Notes under the pieces: model-generated
What the model saw: only the letters and a program-made list of their open reading frames with translations
Told to the model about the DNA's origin: nothing
Databases searched by the model: none
Part shown: piece by piece, positions 1 through 64,000 of the stretch
Layout: each line of letters begins with the position of its first letter
Position numbering within the stretch: position 1 is the first letter of the stretch
Assembly: GCA_963977015.1 (NCBI GenBank)
Contig: CAXBMO010000010.1
Span: 64,001 to 128,000 of the forward strand
DNA from: an uncultured bacterium
Lineage (GTDB): Bacteria > Verrucomicrobiota > Verrucomicrobiia > Verrucomicrobiales > DEV007
Direction: 5' to 3'
DNA length: 64,000 bases
Position numbers and translations under genes: made by a program

Positions 1-1079
1 ATTCCGGTAATCGATTGTTGTAAGGCGTGATCGCAAAGAACCAGTGCGGTCATTGCTTCGACCATCGGGACCGCCCGAGGCAACACACAGGGGTCGTGCC
101 GGCCACGAGCCGCCAATTCGGTGTCTTTGCCGCCTTCTTCGACCGTTTTCTGATTCTGGAGAATCGTCGCAGTCGGTTTAAACGCGATTCGGAAAAAAAT
201 TGGCTCGCCATTCGAAATACCACCCTGAATTCCGCCACTCCGATTGGACCGAGTTCGCACGCGATCGCCTTCCATGTAGAATTCGTCGTTGTGCTCCCGT
301 CCGGTCAACTTGGTGCCTTCAAAGCCCGAGCCAATTTCGAATCCCTTGGTCGCGGGCAGGCTCATCATCGCCTTGGCCAAATCCGCCTCCAGTTTGTCGA
401 AAACGGGTTCTCCCCAGCCGGGAGGACAGCCACGAGCGACGCATTCGACGATACCTCCGATGGAGTTGCCTTCGCTTCTGACGTCTTCGATGAGTTTGAT
501 CATTTCGTCGACCATTTCCGGATCCCCGGTTCTGACGATGTTGGATTCGATCGTCTCAAATTGGACGCTTTCCGGATCCACGTTTGCGACCAGGTTTTGA
601 ATCGTTTTGACGTAAGCGAGGATTTCCAAATCGGGAGCAAGCTTGGCGAGCACCTTCTTCGCGACGACCGCAGCGGCCACACGCCCAATCGTTTCCCGGG
701 CACTGGCTCGACCGCCGCCCTGCCAATTTCGAATCCCATATTTGACCTGGTAGGTGAAATCCGCGTGGCTCGGGCGATACTTGGTCTGCATCTCGCTGTA
801 GGCACCGGGCCGCTGATCCTTGTTCCGCACCAGAACCGCGATCGGGGTCCCAATCGTCTTTCCTTCGAATGTGCCTGACAAAATCTCACAGGAATCCGCT
901 TCCTTGCGAGGAGTAACGATCTTGCTTTGGCCGGGTTTCCGGCGGTCGAGATCAACTTGAATATCTGCTTCCGTAAGTTCGATCCCGGGAGGGCAACCGT
1001 CGATCACCACGCCGACGCCACCACCGTGCGATTCACCCCACGTTGAAATTCGGAAATTTTGGCCAAAAGAGCTTCCCAT
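1..1079 (-). CDS. aroC: Chorismate synthase (3' end runs off the window; not in ORF track)
   Basis: Manual translation from ATG 1079: [32 protein letters not shown]; near position 1: [18 protein letters not shown]. Both are chorismate synthase signatures. Confidence 0.97.
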
Positions 1080-1121
1080 AATTGTGGACTAACAAAGAGG
1101 CGGGTTCGACAGAACGCAAGC

Positions 1122-1907
1122 TCAGTTGGAGGCCGGAGCAAACCGGGTTCCGATTCCTCGCCCCTCGACCAATTCGCTCAATTGTTCCGGATTCGTGCCC
1201 GAGGCGATGATCGTTTCGATTCCCGCATTGACCGTAAATCGGACCGCCTGAAGTTTGCTGGCCATCCCGCCAACGGAGAGGCGCCCTTTGCTGTCGTCCG
1301 CAAAATCCATCACCTCATCCAGGTTTTCGACATACTCCACGATATCGTTTTCGTCGATCGAGTCCGGACCTCGCAACCCGGGAACGCTCGTCAGAAGAAT
1401 CAGCAGGTCGACTCCCATGAGTTCAGCGACTTTCGACGACAGATTGTCATTATCGCCGAACCGAAGTTCATAAACCGCGACCGAGTCGTTTTCATTGATG
1501 ATTGGAACCACCTCGCTCTGCTCGGTCAGGCACTGAAGGGTGTGGAGCACGTTTTCGCGGCGTTTCTCGACCTCGAAATCTTCGTTGGTGAGGAGGAGTT
1601 GAGCCACTTTCAGATTAAAATTGCGAAAGCCGCTGTCGTAAATCTGCATCAAACGCGCCTGGCCAACCGCAGCGCAGGCCTGGAGCATTCCGGTTTCGGT
1701 TGGGCGTTCATCGAGTTGCAAGGCACTCATTCCCGCCCCAACCGCACCGGAGGAAACCACCAATACTTGATGGCCGGCTTCGACCAAATCCGAGACGGAC
1801 TGAATTAGCCGCCCCAGCATGGCATGATTCAGCGCACCGTCATGGGGGCGGGTTAAAACGCCGGTGCCGATTTTGATGATGACTCGTTTTCCGGAAGGAT
1901 CACTCAT
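1122..1907 (-). CDS. proB: Glutamate 5-kinase, short form without PUA domain
   Basis: IIKIGTGVLT, VSSGAVGAG, AAVGQ, PIINENDSV, FGDNDNLS, GGMASKL motifs; start placed at MSDPSGK. Confidence 0.95.
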   Translation of the reverse strand: MSDPSGKRVIIKIGTGVLTRPHDGALNHAMLGRLIQSVSDLVEAGHQVLVVSSGAVGAGMSALQLDERPTETGMLQACAAVGQARLMQIYDSGFRNFNLKVAQLLLTNEDFEVEKRRENVLHTLQCLTEQSEVVPIINENDSVAVYELRFGDNDNLSSKVAELMGVDLLILLTSVPGLRGPDSIDENDIVEYVENLDEVMDFADDSKGRLSVGGMASKLQAVRFTVNAGIETIIASGTNPEQLSELVEGRGIGTRFAPASN

Positions 1908-1982
1908 GGAAGGTCGGGAAAATCCCTTGCCTAGGGCCCAGTGTAAAGTAATGGTTTCGGCCCGCTTCACAGCGGCGACTAG

Positions 1983-2054
1983 GCACCCGTAGTAAAATGG
2001 ATATTACGTCGGTTTCCGGAGCCGAAAGTGCAGGTTCGATTCCTGCCGGGTGTA
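1983..2054 (+). tRNA. tRNA-Arg(CCG)
   Basis: Acceptor GCACCCG/CGGGTGT; anticodon arm TCGGT-TTCCGGA-GCCGA; T-loop GGTTCGATTCC; CCA not encoded. Confidence 0.95.
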
Positions 2055-2081
2055 CTCCGTCTCTCGGGGGAGGAGGAGGGG

Positions 2082-2912
2082 TTAGAATTCGGACCGGCGA
2101 TAGGCCGCTGGTGAAGTTCCGCGATGCTGTTTCATCATTCGACTGAAGTAGTAGCGGTTGGGGAAGCCGCAGTCCTCCGCGATTTGCTCGATCGATGAAT
2201 CGCCGTGACGCAACATTCGGCAGGCCCGGTCGAGGCGAAAGTCCAACAGCACGCGCATGGGCGACATCCTGACATGCTGTTGGAAGAGATGGTTCAGATT
2301 GCGGACGCTCAAACCGGCGGCGCTGGCGACATGCTCGGAGGTGAGTTTTCGAGCGAGATTGCTGTGCATGAAATCCATGGCCGATTCGACCCGGACATCG
2401 ACTTTGCGCTTGGTCCAGATTTCTGCGGAAAGTTGATGGAGAGCCTCCGCAACGAGAATTGCGGATTGCCACGGGAACGGAGTTTCCTGGGCCGAGGAAA
2501 GCTGATTCAACGCGGAGGTCATTGATGAAGTCAGCTCAACGGGAAATACCCCGGTGGTGGCCCGGTCTCCGCTCGGGCCCAGGATGAAATGGGAATACCA
2601 CTTGGAAAAAGGGCCGACGTTGGTGGAGCGGATCGTGGTTCGAGGTGGAATGAGATAGCCTTTTCCCGGCGCGAGCTCCGTTTCGATTTCCGTGCCTTCG
2701 CTTTCCGTCCAAATGGTTGCCTTGCCTGAAACCGGGACATACAGCCGCCAAAATGGGTCATTGAGTCCCTGGAGTTTCCAAGTCGTCAGTTCGATTAACC
2801 GGGTGGAGAGGATCTGAAGGTTAACATTGCGTAAAATGACGAGGCGTTCCCCCGAGACGCGATGCGGCGATCCCTCAGGCACGAGGCTGATGAATTTTTG
2901 TTCGCCATTCAT
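2082..2912 (-). CDS. AraC-family transcriptional regulator
   Basis: C-terminal double HTH (VASAAGLSVRNLNHLF...SIEQIAEDCGFPNRYYFSRMMK...SPAAYRR), cupin-like N-terminus; start placed at MNGEQK. Confidence 0.93.
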   Translation of the reverse strand: MNGEQKFISLVPEGSPHRVSGERLVILRNVNLQILSTRLIELTTWKLQGLNDPFWRLYVPVSGKATIWTESEGTEIETELAPGKGYLIPPRTTIRSTNVGPFSKWYSHFILGPSGDRATTGVFPVELTSSMTSALNQLSSAQETPFPWQSAILVAEALHQLSAEIWTKRKVDVRVESAMDFMHSNLARKLTSEHVASAAGLSVRNLNHLFQQHVRMSPMRVLLDFRLDRACRMLRHGDSSIEQIAEDCGFPNRYYFSRMMKQHRGTSPAAYRRSEF

Positions 2913-2989
2913 TACGGGGTTCGTTTCAGTAAATACACGCGGACAAGAAAGGGCGTCCGGGAACGCATTGGTGGAATTCTGCCGGATCG

Positions 2990-3019
2990 GACACAAAGTC
3001 GGCGAGACAAGGCATGGTG
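2990..3019. promoter_or_regulatory. Candidate AraC operator, copy 1 (GACACAAA-N13-GGCATGGTG)
   Basis: Same motif and spacing recur at 3178 and 4309, all intergenic. Confidence 0.55.
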
Positions 3020-3177
3020 ATTCCAAAAGATGACCATATTATCGTGACGTCATCAAGCAGTCATCCGAGTTAAGGGGTTTTCTCGGATTGCTTAGTGGGG
3101 CCGCTTGCGACCATTTTTGGTTGCAAGCGGCTCATTTCATTTCTGCCACAGGCAGTTTCGGGGCGTCTTCCGAATTT

Positions 3178-3207
3178 GACACAAACCTCTCAGGTGCGGG
3201 CATGGTG
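3178..3207. promoter_or_regulatory. Candidate AraC operator, copy 2 (GACACAAA-N13-GGCATGGTG)
   Basis: Both half-sites identical to copy 1; about 60 nt upstream of the fbaA start. Confidence 0.55.
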
Positions 3208-3266
3208 CTTTGGGAAATATGGCACGATCCTGGTTTCGTAAGTCAAAACCGAACCAAATTCCTCCA

Positions 3267-4289
3267 ATGCCTGTTGCCAATTCCTACCAATACCGATCCA
3301 TGCTTGATGCCGCCCTTGAACAGGGACATGCGCTGCCGGCGATCAACGTTTCAACGGTGACCGCAATCAATGGAGCCTTGAAAGCGCTTTCCGAAGCGAG
3401 GTCCGACGGCATCCTTCAAGTGCTTCCCTGCGCCGCGGAGTTCGCGTCGGGCGACTCGGCAACCCCGGCCGAGGGAGCGATTGTTCTGGCGGAAGCGGCC
3501 CACCGGTTGGCGAAGCAGTATGACATTTTGATTGGGCTTCACACCGATCATTGCCTTCCTGAAGACGTGGATCGATTTCTGCTTCCCTTGATTGAGGAAT
3601 CGGAGCGCCGGCGCGGTCTCGGATTGCCCAACCTGTTCAATTCCCACATGTTTGACGGTTCACGGCTTCCCTTGCCGGAGAATCTCCAGCAAGCCAAGCA
3701 ACTGCTTCGCCGGTGCAGTCAGATCGACATCGTGCTCGAGATTGAAGCGGGGGTCGTTGGGGGAAATGAAATTGAAGGAGATCCGGAGTCATCGAGCGGG
3801 GTAACGACGCCCGAAGAGATGGTGGAAGTCTATGAGCAGTTGGAAGGGCAGGGACGCTATCTGTTCGCTGCGGCATTTGGGAACCTGCATGGGAGCTACA
3901 AATCCGGCGCTCTGGATATCCAGCCGGAAGTGCTTCGAAGGGGACAAAAGGCGGTTCGCAAGAAATTTGGGAAAGACGCGGGATTCGAATTTGTGTTTCA
4001 CGGGGGCTCCAGTTCTCCGGTGGGGCAGATTCGCGAAGCGATTCGCCATGGAGTGGTGAAGATGAATCTCGACAGTGACACGCTCTATGCCTTCACGCGT
4101 CCCTTGGCGAAGCACTTGTTCATGCATTTTGACGAGGCGTTGAGGCTGGATGGCGAAATGGGGATCAAGAAAGCCTACGATCCCCAGGTCTATCTTCGGA
4201 AGGCGGCAGAGGGCTTTGGCGCTCGCGTGAAAGAAGCCTGTCACGATCTCATGAGTGCGGGGCGCACGTTGGCCGTCACGGCCGGTTGA
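3267..4289 (+). CDS. fbaA: Class II fructose-bisphosphate aldolase
   Basis: LHTDH, SHMFDGS, FGNLHG, FHGGS, GVVKMN motifs; start MPVANS. Confidence 0.9.
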   Translation: MPVANSYQYRSMLDAALEQGHALPAINVSTVTAINGALKALSEARSDGILQVLPCAAEFASGDSATPAEGAIVLAEAAHRLAKQYDILIGLHTDHCLPEDVDRFLLPLIEESERRRGLGLPNLFNSHMFDGSRLPLPENLQQAKQLLRRCSQIDIVLEIEAGVVGGNEIEGDPESSSGVTTPEEMVEVYEQLEGQGRYLFAAAFGNLHGSYKSGALDIQPEVLRRGQKAVRKKFGKDAGFEFVFHGGSSSPVGQIREAIRHGVVKMNLDSDTLYAFTRPLAKHLFMHFDEALRLDGEMGIKKAYDPQVYLRKAAEGFGARVKEACHDLMSAGRTLAVTAG

Positions 4290-4308
4290 ATGGAGGATTG
4301 CTGGATTC

Positions 4309-4338
4309 GACACAAACTCAGCGCTTCCGGCCATCGCG
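4309..4338. promoter_or_regulatory. Candidate AraC operator, copy 3 (GACACAAA-N13-GCCATCGCG)
   Basis: In the fbaA-dhaL spacer; same first half-site and spacing, degenerate second half-site. Confidence 0.45.
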
Positions 4339-4368
4339 TCATGGCCATGAAATTCTACAATCGTCGAA

Positions 4369-5028
4369 ATGGACTCAACGTTAACAAACCTCTCCCCAAC
4401 GGAAGTTCGAGAAATGCTGCTGTTGGTAGCCGATCGGATCATTGAAGCTGAACCTGAACTTTCAGAAGCAGACCGCAACCTGGGGGACGGAGATCACGGA
4501 ATCGGCATGCAACGCGGAATGAATGCGGCCAAAGAGGCACTCGCAGAAACCGCAGAGGACAGCACCGTTGGTGAGCTGTTTACGGTGATGGGAAAAGCGA
4601 TGATGAGTTCCATGGGTGGAGCGTCGGGAGTGATCTTTGGTTCCCTGTTTCGAGGGGGAGGCAAAGCCCTGAAAGGATACATTGGCGGATTTGATGCCCG
4701 GGCGCTTTCGATGGTGCTTTCCGCCGCCGTTGAGGTGATTCGAGATCGTGGTGGCGCGAAGGCCGGAGACAAGACGATGCTGGACGCGCTGATTCCCGCC
4801 AGTCTCAAAGCCTCGGAACTGATGGAGGTGCCGCTGGAAGAAGCCTTGAAGCAGGTTGCAGAGGCTGCCGAAGCTGGAAAAGAGGCTTCCAAAGACATGA
4901 TCGCAACGATGGGACGGGCGAAAACCCTCGGAGAACGATCGCTGGGGCACCCGGATGCCGGAGCCTGTTCGGTGGCGATTATTTTGCAGACGATGGCCGA
5001 TTTCACCGCGGAACAATCCGCATCTTAA
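4369..5028 (+). CDS. dhaL: Dihydroxyacetone kinase subunit L (DAK2 domain)
   Basis: GDGDHG, GGASG, GDKTMLDAL, GRAKTLGERSLGHPDAGA. Confidence 0.93.
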   Translation: MDSTLTNLSPTEVREMLLLVADRIIEAEPELSEADRNLGDGDHGIGMQRGMNAAKEALAETAEDSTVGELFTVMGKAMMSSMGGASGVIFGSLFRGGGKALKGYIGGFDARALSMVLSAAVEVIRDRGGAKAGDKTMLDALIPASLKASELMEVPLEEALKQVAEAAEAGKEASKDMIATMGRAKTLGERSLGHPDAGACSVAIILQTMADFTAEQSAS

Positions 5029-5060
5029 CCACAAACTACAAACTCCTAAACTCTACCACT

Positions 5061-6008
5061 ATGGCTGACTTAGATGGCGTTCAGAAGAACAAGGAATTCT
5101 ACACAGAAATTCCGCAGGAAACTCCGGGCTTTTTCCTCAAAGGCTCGAATCAATACGACTGGGGACTCCAAAATCGACTTTCCCAAGTCTTTAATCCCAA
5201 GACCGGTCGCACCATTATGCTGGCTTTCGACCACGGCTATTTCATGGGGCCAACCACCGGTCTGGAACGGGTTGACCAAACCATTTTGCCGCTCGAGCCG
5301 CATTGCGACTGTCTCATGCTGACTCGCGGAATTCAGCGCAGTATCATCCCTGCTTCGACCCAGAAAGCGATCGCGCTGAGAGCGTCGGGCGGAACGTCGA
5401 TGATCAGTCCAATGGACGAATACGAAGGTGAGTGGGATGGCAAGCCCATGAAGCTTTCCCGCCCCGGTTATGAGCCGCTTTCGTTCGAAGATACCGCCGT
5501 CGATATCGAAGAAGCGATTCGCCTCAATGCGTCGGTTCTGGCCGTCCAGGTCTTCATCGGGAGCCAGCATGAGCGGCGTTCGCTGCAAAACCTGACCAAG
5601 ACGATCGATGCCGCGAATCGCTATGGAATCGCGGTGATGGGCGTGGTGGCCGTTGGTCGTTCCATGGAGCGGACCGCAAAATACTTCCGGATGGCAACGC
5701 GGATCATGGCTGAGCTGGGTTGCCATTTGGTGAAGTGCTACCACGTGGAAGAAGAATTCGAGACCATCACCAGTTGCTGCCCGGTTCCGATCGTGATCGC
5801 CGGCGGTAAGAAGCGCCCCGAGTTGGACGCGCTTAAGATGGCCTATGATGCCTGCGAACAGGGTGCCAGCGGAGTCGACATGGGACGAAATATCTTCCAG
5901 TCCGACGCTCCGGTTCCAATGATGAAAGCCGTTCGCGGCGTGGTCCACGAGGGGTTGAAGCCTGAAGAAGGTTTCCAGCTCTATCAGGATCTGAAGGCTG
6001 AGGCGTAA
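5061..6008 (+). CDS. lsrF: LsrF-like class I aldolase/thiolase
   Basis: FFLKGS...DWGLQNRLS, MLAFDHGYFMGPTTGLER, VPIVIAGGKK, GASGVDMGRNIFQS. Confidence 0.9.
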   Translation: MADLDGVQKNKEFYTEIPQETPGFFLKGSNQYDWGLQNRLSQVFNPKTGRTIMLAFDHGYFMGPTTGLERVDQTILPLEPHCDCLMLTRGIQRSIIPASTQKAIALRASGGTSMISPMDEYEGEWDGKPMKLSRPGYEPLSFEDTAVDIEEAIRLNASVLAVQVFIGSQHERRSLQNLTKTIDAANRYGIAVMGVVAVGRSMERTAKYFRMATRIMAELGCHLVKCYHVEEEFETITSCCPVPIVIAGGKKRPELDALKMAYDACEQGASGVDMGRNIFQSDAPVPMMKAVRGVVHEGLKPEEGFQLYQDLKAEA

Positions 6009-6038
6009 GCCCTCCTCTGAGACACCTTACCTCTTTTG

Positions 6039-6083
6039 CAGTGCGGTTTCGCGATTCTTTCGCGTTGCCGCACTGTTGTTTTT
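6039..6083 (+). terminator. Intrinsic terminator after lsrF
   Basis: Stem CAGTGCGG (6039)/CCGCACTG (6068), inner CGCGA/TCGCG, then TTGTTTTT. Confidence 0.7.
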
Positions 6084-6294
6084 GAGAAGAAGGGTGTCCT
6101 TGCTTTTTGCTGGCCAAATCGCCTTTGGTTGAGAGAGGATGACGAGAGGGAGCGCATCCGCCTCTCAACTCCGAAGAACCTGTTGTTCAGGTGTTTGCCG
6201 TGAACGAATGCCATCATCGTGCGTTCATTGGCTTCCACCACCGTTCAACGCTTACGCCCTCAGAAATTAACCCCCTCTACCAACCTGGAAAACC

Positions 6295-8982
6295 ATGAAG
6301 CATTGCGTCGTCAATGTTTCCCTGTTCCTCATCGGAACGCTCTCCGCGGAAGTCAGCGAAGGAGAGAAGCTCTTCGCGTTAAAGGTAAACCCGATTTTTG
6401 CTGAGAAGTGCAATGCTTGTCATGGCGATGAACCTGACAAGATAAAGGGCGGTTTTGATATGCGGACGTTGGAGTCAATGCTGAAAGGTGGGAAAACTTT
6501 CGCGGATGAGGTGCTGATACCTGGAAAAGGAGAGGAAAGCTTTCTCTATATCACGACGACGCGTCGGGAAGTGGACTATGAGATGCCGCCCAAGGAAGCG
6601 GAGCAACTGACTCAGGAACAGCAATGGTGGATTCGGGATTGGATCAATGAAGGCGCGCCGTGGCCGGGCGAAGAACGCATTGCTTTGATTCAGGAGAAAT
6701 ATGCGAAAGGTTTGCAAGTTAAGACATCAAAGGCGCTTTCGGAAGATTGGCAGAATCGACGCTACGAGCCGGAGAAACTGTGGGCCTATCATCCACTGAA
6801 AAGTGCTTCAGTTCCGGAGGGCGAACATCCTGTCGATTTTTTTATCAATCACAAGCTGATGGAAGCGAAGTTGGAACCTGCTCCAAATGCTGAGCCAAGA
6901 GAACTCGCCCGCCGGCTTCGCTTTGGCTTGACCGGCTTACCCCCGACTCCGGAGGAGGTGAAGGCCTTCGTCGATGGATACCACACCATTCCTGGGAAGA
7001 CAGTTCAGAGCTTTGCGGCTGAGTTGATGGCAAAGCCGCAGTATGGCGAACATTTTGGCCGCCATTGGCTGGACGTGACTCGCTATGCGGATTCCGCCGG
7101 ATTTGCCAACGATTACACCCGGCCGAATGCCTGGCGGTATCGCGATTATGTCGTGCGTTCGTTCAACGGCGACAAGCCGTATGATCAGTTCGTTCGGGAA
7201 CAAATTGCGGGCGACGAACTGGAGGAAACGAATCCGGAGAACCTGATTGCGACCGGATTTCTGCGGATGGGGCCGTGGGAACAAACCGGAATGAGCGTCT
7301 TCCGGGAGACCCGGCAAATGTGGTTGGATGACGTGACGGATTCGGTCGGCCAGACCTTTCTCGCTCACGCTCTGCAATGCGCGAAATGTCACGACCACAA
7401 ATTCGATCCCATTCCAACGCGGGACTATTACAGCATGATGGCGGTGTTTTCGACCACGCAATTTGTGGAGCGCAACGCCCCGTTTCTCCCACCGGAAAAT
7501 CAGACGGGTTTTTCGTCATCGGACCAATGGGTCAACGCCAAGTTGGCTTCCTACCAGCGGCAACAGAAAGCTCTCAAGGAGAAGGTGGCGAAACTCCGAA
7601 AAGCAGAATCGGGTTCGGCTAGAGTGGGGGACAACGGTCTTGATCCTGGCGACGAAGCTTCCCTGGCCAGAATGAACAAAAACTTGTCGCGCCATCGTTG
7701 GGAGTTGGATCGCACGAGGCCAATCGCCTTTTCGGTTTATACCGGAAGCACGATCACGCGAAAGAACGTTGGAAACCGAATCCCAATGCCGAAACATCGA
7801 TGGGAGCTTGGTCGGATGGAAACGGATGCGATTCTGGCAGGTGGCGATGTCTACTCTCCCTCCGATCCGGTGCATCCAGCACCACTGAGTGCGGCGGTGA
7901 GTCTTGGCGAAATGGAGGGGTCGACGTTTCCCGCCGGTCAGGGCAAGCGACGGCTTGCGCTGGCGAATTGGATCGTCGATCCCGGGAATCCACTCACCGC
8001 CCGGGTGCTGGTCAACCGGGTTTGGTCGTGGCATTTTGGGGTTGGCCTGGCCGGCAATCCCAACAACTTTGGAGGAACGGGAGGCCTGCCAACCCATCCC
8101 CGGTTGCTCGACTATCTTGCCAACTGGTTGATGGAAAATGACTGGTCGGTGAAGAAGCTGAATTCGCTGATCCTGAGTTCCGAGGCGTATCGCCGCAGCA
8201 GTCGGCATCCGAATCCACCCCTTCACTTGGCGCGCGATCCCAAATTGGAGAAATACGCAACCTTTCGTCCCCGGCGGTTGATTGCCGAGGAACTTCGCGA
8301 TGCCATGTTGGCGGTGAGCGGGGAATTGAATCCGCAGGTCGGCGGCATCCCGGCAAGACCGGACATGAACGAGGAAGTTGCCATGCAACCGCGCCAGATC
8401 ATGGGAGGAACGGCATCGGTTTACGAGCCGGATCCACTGCCGGAACAGCGAAACCGGCGCAGCATCTATGCGGAGAAAGTCCGGGGCTTGCGGGACCCAT
8501 TCCTCGAGACATTCAATCAACCCGGCCCTGATAATTCGTGCGAACTTCGGGAAACGTCGACCGTGGCTCCGCAGGCCTTGACGCTCTTCAACGCGGAGGA
8601 AGTGCAGGATCGGGCGATTGCGTTCGCGAAACGATTGACTGAGGAGGGCAATCCCGCCGAAAAAACAATTCAACGGGCATTCGAACTCGCCCTGGCGCGG
8701 AGCCCTTCCGAAGAGGAGCTCGCAACCTGCCTTACCCACTGGGAAACCATGGCTCGGGAGGAGGCGTCTTCGAACCACGAGCCCAAAAGCTTTCCAATCC
8801 GGATCAAGCGGACCGTGATGGCCGAGAAGACCGGCGAGCCCTACGACTTCTTCGAAGAAATGCCCGCTTTCGAAAACTATCAGCCCGACACCCAGCCCAT
8901 CGATGTCGATCCGAAAACGCGGGGCCTAGCCCAAGTCTGCCTCGTGATTTTCAACCTGAATGAATTTGCTTACCTGGATTGA
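6295..8982 (+). CDS. Planctomycete cytochrome c protein (PSCyt1 + DUF1549 + DUF1553)
   Basis: Signal peptide; CNACH and CAKCH heme motifs; YGEHFGRHWLDVTRYADS; NPLTARVLVNRVW; PTHPRLLDYLA. Confidence 0.92.
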   Translation: MKHCVVNVSLFLIGTLSAEVSEGEKLFALKVNPIFAEKCNACHGDEPDKIKGGFDMRTLESMLKGGKTFADEVLIPGKGEESFLYITTTRREVDYEMPPKEAEQLTQEQQWWIRDWINEGAPWPGEERIALIQEKYAKGLQVKTSKALSEDWQNRRYEPEKLWAYHPLKSASVPEGEHPVDFFINHKLMEAKLEPAPNAEPRELARRLRFGLTGLPPTPEEVKAFVDGYHTIPGKTVQSFAAELMAKPQYGEHFGRHWLDVTRYADSAGFANDYTRPNAWRYRDYVVRSFNGDKPYDQFVREQIAGDELEETNPENLIATGFLRMGPWEQTGMSVFRETRQMWLDDVTDSVGQTFLAHALQCAKCHDHKFDPIPTRDYYSMMAVFSTTQFVERNAPFLPPENQTGFSSSDQWVNAKLASYQRQQKALKEKVAKLRKAESGSARVGDNGLDPGDEASLARMNKNLSRHRWELDRTRPIAFSVYTGSTITRKNVGNRIPMPKHRWELGRMETDAILAGGDVYSPSDPVHPAPLSAAVSLGEMEGSTFPAGQGKRRLALANWIVDPGNPLTARVLVNRVWSWHFGVGLAGNPNNFGGTGGLPTHPRLLDYLANWLMENDWSVKKLNSLILSSEAYRRSSRHPNPPLHLARDPKLEKYATFRPRRLIAEELRDAMLAVSGELNPQVGGIPARPDMNEEVAMQPRQIMGGTASVYEPDPLPEQRNRRSIYAEKVRGLRDPFLETFNQPGPDNSCELRETSTVAPQALTLFNAEEVQDRAIAFAKRLTEEGNPAEKTIQRAFELALARSPSEEELATCLTHWETMAREEASSNHEPKSFPIRIKRTVMAEKTGEPYDFFEEMPAFENYQPDTQPIDVDPKTRGLAQVCLVIFNLNEFAYLD

Positions 8983-8984
8983 TC

Positions 8985-10394
8985 ATGACGGAGAAAACCA
9001 GACCGCTCTTTGCCATGCCGCAACGCCGTGAGTTCCTCTATGGACTCGGAGCCGGGTTGGGTTCCGTCGCCCTTCATTCGATGTTGCAGGCCGATGAAGG
9101 AAGCAAACCTCTCAACCAGCCCCACCATCCGGCGAAGGCAAAACGCTGCATCTTTCTGATGATGGAAGGAGGTCCCTCGCACATTGATACCTTCGATCCG
9201 AAGCCCGAGCTCACGAAAAGACATCTTCAAAAGTTCTCGCGCAGTGGTGAAATGGAAAGCGCCATGTCCTCCGGGCAGAGATACTTTGTGAAGAGCCCCT
9301 TTGAATTCATTCGGGCCGGGAAAAGCGGCGCGGATATCAGCACCGAATGGGCGCATCTCAAGGATCGGGTTGATGACATTTGTTTCTATCGTGGGGCACA
9401 GGTTGATTCCGTGAACCACCCGACCGCTTGCTATCAACTGAATACCGGAAACCGCTTTGGCGGTGATCCCGCCGTGGGGGCGTGGGTAACGTATGGGCTG
9501 GGAACTCTCAACGAGAATCTTCCGGGCTTCGTCGTTCTCCCTCGAACCAGTTATCCTCAGGGAGGGGCCGGGAATTGGTCGAACGGCTATCTGCCGGCTG
9601 ATTTCCAGGGAACCCCGCTTCGCCCCGAAGGGAGCCCGATTCTGGACCTGAACCCGCCACGGGGCGTAACGCGCGAACGTCAGCGCAGCAATCTCGACCT
9701 CTTGGCGAAACTCAATCAAACGCATCTTGAGGCCCGCCCCGGACGCAGTGAATTGGAGGCCAGAATGTCCTCCTATGAACTCGCCTATCGGATGCAGATG
9801 GAGGTCCCGGGCGTGCTTGATCTGGAAGGGGAAAAAGCGTCCACGCTGGAAGCTTATGGGATTGGGGAGACCAAAACGGACGCCTTTGGCCGCAAGTGTT
9901 TGCTCGCCCGCCGCCTGGTGGAAAAAGGCGTCCGCTTCGTTCAAGCCTACGCGGGCAACTGGGACAGTCACGACTACATCCAGAAGGCGCATGGCTCCCT
10001 GATTCGAGCGGTCGACAAGCCAATCGCCGCGTTGCTGAGTGACCTCAAGAATCGCGGATTGCTCGAAGACACGCTCGTGGTTTGGTGCGGTGAATTCGGT
10101 CGAACTCCCGACAACGGCCTCCGCGGCGGCGGCCAATCCTACGGCCGGGATCACAATGCCAAAGCGATGACCATGTGGTTTGCCGGGGGCGGAGTGAACG
10201 CGGGTCACACCATTGGGGCGACCGACGAGCTTGGAGCCGAAGCGGTCGATTGTGTTCATCACATTCGCGATGTCCACGTCACCCTGTTGCATCTGCTGGG
10301 TCTGGACGACAATCGCCTGACCTACTACCACGCCGGCAGACACAAACAACTCAGTCAATTTGGAGGAGCCGTGATCCAGGAATTGATTGGATAG
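8985..10394 (+). CDS. DUF1501 protein (Tat-exported, sulfatase-like fold)
   Basis: RREFL twin-Arg; GGPSHIDTFDPKP; LLARRLVEKGVRFVQ; GEFGRTP; GRDHN. Confidence 0.93.
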   Translation: MTEKTRPLFAMPQRREFLYGLGAGLGSVALHSMLQADEGSKPLNQPHHPAKAKRCIFLMMEGGPSHIDTFDPKPELTKRHLQKFSRSGEMESAMSSGQRYFVKSPFEFIRAGKSGADISTEWAHLKDRVDDICFYRGAQVDSVNHPTACYQLNTGNRFGGDPAVGAWVTYGLGTLNENLPGFVVLPRTSYPQGGAGNWSNGYLPADFQGTPLRPEGSPILDLNPPRGVTRERQRSNLDLLAKLNQTHLEARPGRSELEARMSSYELAYRMQMEVPGVLDLEGEKASTLEAYGIGETKTDAFGRKCLLARRLVEKGVRFVQAYAGNWDSHDYIQKAHGSLIRAVDKPIAALLSDLKNRGLLEDTLVVWCGEFGRTPDNGLRGGGQSYGRDHNAKAMTMWFAGGGVNAGHTIGATDELGAEAVDCVHHIRDVHVTLLHLLGLDDNRLTYYHAGRHKQLSQFGGAVIQELIG

Positions 10395-10520
10395 GTGTAT
10401 GTTGTGCGAAAATATCCACGGCAAGTGGAATGGTTTTCAATTCGAGGAGAATTCTTGTTCTTTGAGAATTTTCAGCTTGTTGGAAATGTGCGAGGTCGAA
10501 GCCTGGACTACTACAGCGAA

Positions 10521-13500
10521 TCAACAACCATCGTTGGCGATATTTGCCTGAAGTTCTAACGCAATTGGCTCCTGAGTCTTCGCTGTTCGTTGAACGAGGG
10601 CAAAATACACTTTCCGTTCCTCAGAACCAACTTGGGGCGATCTGAAGTGTTCTTCCCAGAGCAAGGAAAGATACCGAGCCATCCAACGAGGAAGATCGCG
10701 GATCTGCCACCAATAGTCGGACGCCTCTTGAGCATAGTTTGCAACCTCGGACAGCATGTGTTTTCGAATTCTCTTTGCCGAATTCTCGCACAACCAAAAA
10801 AGAAAGGCTTCAGCTTCGAATTGGGAGTTCATTACACGGCTGCAGACATTTTCAATGCGCTCGACTGCAAGTTCAAGGATCTCGGCGTCCTCTTCTTGCC
10901 AGAGGCTACCGAGGTAGGGCGTTGAACCGATTAGAGACATCCAAAGAGAAGGCAATTTGTGTCCCGATCGGCCCTTCGGAATCCAGTTTTCCGACGCCAA
11001 ACAATGGTCCACCATTTCAATCCACCTGTGGGCGAAGAACCTCGCCTCCATCTTGTTCTTGGCTTCGTGGAACCAGTGACTTAGAAAGGCTTCGATCCAT
11101 GACTCTGCGTGCCTTCCGAGATCCAGAATGGGTTGCCAATATCTTTCTGGACTCTCAATGGGTTTCATCTGCGAAATAACTGTCGCGAGTCGCTGCAACA
11201 CCCACCTGTCTGAGTCATAGGGAATCCCTGCCTCTGTTACTTCTTGTGGGACGTGCTCTCCGTTTTTATCGAAGAATCGCGTGCCTGCTAGGCAGACGTC
11301 TAGAGCTTGATCCCAAAATTCCAAAAACACTGCACGTTCGGAATCATCAACCGCTTGATCGGGCAGAAATATATTAGCGAAAGTGCCGGCAATCTGAACC
11401 ATATCAACCTTAGGTATCTTGATCAGCAAATGTACTTTTTCGGCTAACAAGTGACGTGAGTGGTTTCCCGGAGACCAAAGTTTGCCATTCGATATAGCTC
11501 GCTCTGCCCATTTGGGAAGTCCGGCATCGAAGTCATAGCACAAAAATCGTTGCGCAACCTCAGATTCCCATTTCGAAGTATCGAGTTCCTCTTTCGAATA
11601 TTTGGAATCGGTAATTTCCCAGCGAATCACTGCCGATTCAAAGATCAAATTCACCAATTGCCAGAATCCGTCACCAAGTTCATTCCGTCGTTCAAAGGCA
11701 CGCGACACCAAGATGCCCGCCGCACTATAGTGTTTCGCAAAAGCCAATTGCAGAACCGCTTCGCGCACAGCTGTATTCTCTTGGTCTTCCACCCAGAGAG
11801 ATGGGACTGTGTCTGCGGCGAAATGTTCCCAAGTCTCTTGTCCTATCGCGTCGGGAGAATCAAATCGTGACCAAGCGGGCGGCTCTGCGAGAACATCAGC
11901 AAGTGTCTCAAGGCACCATTTCTCTTCATCGGGATGATCTTCAAGCCAGTCTCGATGCAGGAGAAACAAAACAGCAATCGTTCCCAGTAGGCTGTTCGCA
12001 ACTGGTGAAAGTTCTAATACGTCTTCGTCTTCAGGCTCAAATCCCGCCAGGTCCTTCGCTTGCCGGATGAATGCGGGAATTTCTTCTTCTCCAAGCGTTT
12101 GTCCCTGAGAAATCATATTCCTACAGGTTAGGGGGAGTGAAATCAGCAGCATTTGCTTTTCATTACGAGAGATCACCTCCGGATCAGGTGCTAGATGCTC
12201 CGGAGGATAGTAGGAGAGGACTTTTCTTCCATCGGGCAGGCTGTCTTCTTTCCAGTTCTGCTCGTCAAATTGTGCAATCAACGCTTCCAGATTAGCCCGC
12301 CTTCGTTCATCAACAGGCTGTTCCAACTTGCTCCAGGCAATCCGCGCAGCAGAAAGAACTGTTCTTGTCTCTGGGTGATGGTGAAAGTGGTGAGCTGCAA
12401 TTTGAACAAGCTCACGTTTTCTGTGTTCCATTGCGTCCCATTCTCGAGCTAGATTGAAGAACCATTCCCCTTCGAGAAACGAAGCGCCAGTGCCCATCAG
12501 CGCGCCCCCACCCCTTAGGAAACGCCTGTCCTCAAAGTAGATCTCCGGAACCAGAAGCAAGGGCCTCAACAGGCCGGCGAAGAGGTTTGGCGAGAATTTG
12601 CCAACCTCACAAAGCACCCCGAGAAAAGCCACCGATCGACTTGCTGTCAAGATTAGTTCAATCGCCGATGAGACATCCTGCTCCTTTTCCAGATTAAGAT
12701 ACAACCACTTCTCCACAGCCATTAGCGCTGACGACGTAATTTCCGTTTGCGAATGTCCGTGGTACCAGTGAAATACGTCAGGATCGCCTACAAAATGCCG
12801 TATCCCATCGGGAAGGGAAATATCAATACCGACGTTACGGCTACTTTCCTCGTATCGGGACTCCATCCAACGCTCAGTAGCAAAGTCAACTAAACGAATG
12901 ATAGTCTGCAGTGCGGCCTCTACGCTTGCCCATAGAAATCGGAGAAAAGGTCCTCTTGTATAAAATCTCGGAGAGAAGCTGTGGACACGCTCAAGGCCGA
13001 CCTCTTCCTCCCGCAGCTTCATCCAACGATGGTCCGGTGGTTCCTTTTTTGATGGGCGGTACTCAATCAGCAATGCCAGGATAATCTCCTGTGCAAGGTC
13101 TGGCGCGGTCACCATAATGACATTTAGCGCATCCGAGTCCAAACAAGTCGAACGGAACGAATCGCAAACACGGATACATGGTCCTTCAGGCCAAGGTGGC
13201 TGCTCGGTCTCAATCCAACCTTGAAAGCTAGAAGTTACGCGGGCTACTGTCCCGGGTGGCCGATAGCCTTCAAATAGTTTTCCATCTTCCTTTGTGGGCT
13301 TAACTCGCCCAGCAGCTTTAAGTAACAGGTTTCGCACATCATCTGGCCGAACTGAGAAGGCTTCAATCAATGCCTTGTAAGGCAACTTTTCGGCATCCTT
13401 AGGAGCGCGGTAGTAAAATGTATCTACGCACATTTCTTGGGTGGCAAGGTCAATTGCAAGGGCCGCGGCCTCTTGCCGACCAGGCCAGTTCTCTCGGGTC

Positions 13501-15743
13501 GACCGGAGCCAAGTTCGAGCAATTCGAGCAGTCTCGGTAGGAGCAAGAGCGAGAACGTCCAGAGAATGGTTTGCCAGAGCGCCAACCACGCCGATCCAGT
13601 ACATGCCAAGTGGAATTCTTTCAACCGTTCGAGCTTCTTGCGGGTCTATTCCAGCTTGGATTGAGAGGGCCATGTAGCTGGGATTGGGCATGGATGCGAT
13701 GTGCTGAAAGCGCTTCAAATACGCATTCAAAAGTGTGCCATTATCCTCAGCCAACACCGACCAAACACTATCTAATAGCTTCCGGGCATTACCTGCAAAA
13801 ACTAGCGATTCGAGAAGAATATCGCGCCCACCTGGTGTTGCCAATACTGTTTCCTTCCACTGTTCGCCGGTATCATCGGTTTCAAGGAGATACAGTCCAT
13901 ACAACCGAATAGCCGCGTGCCAGTGCGGAATTGAGAAGCGTGTTTTGCAATACTGTTCAAGGCTCTCATCCTGGGTTGTAATTGCGCGAAACCTCGCCCA
14001 GTCAGAAATCAAATCGTGCGTGAAAGAAACCGTTCCGCGATCATGATCGGTTTTCAGGAAATTCGAGGACTGACTGACCAAATCAAGCTCCTCACCGGTA
14101 AGTTCTGCTTCAGGCACCTCAAACTGTCCCAGGTCCGCATTTTGAATCGCTAGTTTTTGTAGGAGTTGATCTCGGTGTGCACTCTTGGGACCAGATCGCA
14201 CCGAGTTGCGCCAATACCACGCAATCATTTCGGTTTCTCCAGTGATTGCCTGATGGTTTGGTACGTGTCCCTGAGCAACGGCGCCACACAAGAGATCGAG
14301 CACCTTAAGGTTCTGCATCCATCGAGTAAGGTGTGGACGTTGAGCCAGGCTTCTAAGCGTTGAGAACTCGCGCCAGACAGGCTCCAAGGATTCGAAGGTT
14401 GGAAGATCGATTGTTAACGTATTCCATGTGACTCGATGCCCAAATTGCAGGATGGTTTCAAGGCTTACACGCTCCCACGACTCCTCCCTTGCCGTAACCA
14501 AGAATCTCCAGGTGCATCCGGAGTCGGAAAGCGAAACCATATTCAGAAGCAGACTCAACTCCGCAAAATGCGTTTCTTCCTGCAGCCTTTCAGCGTTGTC
14601 GAGGATGATCAACCCGCGGCGATGTCGGCCACTCGCCAAGACTTCCCTCAAGGTATGATCCAAATTCTGGTGCGAAGCCAATGCCTCGACATAGCCTGGT
14701 CTCATCAACTCGCCCTTGAGCCAGATCACGTCACCGGATTCTTCAAACTCTTTGGCTACTGCCTTCGCAATGGCCGATTTTCCAGTGCCTGACGGACCAA
14801 TGAGCGCGACAAAACGCGATTCAAATTGCCCCATCACCTTGGAAACTAAGGCATCACGATTGATCGCTACCGTTCCGGCCATCCGATGCGGTATTGCGTC
14901 CACTTGGGTGCCCATCCACTGAGACAACTTCTCCCAATCGCGCGCAAAATCAGGAAAATCTCGAAGTTCAACAATCTTGCGTGCCTCTTGCCTGAGTTCT
15001 TCACACGTCAAACCGCCACCAGCCCTTCGCACTTCCTGGGCGATGCGGCACAAGCGGTCCCACAATCGACCGCTATCAGCAGTTGATCCGCTTTGGACAA
15101 GGTGGGAGCAAATGAAGCGAGCCAATGCTTCCGATGAAGAATCCGTGTGTTCGAAATCCAATTCCACCACCGACATCTTTTTCAAAATTCGGCCAGGAAG
15201 CTTTTCATACTCCTGGAGTTCTTCGGATAGATCATCGGGACAAGCACATGAATCGTGAATGCTTCGTTCGGCTGGGGAAGCGTAGCCCGAGGTAAAAAGG
15301 CGTTCAGCAAGTTGAGCCGGTGTTTGCCATCTGGCTTTCAACAGAAGGCTTTGAATCGCCACCTTCGGCGGATCGGGGTGGGGAACACAGATTAGACCAA
15401 ACCCGTCTAAATCTTCGTCCATCACTTCCGATGAGCGATGCAAAAGAAGCTCCCACGCAGCCCTAACCAAAGTAGTTGGAGCGGCTACTTTCGTAAATTG
15501 GAGATTGCTCTTAATTGAAAGCGCTGTGTGATGGTTACCGCGCTCGCTGATCGTAAGCAGCAGGTCATCCAACCCATTCCAACCATCTACTTGCGTTTGG
15601 CAGTCGATCCGCTCGATGGTCCCGTTGGCCCTGAACGGCGAAGTACCAGCAAGCATCCAAACCAAATAGTAGGCAACCACCTGGTCCTCGTAAGAGAATC
15701 CTCCTCCAGCGGTTTGCTTTGGTGCTGCGACATCCTTCACCAC
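10521..15743 (-). CDS. Avs/NLR-like STAND NTPase with N-terminal putative PD-(D/E)xK nuclease and long helical C-terminus; likely antiphage
   Basis: 1740-aa ORF; N-terminal GGGFSYE...LDDLLL...ALSIK; Walker A GPSGTGKS; Walker B IILDNAE; LVTAR; FTHDLISDW; visibly more AT-rich than flanks. Confidence 0.75.
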   Translation of the reverse strand: MVKDVAAPKQTAGGGFSYEDQVVAYYLVWMLAGTSPFRANGTIERIDCQTQVDGWNGLDDLLLTISERGNHHTALSIKSNLQFTKVAAPTTLVRAAWELLLHRSSEVMDEDLDGFGLICVPHPDPPKVAIQSLLLKARWQTPAQLAERLFTSGYASPAERSIHDSCACPDDLSEELQEYEKLPGRILKKMSVVELDFEHTDSSSEALARFICSHLVQSGSTADSGRLWDRLCRIAQEVRRAGGGLTCEELRQEARKIVELRDFPDFARDWEKLSQWMGTQVDAIPHRMAGTVAINRDALVSKVMGQFESRFVALIGPSGTGKSAIAKAVAKEFEESGDVIWLKGELMRPGYVEALASHQNLDHTLREVLASGRHRRGLIILDNAERLQEETHFAELSLLLNMVSLSDSGCTWRFLVTAREESWERVSLETILQFGHRVTWNTLTIDLPTFESLEPVWREFSTLRSLAQRPHLTRWMQNLKVLDLLCGAVAQGHVPNHQAITGETEMIAWYWRNSVRSGPKSAHRDQLLQKLAIQNADLGQFEVPEAELTGEELDLVSQSSNFLKTDHDRGTVSFTHDLISDWARFRAITTQDESLEQYCKTRFSIPHWHAAIRLYGLYLLETDDTGEQWKETVLATPGGRDILLESLVFAGNARKLLDSVWSVLAEDNGTLLNAYLKRFQHIASMPNPSYMALSIQAGIDPQEARTVERIPLGMYWIGVVGALANHSLDVLALAPTETARIARTWLRSTRENWPGRQEAAALAIDLATQEMCVDTFYYRAPKDAEKLPYKALIEAFSVRPDDVRNLLLKAAGRVKPTKEDGKLFEGYRPPGTVARVTSSFQGWIETEQPPWPEGPCIRVCDSFRSTCLDSDALNVIMVTAPDLAQEIILALLIEYRPSKKEPPDHRWMKLREEEVGLERVHSFSPRFYTRGPFLRFLWASVEAALQTIIRLVDFATERWMESRYEESSRNVGIDISLPDGIRHFVGDPDVFHWYHGHSQTEITSSALMAVEKWLYLNLEKEQDVSSAIELILTASRSVAFLGVLCEVGKFSPNLFAGLLRPLLLVPEIYFEDRRFLRGGGALMGTGASFLEGEWFFNLAREWDAMEHRKRELVQIAAHHFHHHPETRTVLSAARIAWSKLEQPVDERRRANLEALIAQFDEQNWKEDSLPDGRKVLSYYPPEHLAPDPEVISRNEKQMLLISLPLTCRNMISQGQTLGEEEIPAFIRQAKDLAGFEPEDEDVLELSPVANSLLGTIAVLFLLHRDWLEDHPDEEKWCLETLADVLAEPPAWSRFDSPDAIGQETWEHFAADTVPSLWVEDQENTAVREAVLQLAFAKHYSAAGILVSRAFERRNELGDGFWQLVNLIFESAVIRWEITDSKYSKEELDTSKWESEVAQRFLCYDFDAGLPKWAERAISNGKLWSPGNHSRHLLAEKVHLLIKIPKVDMVQIAGTFANIFLPDQAVDDSERAVFLEFWDQALDVCLAGTRFFDKNGEHVPQEVTEAGIPYDSDRWVLQRLATVISQMKPIESPERYWQPILDLGRHAESWIEAFLSHWFHEAKNKMEARFFAHRWIEMVDHCLASENWIPKGRSGHKLPSLWMSLIGSTPYLGSLWQEEDAEILELAVERIENVCSRVMNSQFEAEAFLFWLCENSAKRIRKHMLSEVANYAQEASDYWWQIRDLPRWMARYLSLLWEEHFRSPQVGSEERKVYFALVQRTAKTQEPIALELQANIANDGC

Positions 15744-16088
15744 TTTAAATACTCGTCCAGAAGCCTAACAAAGCAAGAACTCAGGAGATGCTCAGAACGC
15801 GTTCTTCATCCAATCACCAGAATGTGCGGCTTTTCGCTCACCACTCAGCCCTCGAACAAATTTACGATGCGTGGTAGATCTTTTTGATGTGGTTAACGCA
15901 TTGCTGGCGAAAATGAAGAACGTCCACGCCCAACAGGCTCTACGGTGTATCCCTGGGCTCATCGAAACGTTTACGGTCAACACGCTTAGCTGCTCCCGCC
16001 ACCCAAGCGAAAGCAATCCAACTGAGGTGATGCCGTCGCCTACATTTGGCGATTCAGCAATAAGCCGCGGCATCACCGAAGACCTTTA

Positions 16089-16211
16089 TTGAAATTGAAA
16101 TTGATCCAACGCCATGCCTACGGCTTCCGAAACTTTAACAACTACCGCCTGCGCGTCATTGCCGAGTGCGGATGAAAAACAGCAATCCCCCAAACTTTGA
16201 TGTGCCCGGCC
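16089..16211 (+). mobile_element. ISL3-family insertion sequence remnant (transposase C-terminus plus probable right end)
   Basis: 16089-16175 reads LKLKLIQRHAYGFRNFNNYRLRVIAECG*, the typical ISL3 transposase C-terminus; followed by TCCCCCAAACTTTGATGTGCCC, resembling a degenerate terminal repeat. Confidence 0.8.
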
Positions 16212-16219
16212 CAAAAAAG

Positions 16220-16291
16220 AGCCGAAGGTCGGAATTGAACCGACGACCTATTCATTACGAATGAATTGCTCTACCCCTGAGCTACTCCGGC
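16220..16291 (-). tRNA. tRNA-Thr(CGT)
   Basis: Reverse complement GCCGGAGTAGCTCAGGGGTAGAGCAATTCATTCGTAATGAATAGGTCGTCGGTTCAATTCCGACCTTCGGCT; anticodon loop TTCGTAA. Confidence 0.96.
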
Positions 16292-16305
16292 ATTAGGCGG
16301 AAGGG

Positions 16306-16333
16306 ATCATACCTTTTGGCTGCGAATTGTCAA
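16306..16333 (-). promoter_or_regulatory. Sigma70-type promoter of tRNA-Thr
   Basis: TTGACA-N16-TATGAT on the minus strand, 14 nt upstream of the tRNA. Confidence 0.75.
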
Positions 16334-17268
16334 CTGGTGGCCGCTTTCAAAGCCTTTCTCATGATGTCAACCGGTGCGTCTCGGTTGAACCAGTATTCGT
16401 AGGAGATGGCTCCCTGCCACAAAAGCATGCTGAGGCCGTTGGCGAAGCGGGCGCCCTGAGACTGGGCGTTGTCCAGAAACCGCGTGTGGGGCGGGCTGTA
16501 GACCATGTCGTAAACGAGATGGTGCGGCTGAATGAGGCGAGCCGGCAGCGGCTCCTGATCCGAGCGTTTCATCCCGAGGTTGGTCGCGTTGATGATGAGA
16601 TCCGTGTGGTCCAGTTGGTCCGCGAGCAGGGATTCGTCCCACGGGAGCGCTTCGAGCCGTTCAACCGGGCCAATGAGGGCATCGCCTTGAAAGTCCGCGG
16701 CGACTTCTTCCTTGATTGCTTCCGCCTTGGCGACGGTCCGATTGACGAGAACAAGTCGTTCGCATTGATCAATCGCACACTGAATGGTGACGGCACGCCC
16801 GGCGCCGCCTCCCGCTCCCAGGATCATGATTCGGAGGTCGTGCAGATCGACGGAAAATTCGTCGCGAATGGCTTGCCGGAAGCCCGGAGCATCGCTGTTG
16901 AAGCCGGCGATTTCGCCTGCATCAAAAACCAGGGTGTTGACGGCTCCGATGCGTTCGGCCACGGGATCGATGCGATCCACGAGTTTGGCGATCTCCGTTT
17001 TGTGGGGAATCGTCACATTGACTCCGAGGAAGCCGTGCTTTTGGAACAGTTGAACGGCTTCGGGAAGTTCGCCGGGCTTCAGGTGAATTCGGACGTATTC
17101 CGCATGGATCCCGGACGCTTTGAGGGCGGGATTGTGCATCTGGGGAGATGCGGAGTGTTCAACGGGATCGCCGATGACGGCGAGAAGGGGAGGTGGGTCG
17201 AGCTGTGAAGTGACAGTTTCCCAATCCTGCAAGTCTGAGAGATCGTAAACTGATTTTGCTTCAGCCAT
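16330..17268 (-). CDS. aroE: Shikimate dehydrogenase
   Basis: GDPVEHSASPQMHN, GVNVTIPHK, GAVNT, GAGGGAGRA, INATNLGM, YDMVY, GLSMLLWQG. Confidence 0.95.
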   Translation of the reverse strand: MAEAKSVYDLSDLQDWETVTSQLDPPPLLAVIGDPVEHSASPQMHNPALKASGIHAEYVRIHLKPGELPEAVQLFQKHGFLGVNVTIPHKTEIAKLVDRIDPVAERIGAVNTLVFDAGEIAGFNSDAPGFRQAIRDEFSVDLHDLRIMILGAGGGAGRAVTIQCAIDQCERLVLVNRTVAKAEAIKEEVAADFQGDALIGPVERLEALPWDESLLADQLDHTDLIINATNLGMKRSDQEPLPARLIQPHHLVYDMVYSPPHTRFLDNAQSQGARFANGLSMLLWQGAISYEYWFNRDAPVDIMRKALKAATS

Positions 17269-17275
17269 TGGGGTT

Positions 17276-18601
17276 CTAAACTTTGGAAATTGCCGCTTCG
17301 ATTCTGGAGACGGAACGATCTCTTCCCAACCGATCGAGAATGGTGGTGAGGGCCAACCCGCCGGTTTGGCCACTGACTGCGACACGACAGGGAAACATGA
17401 GTGCTCCTTTTTTGAGTTCCAGTTCCTTTGCCGCGTCATCGATAGCCTGGTCCGCGGCTTCTCCGGACCATTTCTTGACGTCCGCGAAGTGTTTGCTCAG
17501 CGATTTTAGAATGTTTTTGATTCCCTCGCGTGTCTTCATTTTTTCAAACGCCTCGCCGTCTTGGGTGTAGTCGTCGCGATAAAGCGAGGAGAGCCACTTG
17601 GGTGCGTCTGAGAACTTTTTGATTTTGTCGCGAATTTCCTCGAGCAGCGCGTCCGGAACGTCGGCTTTTTCCGTGGGGAGGCCATGTCCAGCCAAAAACG
17701 GAGCCACGGCTTCGCGAAGTTCCGCCGGTTTCATGGAATGGATGTATTGGGAACTGAACCATTCGCACTTGTCGTAATCGAAACGGCCATTCGCGCGATT
17801 GACGCCGCTGATCTTGAACTTCTTGAGCAGTTGTTTCGGCGGAATGATTTCGGAATCGTCTTTTGGCGACCATCCGAGCATCGCGAGATAATTCACGACC
17901 GCATCGGCGTGAAATCCCATGTTTTTGTATTCGTGAATCGCTGATCCGCGGTCGCGTTTGCTCATTTTTGAGCCGTCGCCGTTCAGAATCAGCGGAATGT
18001 GGGCAAACTTGGGAGGTGTGGCTCCAAACGCCTCGTAAAGGTCGAGGTGCCGAGGCGTGTTCGAGAGGTGATCTTCACCGCGAATCACGTGGCTGATCTT
18101 CATTTCGATGTCATCCACCACACTGACAAAGTGAAAAATGTAGCTTCCGTCAGGGCGCCGAATCGTCATATCCGGTTCCTCGCGGTCTTTAAACTCCGTC
18201 TTGCCGCAAATCAGGTCATTGATCGTGCGGTCGGTGTTGGGCCCGCGAAATCGCATGGCGCCTTCGTCCTCATAGACGAGGTCCGCACGCTTCAGCTTGT
18301 TGAAATACTTGTCGTAGATCTTGGTGCGTTGGCTTTGACGATAGGGGCCGAATTTGCCCCGCGTTTGCTTGCCGACCGCATTGATGCCCTCGTCCCAGTC
18401 CAGCCCGAGCCAGCGCAGCCCGTCAAAAATCGCTTGGTCAGATTCCTCGTCGTTTCGCTCCTTGTCCGTGTCCTCAATCCGCAAGACAAACGTGCCTTTT
18501 TGGCTTCTGGCGAACAACCAATTGAAGAGGGCGGTGCGTGCTCCTCCAATATGGAGCATGCCGGTGGGAGATGGTGCAAAACGGACGCGGATATCGCTCA
18601 T
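17276..18601 (-). CDS. gltX: Glutamate-tRNA ligase
   Basis: RVRFAPSPTG, HIGG, LRIEDTD, IRGEDH, KMSKR. Confidence 0.95.
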   Translation of the reverse strand: MSDIRVRFAPSPTGMLHIGGARTALFNWLFARSQKGTFVLRIEDTDKERNDEESDQAIFDGLRWLGLDWDEGINAVGKQTRGKFGPYRQSQRTKIYDKYFNKLKRADLVYEDEGAMRFRGPNTDRTINDLICGKTEFKDREEPDMTIRRPDGSYIFHFVSVVDDIEMKISHVIRGEDHLSNTPRHLDLYEAFGATPPKFAHIPLILNGDGSKMSKRDRGSAIHEYKNMGFHADAVVNYLAMLGWSPKDDSEIIPPKQLLKKFKISGVNRANGRFDYDKCEWFSSQYIHSMKPAELREAVAPFLAGHGLPTEKADVPDALLEEIRDKIKKFSDAPKWLSSLYRDDYTQDGEAFEKMKTREGIKNILKSLSKHFADVKKWSGEAADQAIDDAAKELELKKGALMFPCRVAVSGQTGGLALTTILDRLGRDRSVSRIEAAISKV

Positions 18602-18692
18602 AGCCTAGTTAGGGACCATGCCGCTGATCGAGGTGATTTTCAACTCTTTGGTTCTCGACCACTCGAATGGCTTCGGCTACAGGGAAAGTGAT

Positions 18693-20069
18693 ATGAGAAA
18701 ATTCCCACCATGGGTCCAGATTCTTACCGCTTTGGCGTTAGGCGCCATTTTTGGCGGATTTATCAACTATCTGTCGACAACCGCAGCGAGCGATCCTGAT
18801 TCCGCAGGAGTTCGTTTTTCTCAAACCTATATTGGGATCGCAGACTACGTCGGCGGACTGTTCATGTCCGCTTTGAAGATGATCATTGTTCCCCTGATTT
18901 TTTCTTCCGTTGTCGTGGGAATCGCGGGGGTCGGCAATCAAAAGGGATTCGGGCGCCGAGGGCTCAAAACCCTGCTGTATTACGTTTCGACCAGTTTCTT
19001 CGCGATCCTGATTGGTCTGACCTTCGTCAATCTGGTGAAGCCGGGATTTGTCGATGGAAAGCCGAATCCGGAGATTCGGGAAATGATTGAAGGCAGCGCC
19101 GACTCACTTGAAGAACGGGTTGCGGCAAAAGTGGCGGGTCAGGATCGAGAGTCTCTGAATTCTGTGTGGGACATCTTTGCTCGAATGGTCCCCAGCAACA
19201 TTACGGAAGTCTTCGCCGACAATGGGCGCATGTTGGCGCTGATCTTCGTCAGTTTGCTGGTAGGATTCGGGATCCTGCATGTCAGCGAGGCGGCGCGAAC
19301 CAGTCTGCTGGGAGTTTTCAAATCGGTGAACGAGTTGATGGTGCTGTTGACAGGGTGGATCATGGTTTTGGCACCGATTGGCGTTTTCGCGCTGGTGACC
19401 GAGACGTTCGCCACCAGTGGGTTCGAGATCATTGGTTTGGTGGCCAAGTATTTTGTTGTCGTCCTCCTCGCTCTCGCGACCCACATGTTCGTGATTTTGC
19501 CGCTCATCTTGAAGTACGTGGCGAAAGTCAGCCCCCTCAAGCATTTCATGGCGATGCGAAATGCGCTTTTGACCGCGTTCTCGACCTCTTCCTCGTCGGC
19601 AACCTTGCCGATTACGATTCGCGCGGTTCGCGAAAATGTGGGCGTTTCGGATCGCACGGCGAGTTTTGTGCTACCGCTGGGGGCGACCGTAAATATGGAC
19701 GGAACGGCGCTCTATGAATGCGTAGCCGTTATTTTTGTGGCGCAAGTAATGGGAGCTCAGCTCGCCGTTTCCCAGCAGCTGACCGTCGTGCTTTTGGCGT
19801 TGTTGACGAGTATTGGAGTTGCCGGCGTGCCTTCAGCCAGTTTGGTTGCCATTGTCATCATCGTCCACAACGTCCTGGTTCCAATTATTGGAGCGAGTGC
19901 CGATGCGGTGATTGGCCTGCTTCTTGCTGTTGATCGTCTTTTGGATATGTCTCGAACCGCAGTCAACGTCTTCAGTGATTCTTGTGGAGCGTTGGTTGTC
20001 GCCAAACTGGAAGGAGAAACTGGATTACTCGAGGATCCAATGCATACCGCTCACGCGAACCCTAATTGA
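18693..20069 (+). CDS. Dicarboxylate/amino acid:cation symporter (GltP/DAACS family)
   Basis: AFSTSSSSATLP, LPLGATVNMDGTALYE, AVDRLLDMSRTAVNVFSD. Confidence 0.93.
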   Translation: MRKFPPWVQILTALALGAIFGGFINYLSTTAASDPDSAGVRFSQTYIGIADYVGGLFMSALKMIIVPLIFSSVVVGIAGVGNQKGFGRRGLKTLLYYVSTSFFAILIGLTFVNLVKPGFVDGKPNPEIREMIEGSADSLEERVAAKVAGQDRESLNSVWDIFARMVPSNITEVFADNGRMLALIFVSLLVGFGILHVSEAARTSLLGVFKSVNELMVLLTGWIMVLAPIGVFALVTETFATSGFEIIGLVAKYFVVVLLALATHMFVILPLILKYVAKVSPLKHFMAMRNALLTAFSTSSSSATLPITIRAVRENVGVSDRTASFVLPLGATVNMDGTALYECVAVIFVAQVMGAQLAVSQQLTVVLLALLTSIGVAGVPSASLVAIVIIVHNVLVPIIGASADAVIGLLLAVDRLLDMSRTAVNVFSDSCGALVVAKLEGETGLLEDPMHTAHANPN

Positions 20070-20073
20070 TACC

Positions 20074-20811
20074 ATGTCAGAGGATTTATCGGCCAACGTA
20101 GATACACAGCCTCACAAGCCGAGGAGAGCCCGGTATTTTGTGACCGGTTTGTTCACCGTCATCCCTTTGGGGGTCACCGCGATCATTCTTTACTACCTCG
20201 TCAAAGGTCTTTCGCGGATTGGCAGCAAACCGGCGGAATTGGTTCAGAATCGACTCGAAAAGTCGTTTGGAGGAGGGGATCCGGAAGGATTGATGCGCTT
20301 CATCACGACGGAGTGGTTTCGAGACTGCATGGCCGTTTTGATCGTGATCGCGTTGGTCTACTTTTTGGGGATGCTGACGAGCAACCTGGTAGGACGCAAA
20401 CTGGTGAAGCTCTTTGAGTGGTTCATGGACCGGATTCCTTTTGTCCGGTCCATTTACGGGGGGATGCGAAAGCTGGTGGATTTGCTGCAGCAGGACACCG
20501 GGGCTGATGTGCAACGGGTCGTTTTGATTGAGTTTCCCAGTTCGGAAATGAAGGCGGTGGGGTTGGTGACCCGCACCTTTGCCGATAAGGACACGGGCCG
20601 GAAGTTGGCCGCGGTTTACGTGCCCACCACGCCGAACCCGACCAATGGCTACGTCGAGATCGTGCCGGTGGATCGCATTATCTCAACGAATTGGTCCTTT
20701 GATGAAGCGATCTCCTTCATCGTTTCGGGAGGCGCGGTCGCTCCGGATCAGATTCCCTATTCGAAATCGGAAGGGAAGTTGCTCGAACCCAAGGTCGAGC
20801 CTAAGCCGTAA
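20074..20811 (+). CDS. DUF502 membrane protein
   Basis: YFVTGL, RIPFVRSIY, VYVPTTPNPTNGY, IVSGG. Confidence 0.9.
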   Translation: MSEDLSANVDTQPHKPRRARYFVTGLFTVIPLGVTAIILYYLVKGLSRIGSKPAELVQNRLEKSFGGGDPEGLMRFITTEWFRDCMAVLIVIALVYFLGMLTSNLVGRKLVKLFEWFMDRIPFVRSIYGGMRKLVDLLQQDTGADVQRVVLIEFPSSEMKAVGLVTRTFADKDTGRKLAAVYVPTTPNPTNGYVEIVPVDRIISTNWSFDEAISFIVSGGAVAPDQIPYSKSEGKLLEPKVEPKP

Positions 20812-21973
20812 GCTGCGGCAGGAGAATCACGATCACCAGATTGAGAATTCCGACGAGGGCTGCGACCAGGATCAGGCTGGAAATGAGGACGAATCCAGCC
20901 TCAAACCCGACGAGAAGACGCAGGGTGGTTTGATCCGTTCCCAGGTTTGCGAGGCTTTCGAATTCCCGCGCTCGCAACCGGTGGGAGAGAACAAAAACGA
21001 GCGCGGCAATCAGGGATGCAGCGACAGCAACTGCGATGAGTGACGCGATCACCAGATTGCGGATCTGAAAGACCGTATTGAACAACTCCACCATCACCTG
21101 GTCCGGGCGGACGAGTTGGCCCGGGGCTGAGTCGGTCTGATAGCGGCCCAGCAAGATTGTCTCCGCCTTTTGGTCGCGAGGGATGATGATCGCGGCGGAG
21201 ATCGGAAGATCGCCGGGATCACCATGAAAATGGAAGCTCTTCACGTTGTCCGCGGTGATTTCCGTGAACTCGACAATTTTCGCGTTGATCGCCGTATTGT
21301 TCCCTTCCACATCGAGGATCTCGGATTCGGTGGCCTCATTGTGCCCGTGGGCGATACCTTCAATCACCCACGTTGTCTTGAGGTCACAGAAAATGGCACG
21401 ATCGTCGGAACTTCCCGATGGAGCCAGAACTCCGGTGATTCGCATTTTGAGCGGATAAACACCCGCGATATCAAAGGTCTGTTCCGGAGTCGAGGAGATG
21501 GTATCTCCGGGGCCGAGTTGGAGTTTCTGGGCAACTTCCGCCCCAAGCACGCAGTCTCCCAATCGTCCAAAAAGCCGGCCATCAGCGATCTCGAGGTCGC
21601 GAAATCGAAAGTAGTCAATGGAGGTTCCGACAATCCGATGTTTGCGCGCCTGGTAGCGAGCGTAGATCGGGATGTAGCGTCCCATGCCCTGGTCGGTTGC
21701 TTCCGCGGCCAGATTGGAAGTGATGTTCACCACATCAGGCTTGGAAAAATAGAGGCCGTTGAAAACCAGTTCCAAAGGGCTGCCGTGGCCGCCCAGCAAG
21801 AGCGGAGTCGCTTCAGCACGAGAACGCAGGTGAGCTTCCGCTTTGTGAACCAAGAGAAAAATTCCAATTGGCAGGAAAAGGCTCAACGTGATCGCGGAGA
21901 TCAAGAGGATGGCTTTCCCGCGATGTTGCAGGAGGTATCGCCAGCCAAGGTAGAGAATTCCGCGCAGGTTCAT
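20801..21973 (-). CDS. ABC transporter permease (MacB/FtsX-like)
   Basis: N-terminal TM, large periplasmic domain, C-terminal TMs with RAREFESLANLG; overlaps ATPase stop. Confidence 0.85.
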   Translation of the reverse strand: MNLRGILYLGWRYLLQHRGKAILLISAITLSLFLPIGIFLLVHKAEAHLRSRAEATPLLLGGHGSPLELVFNGLYFSKPDVVNITSNLAAEATDQGMGRYIPIYARYQARKHRIVGTSIDYFRFRDLEIADGRLFGRLGDCVLGAEVAQKLQLGPGDTISSTPEQTFDIAGVYPLKMRITGVLAPSGSSDDRAIFCDLKTTWVIEGIAHGHNEATESEILDVEGNNTAINAKIVEFTEITADNVKSFHFHGDPGDLPISAAIIIPRDQKAETILLGRYQTDSAPGQLVRPDQVMVELFNTVFQIRNLVIASLIAVAVAASLIAALVFVLSHRLRAREFESLANLGTDQTTLRLLVGFEAGFVLISSLILVAALVGILNLVIVILLPQLTA

Positions 21974-22629
21974 GACATCAGGGATGGCAGGTTGACCGTT
22001 CGCTCGAAATTTCCAAGAAGCTGGTGATCGTGAGTCACCATCAACAAGGTTGCCTTCTGTGCCTTGGCCTGACCAATGAGCAGGTCCACAATCCGTTGCT
22101 GATTGTCAGGATCGAGGCTGCCGGTGGGCTCATCGGCGAGGAGAAGCTTGGGACGAGTGATCAAGGCGCGACAAATCGCGACCCGCTGGCGTTCCCCCTG
22201 CGACAGCTGTTTTGGGTAAGCCTCGAGCAGCGCTGAAATCCCCGTTTCGCGGGCCAGGGAGTCCACCCGCTCGTGGAGATTCTCATTCGAGCTGAGCTTG
22301 GACGTCAGGTGAAACGGAAGGAGGATGTTGTCCCGGGCGGAAAGGTAGTCGAGCAACTCAAACTCCTGGAAAACCAGGCCAATGCTGGAGATTCGGAACT
22401 GGCGAATCTGGTGCTCGCTCAAGTCCGTCAACGACTCTCCCAAGACACGGAGATTTCCGTCCTGAGGACGCAAGATTCCTGCGATGAGACGAAGCAGGGT
22501 CGTTTTGCCGCAACCACTTGGGCCAACCACCGCAATGGTCTCCTCTTCTGCGGCAGCAAACTCACGAACCTGAAATTGGAAGCGTTCGTTGGGATAGCGA
22601 AAGCGGATGTTGTTCAACACCAGGGTCAC
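21970..22629 (-). CDS. ABC transporter ATP-binding protein (LolD/MacB-like)
   Basis: GPSGCGKT, LSQGERQRVA, LLADEPTGSLD, VTHD. Confidence 0.95.
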   Translation of the reverse strand: MTLVLNNIRFRYPNERFQFQVREFAAAEEETIAVVGPSGCGKTTLLRLIAGILRPQDGNLRVLGESLTDLSEHQIRQFRISSIGLVFQEFELLDYLSARDNILLPFHLTSKLSSNENLHERVDSLARETGISALLEAYPKQLSQGERQRVAICRALITRPKLLLADEPTGSLDPDNQQRIVDLLIGQAKAQKATLLMVTHDHQLLGNFERTVNLPSLMS

Positions 22630-23828
22630 AGTCTTCCTTCTTCAACAATTTCCAGTTCGGTAAGCTTCCAGGTCTCCCCGCGCGGTTCAATCACAAGCCA
22701 GGCATGGTAGAAATTGGGGCGTTTGTGAGTATGTCCCCAATGCGTCACTTCCCCCACGGCACGCCATTCGACATCGGCGCGAAACCCCTCGCGTTCCTCG
22801 ATCGGTTCGGCAAAGGTTTCGCGAAGATCGACGGTCGTCACCTTGACCCGCGGGCCGCCCTGATCTTCCAATTCCAACCCTCGCCGGATTTCCAGGTAAA
22901 TCTGTTCGAGGAGAGCGCCATCGACGGACGCCGCCAACGTGTCGTAGATCTTTGATTCATCGCGGTAATCAAAGGCGTGGTAAATATTTCTCAGCAACGC
23001 GTAAACGACTTCATCGACATAGGTTTCCTCATAGGCGGGCAGATCGCTGATTTCTTGCTCCAGTGGAACCCTTCCAAATCCCCAGAGAAGCGGGGCTCCC
23101 ACCAAGCAAAGCACCGCCGCGATCCCCAGTGGCAGATTCGCTCGTGGCGGTGCCAGGCGTCCCACGATGCCAATCAACAGGGCGCACCCCATCAAAACGA
23201 GGCTGGGAATGGGGAGTTCGGTCGGCCCGGTCTCGGCGCTGGCCACTACGGCGGGAACGGGAAGCAAAGTCGGCAGTTTGGCATTGGCCGGGACGTTCCA
23301 CTGTTGTTTTTGATTGGCCTCGGAAAAGGCGAGCGTCGCTTTCCCCGCGCCGGTGACGAACACAACCGGCACCTGCAGATCGGGACGAGGGAAAAAATCC
23401 CAGGTGAGTTCCAAAACCTCGGGATAGCCATTGGTGGGGACCGCATAGACCGCCGCAATCATCGCCTCCGCGACCGCGATCTCCGCGCGATCGTCGGGAA
23501 TGACGCCGAGTTCGTCCGCAATGCGCACAAACTGAATGCGGTCCAACTTCAGATTTGCCGGGGAGCCATCCATGGTCAGCGGGCTGGCCTGATCAAACTT
23601 CTCCTGAAATTCGGCGAGAATCGCTTCGCGTTGTTCCTGTTTGATCACGTCTCCCAGTTCCGCAGCTGCCTGCCACTTGGGATAGGCGCGGAGGTAGACC
23701 GCAAACTCTTTTCTCAATTCAAAGGGTTCAACGTAGACGTATCCATGAACATCCTCGGTCGGCACCTGGGCCTGCACCGGGATGGCAAAGAGAAGGAGAA
23801 AAAGTTGGGGGATGAGCCAGCGAGTCAC
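22626..23828 (-). CDS. Hypothetical membrane protein, first gene of the ABC operon
   Basis: Signal peptide, two central TM helices, C-terminal GEVTHWGHTH motif; 4-nt overlap with the ATPase. Confidence 0.8.
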   Translation of the reverse strand: MTRWLIPQLFLLLFAIPVQAQVPTEDVHGYVYVEPFELRKEFAVYLRAYPKWQAAAELGDVIKQEQREAILAEFQEKFDQASPLTMDGSPANLKLDRIQFVRIADELGVIPDDRAEIAVAEAMIAAVYAVPTNGYPEVLELTWDFFPRPDLQVPVVFVTGAGKATLAFSEANQKQQWNVPANAKLPTLLPVPAVVASAETGPTELPIPSLVLMGCALLIGIVGRLAPPRANLPLGIAAVLCLVGAPLLWGFGRVPLEQEISDLPAYEETYVDEVVYALLRNIYHAFDYRDESKIYDTLAASVDGALLEQIYLEIRRGLELEDQGGPRVKVTTVDLRETFAEPIEEREGFRADVEWRAVGEVTHWGHTHKRPNFYHAWLVIEPRGETWKLTELEIVEEGRL

Positions 23829-23947
23829 GAGAAAAGGTTTGCACGAGATTGTCGCAGGCTTCTGCGAGGTTCAACTGGGAAATCGGAATCTCATCGCGCA
23901 GCTTGCTGAGAGGATAAATCCGGGTTCATTGATGGAAACTGCTGGTT

Positions 23948-24439
23948 ATGAAAATCCCTCTGCTCTTTACCGCGTTTCTGGTTCTCTCCTCCACAGCATT
24001 TGCCATTCCGGATTCCTTTGGCGGCTTTTTCATCAATCCCGCCGGTGCCCGGCTCGAAGACGTTGCCAACCGAAAAGCGACTTGGGAACCGAATGGTGAA
24101 CTGAAAGGAAAATGGGGACTGTGGAAGGAATCCGACAATCACGATACCAGTCTGGAGATTCAGCGCCTGGAGATGCGGGCGATCGTCTTCGGCGTCGAAG
24201 CAAAGCAGGTGACGGTTCACAAGCGTGATAATCGGAATGTGAGATTCGAGATCCATTATCCTGCCAGTGAACAAAATCCCGGTCGAACCACGCGCCAGGT
24301 TCTTGCGAACATTCGGGCGTGGAGTGGGGCCGACCTCTCACCCCAGAATCCGGCGATCGCCTTTGAGAATCTGGAAGTGAGCATCGGCCGACTTTCCGAC
24401 GGAGGGTTGCAGGTTTTTTTGGAGCCCCGTAATTCGTGA
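23948..24439 (+). CDS. Hypothetical secreted protein
   Basis: Signal peptide MKIPLLFTAFLVLSSTAFA; overlaps the next gene by 4 nt. Confidence 0.7.
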   Translation: MKIPLLFTAFLVLSSTAFAIPDSFGGFFINPAGARLEDVANRKATWEPNGELKGKWGLWKESDNHDTSLEIQRLEMRAIVFGVEAKQVTVHKRDNRNVRFEIHYPASEQNPGRTTRQVLANIRAWSGADLSPQNPAIAFENLEVSIGRLSDGGLQVFLEPRNS

Positions 24440-25626
24440 AAAAGTGGCTGCTGCTGTGGTGTTTGGGGACGGCAATCGGGGGTTCGGCTGAATTTCCAGT
24501 TCGGCAGGCCCTGACGGATTCCACAACGTGGGCGAACCCGGACTTCCTCCAGATTTGGCAGCCCCAATCCGCAGTCACCCGGATTTCCTCCAAGCATTGG
24601 CCCGAACCTGAGCCGGTTTTTGGACATCAACCCCATGCGATCACGGCGAGATTCGTGGACGGCGCCATTCAGTCGATCACCCTGCTGTTTCTGGATTCCG
24701 GAACGCACTTTGGTTACGTGCCTCGCGAGAATGCCGCGAAAACTCAGGAAGAACATCGGGAATCGTTTCGCACCCGGGTTGAGGAAACCGCGCGGGACGT
24801 GGAAGCTGGGTTAATTTTGCTGGCGAAAAGTGCGAACGGAGATGTTGGAATTCTCGGCGAAAACCAGCTTCTGAAACAGCGCGTGAAGCTCTTTCAATTG
24901 GGGGATCTGACGGCACGTCTGCATTACCTTGAGGAGCAGTTGGTGAAGGTGACGCTGTTTCCCGAGGACAAGCCGGCGCAAACCTGGCTCAGTGGAGCCC
25001 GATTAGGAAGCGAGAAAGCCGCTTGGGCGGAACTGATCGCTTCAAGGGTGAAGATTCAGGAAAATGGGGATCGGGTTTTGTCTCAGGTTCCGATGTTTCC
25101 TCAGGGCGACCGCGCGTATTGCGGGGTGTCGTCGTTGGCGATGACCGTTCAATACCTTGGCCTGGCGATGGAAACGGAAGATCTCGCGGCCGCAGCAGGA
25201 ATTCGATATGGCAGCACTCGCGGCGCCCGAATTCGCGAAGTCTATCAAGCGGCGTTTTATGAACTGGGAATGCGGCTGCCGCGTCGCGAGGTTTTCGATT
25301 TTGAAAAGGCCGTTGAAACGATCGATGCAGGCATTCCCGTTATCGTCTGGCGCCGGTGGCGTGCCGAACGCGATTACCTTCACACGCAATTCGCGCGACG
25401 TTTTCAAAGCGACCCAACCCTGGAATTGCCGCTCCCGGATGAGGGCGATCGAGAATTTTGGCCGCAGCCGTCAGACTACAATCATGCCTCCGTCATCACC
25501 GGTTACAACGGCGATCGCGGTGAAGTGATATTCACGGAAAGCTGGGGCGAACGCGTCCGAAACCGGCGAATGCGGGTCGAGGAGATGAAGGCGACGAGCT
25601 ACTACTCGTTCTACCCCGCTTTTTGA
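24436..25626 (+). CDS. Secreted C39-like cysteine peptidase-domain protein
   Basis: PMFPQGDRAYCG (Cys), IDAGIPVIVW, NHASVITGYN (His), FTESWG. Confidence 0.75.
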   Translation: MKKWLLLWCLGTAIGGSAEFPVRQALTDSTTWANPDFLQIWQPQSAVTRISSKHWPEPEPVFGHQPHAITARFVDGAIQSITLLFLDSGTHFGYVPRENAAKTQEEHRESFRTRVEETARDVEAGLILLAKSANGDVGILGENQLLKQRVKLFQLGDLTARLHYLEEQLVKVTLFPEDKPAQTWLSGARLGSEKAAWAELIASRVKIQENGDRVLSQVPMFPQGDRAYCGVSSLAMTVQYLGLAMETEDLAAAAGIRYGSTRGARIREVYQAAFYELGMRLPRREVFDFEKAVETIDAGIPVIVWRRWRAERDYLHTQFARRFQSDPTLELPLPDEGDREFWPQPSDYNHASVITGYNGDRGEVIFTESWGERVRNRRMRVEEMKATSYYSFYPAF

Positions 25627-25632
25627 GTGGCG

Positions 25633-27000
25633 TTAGAAGGATTCCGATTCGCGCTGCCAGGGCGCCTTGCCTGCCAGGTTCACGTGTTTCAGGAGTTCGT
25701 TGAAGAGCTCTTGGTATTTTTGGGGAGCCTTTTCGCGGGGAACCGAGGTCGTTTCGCCAGTATCATTGCCGACATGGAACAATTGGTAGGGCTCGAATGG
25801 TGTGTTGCGCAGGAGCTTCCAGTCTCCGATCCGCGCGGCATGGTAGGGGATGCCGCCGTATTTGGTTCCGCCCTCAAGCCGAACCCAGAAGAGTGGCCGG
25901 GCCAGATCTGTCTCAAACGGTTGCCCCAGCAAAAGTGGGGAAAACGATTCGCCGTCGATCGCATGGGAAAATTTCGCGCCTGCGATCTCGGCAAGGGTCG
26001 GATAAAAATCCATCGTGATTCCCAGATGATTGGATCGCGTGCCCGCAGCGATTTTGCCGGGCCAGACCGCACACGTGGAAACGCGAATGCCGCCCTCCCA
26101 CATTTCCTGTTTTCCGCCACGAAGAGGCAGATTGCGTGCTCCGACGTTGCTTTGACCTCCGTTGTCCGAGGTGAAAACGATCAACGTTTCTTCGCGCAGC
26201 TTCAACTCGTCCAGCTTGGCCACGACCTGCCCAATTCCATGATCCAGGTGTTCGATCAGGGCGACCAGTTTCGCTCGCCTGTCGGTCATTCCGGCTTCGC
26301 GAGCCTTCACCTTTTCCAACCAATCCTGAGGCGGCTGAATCGGCGTATGAGGCGCGTTGTAAGCCAAAAATAGAAACCAGGGTTGGTCCGGTGCCACGGA
26401 TTCACGCTCATTGATGTAATCGATCGACCACTGCGAGAACAGATCCGTCGCGTGTCCCTCCGGATGAATCAGGTCGTCATTCAGCCGCATGTATTCGATG
26501 CCGTGACGCTTGTGCTCGTAATAGTCGTCCATCATGTCACCGAGCCAGCCATGAAAGTGGTCGAATCCGCGATCGTGAGGGCGATCCGGCTTCTCCAAAC
26601 CCAGGTGCCATTTGCCAACCAAGGCCGTGTGGTAACCCGCGCTTTTCAAAACCGCAGGCAACAGCGGGACATCTTCCCTCAGTTTTCCCCAACTGGTGGG
26701 CCTTCCCTCCAGCGGTGTGCGGATGACCCCGGGGACACCGGATTTGTCCGGATACATTCCGGTCATGAACGAGGCGCGGGTCGGAGAGCAAACCGGACAA
26801 TTCGCATAGAATTGATCGAACCGCATTCCTTCGGCCATGAGGTTGTCGATGTTTGGCGATTTCAGGTCAGGCGTGCCATAGCTCGACAGGTCGCCATATC
26901 CCAAGTCGTCCACCATAATGAACAAGATGTTCGGTTGCGAAGCTGAAGCCGTGAGAGCCAGACAGAATACGGCAAGGGAAAGGAAGAGGGGTTTGATCAT
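25633..27000 (-). CDS. Formylglycine-dependent sulfatase
   Basis: Signal peptide; PNILFIMVDDLG; CSPTRASFMTG; GKWHLG; FTSDNG; WEGGIRV. Confidence 0.95.
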   Translation of the reverse strand: MIKPLFLSLAVFCLALTASASQPNILFIMVDDLGYGDLSSYGTPDLKSPNIDNLMAEGMRFDQFYANCPVCSPTRASFMTGMYPDKSGVPGVIRTPLEGRPTSWGKLREDVPLLPAVLKSAGYHTALVGKWHLGLEKPDRPHDRGFDHFHGWLGDMMDDYYEHKRHGIEYMRLNDDLIHPEGHATDLFSQWSIDYINERESVAPDQPWFLFLAYNAPHTPIQPPQDWLEKVKAREAGMTDRRAKLVALIEHLDHGIGQVVAKLDELKLREETLIVFTSDNGGQSNVGARNLPLRGGKQEMWEGGIRVSTCAVWPGKIAAGTRSNHLGITMDFYPTLAEIAGAKFSHAIDGESFSPLLLGQPFETDLARPLFWVRLEGGTKYGGIPYHAARIGDWKLLRNTPFEPYQLFHVGNDTGETTSVPREKAPQKYQELFNELLKHVNLAGKAPWQRESESF

Positions 27001-27135
27001 TTCCCGAACATGAACTGAGTCAAATTCAGGTCAAGTGAGATGGCGAAATGACCTGTTTATAGGCACGCGTTTGGGGAAATTGAGGCAACTCCGCCAAGAA
27101 TTTGCGATTCGAGATGACCCATATACTGTCACGCC

Positions 27136-28026
27136 ATGTCCCTTCGTCTTGAGATGTTGCAAGTAGCGCGACTGGCTCCCTCCTTACTGGGAGACGCGGT
27201 TGAGTTGATCGAAGGATTCGTGCGTGGAAGCCAAAATGAGGACGGCGGCTTCGGCGATCGCGATGGAAAGAGTGATCTCTATTACACGAGTTTTGCGATT
27301 GATGCCCTGACCGCCCTGCAAAAGGATTTGCCGGAATCGCAGATCGCGGATTTCCTCAACCATTTTGGAGACGGGGAGGGATTGGACTTTGTGCACTTGT
27401 GTTGCTTGGCGCGTTGTTGGTCCGCGTTGAAGTCCGAAACGGTCAATTCGGCTGATTTGGAGGGAATTTTTGGCCGAATTGAGGAGTTTCGAACGCCGGA
27501 AGGCGGCTACGAGCAGTCGCCGACGGCTCAGCATGGTTCCTGTTATGGATGTTTGTTGGCTTATGGCGCCTATGCCGATCACCAGCGAACGCCTCCCAGT
27601 CTGGACGGACTAACGAAGTGTCTCGACGGCCTCCGAACCAGCGAAGGTGCCTGGGCCAACGACACCAACATCCCGATCGGTTCGGGGCCTGCAACTGCGG
27701 CGGCGGTCACTCTTTGTCGGAATTTGCGGCATCCTATGGCCAGCGAGGAGACTGCCAATGCCCTCATGCAATGCTTTGATGTGGAGAGTGGAGGCTTCAA
27801 GGCGATTCCCAATGCTCCGATGCCGGATTTGCTTTCTACCGCGGTGATTCTGCACGCCTTAGACGGATTGCAGGCCCCCTTGGCAAAGCTCAAAGAGCCA
27901 TGTCTGGATTTCATCGATACGCTTTGGACGAACGAAGGCGGGTTCCATGGAACCTGGGCCGATGATGCCCTCGATGTGGAATACACGTATTACGGGTTGC
28001 TAGCCTTGGGACATTTGGCACTGTAA
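27136..28026 (+). CDS. Prenyltransferase/squalene-oxidase repeat protein
   Basis: QNEDGGFG, DLYYT, GGFKA...DLLSTA, GGFHG...DVEYTYYGL repeats. Confidence 0.85.
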   Translation: MSLRLEMLQVARLAPSLLGDAVELIEGFVRGSQNEDGGFGDRDGKSDLYYTSFAIDALTALQKDLPESQIADFLNHFGDGEGLDFVHLCCLARCWSALKSETVNSADLEGIFGRIEEFRTPEGGYEQSPTAQHGSCYGCLLAYGAYADHQRTPPSLDGLTKCLDGLRTSEGAWANDTNIPIGSGPATAAAVTLCRNLRHPMASEETANALMQCFDVESGGFKAIPNAPMPDLLSTAVILHALDGLQAPLAKLKEPCLDFIDTLWTNEGGFHGTWADDALDVEYTYYGLLALGHLAL

Positions 28027-28036
28027 GCGCCCTAAC

Positions 28037-29833
28037 ATGCATCCCGATCTCGATCAGATCATCACCAACGCGCGTTCAAGTCTGCTGGCCGAACGAAACC
28101 CTCAAGGCCACTGGACCGGTGAACTCTCGTCCAGCGCGCTTTCGACCGCGACGGCGATTGTTGCGCTTCACTGCGTCGATCCCGCCAAACACGCCGATTT
28201 GATTCGAGGCGGAGCGAAATGGTTGATTGATACTCAGAATGAAGACGGAGGCTGGGGAGATACGACGATTAGCCTTTCCAATATTTCGACGACGATTCTG
28301 GCGTGGTCGGCGCTGAGTCTGGTCAGCCCGGAAAATCGGAACGAAATTGAACGTTCACAGGGCTGGATTCAGCAAAACGTGGGAGGAACGGAGCCCGCCT
28401 TGCTGGTCAAGAAGGTCACGGAGCGCTATGGCCGCGATCGAACGTTTGCAGTTCCCATTTTGATGACCTGTGCGATTTGCGGTCGTCTCGGAGAGGATAA
28501 ACGGGCTTGGAGTCGCGTTTTGGCGCTTCCGTTTGAGTTGGCGGCATTGCCGCGAGAATGGTTCGCGGCGCTTCGGTTTCCGGTCGTGAGTTACGCGCTT
28601 CCTGCCCTGATCGCGATTGGTTATGCCCGCTTTTTTAATGCGCCGCCGTTGCCGCCGCTTTCGAATATTCGTGCCAAAGTCTGGCCGAAAGCGTCGGAAC
28701 TGCTGACGAGGATTCAGCCCGAAAGCGGCGGTTTTCTCGAAGCCGCGCCTTTGACGAGTTTTGTCACCATGGCGCTGGCGGTCTCCGGTCAACGTGATCA
28801 TTCCGTGGTGATCAAGGGAAGCCAATTCCTGGTTGAGTCCGTCCTGGAAGACGGAAGCTGGCCGATTGACACGAATCTCGCGACGTGGACGACCACCCTG
28901 GCGACGAAAGCTCTTACCATTCGAGGAGAGGATCCGGATTTCAGCGAAGACGCGCGATCGAGCATTCTCAAGTGGTTGCTCGATCAGCAATACAAGGAGG
29001 TGCATCCCTACACCGGCGCGGCGCCGGGTGGCTGGGCATGGACCGATCTAACGGGAGGTGTGCCGGATGCTGACGACACGCCGGGGGCGCTCCTTGCGCT
29101 TCGCGCTCTGAATGGAAATCCTGGCGAGGAGTTGACCGACGCGGCGACTCAAGCGGTGGCGTGGTTGTTGGATCTGCAAAATCGTGATGGCGGGATGCCG
29201 ACATTTTGCCGTGGTTGGGGAACCCAGCCGTTCGATCGCTCGAGTCCGGATTTGACGGCCCACACGCTGCGGGCTTGGAATGCGTGGAAAGAAGACGTGG
29301 ATTCGCGAGTTCGAGCCAATTTGGATCGGGGAGCTGATCGAGCATTGATGTTTCTGCGCAGGGAGCAGGCCCGGGATGGCTCATGGACGCCACTCTGGTT
29401 TGGCAATGAGCGCGCCAAGGAGGAGACCAACAAGACCTACGGGACGGCGATGGTCCTGCTGGCGCTTCGTGAGATTGAAGATTGGCAGCCGGTTTCCAAG
29501 AACATGGGGGGAAGTGCGATGACTTGGTTGCTGTCGAATCAGAACGAAGACGGCGGCTGGGGCGGGGAATTGGGTTGCCCCTCGTCGATCGAGGAAACGG
29601 CTTTGGCGCTTGATGCGATTGCGGCCGGGCTTCCGCGTGACATCAGCAGCGATCGAGTGGTCGCGAAGGCGATTGAGTTCCTCAAGGGCGCGACCAAGGG
29701 CGGTACGGAGTTCTCCCCATCACCGATCGGCTTCTACTTCGCCAAACTTTGGTATTTTGAGCGTCTCTACCCGAAAATCTGGACCGTTTCCGCCTTGGAG
29801 CGGGTGAAACGCAATCAGCCGAAGCCTTCCTGA
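28037..29833 (+). CDS. Squalene-hopene cyclase-like class II terpene cyclase
   Basis: QW repeats (QNEDGGWG, QNRDGG, QARDGSW) and DxDD-type catalytic motif VPDADDT. Confidence 0.85.
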   Translation: MHPDLDQIITNARSSLLAERNPQGHWTGELSSSALSTATAIVALHCVDPAKHADLIRGGAKWLIDTQNEDGGWGDTTISLSNISTTILAWSALSLVSPENRNEIERSQGWIQQNVGGTEPALLVKKVTERYGRDRTFAVPILMTCAICGRLGEDKRAWSRVLALPFELAALPREWFAALRFPVVSYALPALIAIGYARFFNAPPLPPLSNIRAKVWPKASELLTRIQPESGGFLEAAPLTSFVTMALAVSGQRDHSVVIKGSQFLVESVLEDGSWPIDTNLATWTTTLATKALTIRGEDPDFSEDARSSILKWLLDQQYKEVHPYTGAAPGGWAWTDLTGGVPDADDTPGALLALRALNGNPGEELTDAATQAVAWLLDLQNRDGGMPTFCRGWGTQPFDRSSPDLTAHTLRAWNAWKEDVDSRVRANLDRGADRALMFLRREQARDGSWTPLWFGNERAKEETNKTYGTAMVLLALREIEDWQPVSKNMGGSAMTWLLSNQNEDGGWGGELGCPSSIEETALALDAIAAGLPRDISSDRVVAKAIEFLKGATKGGTEFSPSPIGFYFAKLWYFERLYPKIWTVSALERVKRNQPKPS

Positions 29834-29837
29834 GGTG

Positions 29838-30668
29838 CTAGGAGTGTTCGAGGTAGGCCGCTTGGATCTGCTTCAGGAAATCATCTTGGTCGGTTGCCCA
29901 CCAGCGGTTTGAAAAGACCTCGACCTCGTTGAAGCCGTCGAATCCGGCTTCTTCGACCCACCCGCGAATTTGTCGAATGTCGATACAGCCTTCGCCCATG
30001 AGGCCGCGATCATTGAGTAAGTCGGAGGTTGGCGTCATCCAATCGCAAATGTGGAAGGCAAAGAGGCGGTTTTTGGCCGCCGTCAGTTGGATTTGGGATT
30101 CCAAATCAGGATCCCACCAAATGTGGTAAACATCGGCTGCGATTCCAACCAGTGGATGATTGAGTTGATCGCAAACGGCGTTGGCGCTCGCCATGGAATT
30201 GATCGCGCTGCGATCATCGGCATACATGGGATGAAGCGGCTCAATCGCGAGTTTGATGCCGTGTTCTTCCGCTTTGGGAAGAACGGCCGCGATGCCGTCG
30301 GCGATCTGCTGGCGGCTTGTTTCGAGAGGTTGCCCGGGAACGGCTCCGCAGACCAGGACGATCATGGGGGCGCCAAGCTCAGCGGCTTCCTCAATCGCCT
30401 TTTCGTTATCGATAATCGCTTTTTTCCGGTCAGTTCCGGACGTTGATGGGAAAAAGCCACCTCTGCAAAGGGAGGCGATTTCCAAATTTCGCGCCCTCAG
30501 GGCTTCACCCGTTTTGGCGATGTCGCGATTTTCCAGCCATTGGCGCCAGACGGTGATGCCCCCGACGCCGGCATCGGCGTATTTGTCCATCGCAACTTCG
30601 ACGCCCCAAGGCTTGGTGGTGATCGTATGAATGCAGAGTTTTGAGCAATCGATTATTTCCGTGGCCAT
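29838..30668 (-). CDS. Sugar phosphate isomerase/epimerase (xylose isomerase-like TIM barrel)
   Basis: SLCRGGFF, AIEPLHPMYA, DVYHIWWD, FHICDW, DRGLMGEG, EVEVFS. Confidence 0.9.
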   Translation of the reverse strand: MATEIIDCSKLCIHTITTKPWGVEVAMDKYADAGVGGITVWRQWLENRDIAKTGEALRARNLEIASLCRGGFFPSTSGTDRKKAIIDNEKAIEEAAELGAPMIVLVCGAVPGQPLETSRQQIADGIAAVLPKAEEHGIKLAIEPLHPMYADDRSAINSMASANAVCDQLNHPLVGIAADVYHIWWDPDLESQIQLTAAKNRLFAFHICDWMTPTSDLLNDRGLMGEGCIDIRQIRGWVEEAGFDGFNEVEVFSNRWWATDQDDFLKQIQAAYLEHS

Positions 30669-30781
30669 TTGGCCAGATCGTTTGATTTGGTGTTTGGTGC
30701 AACGAAATCCATTTTATTGGGAAAATTTTGTGTTCGAGGACGTCATTTAGCGAGAACTTCGTTCGATCCATCACCCAATTT

Positions 30782-32920
30782 ATGAAGTCTGTCTTTTTGT
30801 TCGCAATCCTGGCCTGTCTCGTGACCGCGGCCCAGGCTGAAGTGCGGACGTGGACGGACAGCAAGGACCGGAAGGTCGAAGCCGAATTGGTGGGCATTGA
30901 ATCGAGTGGTTCCGGGCCGATTGTTCAGTTGCGGGGGAAGAACGGCAAAGTCATCCAGTTTCCCTTCCGCCTCCTCAGCCGCGAGGATCAATCCTACGTC
31001 AAAAAGAACCTTCCCTACGATCCGAGGCGTGCTGCCGAGCAGATTGACGCCTTGGTTTGGGAAAAACTGCGACAGGCGAACGGGGATCTGAAACTGCAGC
31101 TATCGCGCGTCATGCAGGATTCGAGTCTGAGCCGGTCGGATCGCCTCCAGAAAAAGGAGGAAATCGAATTTGAGATTTCGCTGACTCACCCGACCAACGA
31201 GCTGAGTGACGAGCAATTTGTTCGTCGGGTTTATCTCGACATCGCCGGGCGGATTCCAACCTACCAGGAAACGACGGAATTTCTGGATCAGAACGGGAAG
31301 GACAAGCGCGCTGAGTTGATCGACGATTTGTTGGTTTCGGATGGATTCACGAGCCACTTTTTCAATTACCTCAGCGATCTCCTTCGCATCCGCAGCAAGC
31401 TTTCGATGAATGGCGGCCAGGGGCTTCATAGCGGCGCCTATCACGATTGGGTGAAGGACCAAATTCGGAGCAACCGCGGTTGGGATGAGATTGTGAAGAG
31501 CCTGGTGACGGCGGAGGGCACGCTTTGGGAGAATCCGGCGGTCGGCTATGCACTGACTGATTTGGGAATGCCGCTCTGTAATCTTTCCAACACGTTTACG
31601 GTATTCCTCGGAACGGAAATCACCTGTGCGCAATGCCACGATCATCCCTTTGAAGAAGTCTATCAGATGGATTTCTATCGAATGGCGGCTTTTTTCGGAA
31701 AGGTGGAAACGGGACAGCTTGATGATCAGAAATCCAAGTTCCTGGCGAAACAAGCTGCCCGGCTGCAGAATGAAATCGCGAAGTTGGATGCGGGCAGCAA
31801 GATGGGCAGTGGGAATTCAATGGGGGAGATCATGGGCTCGCTGCGCTATTCGGTTCGCGATGGTGAAACCAACCGAACCAAATTGCCCCATGACTACAAG
31901 TATGATGATGGGGAACCGCTTCAGTTTGTCGAGCCGGCAACGTATTTTGGGGAGATCGTCGAACTGGAAAACTATCCGAATCCACGGATGGCGTTTGGTG
32001 ATTGGCTGACTTCAAAAGAGAACCCGCGGTTTACGATCAACCTGGTCAATCGGCTTTGGAAATTCGTCTTCGGGCTGGGCCAGATTGAGCCGGTTTACAA
32101 CATCCCGGGTCACCTCGACGGGCAGGCGCAGAATTACAAGCTCCTCACCTATTTGGAGAGCCTGATGAAGGATCTGGACTACGACGTGAAGGATTTTCTC
32201 CGCGTGCTCTACAATACGGAAACGTATCAACGGGAGGCCTGTTCGGAATCTCCAACCATGGCGATGATCGATAAGGGGCGATACCATTTTCCGGCTCCCA
32301 TTCTGCGGCGAATGAGCTCCGAGCAAATGTGGGATTCGCTCGTTGCGCTGACCACGGAGAATCCGGAGAGTTACCAAGCGAGGGTTCTGGAGGACTACCG
32401 CCAGTTGATGAGCGTGGATTTCACGAAGATGAGCGGGAAAGAAGCGCTCAAATTCCGGGACGAATTCAAAAAACTGAACCAAAACGGTCTCGGCATGGAT
32501 TCTCAGCCCAGCCGCGTCGGTGGAGAAGTGATGGTGAGAGCCTCCGAGATGAGCCTTCCCGCCAATGATCGGCATTTCCTGAACATGTTTGGTCAGTCTG
32601 ACAAGCTTCTCACCGACAACGGCAATCAGTTGGGCTCCATTCCACAAGTTCTCATGATGATGAATGGGAAGCTGACGAATGAGACGCTGAGCGATGCCAA
32701 GTCTCAAATCATGAAGAACGCAGGGAGCATTCGCGGAAAGGGGGATACGGTTGAGGCGATTTTTCTCAGCATTTTGAGCCGCTACCCGACTCCGGAAGAG
32801 CGTTCGATCGCGCAGCGCAGCCTGAAGCGGGATCGGAACGATGATTCGGTCGAACAAGCCGGTTATGCGAATTTGATCTGGGCACTATTGAACACCCGGG
32901 AATTCATGTTTATCCAATGA
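30782..32920 (+). CDS. SHD1 + DUF1549 + DUF1553 protein
   Basis: Signal peptide; RTWTDSKDRKVEAEL...LSREDQSYV (SHD1); FVRRVYLDIAGRIPT; CAQCHDHP; LIWALLNTREF. Confidence 0.9.
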   Translation: MKSVFLFAILACLVTAAQAEVRTWTDSKDRKVEAELVGIESSGSGPIVQLRGKNGKVIQFPFRLLSREDQSYVKKNLPYDPRRAAEQIDALVWEKLRQANGDLKLQLSRVMQDSSLSRSDRLQKKEEIEFEISLTHPTNELSDEQFVRRVYLDIAGRIPTYQETTEFLDQNGKDKRAELIDDLLVSDGFTSHFFNYLSDLLRIRSKLSMNGGQGLHSGAYHDWVKDQIRSNRGWDEIVKSLVTAEGTLWENPAVGYALTDLGMPLCNLSNTFTVFLGTEITCAQCHDHPFEEVYQMDFYRMAAFFGKVETGQLDDQKSKFLAKQAARLQNEIAKLDAGSKMGSGNSMGEIMGSLRYSVRDGETNRTKLPHDYKYDDGEPLQFVEPATYFGEIVELENYPNPRMAFGDWLTSKENPRFTINLVNRLWKFVFGLGQIEPVYNIPGHLDGQAQNYKLLTYLESLMKDLDYDVKDFLRVLYNTETYQREACSESPTMAMIDKGRYHFPAPILRRMSSEQMWDSLVALTTENPESYQARVLEDYRQLMSVDFTKMSGKEALKFRDEFKKLNQNGLGMDSQPSRVGGEVMVRASEMSLPANDRHFLNMFGQSDKLLTDNGNQLGSIPQVLMMMNGKLTNETLSDAKSQIMKNAGSIRGKGDTVEAIFLSILSRYPTPEERSIAQRSLKRDRNDDSVEQAGYANLIWALLNTREFMFIQ

Positions 32921-34209
32921 GCGCCGAACTGAATCGATGGAGTCGACTGGCCCGGCGCGACTTCTCGCGAATCGCGGCAAAATCTCTGTTGGGAGTGAGT
33001 GTCCTGCCGGGTGCGTCACAACTAATGGGGCAATCGAAAGCCGCCCGCGCCAGGAAGGTCATCTATTTCTATCTCTCCGGTGGGATGAGTCACATTGATT
33101 CGTTCGATCCCAAACCGGGTTCTGAGGTTCAGGGGCCAACGGAGGCAATCGGCACCTCTGCGGGCTTTCAGCTTTCCGCAAATTTTCAAGCGGTCGCTTC
33201 TCAGAGTGATCGGTTCAGTGTCATTCGAACCATGACCTCGCAAACCGGCGACCATCAGGGAGGCCGCTACTATGTCCGCACCGGTTACAAGCGGCTCGCT
33301 TCCATCGTTCATCCGGACCTCGCGGCGTGGAAGAAGAAACTGGCCCCCATGCAGAAAAAGTCGACCCTTCCATTCTGGGTGTCGATTCGCGATGGAAGTT
33401 TTCCCGGTGATGGATTCATGGGCCCCAATTTTGCTCCGGTGCCGTTGGGGAACCCCACCAGTGGCCTGCCGAATTCCCTGCCCATGGTCGATGAAGGCGC
33501 GTTCCAGGAGCGTCTCGAAATGGTGAACACCTTTAACGAAATGTTTACGAGGCGATTTCGCACCAAGGAAGTTCGAGCCTACAACGAGTTTTACGAGCAC
33601 GCGCTGAAATTGATGACGAGTGAGGACTTGGATGCGTTCGATCTCTCGAAGATGCCAACATCCAGACGCGAAAAATTTGGTAGTGGTCAGGGAGCCGACG
33701 CGGCAGCTTTGGCGGTTCAGCTAAACGAGAACGACGTCGAATATGTCCATGTCAATTGGGGGGGATGGGACAATCACAGCGGGATTTTCGAATCAGGCCC
33801 TTCGCGGAATTTTCAGGGCCTCTCTCAAGCTCTCGCCGGAACCTTGGAAGAGGTGAACCTGGAGGATACGATGGTCGTTTTGGCGACGGAGTTCGGCCGA
33901 AGCCCAAGAATCAACGAAAATCGGGGTCGGGACCATCATCCCCTGGCGTTCAGCGCGCTTGTTGCTGGAGCGGGAATCAAAGGTGGGCAGGCCTACGGTC
34001 GAACCGACAAAAACGCTTATGCGGTGGAGGACGATCCGGTCAGGCCGGAGGATTTCAACGCGACATTGGCGACTGCGATGGGAATCCCAATCGACAAAGT
34101 CGTCTTTTCTCCATCCGGGCGGCCATTCCTTGTTGCCGGGCATTCGGAAGACCCGAAAACGCGCCAAATTGTTCCCGTCGGCCAGCCCGTTCGAGAGCTG
34201 TTGAGCTGA
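32917..34209 (+). CDS. DUF1501 protein
   Basis: RRDF twin-Arg; GGMSHIDSFDPKP; GWDNH; TEFGRSP; GRDHH. Confidence 0.92.
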   Translation: MSAELNRWSRLARRDFSRIAAKSLLGVSVLPGASQLMGQSKAARARKVIYFYLSGGMSHIDSFDPKPGSEVQGPTEAIGTSAGFQLSANFQAVASQSDRFSVIRTMTSQTGDHQGGRYYVRTGYKRLASIVHPDLAAWKKKLAPMQKKSTLPFWVSIRDGSFPGDGFMGPNFAPVPLGNPTSGLPNSLPMVDEGAFQERLEMVNTFNEMFTRRFRTKEVRAYNEFYEHALKLMTSEDLDAFDLSKMPTSRREKFGSGQGADAAALAVQLNENDVEYVHVNWGGWDNHSGIFESGPSRNFQGLSQALAGTLEEVNLEDTMVVLATEFGRSPRINENRGRDHHPLAFSALVAGAGIKGGQAYGRTDKNAYAVEDDPVRPEDFNATLATAMGIPIDKVVFSPSGRPFLVAGHSEDPKTRQIVPVGQPVRELLS

Positions 34210-34245
34210 CTCGCTTCAATCTCCGTTCAGGGCGAACGGCAAGTC

Positions 34246-35508
34246 TTACATGAAGCTGTTGAACGGTCCCCGGGCTTTCTTCACCTCGGGCTCCTCAGCC
34301 GGCAGTTCGGTGTCATCTCCCAACAGGCTCGACCCGAAATCGCTGGCCGAATCGTTGAGTTTGGAGAGCAGTTCGTTGCCCAAACTGGTCGGATCAGAAG
34401 ACTCCGGAGCGCTGGGCGCATCTGCCGTTCCTGATGCGAATGAGCGAAGTTCATCAATCGAATCCCAATCCGCTGAATCACCGGCTTCTTCATGGATCTC
34501 ATCGATCAGAGTGAACGCCTGGGTCGCTGATTTAAGCACTGAGAGAACTTCCACATCCTTGGATGCACGGCGCATTTCCGCCAGTTTTTGCTCAAGTTCG
34601 TCGCAGTAGCTTTGGAGAGATTCGACCTTGTTCATTAGTAGTGGATTCGGAGTGCGCTCAGGAAGTGACTCGGCTTCAGGGGCCGACACGTCGAGCGATT
34701 TTTTTTCGTTGTCAAGAATGGGGAAAGATTCCACCGAAGGCACCGTTTCGATCGGTGCTGGTTCAGTTCCTTTAACGCGATCACTTACCAAATTGGACGC
34801 CGCGGTTGTGGCTGCGATCCCGATTCCTGCTTTTCCCAAGTCATCCAAGGGAGAATCATCATCGAAATTCGTCTTCGCAAAGGCATCCTCATCAACCTTC
34901 AGCGTATCCAGTTTCTCCGGGATCGAAGAAGCGGGTTCCTCTGATTTGTCTTCGGGGAGAACGGGTGAAGTCGGCTCTAACTCTTCTGCAACTGTTTCCA
35001 ACTCAGGATCGTTTCCGGCGAGTTCGACAAGTTTGTGGTCGAGCCAGTGAGCTTCCATGACCGCGCGAACCAGGCCATATTGAGGATCAGAACTGAGGGT
35101 GTCGGGGGCGTTGTTGGAATTGACGGTTTCGAGAACCGCTTCCGGCGGGTTTGGCGACAGCCGTCCGCGTTCTGCGCGAACCCATTCAATCACGCTTTTG
35201 AGGAGGTCAGGATTTCCTTGGGCAAGGTATTTGGTAATCGTGTCCTGCATCAGGCTCTTGTTCTCAAGCAGGGTGCTGTCCAGCTTTTCGCGAACGGGAG
35301 GAAGCTGCCGTTCGGCAATCATCTCACGGCGAAGCTCGCCCTGGAGGAGTCCCGATTCGCTCAGCCAGTTCTCGAAATTATCATCCGTAAAACGGTGGCG
35401 AGCGGTAAACCGCATGATCTTTGCCTTCTCGCCTTCAGCGAGGTTTTGATAGGCGTCTCGAATAGCATCTAGCCCTTCCAGGCTTGGCGAAGTTGTTGGG
35501 TCACTCAT
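34246..35508 (-). CDS. Hypothetical acidic protein with a coiled-coil segment
   Basis: Long D/E/S/P-rich ORF filling the gap between two DUF1501 genes; start uncertain (MSDPTT). Confidence 0.7.
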   Translation of the reverse strand: MSDPTTSPSLEGLDAIRDAYQNLAEGEKAKIMRFTARHRFTDDNFENWLSESGLLQGELRREMIAERQLPPVREKLDSTLLENKSLMQDTITKYLAQGNPDLLKSVIEWVRAERGRLSPNPPEAVLETVNSNNAPDTLSSDPQYGLVRAVMEAHWLDHKLVELAGNDPELETVAEELEPTSPVLPEDKSEEPASSIPEKLDTLKVDEDAFAKTNFDDDSPLDDLGKAGIGIAATTAASNLVSDRVKGTEPAPIETVPSVESFPILDNEKKSLDVSAPEAESLPERTPNPLLMNKVESLQSYCDELEQKLAEMRRASKDVEVLSVLKSATQAFTLIDEIHEEAGDSADWDSIDELRSFASGTADAPSAPESSDPTSLGNELLSKLNDSASDFGSSLLGDDTELPAEEPEVKKARGPFNSFM

Positions 35509-35718
35509 TGGAGTTGGCGAAGTTTTTGTGTAAACTTGGCTCAGGTACTCAAAAGCAGGAGCAAGTTTCAGGTTTCTCTGAAAAGATCGTTTACATCGTG
35601 AAGTTGTCAGCATCAATTTATAAAAAATTCAGCCTGTCAGGAGGATCGTTGTAATGAATTGTCGGGTTGCGAACTGAAGAGGATGCTCTCAGGTTGAATT
35701 GAATCACCAAAAAGCCCC

Positions 35719-36999
35719 ATGAATCGTCGAAATTTCCTTCACGCCGCCTCCAGTTCCCTCGGGATGGGAACCCTTGCCGCGAGTAGCTCTTCTCCTTCAC
35801 TGGCCCATCTAGGCGGCAAGGCTGAGCACTGTATCATGTTCTGGCTGGGCGGAGGAATGGCCCAGATCGATACGTTTGATCCCAAGAAGCTGGGAGACGC
35901 GAAAGCGAGAAAAGCGGGTTCCTACTATCCCTCCATTGAGACTTCAGTTCCTGGAGTCCGAGTCTGTGAGCACTTGAAGAGGACGGCCAAAGTGATGGAA
36001 CATGTGACCGCGCTCAGGACTGTTCATCATGATGTGATCGACGAGCATGCGGCGGCAACGAACCGCATGCATACGGGACGGAAGACAAGCGGAACTGTCG
36101 TCTATCCTTCGCTCGGTTCGATTGTGGCCGGCGAGTTGGGAGCCGTGAACGAGAAGGTTCCCGCCTACATGCTGATCGGATATCCCAATCTGACTCGTGG
36201 GCCCGGATTTTTGGGGCAGAAAGCGGGATTTGTCTATCTGTCGGATATTGAAGCCGGTCCATCCGGATTGGCCCGGCCGGATTTTGTGACCGACGCACGC
36301 CAGAAGCGACGAGAGAAACTGCTGAGAGCCGTTCGGAAGTCTGGCAGGTCGCGTTTTGGTGAGGATGATCTGTTCTCAAGCTACGATACGGCGATTGGAG
36401 AGAGTCTGCGGCTTTCCGGGCCCGATTTCATGAGGACGTTTGATTTGAGCGATGAGTCTGACGCCATTCGAAATTTCTATGGTGGTGAGTTTGGGCAACG
36501 CTGTCTCTTGGCGCGACGACTCACCGAATCCGGAGTGCGCTTTATTGAAGTTTCCCACAACATGAACTTCCGCAATGGAACGGGATGGGATACCCACAAT
36601 GATGGGCAACTGAACCAACACCTGTTGATTCAAGAATTGGATCAGGCGCTGAGTGCCCTGATCATTGATTTGGAACAGCGGGGAAGGCTCGACAGCACCC
36701 TGATCATCATCAACACCGAGTTCGGGCGTCCCGCACAGTTTGATTCAGGAGGCGGGAGAGGACATCACTCGAAATGTATGTCGGTGGTCTTGGCGGGAGG
36801 TGGGCTGAGCCATCGCGGCGCCTATGGCGTCAGCGACGAAAATGCGATGGAGGTGGTCGAATCCCCGGTTGGGGTTCCCGACTTTTTCGCGACGGCATTG
36901 GCGGCAATGAAGATTGATCCGACGAAGAATCTCTACGATGGGGACCGACCTGTTCCGATTACGGACATGGGGCAGCCAATTTCTGCCCTTTTCTCGTGA
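35719..36999 (+). CDS. DUF1501 protein
   Basis: [47 protein letters not shown]. Confidence 0.92.
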
Positions 37000-37671
37000 T
37001 CAATCGACGTCGGAAATCACGATCCGTAGTCCAGCATCCGTGAGTTCAATTGCTGAAACCCGGGATAGAACCGTTTGAAGCTCCTTCTGTGAGGAGTCGA
37101 TCCGGAACATGTGGAGTTCCCGGAATACCCCGATAAAGTCAGCAGGCACCTCTTTGCCGGGAACCTGAATGTCTTGGAGCATCAGTTGCCACTCATTGGT
37201 TCCGGACTCCTCCGGGATGAAGTGGAAGAAGCCATTCAGATAGCGCTTACCACCGCCGAGTTTCCGGATTTCCTGGCTTTTTTGCGCGACCAAAGCGGTT
37301 GAATCGATGGACTCGATCAGGGTGTTGCCGCGGAGGCTTTCGAGGAGGGGCTGTTTTGAAATCAAGTGGTTGAGTTCGGTTGCCGAAAGAACGATTTCAG
37401 CAGCAGTTCCGCTATTGGCAGCGGTATTCAGGGTCTCAAGCTTGAGGTTCAGTTCCTCGGTCTCGTAATTGCTGGGAGAAGGAAGGGTGATTTCGACCGG
37501 CGTGCTGTCCGTAATCTTTGCCAGTTGTTTGTTTTGCAGAAAACCGGTGACTGCGACGCATGTCCCCAAACTCAAAAGAACGGTGATCGCCACGATGGGA
37601 ATCATGCAGCCCATCCAGGATGGTTCGCCTCGCTGTGGTTCTGATGGGGGGGGTTGGCTGGATTCGGTCAT
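37000..37671 (-). CDS. Hypothetical single-pass membrane protein
   Basis: N-terminal GC-x-hydrophobic TM followed by a soluble domain. Confidence 0.7.
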   Translation of the reverse strand: MTESSQPPPSEPQRGEPSWMGCMIPIVAITVLLSLGTCVAVTGFLQNKQLAKITDSTPVEITLPSPSNYETEELNLKLETLNTAANSGTAAEIVLSATELNHLISKQPLLESLRGNTLIESIDSTALVAQKSQEIRKLGGGKRYLNGFFHFIPEESGTNEWQLMLQDIQVPGKEVPADFIGVFRELHMFRIDSSQKELQTVLSRVSAIELTDAGLRIVISDVD

Positions 37672-37868
37672 GGTTTCGTATGCGGAATGTGACTCAAAAA
37701 GTTTGGTGTAAGCTGGGCTTGGTTTAGATGATCTAAAGCACAGAAGTAATTGATGAAGCTGGTAATTATGGTTATCTTAAAAAGAAACCATTGACCATTG
37801 AATGGCAGCTTTGCTCGAGCATTCGTGCGAGTCTACCACACCTAGCCAATCAATCGCCTGGAGGAAAC

Positions 37869-38213
37869 ATGAAACTAAACCTGATAAAACTCACTGTAGT
37901 GTCCGCCGTTCTTGGTGGATTTACCGCCCAATCGGCCCAAGCAGACGATCTTGCAACCCAGTATATGTTGGATCGTGAAGCGCAGTCCATTTTGCGCAGC
38001 TCCGAGTCCGCCGAAGCGCGCCGCATCCCGGCATTTGTTCGGATCGACAAGGGATTGACCGTCTATTCGCAAGAAAGCCATAGCGATGCGATGAGCCGCC
38101 ATGATGAAACTCGTTCTCGCGTCTTCGCGCTTCACTCCATCTGTGGCAAGCCGGCCAAGTTGATTGCAGGCCACGGGCTCGCTCCGAACCTACATCGGAT
38201 TACGCGACGGTAA
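37869..38213 (+). CDS. Small secreted hypothetical protein
   Basis: GGAGG Shine-Dalgarno; signal peptide ending AQA; own terminator. Confidence 0.7.
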   Translation: MKLNLIKLTVVSAVLGGFTAQSAQADDLATQYMLDREAQSILRSSESAEARRIPAFVRIDKGLTVYSQESHSDAMSRHDETRSRVFALHSICGKPAKLIAGHGLAPNLHRITRR

Positions 38214-38239
38214 GCGCCCGGGAATTCCCGATATTTTCG

Positions 38240-38274
38240 AAAACCTCGTTGGCCATGGTCAGCGAGGTTTTTTT
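38240..38274 (+). terminator. Intrinsic terminator, possibly bidirectional
   Basis: AAAACCTCGTTGGCC-AT-GGTCAGCGAGGTTTTTTT between convergent genes. Confidence 0.8.
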
Positions 38275-38333
38275 GTCGATAGGTTTGGACCAAAGCGGCG
38301 GTTTCACTTTCTCAGCGAAGCGGGAAATTCGCC

Positions 38334-39542
38334 CTATCTCAAGCGTTCGATCGCTTCGTCAACAATACGGGATCCAATACTGAGGGACGCCGTTGCTGCG
38401 GGTGAAGGGGCGTTACACACATTGATCACCCTTTCGTGCGGCAGAATCAGAAAGTCGTCAATCAAGCTTCCATCGTCGCCGATGGCTTGAGCGCGAACTC
38501 CGGCCGGGGCTGAACTGATTTGGTAGCTTTGGAGCTCCGGTAACAACCGCTGCAAGGCCTTGACAAAGGCGGCTTTGCTGAAACTGCGCCACATCTCCGA
38601 TAGCCCCATCTGCCAGTATTTCGATGCCATCCGGAGAAAGCCGGGATAGGTGAGGGTCTCCACGAGTTCCCCGGGGTTGATCGTTCGCTTCCGATAGCCT
38701 TCCCGGGCAAAGGCGAGCACGGCATTGGGGCCACACTCAACGCCGCCGCCAATCATGCGAGTGAAGTGGACTCCCAGAAACGGGAAACTGGGATCCGGAA
38801 CCGGGTAGATCAAATTGTTCACCAAACCGGATGCATCAGGATCGAGGTCAAAATACTCGCCCCGAAACGGAATAATCTTTGCCTTGGGATTGACCCCTGA
38901 CTTTCGCGCCATCACATCAGAATAAAGGCCCGCACAATTGATCGCGACTCTTGCCTCGAAGGTTCCCTGGTGAGTTTCTAGCACGACGCGATTGCCGTTT
39001 TGAGCGATATCTTCGACCTTCGCGTTGCCAACAAATTCGCCTCCCATTTCATGCACCCGCTGGGCCATGCGCTCGCAAACGGCCACATAGTCGACGATTC
39101 CAGCTTCGGGAACATGGATGGCTTCAATGCCTGCGGCATGGGGCTCCAACTCCTTCAGTCGAAACTTATCAATGAGCTCGCAACGCACTCCATTTTGCTG
39201 GCCGCGTTCGTAGATTGCCTTCAGTCGGCCGCGCTCTTCCTGATCCACTGCAACAATGACTTTGCCGCAAAGTTCAAAGGGGATCCCTTCCACTTCGCAG
39301 AAACGTTCCATCGCCGCTTTCCCATTTCGACAATTTGTCGCTTTGAGAGATCCGGGTTGGTAATAGATGCCGGAGTGGAGAACGCCGGAATTGTGCCCGG
39401 TCTGGTGGATGGCGAGCTTCGGCTCCTTTTCGACGACCGTGAGTGAATGGCCTGGGAGCGTCTTGAGAAGCTGATATGCTGTCGCAAGGCCGACAATGCC
39501 GCCGCCGATGATTACGACATCTTTATTTTTAACATTCCCCAC
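38334..39542 (-). CDS. lhgO: L-2-hydroxyglutarate oxidase
   Basis: IIGGGIVGLA, HQTGHNSGVLHSGIYY, PFRGEY, YPVPDPSFPFLGVHFT, NAPSPAATAS. Confidence 0.93.
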   Translation of the reverse strand: MGNVKNKDVVIIGGGIVGLATAYQLLKTLPGHSLTVVEKEPKLAIHQTGHNSGVLHSGIYYQPGSLKATNCRNGKAAMERFCEVEGIPFELCGKVIVAVDQEERGRLKAIYERGQQNGVRCELIDKFRLKELEPHAAGIEAIHVPEAGIVDYVAVCERMAQRVHEMGGEFVGNAKVEDIAQNGNRVVLETHQGTFEARVAINCAGLYSDVMARKSGVNPKAKIIPFRGEYFDLDPDASGLVNNLIYPVPDPSFPFLGVHFTRMIGGGVECGPNAVLAFAREGYRKRTINPGELVETLTYPGFLRMASKYWQMGLSEMWRSFSKAAFVKALQRLLPELQSYQISSAPAGVRAQAIGDDGSLIDDFLILPHERVINVCNAPSPAATASLSIGSRIVDEAIERLR

Positions 39543-39750
39543 AAGTAAGTCTAAGGCTAGGATGTTAGTTTGGCTAGAACCAAAATCTGAAGCGGAAAGG
39601 TGAACTTGGAACCCTGAAGCCGATTGCTTGCCAACGTAGAGGCTGATCGCGAAATTTTCGATTGATTCCGAAAGAAGGACTCTCTTCTCTTGACCGAACG
39701 CATGCTTAAAAGTTTAGGTAGGATTCATTTTTCAATATGGGACCAGCATT

Positions 39751-40170
39751 ATGAATCGCGTTACTCACTTCGAAATTCATGCAGAAGATCCAGAGCGAGC
39801 CATCGCTTTTTATGAAGCGGTTTACAATTGGCAGTTCGAAAAATGGGACAATTACGACTACTGGGAGATTCAGACGGGTGATGAGGATGATTACGGCATT
39901 GATGGGGGATTGGTGAAACGTCAGGGAAAGGCCTTTGGTAAGAACGTTATTTCCTTTGTGTCCACAATCGAGGTCGAGTCTGTTTCCGACACCTTGGACT
40001 TGGTCGAATTGCACGGCGGGAAAATCGCATCGCCGAAACGCGTGGTCCCCGGCGAAGGCTGGGTGGCCTATTTCAAAGATACCGAAGGAAATATTGCCGG
40101 GCTTTTTGAGCCTGATGAGGATGCTGCGGAAGAGCGTCTCCGTCCTGATGATGACGACGACGAGGATTGA
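39751..40170 (+). CDS. VOC/glyoxalase-family protein
   Basis: VTHFEIHAEDPERAIAFY, GIDGGL, YFKDTEGN; acidic tail. Confidence 0.9.
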   Translation: MNRVTHFEIHAEDPERAIAFYEAVYNWQFEKWDNYDYWEIQTGDEDDYGIDGGLVKRQGKAFGKNVISFVSTIEVESVSDTLDLVELHGGKIASPKRVVPGEGWVAYFKDTEGNIAGLFEPDEDAAEERLRPDDDDDED

Positions 40171-40185
40171 GGCGGAGCCGGTGTT

Positions 40186-41574
40186 TTAGCCGAGCCCCGC
40201 CAACGTTCCGGTGCTGTCGCCAAACTTCTTGAGATCAGCGCCCGCGTTGTGCGCGAGGCTAACGAGCAAGTTGCACATTGGAGTATTTTCGGGAGCGCGG
40301 ACGCGCCTGCCGCTCCGGAGCTGTCCCTTCGCCCCGCCTGCAACGATGAGAGGGAGATCATGCGGATCGTGGCGGTTTCCATCTTTGAGCGAAGACCCAA
40401 AAAGGATCTGGCTGTTGTCGAGCAAGGACGAGCCACCTTCATCCAGCGAGCGCATCCGATTAAGGAGATAGGCAAATTGGCTCACATGCCAGGTTCCGAT
40501 TTTCTCATACTCCTCCTTCAATTCAGGTTCGTTCCGATGATGAGAAAGGCCGTGGAAACTCTTCTTTCGAACGCCCGGAATGAAGTCGAATTGGCGTCCG
40601 GTCTGTGCGTTTCCGAACATGAAACTACCGATCCGGGTGGTATCGGTCCAGAAGGCCAGCACCATGATCTCAAGCATCAGTTTCACATGCTCTTCATGAT
40701 CGTCCGGCGTGTCCGGGGCCGGGCGCGCCATTTTCAATTGCTTCGCGTTGACCCATCGTGGTTGAGGTTTCATCGCTCGTTCAATGCGCTGCTCCACCGA
40801 TCGAACGCTTTCCAGATATTCGTCCAACTTGGTTTGATCGTGTTTGCTGATTCGGCGTTGTAGGGATTTGGCGTCCTCCAGAACGAGGTCCAGGATGCTG
40901 GAGTCGTCGCGCTGCAATGAATGGCGGACAGCCGGAGAATCGGGCCCCATTCCCGGCACTTCAGGAAACGTGTTTTTGCTCCGGAAAAGGCGATCGAAGG
41001 CCTGCTGGGGCGAAATCTCTTTTTGAACCGGGGTGTGGGGATCTTTCCACGAGATGTGAGAACCAAGAATTCTCGGGAATCCTCCTCCAACGTTGTCGAT
41101 TCCCGAACTCGCGGCATCAACGCCAAGCTCAATGCTTGGGAGCGCCGTCCGGTGACCTATTTGCCGGGCGAGGAGCTGGTCGATAGAGGTTCCCCCCGTG
41201 TCGAGATCAGCCCCCGAGCCGCGTTCAACGTAGCCGCCCGAGAGCCAGGCCGGAACTTTGGGCCAGTGGCCATTGCGTCCGACCGTTTCGCGATGCCAGA
41301 GGTTTTCGAGCAGCAGAAATTCCTGTTTCAGGTTTTCGAGAGGCTTGAGCATCGGTGTGGTCTGCCAATTTTCAGGCTCTCCTTCAATATCCGCCGGTGT
41401 CCAATGCTCGGGAACCACCCCGTTGGGGAAAAAGAGAAAGGCAGAGCGAAGTGGCGGTTCGGAAAGTTTCAGGTTCCTGGTCGGGCCTGAAGCTCCAAAA
41501 GACTCCATCCACGGCAACGCCAGCGTGGCTCCAAGACCTCTCAACAGATTACGGCGTGTGGTTTTTTGGTTCAT
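40186..41574 (-). CDS. DUF1552 protein
   Basis: TRRNLLRGLGATLALPWMES, FFPNGV, KLDEYLESVRSVEQRI, LAFWTDTTR, DGNRH. Confidence 0.92.
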   Translation of the reverse strand: MNQKTTRRNLLRGLGATLALPWMESFGASGPTRNLKLSEPPLRSAFLFFPNGVVPEHWTPADIEGEPENWQTTPMLKPLENLKQEFLLLENLWHRETVGRNGHWPKVPAWLSGGYVERGSGADLDTGGTSIDQLLARQIGHRTALPSIELGVDAASSGIDNVGGGFPRILGSHISWKDPHTPVQKEISPQQAFDRLFRSKNTFPEVPGMGPDSPAVRHSLQRDDSSILDLVLEDAKSLQRRISKHDQTKLDEYLESVRSVEQRIERAMKPQPRWVNAKQLKMARPAPDTPDDHEEHVKLMLEIMVLAFWTDTTRIGSFMFGNAQTGRQFDFIPGVRKKSFHGLSHHRNEPELKEEYEKIGTWHVSQFAYLLNRMRSLDEGGSSLLDNSQILFGSSLKDGNRHDPHDLPLIVAGGAKGQLRSGRRVRAPENTPMCNLLVSLAHNAGADLKKFGDSTGTLAGLG

Positions 41575-41587
41575 GGCAGGGGAAAAT

Positions 41588-43837
41588 CTAATTTGGCAGC
41601 ACAGTCGTGGGCAATTGCTGATTTCGAAATGGGACACTCAGAACGATCTCTTCGATCAATGTTTGGGTGCCGAATTCATTCTCTTCCAGCGCCTGGGCCA
41701 ACTTTTCGATGCTTCCATCGTCCCGGTCCTCGAGGCTCCGACCGATGGCGTAGCCGAGAAGCTTGCGGCTGATATTGCGAACAATTTCTTCCTTGTGAGC
41801 CCGGATGAGAACTTTTTTGAGCTCTGCCGGCCCGTTGAACGACTCTCCCGATGGCAGCCGACCGGTTGTATCGATCGGCTTTTTCAGCTCCTCGGTGCGC
41901 CAGCGTCCCACCCAGTCAAAATTCTGGAGCCCGAAGCCAATGGGATCAATGATCTGATGGCACGCCATGCAGGAGCTGTGATCGCGGTGTTTCTGGAGTT
42001 TTTGTCGATCCGTGAGTTTGCGTTTTTTCCCGGTTTCAGGATCAATTTCGCTTTCGGGAAGTGGAGGGACATCTGCGGGTGGGGGAGGGACCGGGGAACC
42101 GATGATGGTGTCAAAAACCCAGGCGCCTCGTAAAACCGGGCTGGTTTTCTTGTGGTGGGATGTGAGTGCGAGGACCGCGCCCATTCCCAGGATGCCACCG
42201 CGTTGTTGCCCGGGATTTTCCACCCGTTGAAACGAGGTCTTCTTGAGATCGTCCGCGTTGTTCAATTCGTAAAACGTCGCGAGGCGTCCAGTGATGAACG
42301 TGTAATTGGAGTCGATCAGTTCGAAAAGGTTCCGATTCTCACGAGCCAGATAGGCAAAGTACTCCACCGCCTCCTGGCGCATGTCAGAAGCAATTTGAGG
42401 AGTGTAGAACTCCTGAACATCGTTTGCGGTCGGTGCGACGCGACCCCCGACATCCTTGGTGCCAAGCCATTGCCCGATGAAGGATTCGAAGAACCCCATC
42501 GCTCGTTCATCGGCCAGCATTCGACGAACTTCGCTGCGCAAGGCGCCCTCTGAGTCCAACTTTCCCGCATCAGCCAATGTTCGAAGTTGTTCGTCGGGCA
42601 TTCGCGACCACAAAAAGTAGCTCAGCCGGTTGGCAATTTCTGGTTGAGTAAGTCTGTTGATCCCAGCGGTTTGAGGTGGATTTTCAATCCGAAACAAAAA
42701 ATCGGGGGAAACGAGAACGCCGCGAATCGCCAGCTTCATCGCTTCCTCATAAGGATCACCCCGGTCCAGGGCACGATCGACAAGTGGCATAAACTGCTGA
42801 ATTTCGGCTGCGTCTACCGGACGTCGAAAGGCAAGTGGCACCAAGATGGAGAGCCGATGTTCAGCGAGTTCTCTGGGATTGTCAGGCTGTTGACCTGGTT
42901 TGAGACCGAGGAGGCGAACGTGGTTGGTGATTTGTCTTTCCGTGGGATTTTTCGGAGCAAATTGCCTGATGGACAGCGATTCGAGGTTCATCCCCTGAAG
43001 GGAGAGTGCGTGAACTCCGCGAGACAGTTTGATGTCGAATTCTTCCCGGATGATGCCTTCGTTGGCGGTTGGTGAGAATTCGTGAACGGTGAGATTGTCG
43101 ACCTTGAAGGTCGCCGTTTGCGAATCACCCGGCTGCCCTTCCAAGACAACTCGATACCCGGATTCGACATAAATGGGCACCAGAGCTAGGGATTCCTTCT
43201 CATGTGAAGACAATTGCGCTTTGCGGATGACCCTGGAAAGCCGAGGCGATAGGATGACCGCATCGACAACCTCCTGCGCGCTTTCCAGGTAACGTTCCAG
43301 CATCATGGGAGGCAAGAACAGCGACTCGCCGTTGTTGTTGAACCCCTCACCGGTTCCGCTTTCCAAGGGGAATCGTTCCGAAAACTTGAGATCAACCCCG
43401 AAAAGATCCTGAATGGTGAGATCGTATTCCAGGCGATTCAGTCGCCGTGCCATAACTTGCCCGGCAAACGGAGGCATTTGCCGGGCCGTTACCCTCAGGT
43501 GATCGTTGATCCAGGAAACGACGAATTTTCGGTCTTCGTCGCTTGGTTGTGCCTTGTCTGGTGGCGGCATTGTTTGGTTTTGGAGTTGAGCCGCGACGCT
43601 CCTCCAAATGGCCCGCATCTTTTGGATATCGGAAACGCTGCCAACATCCAGAAAGGGAACGCCTCCCTTGGACATTTCAGGTTCATGGCAATCGATACAG
43701 GAATCTTCGAGCATCGGGAGCACCCGACTCTCGAAGATCGGATCAGCCTGGAGATTCGTGATGAGAATCCCAGAAGCTACCAGGTGAGTGATGAGGATGA
43801 AGGCAGGGCGTTGCAACGATCCATACACCTGAATCAT
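41588..43837 (-). CDS. Cytochrome c / DUF1592-DUF1588-DUF1585-type protein
   Basis: CIDCH and CMACH; RRLNRLEY; NRLSYFLWSRMPD; TSPVLRGAWV; IDPIGFGLQNFD. Confidence 0.9.
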   Translation of the reverse strand: MIQVYGSLQRPAFILITHLVASGILITNLQADPIFESRVLPMLEDSCIDCHEPEMSKGGVPFLDVGSVSDIQKMRAIWRSVAAQLQNQTMPPPDKAQPSDEDRKFVVSWINDHLRVTARQMPPFAGQVMARRLNRLEYDLTIQDLFGVDLKFSERFPLESGTGEGFNNNGESLFLPPMMLERYLESAQEVVDAVILSPRLSRVIRKAQLSSHEKESLALVPIYVESGYRVVLEGQPGDSQTATFKVDNLTVHEFSPTANEGIIREEFDIKLSRGVHALSLQGMNLESLSIRQFAPKNPTERQITNHVRLLGLKPGQQPDNPRELAEHRLSILVPLAFRRPVDAAEIQQFMPLVDRALDRGDPYEEAMKLAIRGVLVSPDFLFRIENPPQTAGINRLTQPEIANRLSYFLWSRMPDEQLRTLADAGKLDSEGALRSEVRRMLADERAMGFFESFIGQWLGTKDVGGRVAPTANDVQEFYTPQIASDMRQEAVEYFAYLARENRNLFELIDSNYTFITGRLATFYELNNADDLKKTSFQRVENPGQQRGGILGMGAVLALTSHHKKTSPVLRGAWVFDTIIGSPVPPPPADVPPLPESEIDPETGKKRKLTDRQKLQKHRDHSSCMACHQIIDPIGFGLQNFDWVGRWRTEELKKPIDTTGRLPSGESFNGPAELKKVLIRAHKEEIVRNISRKLLGYAIGRSLEDRDDGSIEKLAQALEENEFGTQTLIEEIVLSVPFRNQQLPTTVLPN

Positions 43838-43882
43838 CTTCAAAGTCTTACGATCGAAATGGACGGCGATGACGACCGAACC

Positions 43883-44083
43883 CTAACCTCCTGCCGCAAT
43901 CCTCAGAAGTTCGATCCGATCACCGTCTCGAACCGTGGATTTCGAAAACTCCCGTTCAAAGAGGGCGGTTCCGTTGTGTTCCACCAAGACGGGATAGTTG
44001 ATGCCGAGGATCTTGAGCAGTTGATCGATAGTGAGCGTCTGCTCCTCAAGAATTTGTTGGTTTCCATTAATTGAGACGGTCAT
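43883..44083 (-). CDS. thiS: Sulfur carrier protein ThiS
   Basis: 66 aa; VSING, VEHNG, DGDRIE; C-terminal GG. Confidence 0.9.
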   Translation of the reverse strand: MTVSINGNQQILEEQTLTIDQLLKILGINYPVLVEHNGTALFEREFSKSTVRDGDRIELLRIAAGG

Positions 44084-44245
44084 TGGCGGCGCTGTTACTA
44101 CTGGCAAAGAGACGCTTTGCTGAAATGCATTCGCTCTCGATCGCCATCATCCACATCAATTTGGACGGATCAATTCGGAGAGGTTTATTTTTGTTGCCAA
44201 AGCTGAGGGACGTTGTAAGGCTAGGGCAAATTTAGCAGCAACTTT

Positions 44246-44488
44246 ATGTCAGAGATCAAAGACAAGGTAAAAGACATCATCGTCGAACAATTGGGCGTCA
44301 ATGCAGAGCAAGTGACCCCTGAGGCAAAATTTATCGAGGATCTGGGAGCAGATTCTTTGGATACGGTGGAACTGGTGATGGCTTTTGAAGAAGAATTTAA
44401 CATTGAGGTTCCCGATGAGGACGCCGAAAAGCTCACCACAGTAGGAGACGTTTACGATTACGTTGAAAAGCGCAAATCTGACGGTTAA
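44246..44488 (+). CDS. acpP: Acyl carrier protein
   Basis: [20 protein letters not shown]. Confidence 0.98.
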
Positions 44489-44520
44489 CCCCGGCTTTTT
44501 TGCTTGCCACCAAATTTTGT

Positions 44521-44556
44521 GAAACGGTTCCCAATAATGGGGGCCGTTTTCGTTTT
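44521..44556 (+). terminator. Intrinsic terminator after acpP
   Basis: AAACGGTTCCCA-ATAA-TGGGGGCCGTTT stem with G-U pairs, then TCGTTTT. Confidence 0.6.
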
Positions 44557-44624
44557 CACGCCTCGCATACTGGTAAATAGTGCTGGCGGAGGAAACTCGT
44601 TTCCCTTAGCCTGCGCCTGAAATT

Positions 44625-45149
44625 ATGTATTCGGAGGACGACATTCATTACGCCTTTGAGACGACTCGGGTTCTCTATGAGCCCGACCGTATGATCGACA
44701 CCTTCGGCTCGACGAGTTTCGAATTTACCTTGATCACCGAATTGATGGATGCGGTCAGCCAGGTAAGGGTGCGCGAAGGGCGTATCAATGCCGAAAGACC
44801 CACGATCCTAAGGCCCGAAGACTCCGCCGACTTCAGTTTTGAAGGCTTTGGTGAGCAGGCTCAGGCGTTCAGTGAGTGGCTTTCGGCGCATGCCAACGAA
44901 TTCGCGTTTCTCAAGTATGGCTTTAATTTCAGTCGCACGGATATCTCAGAAAGCGTGGTTCACGATTCGATCGAGGTCGTTTCGGATCGGGTGATCACCA
45001 ACGCCAAAGAGATGGGAAATCCTCTCACCGCCGTGATCGCCGGGATTGACGAAGCTTGGGAGATTTGTTTACTACGGTTCACTCTCCAAATGATTGAAAA
45101 GTCTCAGGAAGTGAACAAGTTTGATTTCCGACGTAGAGGCTTGCTCTAG
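44625..45149 (+). CDS. Hypothetical protein
   Basis: Clean 174-aa ORF in operon-like arrangement with downstream genes. Confidence 0.75.
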   Translation: MYSEDDIHYAFETTRVLYEPDRMIDTFGSTSFEFTLITELMDAVSQVRVREGRINAERPTILRPEDSADFSFEGFGEQAQAFSEWLSAHANEFAFLKYGFNFSRTDISESVVHDSIEVVSDRVITNAKEMGNPLTAVIAGIDEAWEICLLRFTLQMIEKSQEVNKFDFRRRGLL

Positions 45150-45153
45150 GAAA

Positions 45154-46083
45154 ATGGCTGCCCACAACCAACTCAAGATTCTGTCCGGGGTTATCGCTTT
45201 GATCATCCTCGGAGGTGCCGTTGTCCTGATGGCCTACTATTGGGAGAAGGTATTGCGACCGGAAAAGGTAGCGATCCAAAAAGTGGAGGCAGTGAAGGTG
45301 GGGGACATCGTTGCTCCTCCACCAGATCCTGGTTTGAAGCCGTTTGAAGCTGCGGTTCAACATATCAAAGCGGAAGAGTGGGAGCAGGCGAGATCGCAGC
45401 TGTATTATTTGATGCGGTATTACCCGGATTCCTCAAAGTACGAAGAATCCAAGCGGATTTTGGGCGAGATCAACGCGGATTTGCTGTTGTCCAGTTCACC
45501 GATGCCTGGGAAGATCCAGCACACGGTTCGCTCCGGCGACTATTTTACGGTTCTGCAGAAAAAGTATAGCACCACGATCGATTTCATCCTGCGGGCGAAC
45601 AGCAGGACAACGCATTTTGTTCGAATTGGAGACAAGCTCTGGGTAATGCCGCTTTATTTTGCGATGGATGCGGATTTGCAGAATCGAAAGCTGACGGTCT
45701 ACCGTGTCGAAGAAGTGACTCCAGAGGTGGCTGCCGTGGGCGGAACGGAGGCTGCCGCGCCGGAAAAACAAGAGGTGTTTTTCAAAGAATACAGCATTGT
45801 TGATGTGAACCTTCCTCCTACCGTTTCCGTTCCTTATTCCACGAAAGTCAACAGCAAGCCCGCATGGCTGGGGAACAAGAGGGCAAGTTTCGAACAGGCT
45901 GAGTATCATCTTGCGCAAAAATGGCTCCAGACGAGCAAAGTTGGAGTTGCGATCAAGGCTGCGCCGGAGGATATCGAGAATGCAACCGAAGATCGGAAAA
46001 TGGGGATCCTGATGAGCCCTTCCGATATGAGCGAGTTGTTTACCTATGTTCGAGTGGGAGCGCCCCTGCGTCTCACGAACTAA
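45154..46083 (+). CDS. Membrane-anchored TPR-like + LysM + degenerate YkuD (L,D-transpeptidase-like) protein
   Basis: N-terminal TM; HTVRSGD...ILRAN...VRIGDKLWV (LysM); C-terminal DMSELFTYVRVGAPL. Confidence 0.75.
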   Translation: MAAHNQLKILSGVIALIILGGAVVLMAYYWEKVLRPEKVAIQKVEAVKVGDIVAPPPDPGLKPFEAAVQHIKAEEWEQARSQLYYLMRYYPDSSKYEESKRILGEINADLLLSSSPMPGKIQHTVRSGDYFTVLQKKYSTTIDFILRANSRTTHFVRIGDKLWVMPLYFAMDADLQNRKLTVYRVEEVTPEVAAVGGTEAAAPEKQEVFFKEYSIVDVNLPPTVSVPYSTKVNSKPAWLGNKRASFEQAEYHLAQKWLQTSKVGVAIKAAPEDIENATEDRKMGILMSPSDMSELFTYVRVGAPLRLTN

Positions 46084-46100
46084 AACCAGCATTTCCCGTC

Positions 46101-47063
46101 ATGGATGTAGAACCTTTGGAATTTGAGAAGCCGATTTTTGAGATTAAGCGCCAATTGGACACCTTGCGGCGTCAGTCTTCTGGACAGCAGAATTTGGAGA
46201 TGGAGCCTGAAATCGAGAAGATGGAAGAAAAGCTCGAGCTGACTCGGAAAGAAGTTTACCAAAATTTGACCGCATGGCAGCGGGTTCAGATCGCTCGCCA
46301 CCCAAAGCGTCCATTCATGCTCGATTACGTGGGGCGATGCTTTCATAACTTTCTCGAGCTTCATGGCGATCGTCATATCGGTGATGATGCGGCGATGCCG
46401 TCAGGATTTGCGACGATTGGGAACCACAAATGCGTGGTGACGGGTCACCAGAAGGGGCGCAATACGAAGGAAAACCTTCACCGAAACTTTGGCAGCGCCC
46501 ATCCGGAAGGATATCGCAAAGCGCTTCGCTTGATGAAGATGGGAGAGAAGTTCAGAAACCCGGTGGTCTCGTTGATCGATACCCCCGGAGCTTTCCCGGG
46601 AATTGGCGCGGAAGAACGAAACATCGCTGAAGCGATTGCCTTCAACTTGCGTGAAATGGCGGTTTTGCGAACCCCCATTATCGCGGTGATAATTGGAGAA
46701 GGTGGATCTGGTGGTGCCTTGGGAATCGGAATTGCCGACCGTGTCCTGATGCTTGAAAACGCCTACTACTCGGTCATCAGTCCGGAAGGTTGCGCGGCGA
46801 TTCTTTGGAAGGACCGCAAGCATGCTCCCGAGGCCGCTGCAGCTCTCCGCTTAACGGCAACCGATCTCAAGGAGTTGGGAATTGTTGATCGTGTCGTGCC
46901 CGAGCCGTCTGGAGGCGCCCAATATGATCACGAAGAGATTGCCAAAACTCTGAAGGGCATTCTGACGGAAGAGCTGGATCAGCTCACTCAAAAGCCGATC
47001 GACGAATTGCTTGATACCCGCTACGAAAGATTGCGTTCCTACGGTCGGTTGACCGAGAATTAA
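46101..47063 (+). CDS. accA: Acetyl-CoA carboxylase carboxyltransferase alpha subunit
   Basis: LEFEKPI, ARHPKRP, PEGYRKALR, DTPGAFPG, GEGGSGGAL, YSVISPEGCAAILW. Confidence 0.97.
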   Translation: MDVEPLEFEKPIFEIKRQLDTLRRQSSGQQNLEMEPEIEKMEEKLELTRKEVYQNLTAWQRVQIARHPKRPFMLDYVGRCFHNFLELHGDRHIGDDAAMPSGFATIGNHKCVVTGHQKGRNTKENLHRNFGSAHPEGYRKALRLMKMGEKFRNPVVSLIDTPGAFPGIGAEERNIAEAIAFNLREMAVLRTPIIAVIIGEGGSGGALGIGIADRVLMLENAYYSVISPEGCAAILWKDRKHAPEAAAALRLTATDLKELGIVDRVVPEPSGGAQYDHEEIAKTLKGILTEELDQLTQKPIDELLDTRYERLRSYGRLTEN

Positions 47064-47812
47064 GACGCCCGAACCGACTGGATATACGCTTCGGCGGCTT
47101 GCTTCAAGGAATCGGCTACGTTTGCTCGTTGATGGGCAAATGGTGGGGTAAACCACGGGAAAAAGCCGATCAAATCGTGGATCACCGCAATCTCGCCGTT
47201 GCAGTCGTTACCAGCGCCAATTCCAATGGTGGGAACGCTTAGTTCGCGGGTAATTTCGCGCGCGACTTCAGGAACGATGCTCTCCAGCACAATTGCAATC
47301 GCGCCGGCTTCCTCCAGGAGCTGTGCATCGTTCAGGAGGTAGTCGGCTTCCATGCTGGTTTTGCCCCACTTCTTGTAGCCGTTCACCTCCTTTACGCTTT
47401 GCGGAAGCATGCCGATGTGACCGACGAAGGGAATCGACTCCGCGACAATCGCCTTGACTTGCTCGATCACCGCTTCTCCCCCTTCCAACTTCACCGCTTC
47501 GGCTCCAGCGGCGATCAAACGCTTGGAATTCTCGATCGCCTGGTGGGGAGTCTCGTAGGTATGGTAGGGCAAATCACTGACGAGAAGTGCATTCTTAACA
47601 CCGCGGGCTACCACTTCAGTGTGATAGAGCATTTGATCCAGAGTGACCGAAGTGGTGTCCTCACATCCGGCAAATACCATGCCGAGGGAATCGCCTACCA
47701 GGATGAGATCGACGCCCGATTCGTCCAGGATTCGCGCGGTTGGGTAATCGTAGGCGGTGAGCGCTGCAATCCGGCCTTTCTGCAGCTTATCGATCTTCTC
47801 TTGGAGGCTCAT
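47060..47812 (-). CDS. panB: 3-methyl-2-oxobutanoate hydroxymethyltransferase
   Basis: LTAYDY, LVGDSLGM, VKLEGG, GHIGMLPQ, PTIGIGAG. Confidence 0.97.
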   Translation of the reverse strand: MSLQEKIDKLQKGRIAALTAYDYPTARILDESGVDLILVGDSLGMVFAGCEDTTSVTLDQMLYHTEVVARGVKNALLVSDLPYHTYETPHQAIENSKRLIAAGAEAVKLEGGEAVIEQVKAIVAESIPFVGHIGMLPQSVKEVNGYKKWGKTSMEADYLLNDAQLLEEAGAIAIVLESIVPEVAREITRELSVPTIGIGAGNDCNGEIAVIHDLIGFFPWFTPPFAHQRANVADSLKQAAEAYIQSVRAS

Positions 47813-47813
47813 A

Positions 47814-48311
47814 TCACCACTCGCTTTGAATTTTTACCGGCGCAAATTCCTCGTCTGGCATCACCTGAAGCAAACACTGAATCGTTGGAAGACCGGGAAG
47901 TTCCAACTCTGGCCGGATTTCGGCAAGCGGTTGCAATACGAAACTGCGCTCGTGAAGGCTGGGATGGGGAATTTTCAGGACCGCGGTTTCGACCGATTCC
48001 TGGCCCATGTAAAGAATGTCGATGTCGAGCTCTCGAGGCGCATTGGTGGTTTCGCTGGGAACCCGGCCTGCTGCGGCTTCGATCGACTGGGTAATCATGA
48101 GCAACTGCTCCGGGGAGAGGTCGGTTTGAAGCTCAATCACGGTGTTGTAAAAGGTCGACGAGCCCGGGGGACAATCGACCGGCTGCGTTTCGTAAAGGCT
48201 TGAGCAGAGGGGCTCGGGATCTTCGAGTCGATCGCACAATTCCTTGCGGCCCAGCTGAAGATTCGCCAAGCGGTCGCCAAGATTGGAGCCGAGAGCAAAG
48301 CCGACTCGCAT
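47814..48311 (-). CDS. folK: 2-amino-4-hydroxy-6-hydroxymethyldihydropteridine pyrophosphokinase
   Basis: ALGSNLGDR, SSLYET, PRELDIDIL, IPHP, ERSFVLQPLAEI. Confidence 0.96.
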   Translation of the reverse strand: MRVGFALGSNLGDRLANLQLGRKELCDRLEDPEPLCSSLYETQPVDCPPGSSTFYNTVIELQTDLSPEQLLMITQSIEAAAGRVPSETTNAPRELDIDILYMGQESVETAVLKIPHPSLHERSFVLQPLAEIRPELELPGLPTIQCLLQVMPDEEFAPVKIQSEW

Positions 48312-48351
48312 AGGTCAGGTTCCCATGATTAAAGTTATTATTTCAAGCTCC

Positions 48352-49092
48352 CTAGGCCAAACCCAAGACATCTTGCATGTCATACAAACCCGGCTTTTTC
48401 CCTTTGAGCCAGACGGCCGCGCGTACTGCGCCTTTGGCAAAGGTCTGTCGGCTGGATGCTTTGTGGGTCAATTCGACCCGTTCCCCTGAGCCGGCGTAAA
48501 CCACGGTGTGATCGCCAACGACATCTCCCCCGCGAAGGGCGTGGACGCCGATCTCCGTATCCGTTCTCGCTCCGGTGTCGCCGAATCGCCCGTGCCGCGT
48601 GTCGTCGTCATAGCTGAGTTCGCGAACCTCCGCCAGAATTTCGGCCAAGCGGCGGGCGGTGCCGCTGGGCGCGTCGATCTTGTGGCGGTGATGCATTTCA
48701 ACGACTTCCAGGTCGAAATCAGGTCCCAGGATCTCGGTGGCCTTTCGAGTCAGCCAAAAGAGCGTGTTGACTCCAACACTGAAGTTTGGCGCAAAAACGA
48801 TGGGAATCTCCTTCGAAGCTTCGCGAATTTCGGCGAGCTCCGCATCGGTATGACCCGTCGTGCCAATCACCAGGGCGGCCCGCTTAGCAAGGCAGGTGGC
48901 GACGACTTCGCTGGTGAAGGTGTGGGTGGTAAAATCGATGACCGTGTCACACTTCGCGATGGCATCGCTCAGGGAATCGCCGAGATCGATCGTGGCTCCG
49001 ATCGCAGCAGATGGGTTTTCGTTGGTCGCCTCAATGATGGCTTGGCCCATGCGGCCTTTTGAACCGGTGACGAGGATTTGGATTTCAGACAT
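48352..49092 (-). CDS. dapB: 4-hydroxy-tetrahydrodipicolinate reductase
   Basis: GSKGRMG, IDFT, VIGTTG, APNFSVGV, EMHHRHKIDAPSGTA. Confidence 0.97.
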   Translation of the reverse strand: MSEIQILVTGSKGRMGQAIIEATNENPSAAIGATIDLGDSLSDAIAKCDTVIDFTTHTFTSEVVATCLAKRAALVIGTTGHTDAELAEIREASKEIPIVFAPNFSVGVNTLFWLTRKATEILGPDFDLEVVEMHHRHKIDAPSGTARRLAEILAEVRELSYDDDTRHGRFGDTGARTDTEIGVHALRGGDVVGDHTVVYAGSGERVELTHKASSRQTFAKGAVRAAVWLKGKKPGLYDMQDVLGLA

Positions 49093-49110
49093 AAATGTTC
49101 GCCGTTGTGA

Positions 49111-49989
49111 TCAGATCACTCCCAGACTTACCAGGGTCTCGCTCAGAATCTCCTTTTTTTCCGCCGTCATCGGGATCATCGGAAGCTTGTATTCTTCCTG
49201 AATCGCCCCTTTCAGCACCAGGGCTGTTTTGATGGGAACGGGATTGGTATCAAGCTTTAAAAACGAGCTGAAAAGCGGGTAATACTTGCGGTGAATTTCG
49301 CGAGCCTGAGCGAGGTCGCCCCGGTTTGCGGCGGCCACCAAATCGACCATAACCTTGGGAAGCAGATTGGAGGCGACGCTGATGACTCCGACCGCTCCGA
49401 CGGAAATAAAGGGCAACGTCATGGAGTCATCGCCCGAAAGGACTTCGAAGTTGTCGGGGGTTTCCGCGACCAACTGACTCACTCTCTCCGGGGTTCCTCC
49501 CGCTTCCTTCATCGCGATCACATTGGAACAGGACCTGGCCAGGCGTGCCGTGGTCTCCACACTGATCTCGATGCCGCAACGTCCCGGAATGCTGTAAAGA
49601 ATGATGGGAAGCTTGGTTGCGTCGGCGATCGCCTTGAAATGCTGATAAAGGCCTTCTTGAGAAGGCTTGTTGTAATAGGGACAGACCTGAAGGGATGCAT
49701 CAGCCCCAGCTGCCTCTGCGCTTTGCGTCAGTTGAATCGCCTCCGCTGTCGCGTTTGAACCGGTCCCAGCGATAACCAGTCCGCGTTTTGCCGTGTGTTC
49801 CACAGCCAGCGCGATGACCCGATCGTGTTCCTCGTGGGTCAGGGTTGGCGATTCGCCGGTCGTTCCGACGGGAACAACCCCTGCGACTCCGCCTGCAAAC
49901 TGATCATCGATCAATTGCCGAAACGCGGACTCATCCAACGCTCCGCCGTTAAAAGGCGTGACTAACGCCGTGTGAACTCCCTCAAACAT
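49111..49989 (-). CDS. dapA: 4-hydroxy-tetrahydrodipicolinate synthase
   Basis: TALVTPF, GTTGES, PYYNKPSQEG, YSIPGR, MKEA, LSGDD, NPVPIK. Confidence 0.97.
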   Translation of the reverse strand: MFEGVHTALVTPFNGGALDESAFRQLIDDQFAGGVAGVVPVGTTGESPTLTHEEHDRVIALAVEHTAKRGLVIAGTGSNATAEAIQLTQSAEAAGADASLQVCPYYNKPSQEGLYQHFKAIADATKLPIILYSIPGRCGIEISVETTARLARSCSNVIAMKEAGGTPERVSQLVAETPDNFEVLSGDDSMTLPFISVGAVGVISVASNLLPKVMVDLVAAANRGDLAQAREIHRKYYPLFSSFLKLDTNPVPIKTALVLKGAIQEEYKLPMIPMTAEKKEILSETLVSLGVI

Positions 49990-49992
49990 AGC

Positions 49993-50799
49993 TTAAAATG
50001 CGTCGATCTGGCCTGCGAAGACGAAGTCTGCCGGCCCTGTTAGTTTAACGTGGTGATAAGAATCGCCGTTTTTCTCAAAATCCACTTCGAGCGTGTCTCC
50101 GCCCCGAACTGTGACCTGGATCGGAGTTGGGGCGTTGGCGAGTTCATGGTGAATGATGGCTGCCGCGACCATTCCGGTTCCGCAGGCAAGCGTTTCGTCC
50201 TCGACCCCGCGTTCGTAGGTGCGGATGGCGATTTGATTCTCTCCGAGGACCTGAACCAGATTCGCGTTGGTTCCGGCCGGTGCAAAATGGGAATGCTCAC
50301 GGATGGCGCGCCCGATTCCCACAATATCCGCGTTCTCCAGATCATCGACGAAAGCGAGCGCGTGGGGAACGCCGGTGTTGACGCTGTGAACCACCATTTG
50401 CTGCGAACCCACCTTTAAATCCAGATTCAATTGGAGGTCGAAAGGTTCGCTGAGTCCGATTTCCACCATGTCGCCGGGAAAATTCGCCTGGATCACTCCG
50501 GCAATGGTTTCAAACGAGGTGGAATCGAGAGGTTGGTCGCTGAGCTTGCGGACAAAATTGGCGAAGCAACGGGCACCGTTTCCGCACATTTCAGCCTCAC
50601 CACCGTCGGCATTGTAGTAGCGCATCCGATAGTCGGCCCCGTTCTGGGCGGGTTCGACCGCGAGCAGGCCATCGGCGCCAATCCCGCGTTGGCGGTGGCA
50701 CAGATTCGCGATCTGCTCCTTCGAGAGATTCAGACTTTGGTCGCGATTGTCGATGACGACGAAATCGTTTCCAGCGCCGTTCATTTTCCAGAATTCCAT
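49993..50799 (-). CDS. dapF: Diaminopimelate epimerase
   Basis: KMNGAGNDF, EMCGNGARC, TGVPH, YERGVEDETLACGTG; alternative GTG start at 50802. Confidence 0.97.
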   Translation of the reverse strand: MEFWKMNGAGNDFVVIDNRDQSLNLSKEQIANLCHRQRGIGADGLLAVEPAQNGADYRMRYYNADGGEAEMCGNGARCFANFVRKLSDQPLDSTSFETIAGVIQANFPGDMVEIGLSEPFDLQLNLDLKVGSQQMVVHSVNTGVPHALAFVDDLENADIVGIGRAIREHSHFAPAGTNANLVQVLGENQIAIRTYERGVEDETLACGTGMVAAAIIHHELANAPTPIQVTVRGGDTLEVDFEKNGDSYHHVKLTGPADFVFAGQIDAF

Positions 50800-50845
50800 C
50801 ACGGCAACAGCTAGCCGGAATCCAGGCTTCCGTCAACGGGAAGCA

Positions 50846-52174
50846 TCAAGCCTCCAGAGACCAGCCTTCGCGATATTCGCGTCCCAGAAACTTCTCGGCT
50901 TCCGGGGCATTGGTGAACTTGAGGTTCCTGGTGTCCCAGTTCAGTTTTTTACCGGCTCGAAATGCGACATTTCCGAGATGGTTCGCTTCGGTGAGCGGAC
51001 CGGAGTAGCTGAAATCGCACATTCCGGTTTCTCCGGCTTTGGCGGCGGCAATCCACTCCGCCTGTTGGCCGGGTGAAGGTGGAATCGTTTCCGCAGGCCG
51101 CACGTAGCTCTGAAATTCAGCTTCCGGGAGAAGCACGAGTTTTGAGTAGTCGCTCAAAAGCATCTTCCCGTCGTCGCCGACAAACAGGCAACCATTTGCC
51201 CACTTTGGAATGGATCCATTCTTCCAAGCCTCGGGTTTCTCCGTGCCCTGATACCAGGTCAGAGACAGCCCCGGGCGGTTTCCGCGAGGTCCGTATTCAT
51301 ATTTTGCCCACATCGATGCCGGAGCAATTTCCGGATGAGCCGGTGGTCCTCCGGCCTCGATCGAAAGCGGGGCATCCAGATTCAGGGCCCAGAATGGCAA
51401 ATCGATTCGGTGGCTGCCGAGATCCGACATCGTTCCGTTGCCAAAATCCCACCAGCGATACCAACGCGGCCCCGGAAAATAGTCGGTGTGGAAGGGCCGC
51501 CAGGGAGCCGGGCCAATCCAACGATCCCAATCCAAATCAGCAGGAACCGGCATTTCTTCGGTGGGGCGCTCCTGGGTTGAAATCAGGTCCCTGTTGGCAA
51601 TGGCGTCTTCTTTGCTTTGCCATCCCCAGGCTCGCGAAACCCAGACGTGGACTTCGCTGACGTTGCCAATCGCTCCTGCCTGAATCAGTTCAACGGTTCG
51701 GCGGTAGTTGGAGCCCGCGTGAATCTGCGTTCCCATCTGTGTCGCGACTCCGGCTTCAGCCGCCGCCTCGATGACTTTTCGGCACTCGACAACGTCTCGC
51801 GTGAGCGGTTTCTCGCAGTAGACGTGCTTCCCGGCCCTCAGCGCCGGAAGCGTCGCGAAGGCATGGGTATGCTCCGTTGTGCTGACGACGACGGCATCGA
51901 TCTTGTCGGTCTCCGCAGCGTAAAGTTCCCTGAAGTCGATGTATTTTCGGGCCTCTGGAGCACTCAATGCCGCTTTGGCCAAATTCTTGCCGTTGACATC
52001 ACAAAGCGCCACGATGTCTTCGCCGAGACAGGCCTTCAGATTGCTGCCTCCTCTTCCCCCGGCGCCAATGATGGCGATTTGGAGTTTCGAGTTTGGAGAT
52101 TGGCTGGATACGATTGCGGGAAAACCAAGCGTCGTGGCACTGGCTTTGAGGAAGGATCGGCGTTTCAGGGGCAT
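50846..52174 (-). CDS. Tat-exported Gfo/Idh/MocA oxidoreductase
   Basis: [46 protein letters not shown]. Confidence 0.92.
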
Positions 52175-52219
52175 TCGCCGAGTCTAGTGACTCGGTAGAA
52201 TGTGACAAGCCTGCAAATT

Positions 52220-52549
52220 TTAAAGGCGAACGGCGGTGCCGGAAACGCTGACCATCAACATGGATCCGGCTCCTTCTTTGGATCCGGTAATGGTCTCGTA
52301 GTCGATATCGATTCCAATCACCGCGTTGGCTCCAAGTTGCTCCGCTTTGGATTCCAACTCCTGCATCGCGATTTCCCGCGCTTTGATGAGAGATTTTTCG
52401 TAGCCGCCCGATCGTCCTCCTACAATGTCGCGAATTCCGGCGAACATGTCGCGAAAGATGTGAACGCCGAGAATGGCCTCTCCGGCAACAACTCCGAGAT
52501 ATTCACGAACGGGATGCCCTTCAATTTGATTTGTTGTGCTGGTAATCAT
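52220..52549 (-). CDS. UPF0145/YbjQ-family protein
   Basis: [39 protein letters not shown]. Confidence 0.92.
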
Positions 52550-52655
52550 CAGACTACCAAATTGCGAAATCAGAGGATATCCGCAGCTACAAAGTGCCGG
52601 TGGAATTGTAAAAATCGGGCAAAGAATCTGGCCCGAAAGCACTTGAGAAGAAAAA

Positions 52656-52730
52656 TGGCTACCCCACAAGGACTTGAACCTTGAATGACTGAACCAAAAT
52701 CAGTTGTGTTACCAATTACACCATGGGGTA
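52656..52730 (-). tRNA. tRNA-Gln(TTG)
   Basis: Reverse complement TACCCCATGGTGTAATTGGTAACACAACTGATTTTGGTTCAGTCATTCAAGGTTCAAGTCCTTGTGGGGTAGCCA; CCA encoded. Confidence 0.96.
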
Positions 52731-52808
52731 GAATGATGCGAGGAAGGGACTGTTGCTCAAAAACGATGTTTTGCAAGAGCTTTGCGTTTAAAGAAACGCT
52801 CAATTTCC

Positions 52809-54365
52809 TCACGATCCAGAATCGCTCTCCGCTTGACGAACCAATCGTGACGAACCGGTCATTTCCTCCGGTTTCTCGACTCCAAGCATATCGAGAAGAG
52901 TTGGGGCAATATCGGCCAGAATTCCATCGGTCAACCAATACGCCTTCGGTTGATTGGAAACGTAGATGAGGTGAACGAGAAACGTCGTATGCGCGGTGTG
53001 AGGCGAGCCGTCGGGGTTCCGCATCAGTTCGCAGTTTCCGTGGTCGGCGGTAATGAGCAGTTTGCCGTCCAGTTCGAGCACTTTTTCGACGACCGCTTTG
53101 ACGCAACCGTCGATTTTTTCCACGGCCTTGACGGCGGCGTTCACATCGCCGGTATGCCCAACCATGTCGGTGTTGGCAAAGTTTAGGATCACCAGGTCAA
53201 AATCGGCGATCTGATCCAACAATGTCTTGGTGACTTCGTCGGCACTCATCTCCGGCTGTAAGTCGTAGGTCGCGACTTTAGGCGAGGCGATCAGGCTGCG
53301 TTTTTCGGCGTCAAACGGCTCTTCGATCCCTCCATTGAAGAAATAGGAGACGTGCGGATACTTTTCGGTTTCGGCGATTCGCAGTTGGCTCAGCCCGGCC
53401 TTCCCGACAACTTCTCCGAGAACGTTTTTGAGCTGATCTGGGGGAAACACCATTGGGCAGTCATAGTTTTCGTCGTACTCCGTCAGGGTGACGTAGTGGA
53501 CCTTGGGAACTGTGCCACGGTCGAATCCATCAAACTTCTCGTTGAGGAATGCCAACGAGAGCTGGCGGGCGCGGTCGGCGCGAAAGTTGAAGAAGACGAT
53601 GACGTCGTTGTCGCGAATGCGCTGCTGATCAGGTTCCGCGAAGATCATCGGCAGGATGAATTCGTCCGTTTTCTCGGCTTCGTAACAGTGAGCGATCGCT
53701 TCGCTGGGCAGAATTTCCTGAAAATCGCCTTTGCCGTGCACCAGAGCGTCCCAAGCCAATTTGGAGCGATCCCAACGCTTGTCGCGGTCCATGGCATAGT
53801 AGCGACCGATCACGGTTGCGATTCTGGCGCCGAACGCTCCCAGTTTGTCCTCGCAATAGGATAAATACTTGGCCCCACCGGTTGGAGAAGTGTCACGACC
53901 ATCCGTGATGGCATGAACCCAGATGTCTTCGACACCGGCTTGGTTCGCGGCCTTTGCCAACGCGATCAAATGATCCTGGTGGCTGTGGACGCCTCCGTCT
54001 GAGACCAGTCCGATGAAGTGGAGTCTTTTCCCTTTCGCGAGTTCAAAAGCATCGACCAAAGCGGGTTGTGATCCCAGTTGGTCTTCCTCAATCGCCTTGT
54101 TGATGCGGGTTAGATCCTGATAAACGATTCGCCCGGCCCCCAAATTCAAGTGACCCACTTCGGAATTTCCCATTTGCCCCTTGGGGAGCCCCACATCTTC
54201 ACCACTGGTGCTGATGTAGCTAACCGGGTAGGTTTCATAGAGTTGATCGTGAAACGGAGTCTCGGCCAGAAGTGTCGCGTTGGCGTCTTTTTCAGCGGTT
54301 TTATTTCCGCCGGGGTTGATGCCCCAGCCGTCGCGAATGATGAGAACTACAGGTTTCTTGGCCAT
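52809..54365 (-). CDS. gpmI: 2,3-bisphosphoglycerate-independent phosphoglycerate mutase
   Basis: LIIRDGWG, GQMGNSEVGH, SDGGVHSH, GRYYAMDRD, AETEKYPHV, DMVGHTG, TADHGN. Confidence 0.97.
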   Translation of the reverse strand: MAKKPVVLIIRDGWGINPGGNKTAEKDANATLLAETPFHDQLYETYPVSYISTSGEDVGLPKGQMGNSEVGHLNLGAGRIVYQDLTRINKAIEEDQLGSQPALVDAFELAKGKRLHFIGLVSDGGVHSHQDHLIALAKAANQAGVEDIWVHAITDGRDTSPTGGAKYLSYCEDKLGAFGARIATVIGRYYAMDRDKRWDRSKLAWDALVHGKGDFQEILPSEAIAHCYEAEKTDEFILPMIFAEPDQQRIRDNDVIVFFNFRADRARQLSLAFLNEKFDGFDRGTVPKVHYVTLTEYDENYDCPMVFPPDQLKNVLGEVVGKAGLSQLRIAETEKYPHVSYFFNGGIEEPFDAEKRSLIASPKVATYDLQPEMSADEVTKTLLDQIADFDLVILNFANTDMVGHTGDVNAAVKAVEKIDGCVKAVVEKVLELDGKLLITADHGNCELMRNPDGSPHTAHTTFLVHLIYVSNQPKAYWLTDGILADIAPTLLDMLGVEKPEEMTGSSRLVRQAESDSGS

Positions 54366-54509
54366 GATGAAAAACGGGAAAGTCTACCGCCCGAGCTTTT
54401 CCCAGATACCAATGAAATCAAGCGAGAACCGTGTGGAATGCACGGATCAGCCTGATTCAGGGAATGCTGCTTGCCAATTGAGGGAAAAAGGTTCGAAGGT
54501 TAGGCCAAT

Positions 54510-55940
54510 ATGCTCAACTACATCTGGTTCGCGCTCATTGTTATCGGCGTCTTCGTCGCGGGTCTCCTCGGCAACATTCAGGGTGATGAAGGAATTGCAG
54601 AAGGCGCTTGGGCCAGTGCCAAGGTGGCGATCAATCTCGCGATCGGGTTGATTGGGCTGATGATGCTTTGGCTGGGGATGTTGCGTCTGGCGGAACGAGC
54701 CGGTTTGATTCGGGTTCTCGCGCGAGGGATTCGACCGGTTATGACACGACTTTTTCCCGACGTCCCGGCGGAGCATCCTGCGATGGGAGCCATGATCATG
54801 AACATGGCTGCCAACATGCTGGGCTTGGGAAATGCCGCCACGCCGCTGGGACTGAAGGCGATGAATGAGCTGAACCGTCTCAATCCAAATCCAGGCACCG
54901 CAACCAACGCGATGTGCACCTTTCTCGCGATCAATACCAGCTCGGTCACGCTCATTCCCGCAACAGCGATCGGCTTGGTGGCCGCCGCCGGAATCGCCAA
55001 TCCCTACGCGATTGTCGCCCCGGCAATTGGCGCGACCTTTTGTTCGACCGTTGTCGCGATCATTGCGGTGAAATTTTTCCAGCGACTGCCGTTTTTCCAG
55101 GTGAAAGAGGACGCTCTCGAATCGTCGCAAATGGAAAAGGAGGCCCAATCCGTCGAGAAAGCGCTCGATGAGCCAGAAGGAGATGAGGTCGAGATTTCCC
55201 ACCAGCCCATCTCCGGGAAAATGCGGGTTTTGATCGGTGTGGTTGCGGTGATGATGGTGACGGTTGCGGTGTTTGAATTTGCGCCTCAGGTGCGTCAGAC
55301 CTTTCTCGATTCCACCGGGCTTCAGGAGATCATCGATCAGAACGCTGCGATGGCCGAAGCCGGAAAAGAGGTTCGGGATCGAAGAGGTGTGGTCGAGTTT
55401 TCCGGCTGGAAAGGCATCCTCAATTCAACGTCCGCGCTGCTCATCCCGCTGATCTTTGTCCTCTTCACATTGGCAGCTCTCGCTCGAGGCGTTCGGGTCT
55501 ACGAAGACTTTGTTGAAGGAGCCAAGGAAGGTTGGGATGTGGCGTTGAGGATCATGCCCTTTCTGGTTGGGATGCTCGTCGCGCTCGGGATTTTCCGCGG
55601 GTCGGGGGCGCTCATGCTTCTGCAATGGGGACTGAAGCCGATCCTGGATGTGGTGCATTTCCCGGTCGATGTTCTTCCGATGGCGTTGATGCGTCCCCTG
55701 AGCGGCAGTGGGTCGATGAGCATCATGAGTGAGATCTTGGCGACTCCCGACATTGCCCTTTGGATCAAGTACACGGCGGCGACCATGTTCGGTAGCACCG
55801 AAACCACCTTTTACGTTCTGGCCGTATATTTTGGCTCCGTGGCAGTTCGACGCACCCGTCACGCATTGGCCGCCGGTCTCTGTGCCGATGCTGCCGGAGT
55901 CATTGCCGCCGTTGCCATTTGCAGCCTGATGTTTGGCTAG
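54510..55940 (+). CDS. Fused SpmA-SpmB nucleoside-recognition-domain membrane protein
   Basis: MLNYIWF, ANMLGLGNAATPLGLKAM, LAINTSS, YEDFVEGAKEG, RPLSGSG, GSTETTFYVLAVYFG. Confidence 0.92.
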   Translation: MLNYIWFALIVIGVFVAGLLGNIQGDEGIAEGAWASAKVAINLAIGLIGLMMLWLGMLRLAERAGLIRVLARGIRPVMTRLFPDVPAEHPAMGAMIMNMAANMLGLGNAATPLGLKAMNELNRLNPNPGTATNAMCTFLAINTSSVTLIPATAIGLVAAAGIANPYAIVAPAIGATFCSTVVAIIAVKFFQRLPFFQVKEDALESSQMEKEAQSVEKALDEPEGDEVEISHQPISGKMRVLIGVVAVMMVTVAVFEFAPQVRQTFLDSTGLQEIIDQNAAMAEAGKEVRDRRGVVEFSGWKGILNSTSALLIPLIFVLFTLAALARGVRVYEDFVEGAKEGWDVALRIMPFLVGMLVALGIFRGSGALMLLQWGLKPILDVVHFPVDVLPMALMRPLSGSGSMSIMSEILATPDIALWIKYTAATMFGSTETTFYVLAVYFGSVAVRRTRHALAAGLCADAAGVIAAVAICSLMFG

Positions 55941-55953
55941 ACTGGTGGACTGA

Positions 55954-56406
55954 CTAATCGCGAACCAGGCGCCTTTTGATGACATCGGGGAGGTAGAAGA
56001 AGCCAACCCACGACAAGACGACCAGGCCGAAGGTCCAATTCGCCTTTCGAATCTTGGTTTCGATCGAGGCAGGTTTGGACGGCGGGTCAGGAAATTTCCG
56101 GATCGGGACGGGATTGCAGACCTTGCAAGGTGTCAGGCCGCGCTCGATTGCCAATCTGTGGGAAACTGCGGAGGTCGGCGTTCCGATACTGTGCGATTCC
56201 CGATGATAGCGAGAGCCGGATTGGGACACGTAAACGTCGACGCTTCTGCGCTCCATCTCCGCTTCATAATGGGCAAGCGCGGCCGCAAAGGTTCGCGATT
56301 CCCAATAGGCCGAGAGATAGACGATTCCCGCTCCGCAACACCAAATCACCAACGGAGTGGCCAGCAGAATCCATCCCGATCGGTTTGGCCACATGTGGTT
56401 GGGCAA
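55954..56406 (-). CDS. Hypothetical membrane protein with a putative small metal-binding module
   Basis: Two TM segments flanking VYVSQSGSRYH...GLTPCKVCNP. Confidence 0.65.
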   Translation of the reverse strand: MPNHMWPNRSGWILLATPLVIWCCGAGIVYLSAYWESRTFAAALAHYEAEMERRSVDVYVSQSGSRYHRESHSIGTPTSAVSHRLAIERGLTPCKVCNPVPIRKFPDPPSKPASIETKIRKANWTFGLVVLSWVGFFYLPDVIKRRLVRD

Positions 56407-56440
56407 TGCGTTTTCGAAACCGCCGGAAAGCGAACGAGCG

Positions 56441-58240
56441 TCAGCCTTTCTCTTCCTTTTTCTTGAAGGTCGATTTCACGTAGAGTTCGCGCAATTGCTT
56501 GAACTCGACTTCTGCCGGGCTGTCGCTCATCAGGTCTGTTCCGCGATTGTTCTTCGGAAAGGCGATGACTTCGCGAATGCTGTCTTCTCCTGCGATCATC
56601 ATGACCAGACGGTCGAGACCCAGCGCGATGCCGCCGTGTGGAGGTGCTCCATATTGAAACGCTCCCAGAATGTGACTGAAGTTTTCCGTCTGCTCTTCTT
56701 CGCTGATCCCCAGAACGGTGAACATTTTTGCCTGAAGTTCGCGCTCGTGAATCCGCAGGCTTCCTCCGCCGAGTTCCACGCCATTCAGGACGACGTCGTA
56801 GGCTTCCGCGCGAACGTTTCCGATCTGGTCATCATCTTCCAGCAACTCCAGGTCTTCTGCTTTGGGGCGCGTAAATGGGTGGTGAACCGCATTCCATTTC
56901 CCTTCCTCCTGGTCAAAATCGAGGAGGGGGAAGTCGATCACCCAAAGGAAATTCAGATCAGTGTTTCCTTCGAGAAGATTCTGCATGCTGCAACATTCGA
57001 GGCGCAGCCGGCCCAACACATCACTGACGGTTGCCCATTTATCGCAGCCGAAAAGAATAAGGTCACCTTCCTCGATGCCGAGGCGTTCGGTCAGAGCCGC
57101 CTTTTCCTCGTCGTTGAAGAATTTCACGATGGGCGATTTCCACTCGCCGTTTTCGACCTTGATGTAGGCAAGGCCACCGGCTCCCGCATCTTTTGCGACT
57201 TCCTCGAGCCTCTTGATCTGGCCCGTGGTGACGCAGGCAAATCCCTTCGCGTTGATTGCGCGAACCAGTCCGCCGCCCTCAATCGCTTTCTTGAAAACGC
57301 CAAATCCGCTTTTTGCAAACGTGTCGCTGAAATCGACGATCTCCATCGCGAAACGGGTGTCGGGGCGGTCGCTTCCAAACCGATCCATGGCCTCTTGGTA
57401 GGTCATGCGAGGGAAGGAATCGGGAATTGAAGTTCCGGTGCCCTTTTCGAACGACTCTTTGAGAATGCCTTCGATCAGCGGGAAAATTTCCTCCTGGGTG
57501 ATGAAGGAGGCCTCGATATCGACCTGGGTAAATTCCGGTTGCCGGTCGGCGCGGAGATCTTCATCGCGGAAACACCGGGCAATTTGGAAATAACGCTCAA
57601 CACCCGCCACCATGAGGAGCTGCTTGTACTGCTGTGGAGCCTGGGGGAGGGCATAGAACTTTCCCGGATTGAGTCGCGATGGAACCAAAAAGTCTCGAGC
57701 GCCTTCCGGGGTGCTCTTGGAAAGGATTGGCGTCTCCACCTCGGTAAACTGGTTCTCGTCCAGAACGTCGCGGATGGCTTTGCTGACCCGGTGGCGCAGG
57801 CGAATGTTCTCGGACATCCGGGGACGGCGCAGGTCGAGGTAGCGGTATTTCATCCGCAGATCCTCATTCGAGAGCTCCTTGTCCAACTGAAACGGAAGAA
57901 CCTCGGCTTTATTGAGAATTGTGACTTCAGAGACAATGACCTCGATCTCGCCGGTCTCGATGTTTGGGTTCACCGTGCTTTGGCCATCGAACTCCGGACG
58001 TTCGGAAACTTGACCGACAATCTGGATCACGTCTTCCTGGCGCAATTTGTGGCTCAGCTCTGCGGCGTCCGCGTTCTCTTCGGCTTTGAAGACGATTTGC
58101 GTCACGCCTTCCCGGTCTCGCAAATCGACGAACGTCAGGCCGTCTCCATGATCGCGACTCGAATTGACCCAACCAACGAGGGTCACAGTTTCGCCTATGT
58201 GCGATTTGCGCAGTTCGTTGCAATGTTGGGTTCGGTACAT
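56441..58240 (-). CDS. aspS: Aspartate-tRNA ligase
   Basis: MYRTQHC, FVDLRD, YRYLDLRR, STPEGARDFLVPSR, CFRDEDLRADRQPEFTQ, GAPPHGGIALGLDR. Confidence 0.98.
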   Translation of the reverse strand: MYRTQHCNELRKSHIGETVTLVGWVNSSRDHGDGLTFVDLRDREGVTQIVFKAEENADAAELSHKLRQEDVIQIVGQVSERPEFDGQSTVNPNIETGEIEVIVSEVTILNKAEVLPFQLDKELSNEDLRMKYRYLDLRRPRMSENIRLRHRVSKAIRDVLDENQFTEVETPILSKSTPEGARDFLVPSRLNPGKFYALPQAPQQYKQLLMVAGVERYFQIARCFRDEDLRADRQPEFTQVDIEASFITQEEIFPLIEGILKESFEKGTGTSIPDSFPRMTYQEAMDRFGSDRPDTRFAMEIVDFSDTFAKSGFGVFKKAIEGGGLVRAINAKGFACVTTGQIKRLEEVAKDAGAGGLAYIKVENGEWKSPIVKFFNDEEKAALTERLGIEEGDLILFGCDKWATVSDVLGRLRLECCSMQNLLEGNTDLNFLWVIDFPLLDFDQEEGKWNAVHHPFTRPKAEDLELLEDDDQIGNVRAEAYDVVLNGVELGGGSLRIHERELQAKMFTVLGISEEEQTENFSHILGAFQYGAPPHGGIALGLDRLVMMIAGEDSIREVIAFPKNNRGTDLMSDSPAEVEFKQLRELYVKSTFKKKEEKG

Positions 58241-58406
58241 TCTTTTGATAGGTTGGTTGGAAAAGGGGGGACGGTGCATCTCGGATCGCGGAATTCAACC
58301 TTGATTCCATCTGATTGCTGGAAAAACAGAGTTGCGGGGAGGAAGTGGCACCTCTACGAATCTGAATCAACGAACGAGAACCCCTACTCAGACAAGAGCA
58401 CACACT

Positions 58407-59570
58407 ATGAATCGAAAACTTCGGATGGGCATGGTCGGCGGCGGCCGAGGAGCGTTTATCGGGCAAGTTCACCGGATGGCAGCTGGATTGGATGGAAAGA
58501 TTGAACTGGTTGCCGGTGCCTTTTCCTCAGATCCCGAGAAATCGAAGCTTTCCGGTCAGGATTTTTTTCTCGATCCCGATCGCGTTTACGCGAGCTATCA
58601 GGAAATGGCCGAAAAGGAGGCTGCGCGCGAGGATAAGATCGATTTCGTGAGCATTGTGGTTCAAAATCACCTTCACTACGAAGTCGCCAAGACGTTCCTG
58701 GAGGCAGGATTCAATGTCATTTGCGACAAGCCGCTTTGTTTCGATTTGGAGCAGGCCTATGCGTTTCGCGAGACGGTCAAAAATTCCGGCAAGATTTTCG
58801 CGCTGACTCACAACTACACGGGGTATCCGATGGTGAAAGAGGCCCGTCAAATGGTGAAGAATGGCGATTTGGGACGCATTTTGAAGATCGTTGCCGAATA
58901 TCCGCAGGGATATGCCGTTGGCGACGTTGAGGGAGAAGGGCAGGGGAAAATCAACAACTGGCGTTCAGATCCGAAAGTCGCCGGGCTTTCCAATTGCACG
59001 AGCGACATCGGCACTCACGCCCACAATCTGGTCCGCTACATTACCGGGTTGGAAATTGACGAGATGTGCGCCGAATTGACGGCTTTCATTCCTGGAAGGG
59101 AACTGGATGATGACGGCAATATTCTGGTGCGTTTTGAAGGAGGCGCCAAGGGGATCATTTACGCTTCCCAGATTTCCAACGGAGACGAAAACGCGCTCAA
59201 TATTCGCGTTTACGGCACCAAAGCCTCGCTGGAATGGCATCAGGAGGATCCCAATGAGTTGATCGTAAAATACGCCAACGCGCCCCGAAAAATTTATCGG
59301 CGGGGGAACGACTATATCAGCGCCGCGGCAAGCGATCACGGCTACACCCGCACGCCTTTTGCCCACCCCGAAGGTTTCATCGAAGCCTTTGCGAACGTCT
59401 ATTTGGCTGCGGCCAGGGCCATGGGTGATCAAATTGACGGCGTCGCTCCACCTGCGGAAGGGTATGATTTTCCCACCGTTGATGATGGGGTCGCCGGAAT
59501 GGCGTTTGTGGCGACAGCCGTGCAGAGTTCGAATTCGAGCGATAAATGGCTGAAGTTCCCAAAGTCCTGA
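58407..59570 (+). CDS. Gfo/Idh/MocA oxidoreductase
   Basis: RMGMVGGGRGAFIGQVHR, VICDKP, LTHNYTGYPMV, DIGTHA, HPEGFIEAFANVY. Confidence 0.93.
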   Translation: MNRKLRMGMVGGGRGAFIGQVHRMAAGLDGKIELVAGAFSSDPEKSKLSGQDFFLDPDRVYASYQEMAEKEAAREDKIDFVSIVVQNHLHYEVAKTFLEAGFNVICDKPLCFDLEQAYAFRETVKNSGKIFALTHNYTGYPMVKEARQMVKNGDLGRILKIVAEYPQGYAVGDVEGEGQGKINNWRSDPKVAGLSNCTSDIGTHAHNLVRYITGLEIDEMCAELTAFIPGRELDDDGNILVRFEGGAKGIIYASQISNGDENALNIRVYGTKASLEWHQEDPNELIVKYANAPRKIYRRGNDYISAAASDHGYTRTPFAHPEGFIEAFANVYLAAARAMGDQIDGVAPPAEGYDFPTVDDGVAGMAFVATAVQSSNSSDKWLKFPKS

Positions 59571-59674
59571 AGGAGGGCGCAGCGGAATCCGGCTCAACTC
59601 TCGCTTCGTCCCTCCCGGAACCCACCAAAACGAAGAAAACTGGATTTTTCGCCCGGCTTTTCGGGCGGGGCTGA
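59546..59674 (+). CDS. Putative 42-aa microprotein with a C-terminal amphipathic membrane-targeting motif (shorter than any ORF in the track)
   Basis: MAEVPKVLKEGAAESGSTLASSLPEPTKTKKTGFFARLFGRG*; overlaps the upstream gene by 25 nt and stops 5 nt before the next ATG. Confidence 0.55.
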   Translation: MAEVPKVLKEGAAESGSTLASSLPEPTKTKKTGFFARLFGRG

Positions 59675-59679
59675 ATGTT

Positions 59680-60057
59680 ATGTCAGAAGCGGAAACAAAG
59701 AGTGTCGTCGTTCTGGGCGCGAGCAACAATCCCGATCGCTACTCGTTCAAAGCAATTTGCGCATTGCGGGAGCATGGATATGCAGTGATCCCGATCCATC
59801 CTGCGTTGGATGAGATTCAGGGGATTGATGTTGTTGCCTCAGTGAAGGAGGTCCATCAACCTGTCGATACGGTCTCTTTGTATGTGAACCCTTCGATTCT
59901 CGGAAAATTGCTGGATGATCTCGTGGATTTGTCTCCCAGGAGAGTGCTCTTCAACCCCGGAACCGAGTCTGCAGAAGCTGTCAAGGTTCTGGAAGAGGCT
60001 GGGATTCAATGTGAAAACGCCTGCACTCTGGTCCTGTTGCAGACTGGCCAGTTTTGA
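59680..60057 (+). CDS. CoA-binding protein (YccU-like)
   Basis: VVLGASNNPDRYS, VDTVSLYV, FNPGTE, ACTLVLL. Confidence 0.92.
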   Translation: MSEAETKSVVVLGASNNPDRYSFKAICALREHGYAVIPIHPALDEIQGIDVVASVKEVHQPVDTVSLYVNPSILGKLLDDLVDLSPRRVLFNPGTESAEAVKVLEEAGIQCENACTLVLLQTGQF

Positions 60058-60061
60058 TGAG

Positions 60062-60097
60062 AAAAAACCCCGACCACGCAAGTGCAGCGGTCGGGGT
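60062..60097 (-). terminator. Intrinsic terminator on the minus strand
   Basis: ACCCCGACC/GGTCGGGGT stem; T6 tract only in the minus orientation. Confidence 0.75.
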
Positions 60098-60197
60098 CAA
60101 AGAAGAACCAAGTATAACTGAGAGATTCAAGTGCCTTATTGTGGCGATCTAGGCGATCCAAAGATCGATTTTGAGGGCCTTGTTAGGATTGAATCTT
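60062..60197 (-). ncRNA. Candidate small RNA
   Basis: Minus-strand TTGCCT-N16-TACCAT promoter, 5' long hairpin, U-rich linker, intrinsic terminator; no ATG inside. Confidence 0.45.
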
Positions 60198-60361
60198 AAA
60201 AATGGTAGCTGGGTTCAAATATCAGGCAAGCGAAATGTTAGGGTTTATGGATATGTTAGACTTCCTCCATTTTCGGTTGGGGAAGCCTAGACCAAGCTTG
60301 ACCATTCGGCTGAGATGCTGTGTTATAGAGTAAAGGGAGTTCCAAAGCTCCAATCGCAATC

Positions 60362-60646
60362 GTGAAAACTCAGATCGAAGACAAACTCAGGGAACTTGAC
60401 GAAGTTCTTCACTCCACGGAACTCGACGCCGAGGAGAAAGCGGAGGTCGTTCGGGAGATTGAGAAGTTCAGGCTCGAATTGGTTGGAGAAAGCTTCAAAT
60501 TACGGGCCAAAGAACGGTCGGAGGACGAAGATCACCCCGTTGTTTCAGTGCTCCAAGGATTGGGACAGAAACTGGCTTCCCACAATCCCAAGGCAGCGGA
60601 GAGGATTAACGCAATCTGCCTTGGTCTCTCCCGCATGGGAATCTGA
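60362..60646 (+). CDS. DUF4404-like small helical protein
   Basis: Helical 94 aa ending in LSRMGI, like the LSNMGI end of DUF4404 proteins. Confidence 0.7.
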   Translation: MKTQIEDKLRELDEVLHSTELDAEEKAEVVREIEKFRLELVGESFKLRAKERSEDEDHPVVSVLQGLGQKLASHNPKAAERINAICLGLSRMGI

Positions 60647-60676
60647 CTGGAGCGTGGGCTCAGTCTCGAGTGTGTC

Positions 60677-61975
60677 CTAGATGTCTCCGAACAATACGGA
60701 GGCACCGCCAATCGCACTGGCGCCGCGAACCACTTCTGCTTTCAACGGGACCGCGCGAGCGCTGCCGATCGTCTCTTTGACATTGGCGGCATGGAACGTC
60801 TTGGCACCTTTTCCTGAAAGTTGTTTCCCGAGTTCATCAACGAGGCGCGGAATGTTGTTTCCTCCCCCTGTAAGGATGACTTCATCGACGTTGGTGGTCT
60901 CGTGCTCGTGCAGAAATCCTTCCAGACTGCGACCAATTTCGGTAGCCAATTCGACGATACAGCTTTGGATGATTGCGGCTTCGTCGCCACCCCCAATTTT
61001 ACCAACTTCCGGGTGTTCCCAAGCGGTCTCATCGCTGTAAACAGAACGACGCATCTTCTCAAGATCCATCGAACTGAGTTTTCGGATGGCCTGCTTTTTA
61101 TCGTCGGAGAGACGGTTCTGAACCATTTCATCCAAATGACTGATCCCGAGGGGCTCCGAGTTCGTCTCGCAAAGTGGGAAGTAACCCAGGGATTCCAGGT
61201 CGATCGCAACCAACCCGAAATCGGCGGTGTAGGCACCGACATCGATGATCAGGACGGAGTAAACACTTGGAGGTACTTCGCCCAAAGTTGTGGCATCAAA
61301 CGAATTGATAAAGCTGATGAGATCGCTGCCCTGAAAAATGCGGCTGACATCGGGCATCTCTTCGCCGTCCTCGTCGCGATTCATGTAATTCCGCCCCTGG
61401 CTCAAGGCTCCGGTCAGGTTGGCCAGCGGTTCTGAAATACAAAAGGAACTCAGGGTTCTCCATCCTGCATCGGTCAGGAGATCGTCAAAGGAACTCGCTT
61501 CAAGGGAATTGAGGGCAAAATCGGGAATACAGATCCGCATAATCGCCTCGTCGGTGACTTCTCCTGTTCCCGCCATGCTGGGCACCAACTCGTTCTTCAG
61601 CCAGTGAAAATACTTCAAGCCGACCGTCCGTGCTTTCATTTTGGGGTCGTTCTGGCCGTCGATGGCGGGAGCCCGGTAGAAAATGCTTCCAACCAGGGAC
61701 TCGGGATCAAAGATCTTGTCTCCGGACTCGAACAACGCCTTTTTCCAGTTTCTGAAAACATGAATGTCATCGCTGGAGCGCATATCCGCCGCGTCCGCGC
61801 CAAACACCCACTGATCCCGACTCGCGCTCCATGCTGCGATGGTCGGGATGCAGACGTGAAGTGGATCAAGATCCAAGGAATCATGATTGAGCAATTCGGA
61901 AGGCGTATCCGGTTGTCTGCGAATAGCCACTTTTGTGTAAGCGGCTCCAAAATCGATGCTAATTGCGGGTTTCAT
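60677..61975 (-). CDS. Hsp70/actin-fold ATPase, nucleotide-binding domain only
   Basis: IDFGAAYTK (phosphate 1), ISEPLA (connect 1), IIDVGAYTAD (phosphate 2), ILTGGGNNIP (adenosine), VVRGASAIGG (connect 2). Confidence 0.85.
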   Translation of the reverse strand: MKPAISIDFGAAYTKVAIRRQPDTPSELLNHDSLDLDPLHVCIPTIAAWSASRDQWVFGADAADMRSSDDIHVFRNWKKALFESGDKIFDPESLVGSIFYRAPAIDGQNDPKMKARTVGLKYFHWLKNELVPSMAGTGEVTDEAIMRICIPDFALNSLEASSFDDLLTDAGWRTLSSFCISEPLANLTGALSQGRNYMNRDEDGEEMPDVSRIFQGSDLISFINSFDATTLGEVPPSVYSVLIIDVGAYTADFGLVAIDLESLGYFPLCETNSEPLGISHLDEMVQNRLSDDKKQAIRKLSSMDLEKMRRSVYSDETAWEHPEVGKIGGGDEAAIIQSCIVELATEIGRSLEGFLHEHETTNVDEVILTGGGNNIPRLVDELGKQLSGKGAKTFHAANVKETIGSARAVPLKAEVVRGASAIGGASVLFGDI

Positions 61976-61996
61976 TGACGAATGCGAACAGGCTCA

Positions 61997-62812
61997 CTAG
62001 ATCGCCCGAACTGTAGCTTTTTCCAGTAGATACTCACCAACTCCGTCATGAACGACCCATCCAGCCCTAACTATCTCGACATTGTCGCCGGGAAAAACCG
62101 CATCTGAGCAGATATGGCGGCGACCGATAAATTGAACGAGCTCCCCAGCCTCACCGACTTGTTGAACTCCCGAGGCTCGCAACGCACGTGCAATCCCTTC
62201 CCGGGCTTCCTCTGTTTTGGCGTATTTCCAGCTGATCACTAACTCATGTGCCAAATCTCGTTTGAAACTGGCTTTGTCAGAGTCCGCCGACGGAGTTGAG
62301 GGCGATTTTTCTGGTTTTGGAATGATCGATTGGATTTCGCCAATCAGTTTTGAACATGCGGCTTCGATTCTGGCAAAATCGTCTTTCCAATCGCGTTTTG
62401 ATGCGAGGTCAGCCCAATGCTTAAGAAGTTGATGTTGGTAAACGGGCGAAGACTCCGCAATCAGTTCTTCTCGCTCAGCGGGGGGCGAAAACTCAACAAG
62501 CCTTTCGATTCCGTGAGGAGTCAGGCGAACGTGCAAAGGTCTCTTTTTGCTGCGTTCCCCTTCACGGAGGAGCAATGGTGGGTCCGATTCCAAGCAAAAT
62601 TTCACCGCCCGTGATTTCGTATTTCCCCCTGGGAAGAGTCCACTCTTCCTCCCCAGCAACCGGGACGGTCCATGATTTTTGACGGCTTTTTTGAGAGCCT
62701 GGGTAATGAGTTCCTGCAACTCGATCTCGAAACTCGAAAATAAGAATTCTTCCACTGCGAAATGATAGGGATTGAGACGTGGCGAGCAACGAATTCTCAA
62801 CATTTTTAGCAA
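61997..62812 (-). CDS. Putative winged-helix + GrpE-like beta-domain protein (true start possibly 62755 or 62719)
   Basis: VRLTPHGIERL wing-like motif; C-terminal GVQQVGEAGELVQFIGRRH...GDNVEIVRAGW...LLEKATV resembles the GrpE head domain. Confidence 0.65.
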   Translation of the reverse strand: MLKMLRIRCSPRLNPYHFAVEEFLFSSFEIELQELITQALKKAVKNHGPSRLLGRKSGLFPGGNTKSRAVKFCLESDPPLLLREGERSKKRPLHVRLTPHGIERLVEFSPPAEREELIAESSPVYQHQLLKHWADLASKRDWKDDFARIEAACSKLIGEIQSIIPKPEKSPSTPSADSDKASFKRDLAHELVISWKYAKTEEAREGIARALRASGVQQVGEAGELVQFIGRRHICSDAVFPGDNVEIVRAGWVVHDGVGEYLLEKATVRAI

Positions 62813-62882
62813 TAGACGGCGGGATTTGAGCCAATATCGGTGTCCTTTATCAACTTCATGTCAATTCCAAGAAGGATTCAGC

Positions 62883-62910
62883 TTGACCTTTCAAGAAAAC
62901 TGAGTATCTA
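62883..62910 (+). promoter_or_regulatory. Putative sigma70 promoter of rpsN
   Basis: TTGACC-N16-TATCTA, 14 nt upstream of the ATG. Confidence 0.5.
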
Positions 62911-62924
62911 CCGGGCTCACTATT

Positions 62925-63194
62925 ATGGCCAAGAAATCCTGGATCGAGCGCAACAAGCGCAAGCAGCAAACTGTTGAGAAATACGCGAAAATTCGCCGTA
63001 AGCTCAAGGAAGAAAAAGACTACGTTGGTCTCTCCATGCTTCCTCGCGATGCCAGCCCGACCCGCTTGGTCAACCGTTGCCGAGTCACTGGTCGTCGCCA
63101 TGGTTACCTCCGCCGCTTCCAGATTTCTCGTATCGAGTTTCGCGAACTCGCCTCTAACGGAATGATTCCGGGAGTTACCAAGAGTAGTTGGTAG
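62925..63194 (+). CDS. rpsN: 30S ribosomal protein S14, zinc-independent 89-aa form
   Basis: MAKKS...[36 protein letters not shown]...IPGVTKSSW. Confidence 0.97.
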
Positions 63195-63266
63195 GCTCCG
63201 GCCATTTTTCTCGATCCCCAATTTGAGGATTGGAATCGGGGCGTTTGGTCGTCTAAGCTAGAACAA

Positions 63267-63521
63267 ATGCCCCTCTACGAATATATCGCCGAAGCCGAGG
63301 ACAAGGGTTGTAGAGTCTGTCTAAAGGGTTTCGAAATACGTAGGCCGATTTCGAGGCCGGCACTTGAAGCCTGCCCGCTATGCGGTTCACCCGTGAGAAA
63401 ATTACTCGCCAAAAACGTCGGCCAGCCAAAAATCACCGCACCGTTGTCAGTATCTGACGCGAAAAAGGCTGGCTTCACCATCCTCGAGAAACGGGATGAG
63501 GGCGTCTATGAGAAGCTTTGA
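63267..63521 (+). CDS. FmdB-family zinc-ribbon protein
   Basis: MPLYEY, CRVC, CPLCG. Confidence 0.9.
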   Translation: MPLYEYIAEAEDKGCRVCLKGFEIRRPISRPALEACPLCGSPVRKLLAKNVGQPKITAPLSVSDAKKAGFTILEKRDEGVYEKL

Positions 63522-63549
63522 CCAGGCTGTTTGGTGGTGATCTTCCCGA

Positions 63550-64000
63550 ATGAACGCATCTGATAGCTTACTCCTGATAGGCGCAACTGAAACGATGAGC
63601 GCTGGAGGGTATGCTTGGACCTTCCTGTTCGTCTTGTTTTTCGTCCTGTTGAACGGATTCTTTGTCGCGGCTGAGTTTTCAATCGTCAAAGTGCGATCCA
63701 GCCAACTTGACCAGAGTATCAGCGAAGGGAGCAAGCGGGCGAATCTGGCAAAACAAGTTACCGGCAAGCTCGATGCCTATCTTTCCGCGACCCAATTGGG
63801 GATTACCATTTCCAGCATTGCCCTTGGGATCGTGGGTGAGCGGCTTGTGGAAGTTGCGGTGCGACCGGTTTTCGTTTGGGCATTTGGAGCGGTTAATGAG
63901 CCTCTTATCCATGGAGTTTCGCTGGGGATCGCCTTTTTGATCGTCACATTTCTCCATGTTGTTCTGGGGGAACTGATGCCGAAAAGTCTGGCGATTCGGA
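63550..64000 (+). CDS. Hemolysin-family/CNNM (DUF21) transporter, truncated by window end; not in ORF track
   Basis: Manual translation: LLNGFFVAAEFSIVKVR...YLSATQLGIT...FLHVVLGELMPKSLAI; start 63550 or 63595. Confidence 0.92.
   Translation, partial: MNASDSLLLIGATETMSAGGYAWTFLFVLFFVLLNGFFVAAEFSIVKVRSSQLDQSISEGSKRANLAKQVTGKLDAYLSATQLGITISSIALGIVGERLVEVAVRPVFVWAFGAVNEPLIHGVSLGIAFLIVTFLHVVLGELMPKSLAIR

Follow-up and report, generated by a model that had tools for sequence, protein, structure and literature searches.

The gene at 10521..15743 on the minus strand of the window, which is the 64,000-nucleotide stretch of DNA analysed here, probably encodes a stand-alone Avs receptor of the Avs4 lineage with a Cap4-type nuclease effector. 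It is most likely a distant relative within this known kind, that is Avs4-like, and neither Avs4 proper nor a new type. A function in defence is very likely, and the placement among receptors of the Avs4 lineage is made with considerable confidence. The original prediction had described a horizontally acquired single-gene defence receptor that could not be assigned to a named Avs type and was possibly undescribed. Its readings of architecture, defence function, single-gene nature and acquisition are all supported, whereas the undescribed type is not: at the profile level the NTPase shares homology with the Avs4 NTPase, the sensor is predicted to have the EcAvs4 sensor fold and the predicted Cap4 head is of the kind found on Avs3 and Avs7. 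The novelty, which the same prediction had made conditional on there being no strong full-length match to a described Avs type, is largely removed by these findings.

Gene and motif conservation

The open reading frame, as listed and translated, is uninterrupted from a GTG start at 15743 to the stop region at 10521-10523 (TGA/TAA) and comprises 1740 codons (1740 amino acids) plus the stop. An identical protein is on record (P0002), full-length homologues number 31, and the position of the start is shared with homologues at the motif M-x-K-x-x-A-T-P-K-Q-T. Every motif that had been named beforehand lies where it was placed, in one copy each: GGGFSYE at residue 13, (L)DD at 58-60 and SIK at 76-78, followed by GPSGTGKS at 316, IILDNAE at 379, LVTAR at 415 and FTHDLISDW at 574. 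Because these motifs are invariant or nearly invariant both in a 29-sequence family alignment and among 151 N-terminal sequences, they are not due to chance. In whole-protein scans with Pfam, NCBIfam and PADLOC the matches were confined to residues 183-590 (P-loop, STAND and Avs4 models), and the clusters to which relatives belong in the protein atlas are unnamed, hypothetical or labelled only 'ATP-binding protein'.

STAND NTPase

The STAND NTPase, delimited by Pfam, NCBIfam, PADLOC and conservation, covers residues 291-590 (13974..14873, minus strand), and its Walker A P-loop GPSGTGKS, seen in the translation and the family alignment, covers residues 316-323 (14775..14798, minus strand). The Walker B motif IILD (D382), LVTAR (R419) and FTHDLISDW (H576) follow, and the marks of STAND membership are present: Walker A, Walker B, an Arg after strand 4 and, in the winged-helix region, a His. 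By analogy with their counterparts in STAND NTPases, R419 and H576 presumably have the same functional roles. In the 29-sequence alignment, residues G316, G319, G321, K322, D382, H576, D581 and W582 do not vary; R419 is outside the listed columns with at least 90% conservation, the family consensus at this place being T-C-R. Pfam AAA_22 and nSTAND1/3/5 match at residues 296-447, and the matches to nSTAND1/3/5, NACHT and NB-ARC are weak.

The NCBIfam Avs4 model NF041815 aligns residues 291-590 to profile positions 186-477 with an E value of 2.2e-20, and the PADLOC Avs4 model matches the same residues with an E value of 6.6e-16. When a profile of the family was compared with the PDB, the Avs4 chain 8dgf_A was found with an E value of 7.9e-30 (best stretch, query 291-815), and the next matches were generic P-loops at 7e-6; the family member P0032 aligns to the Avs4 profile in a single stretch from 186 to 1052 with an E value of 4.9e-34. 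By these profile comparisons the NTPase is judged to be homologous to the Avs4 NTPase. With the NCBIfam Avs4 model, whose cut-off is 1500 bits, the protein scores 71.6 bits from a partial alignment restricted to residues 291-590, and other family members score 58.8-116.8 bits; since 71.6 bits is far below 1500, the protein is not an Avs4 equivalog in NCBI's sense.

C-terminal sensor

The nuclease and sensor regions were folded because they had no match at the sequence level. No Pfam family matches the sensor region, and in family members the alignment to the NCBIfam Avs4 model takes in the sensor only in part, around profile positions 725-1052. With no Pfam match for the N-terminus or the sensor, both assignments rest on AlphaFold2 models, which were built from only 28-29 sequences. 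The sensor, assigned from AlphaFold2, Foldseek and VIA, is formed by residues 591-1740 (10524..13973, minus strand), which contain 3.6% Trp and 11.1% Leu and are mostly helical in the model, as had been expected of a Trp/Leu-rich C-terminus. The model (pLDDT 87.7, pTM 0.73) matches 8dgf_B in Foldseek with an E value of 3.1e-17, TMq of 0.66 and TMt of 0.52, and the next match has a TM score of about 0.2. Superposition with VIA onto 8dgf_A gave a Z score of 25.5 and an rmsd of 5.6 Å over 980 of 1150 residues, with model residues 1-1149 running along chain residues 486-1587; the second-best match has a Z score of 11.0, and other helical repeat proteins are far below 8dgf. In the model, the whole C-terminus of about 1150 residues thus has the same fold as the sensor with which EcAvs4 binds portal. 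The structure-based identity to EcAvs4 is 11-14%, with an rmsd of 5.6-7.7 Å, and the sensor exceeds the aligned part of 8dgf by about 160 residues. A published rule for clustering sensors, given in the Methods of PMC13581612, takes Foldseek coverage of 80%, an E value of at most 1e-10 and a TM score of at least 0.40; the match to 8dgf lies within these values, in a comparison of a predicted model with the whole chain and not with an extracted sensor.

N-terminal domain

Residues 1-290 (14874..15743, minus strand), with a folded core at approximately 10-270, are assigned from AlphaFold2, Foldseek and VIA to a PD-(D/E)xK nuclease domain of the Cap4/DUF4297 type and are the presumed effector. The model (pLDDT 86.9, pTM 0.80) finds Cap4 6wan as its best Foldseek match (E value 8.2e-7, probability 1.00), and LmuA, HamA, the Avs3 N-terminus and HerA-DUF4297 are the other leading matches. 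In VIA-align, model residues 10-270 superimpose on residues 15-239 of AbCap4 with a Z score of 14.1 and an rmsd of 3.7 Å over 197 aligned residues; the Avs3 N-terminus (Z 13.2, 210 aligned), LmuA, HerA-DUF4297 and HamA follow at about Z 12-13 (12.2-13.2), and generic restriction enzymes reach Z 5-7. The top 16 rows are all Cap4, Avs3, LmuA, HerA-DUF4297 and HamA, and a Cap4-type fold is predicted for the whole domain. Together with the NTPase homology and the sensor model, this agrees with the nuclease-STAND-helical sensor layout read originally from the letters. Pfam gave no family at E values up to 0.1 for residues 1-300 taken alone and nothing at E values up to 1 in the N-terminal 300 residues of the whole protein, and no nuclease family is among the 25 families listed of 38 from a Pfam scan of 28 family members.

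The putative active-site strands, located from the secondary structure of the model and from conservation, span residues 59-78 (15510..15569, minus strand). In the model strand 2 opens with D59-D60 and strand 3 closes with S76-I-K78; upstream of them E19 is in helix 1 and Q49 in strand 1. Among the 151 N-termini these residues are conserved in 150 (D59), 151 (D60), 149 (S76), 145 (K78), 141 (E19) and 143 (Q49) sequences. Of the catalytic D...(D/E/Q)-x-K constellation, D59/D60 and K78 are therefore kept, with Ser at the (D/E/Q) position, where sister clades have Q-x-K in the same alignment columns. The S-x-K motif, noted early on as atypical, is a fixed trait of the family. Because Ser stands in place of Glu or Gln, the putative nuclease activity is unproven; by analogy with related effectors, it seems likely that the domain is an active DNA nuclease effector.

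Homologues and genomic neighbourhoods

Homologues have a patchy distribution over many phyla, and the family comprises more than 80 full-length clusters at 50% identity, mostly from Acidobacteriota, Planctomycetota and Cyanobacteria. On the same NTPase and sensor, the nuclease is replaced by CHAT in L030 (E value 3.3e-25), by PNP_UDP_1 in L056 (1.3e-13) and by EAD10 in L008 (2e-23). The same N-terminal domain with Q-x-K is found in sister clades; one comprises P0033, P0036-P0044 and P0046, and P0034, which scores 724.7 bits with the Avs4 model, also belongs to these clades.

Of the nearest-neighbour ORFs of homologues, 24/128, at 19/37 loci, match PADLOC at E values of at most 1e-6, compared with 1/49 of the other ORFs of the window in the same pipeline (one-sided Fisher p = 0.002); the ORFs were called crudely, longest first, and the control is a single other genome. 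The matches include Dsr2, LmuB, an Avs1b-like STAND protein, type I and type IV restriction enzymes, methyltransferases, AbiEi, SoFic, Drt1a and pAgo; some are unspecific, as the mad3 model also matched an ABC ATPase in the control, and the loci L023 and L025 are near-duplicates. The enrichment in defence islands that had been proposed as a check is thus found, and with the Avs4 homology and the exchange of effectors it supports the reading as a defence receptor. The reading frame is broken in about 8 of the 53 homologous loci. When the 434 flanking ORFs of these 53 loci were clustered, no conserved partner gene was found; the largest cluster occurs in 6/53 loci, and a multi-gene system with a partner was therefore rejected, in agreement with the single-gene nature claimed before.

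Locus and acquisition

The gene has a GC content of 0.508, compared with 0.546 in the remainder of the window, of which it is the lowest-GC 5.2-kb stretch, and its GC3 of 0.507 compares with 0.62-0.66 in five neighbouring genes. A tRNA-Thr gene (anticodon CGT; ARAGORN) at 16219..16291 on the minus strand faces the start of the gene with its 3' end. Between them, a stop-to-stop frame at 16026..16175 on the plus strand is a relic of an ISL3-family transposase gene, of which it retains the C-terminal end, matching the last 22 positions (219-240 of 240) of Pfam DDE_Tnp_ISL3 (PF01610) with an E value of 2.9e-5 and 24.4 bits against a cut-off of 23; the segment at approximately 16096-16203 has short matches of 78-90% identity elsewhere in the related genomes G002 and G003. 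On the right, the flank beginning at 16215 has counterparts of 73-82% identity in G001, G002 and G003, whereas 10395-16214 is not conserved, and synteny with relatives stops at the 3' end of the tRNA-Thr. The gene was found in none of 30 related genomes, including three of the same genus, and is accessory and foreign-looking in this genome, which is of planctomycete type. The AT-rich composition, the tRNA 3' end and the IS scar that the original prediction had described are all present, and the low GC3, the absence from 30/30 relatives and the adjoining tRNA-Thr and IS remnant support the horizontal acquisition that it had proposed.

An integrase-type island with att repeats was rejected: an integrase is lacking, and the insert is not bounded by any att-like repeat of the tRNA 3' end, the sole tRNA-like repeat (73% identical) being inside the gene. 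No clean empty site could be shown in relatives, the flanks being on different contigs or paralogous in G001-G005; after the tRNA-Thr, G001 has a further PSCyt2/PSD1-DUF1501 pair and sucA/sucB. Scans for promoters and terminators performed no better than chance (6 promoters found against 4.0 ± 1.8 expected), and no promoter was found upstream of the gene.

Proposed mechanism and alternative readings

By analogy with the solved complexes of Avs3, Avs4 and Avs7, the protein in an uninfected cell would be a closed, ADP-bound monomer in which the nuclease is held against the NTPase and the sensor. Upon infection, the helical sensor of about 1150 residues would clamp a newly made, conserved phage protein, for which the portal is the foremost candidate. 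Binding would lift autoinhibition and permit ATP binding at Walker A K322, Walker B D382, R419 and H576, the NTPase domains would then drive oligomerisation, probably to a tetramer, and the oligomer would join the Cap4-like domains into an active dsDNA endonuclease, with a putative site formed by E19, Q49, D59/D60 and S76-x-K78, which would degrade DNA and abort the infection. The antiphage activity, the trigger, the oligomerisation and the nuclease chemistry in this scheme are all inferred from such analogy.

The portal is favoured because the sensor has the predicted EcAvs4 fold from end to end, and as the trigger it is a tentative choice, somewhat short of probable. The ligand does not follow from a common sensor fold: according to a Nature 2026 paper, Avs families differ in what they sense, and portal is also bound by the unrelated sensor of Avs11. 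The protein may be the same kind of receptor with a sensor that has diverged to another phage protein or to a host perturbation, forming a functionally separate Avs family that has only ancestry and fold in common with Avs4. The low identity and large rmsd to EcAvs4, the extra sensor residues and the partial alignment of the NCBIfam model to members' sensors would fit this reading, as would hosts among the Planctomycetota, Acidobacteriota and Cyanobacteria, which have phages only distantly like coliphages, and the alternative activators reported for some Avs proteins in PMC13581612 and an Avs2 preprint. We consider it unlikely: the superposition on EcAvs4 runs from end to end (Z 25.5 versus 11.0), and portal proteins are conserved in structure across tailed phages. 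Avs1-4 are reported in a preprint's Introduction to recognise folds and not sequences. The N-terminal domain, for its part, could be a Cap4 fold that no longer cuts DNA, with S-x-K marking lost or changed catalysis and a role in DNA binding, oligomerisation or another hydrolytic reaction; Ser replaces the metal-binding or water-positioning Glu/Gln in nearly all members, the closest sister clades keep Q-x-K and a Pfam nuclease match is absent. The strong constraint on D59, D60, K78, E19 and Q49 would not be expected if the site were dead, neither another candidate effector domain nor a conserved partner gene was found in the family, and PD-(D/E)xK enzymes with S-x-K and a Glu recruited from elsewhere are known among restriction enzymes of the Cfr10I/NgoMIV type, all of which makes a non-cutting domain improbable.

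The gene might also lie outside immunity altogether and encode a STAND ATPase with a housekeeping or regulatory role in planctomycetes. Its neighbours are housekeeping genes without a PADLOC match (DUF1501, PSCyt/PSD1, aroE and gltX), the window contains no defence gene, the lone PADLOC match among the 49 other ORFs being the ABC ATPase, and STAND clades outside defence exist according to PMC13581612. The absence from related genomes, the patchy phyletic spread and foreign codon composition, the exchange of the nuclease head for CHAT, PNP or EAD10, the defence-rich neighbourhoods of homologues and the homology to Avs4 all oppose this reading, which is disfavoured and scarcely credible. Rather doubtful, finally, is a functionally distinct Avs lineage in which the sensor keeps the Avs4 fold but answers to a trigger other than the portal in the phages of little-studied phyla and is combined with a fixed D-D...S-x-K head with a rearranged catalytic centre; if so, an acidic or polar residue would be recruited from E19 or Q49, and metal use or substrate preference might differ from those of canonical Cap4.

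Significance

As an Avs4-lineage receptor, the protein would extend this lineage far beyond the enterobacteria to Planctomycetota, Acidobacteriota, Cyanobacteria and other environmental phyla, where hardly any work on antiphage immunity exists. The family escapes current annotation models, its NCBIfam scores being far below the cut-off and its relatives being listed as hypothetical proteins. The family offers a clean natural case of one sensor scaffold combined with exchangeable effectors (nuclease, CHAT, PNP/UDP phosphorylase and EAD10), and its Cap4-type head with a fixed S-x-K poses a small question in nuclease chemistry. It does not constitute a new category, since Avs proteins are already known for this architecture, this likely mechanism and this modular logic.

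Comparison with known systems

The PADLOC candidate PDC-M54A, matched in PADLOC scans that also covered 16 chosen proteins, and the Q-x-K sister clade are similar to the protein in length (profiles of 1621 and 1657 positions) and share the N-terminal domain, the linker and the NTPase (P0001 residues 183-380 at an E value of 2.3e-12; P0010 residues 14-383 to profile positions 19-392), including an N-terminal fold with the G-G-x-F-x-Y-E, Q and D-D motifs. The matches are, however, partial and weak, and the sister clade differs in its canonical Q-x-K. A literature search gave no description of PDC-M54; its name we take to hint at a multi-gene candidate.

The predicted nuclease fold is shared with Cap4 of CBASS, LmuA of Lamassu, HamA of Hachiman and DUF4297-HerA (Z 10.7-14.1). 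Unlike the present protein, these carry no fused STAND sensor and depend for activation on cyclic oligonucleotides or on SMC-like or helicase/ATPase partners, and the N-terminus here has no sequence-level Pfam match. SeAvs3 (PDB entry 8DGC) and SeAvs7 resemble it in that an N-terminal Cap4 nuclease is fused to a STAND NTPase; in the literature, both are described as carrying Cap4 nucleases that tetramerise, with Cap4 tetramerisation as the activating step. Their sensors are different, Avs3 being reported to recognise terminase and Avs7 the major capsid protein and EF-Tu, and the S-x-K motif is a feature of the present family.

Avs4 itself, represented by EcAvs4 (8DGF), which is reported to have an Mrr nuclease and to bind portal, is likewise a single polypeptide of about 1600-1750 residues, with a STAND NTPase homologous at the profile level, the same predicted sensor fold over its full length and an N-terminal effector in the PD-(D/E)xK superfamily. 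The Mrr-type nuclease of EcAvs4 is absent here, and the N-terminus is modelled instead as the Cap4/DUF4297 type; as effectors are reported to be modular across Avs families, an Mrr head is not strictly defining for Avs4. Further differences are the score of 71.6 against 1500 bits, the identity of 11-14%, the sensor that is about 160 residues longer and the hosts, which belong to environmental phyla here and to the enterobacteria for Avs4.

Gene and genomic context

The gene (10521..15743, - strand) is an uninterrupted frame of 1740 codons with a GTG start, and its homologues share the same start residue. All of the motifs quoted in the original prediction were recovered, each as a single occurrence in the protein: GGGFSYE at residue 13, LDD at residues 58-60, SIK at residues 76-78, GPSGTGKS at residue 316, IILDNAE at residue 379, LVTAR at residue 415 and FTHDLISDW at residue 574. 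Its AT-richness is also real: the gene is the 5.2 kb stretch with the lowest GC in the window (GC 0.508), with a GC3 of 0.507 versus 0.62-0.66 in five neighbouring genes. An inverted repeat of 20 nt (95% complementary; 13792-13811 and 14144-14163, arms 332 nt apart) falls within the coding sequence for the NTPase/winged-helix region.

With a DUF1501 gene on one side and tRNA-Thr on the other, the gene stands by itself in surroundings of planctomycete-type housekeeping genes. As had been proposed, it lies behind a tRNA 3' end and an IS scar: tRNA-Thr(cgt) (16219-16291) is on the same strand as the gene (-) with its 3' end toward it, and an ISL3 transposase remnant (16026-16175, +; the last 22 positions of Pfam PF01610, E 2.9e-5) abuts that end, between the tRNA and the gene. 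Short matches to window positions ~16096-16203, 78-90% identical, occur on other contigs of the same-genus genomes G002 and G003, which would fit activity of related IS copies within the genus. The upstream 107-aa frame (15769-16092, +) has no Pfam match. No match to the gene was found in 30 related genomes, including three from its own genus; with the source counted, 22 of the 31 genomes covered are at least 90% complete. The tRNA-Thr/aroE/gltX flank is kept at 73-82% identity in all three same-genus genomes, in which window positions 10395-16214 have no counterpart except the short IS-end-like matches; in the third of these, G001, different genes follow the tRNA. Neither an integrase nor an att repeat was found at the locus. 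A 484-aa ORF (8970-10424, -) that is antisense to the entire DUF1501 gene (8979-10394, +; Pfam E 2.7e-148) has no match in Pfam and is almost certainly a spurious shadow ORF; a similar shadow-type ORF (16327-17208, +) is antisense to the shikimate dehydrogenase gene.

Domain architecture

Only the central part of the protein is recognized by sequence libraries: Pfam assigns residues 296-447 to P-loop and nSTAND families, the NCBIfam Avs4 model covers residues 291-590 with 71.6 bits (cut-off 1500), and the PADLOC matches are to Avs4 (E 6.6e-16) and, at residues 183-380, to the candidate system PDC-M54A (E 2.3e-12). Since both ends escape these libraries, they were folded with AlphaFold2 from family alignments, and both end-domain fold assignments rest on these models from shallow alignments. 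The N-terminal model (residues 1-300, 28 sequences) has a pLDDT of 86.9, and its best Foldseek matches are Cap4 (6wan, E 8.2e-7), LmuA, HamA, the Avs3 N-terminus and DUF4297-HerA. Using VIA-align, it superimposes on AbCap4 residues 15-239 with Z 14.1 and an r.m.s.d. of 3.7 Å over 197 residues, on Avs3, LmuA, HerA-DUF4297 and HamA with Z 12.2-13.2, and on ordinary restriction enzymes with Z of only 5-7. The C-terminal model (residues 591-1740, 29 sequences; pLDDT 87.7) matches portal-bound Avs4 (8dgf) in Foldseek with E 3.1e-17 and TM 0.66, the next match having TM ~0.2; VIA-align gives Z 25.5 and an r.m.s.d. of 5.6 Å over 980 residues (next Z 11.0), pairing model positions 1-1149 with 486-1587 of the 8dgf chain. 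At the sequence level, too, the whole-family profile matches 8dgf_A (E 7.9e-30, with 291-815 as its best stretch), and the best aligner, the family member P0032, aligns to NCBIfam Avs4 profile positions 186-1052 in a single stretch. From these matches, the protein is predicted to join a nuclease of the Cap4 type to an NTPase and a sensor that are both of the Avs4 type, the two ends as modelled. The proposed nuclease-STAND-helical layout is thus upheld, and the suggestion of an unassignable, possibly undescribed type gives way to an Avs4-type NTPase and sensor.

A putative variant nuclease site

In the N-terminal model, helix 1 carries E19, strand 1 has Q49 at its end, strand 2 has D59-D60 at its start and strand 3 has S76-I-K78 at its end, which would correspond to the usual PD-(D/E)xK layout. 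Of 1.84 billion proteins searched with residues 1-290 as query, 821 matched with E <= 1e-3, 150 of them with E <= 1e-30. Across the window protein and the 150 best representatives, D59 is kept in 150 of 151 sequences, D60 in all 151, S76 in 149, K78 in 145, Q49 in 143 and E19 in 141. The sister clades P0033-P0046 carry the same N-terminal domain with a canonical Q-x-K, so S-x-K was rightly called atypical; one of them, P0034, reaches 724.7 bits with the Avs4 model. P0032, the most divergent family member (23% identical), has Q-V-R in place of S-I-K and appears intermediate between the S-x-K family and these clades. The serine is thus a fixed, family-specific replacement within an otherwise constrained site, which argues for a working variant rather than decay. 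S-x-K variants in which a Glu is recruited from elsewhere occur in Cfr10I/NgoMIV-type restriction enzymes.

Distribution and head swapping

A word-indexed search gave 31 full-length relatives (25-58% identity), all of ~1720-1800 residues; 83 of the 150 best N-terminal matches have at least 1500 residues, the shorter ones probably being mostly contig-end fragments. When one genome per species was scanned, 69 homologous loci were found, which by record titles fall in Acidobacteriota lineages (about 30), Planctomycetota (11-12) and Cyanobacteria (five), with the remainder in Gammaproteobacteria, Desulfobacterota/'delta', Armatimonadota, Actinomycetota, Verrucomicrobiota, Nitrospiraceae, Ktedonobacteraceae, Gemmatimonadales, Reyranella and Rubrivirga. 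Some homologues place another head on this NTPase and sensor: a CHAT protease in Microcoleus (L030:1871-7771), a PNP_UDP_1 (PNP/UDP phosphorylase) domain at L056:6912-12449 and EAD10 in Symploca (L008:8004-12740), where the adjoining genes encode a caspase-domain protein and a second EAD10-NACHT protein; in Rivularia (L005:6796-12470) the N-terminus is short and CHAT is encoded by a gene of its own immediately upstream. The frame is broken in about eight of 53 loci examined, through either genuine decay or errors in MAG assembly. At L007, L034, L049, L051, L058, L065 and L067 the tblastn match far exceeds the longest ORF, indicating frameshifts or stops in pseudogenes or misassembled MAGs.

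Neighbourhoods of the homologues

Clustering of 434 flank ORFs revealed no conserved neighbour gene, the largest cluster being present in six of 53 loci. Among the two nearest ORFs per side (128 of 186 such ORFs, from 37 of the 53 loci), 24 ORFs in 19 loci matched PADLOC models with E <= 1e-6, including Dsr2, LmuB, an Avs1b-like STAND with an LmuA-type nuclease, type I and type IV restriction enzymes, methyltransferases, AbiEi, SoFic, Drt1a and pAgo. With the same crude pipeline, one of 49 other window ORFs matched, an ABC ATPase on the mad3 model. The enrichment (one-sided Fisher p = 0.002; 22/128 versus 0/49 and p = 0.0005 without mad3-only matches), which had been suggested as a check on the defence assignment, is read only qualitatively, since kin are non-independent, L023 and L025 are near-duplicates and there is one control genome. 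An ATPase gene beside a MacB-like permease gene (21973-22629, -) matches 'mad3' with E 7.6e-26; as mad3 thus matches an ordinary ABC ATPase, the mad3 matches at L017 and L045 are not countable as defence. In an Acidobacteriaceae MAG, a second large STAND gene (L029:13314-17493, +), which is Avs1b-like (E 9e-24) and bears a nuclease head of the LmuA/Cap4 type, lies directly downstream of the family member, giving two Cap4-headed STAND receptors in tandem. In a Pirellulaceae MAG (L042:3589-13624), a homologue with a broken frame (the match spans 1600 residues, the longest ORF 957 aa) has as neighbours a Drt1a reverse-transcriptase gene of full length (E 0) and a fragment of pAgo, which makes the locus a defence island, possibly with a decayed member.

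Proposed mechanism and relation to Avs4

In the published descriptions of solved Avs3, Avs4 and Avs7, the sensor of an autoinhibited monomer clamps a phage protein, and ATP-dependent tetramerization of the NTPase joins the nuclease heads into an active dsDNA nuclease. By analogy, the 1740-residue protein would be autoinhibited as a monomer, its sensor would clamp a phage protein, its NTPase would tetramerize in an ATP-dependent manner and its nuclease heads would come together as an active dsDNA nuclease; the computed basis is only folds, homology and conservation of the residues needed for each step. The most likely trigger would be the portal protein, because the modelled sensor has the Avs4 fold from end to end, although, with identity at 11-14% and hosts that differ greatly, its specificity may have been retuned away from that of Avs4.

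The literature consulted treats Cap4-headed Avs proteins, the swapping of effectors and STAND defence by a single gene as established, and a systematic survey reports 359,879 STAND representatives and 684 sensor clusters (PMC13581612), whose supplementary tables may include the S-x-K clade. The modest interest of the protein lies in its fixed S-x-K site, its range over environmental phyla and the invisibility of the family to current annotation models. It shares with Avs4 two defining features, NTPase homology and sensor structural type, the latter match passing the Foldseek thresholds as published in that survey. However, it falls below the curated equivalog score and has an effector of another type, and it is therefore a distant Avs4-like relative rather than Avs4 proper: a divergent newcomer within the established Avs architecture.
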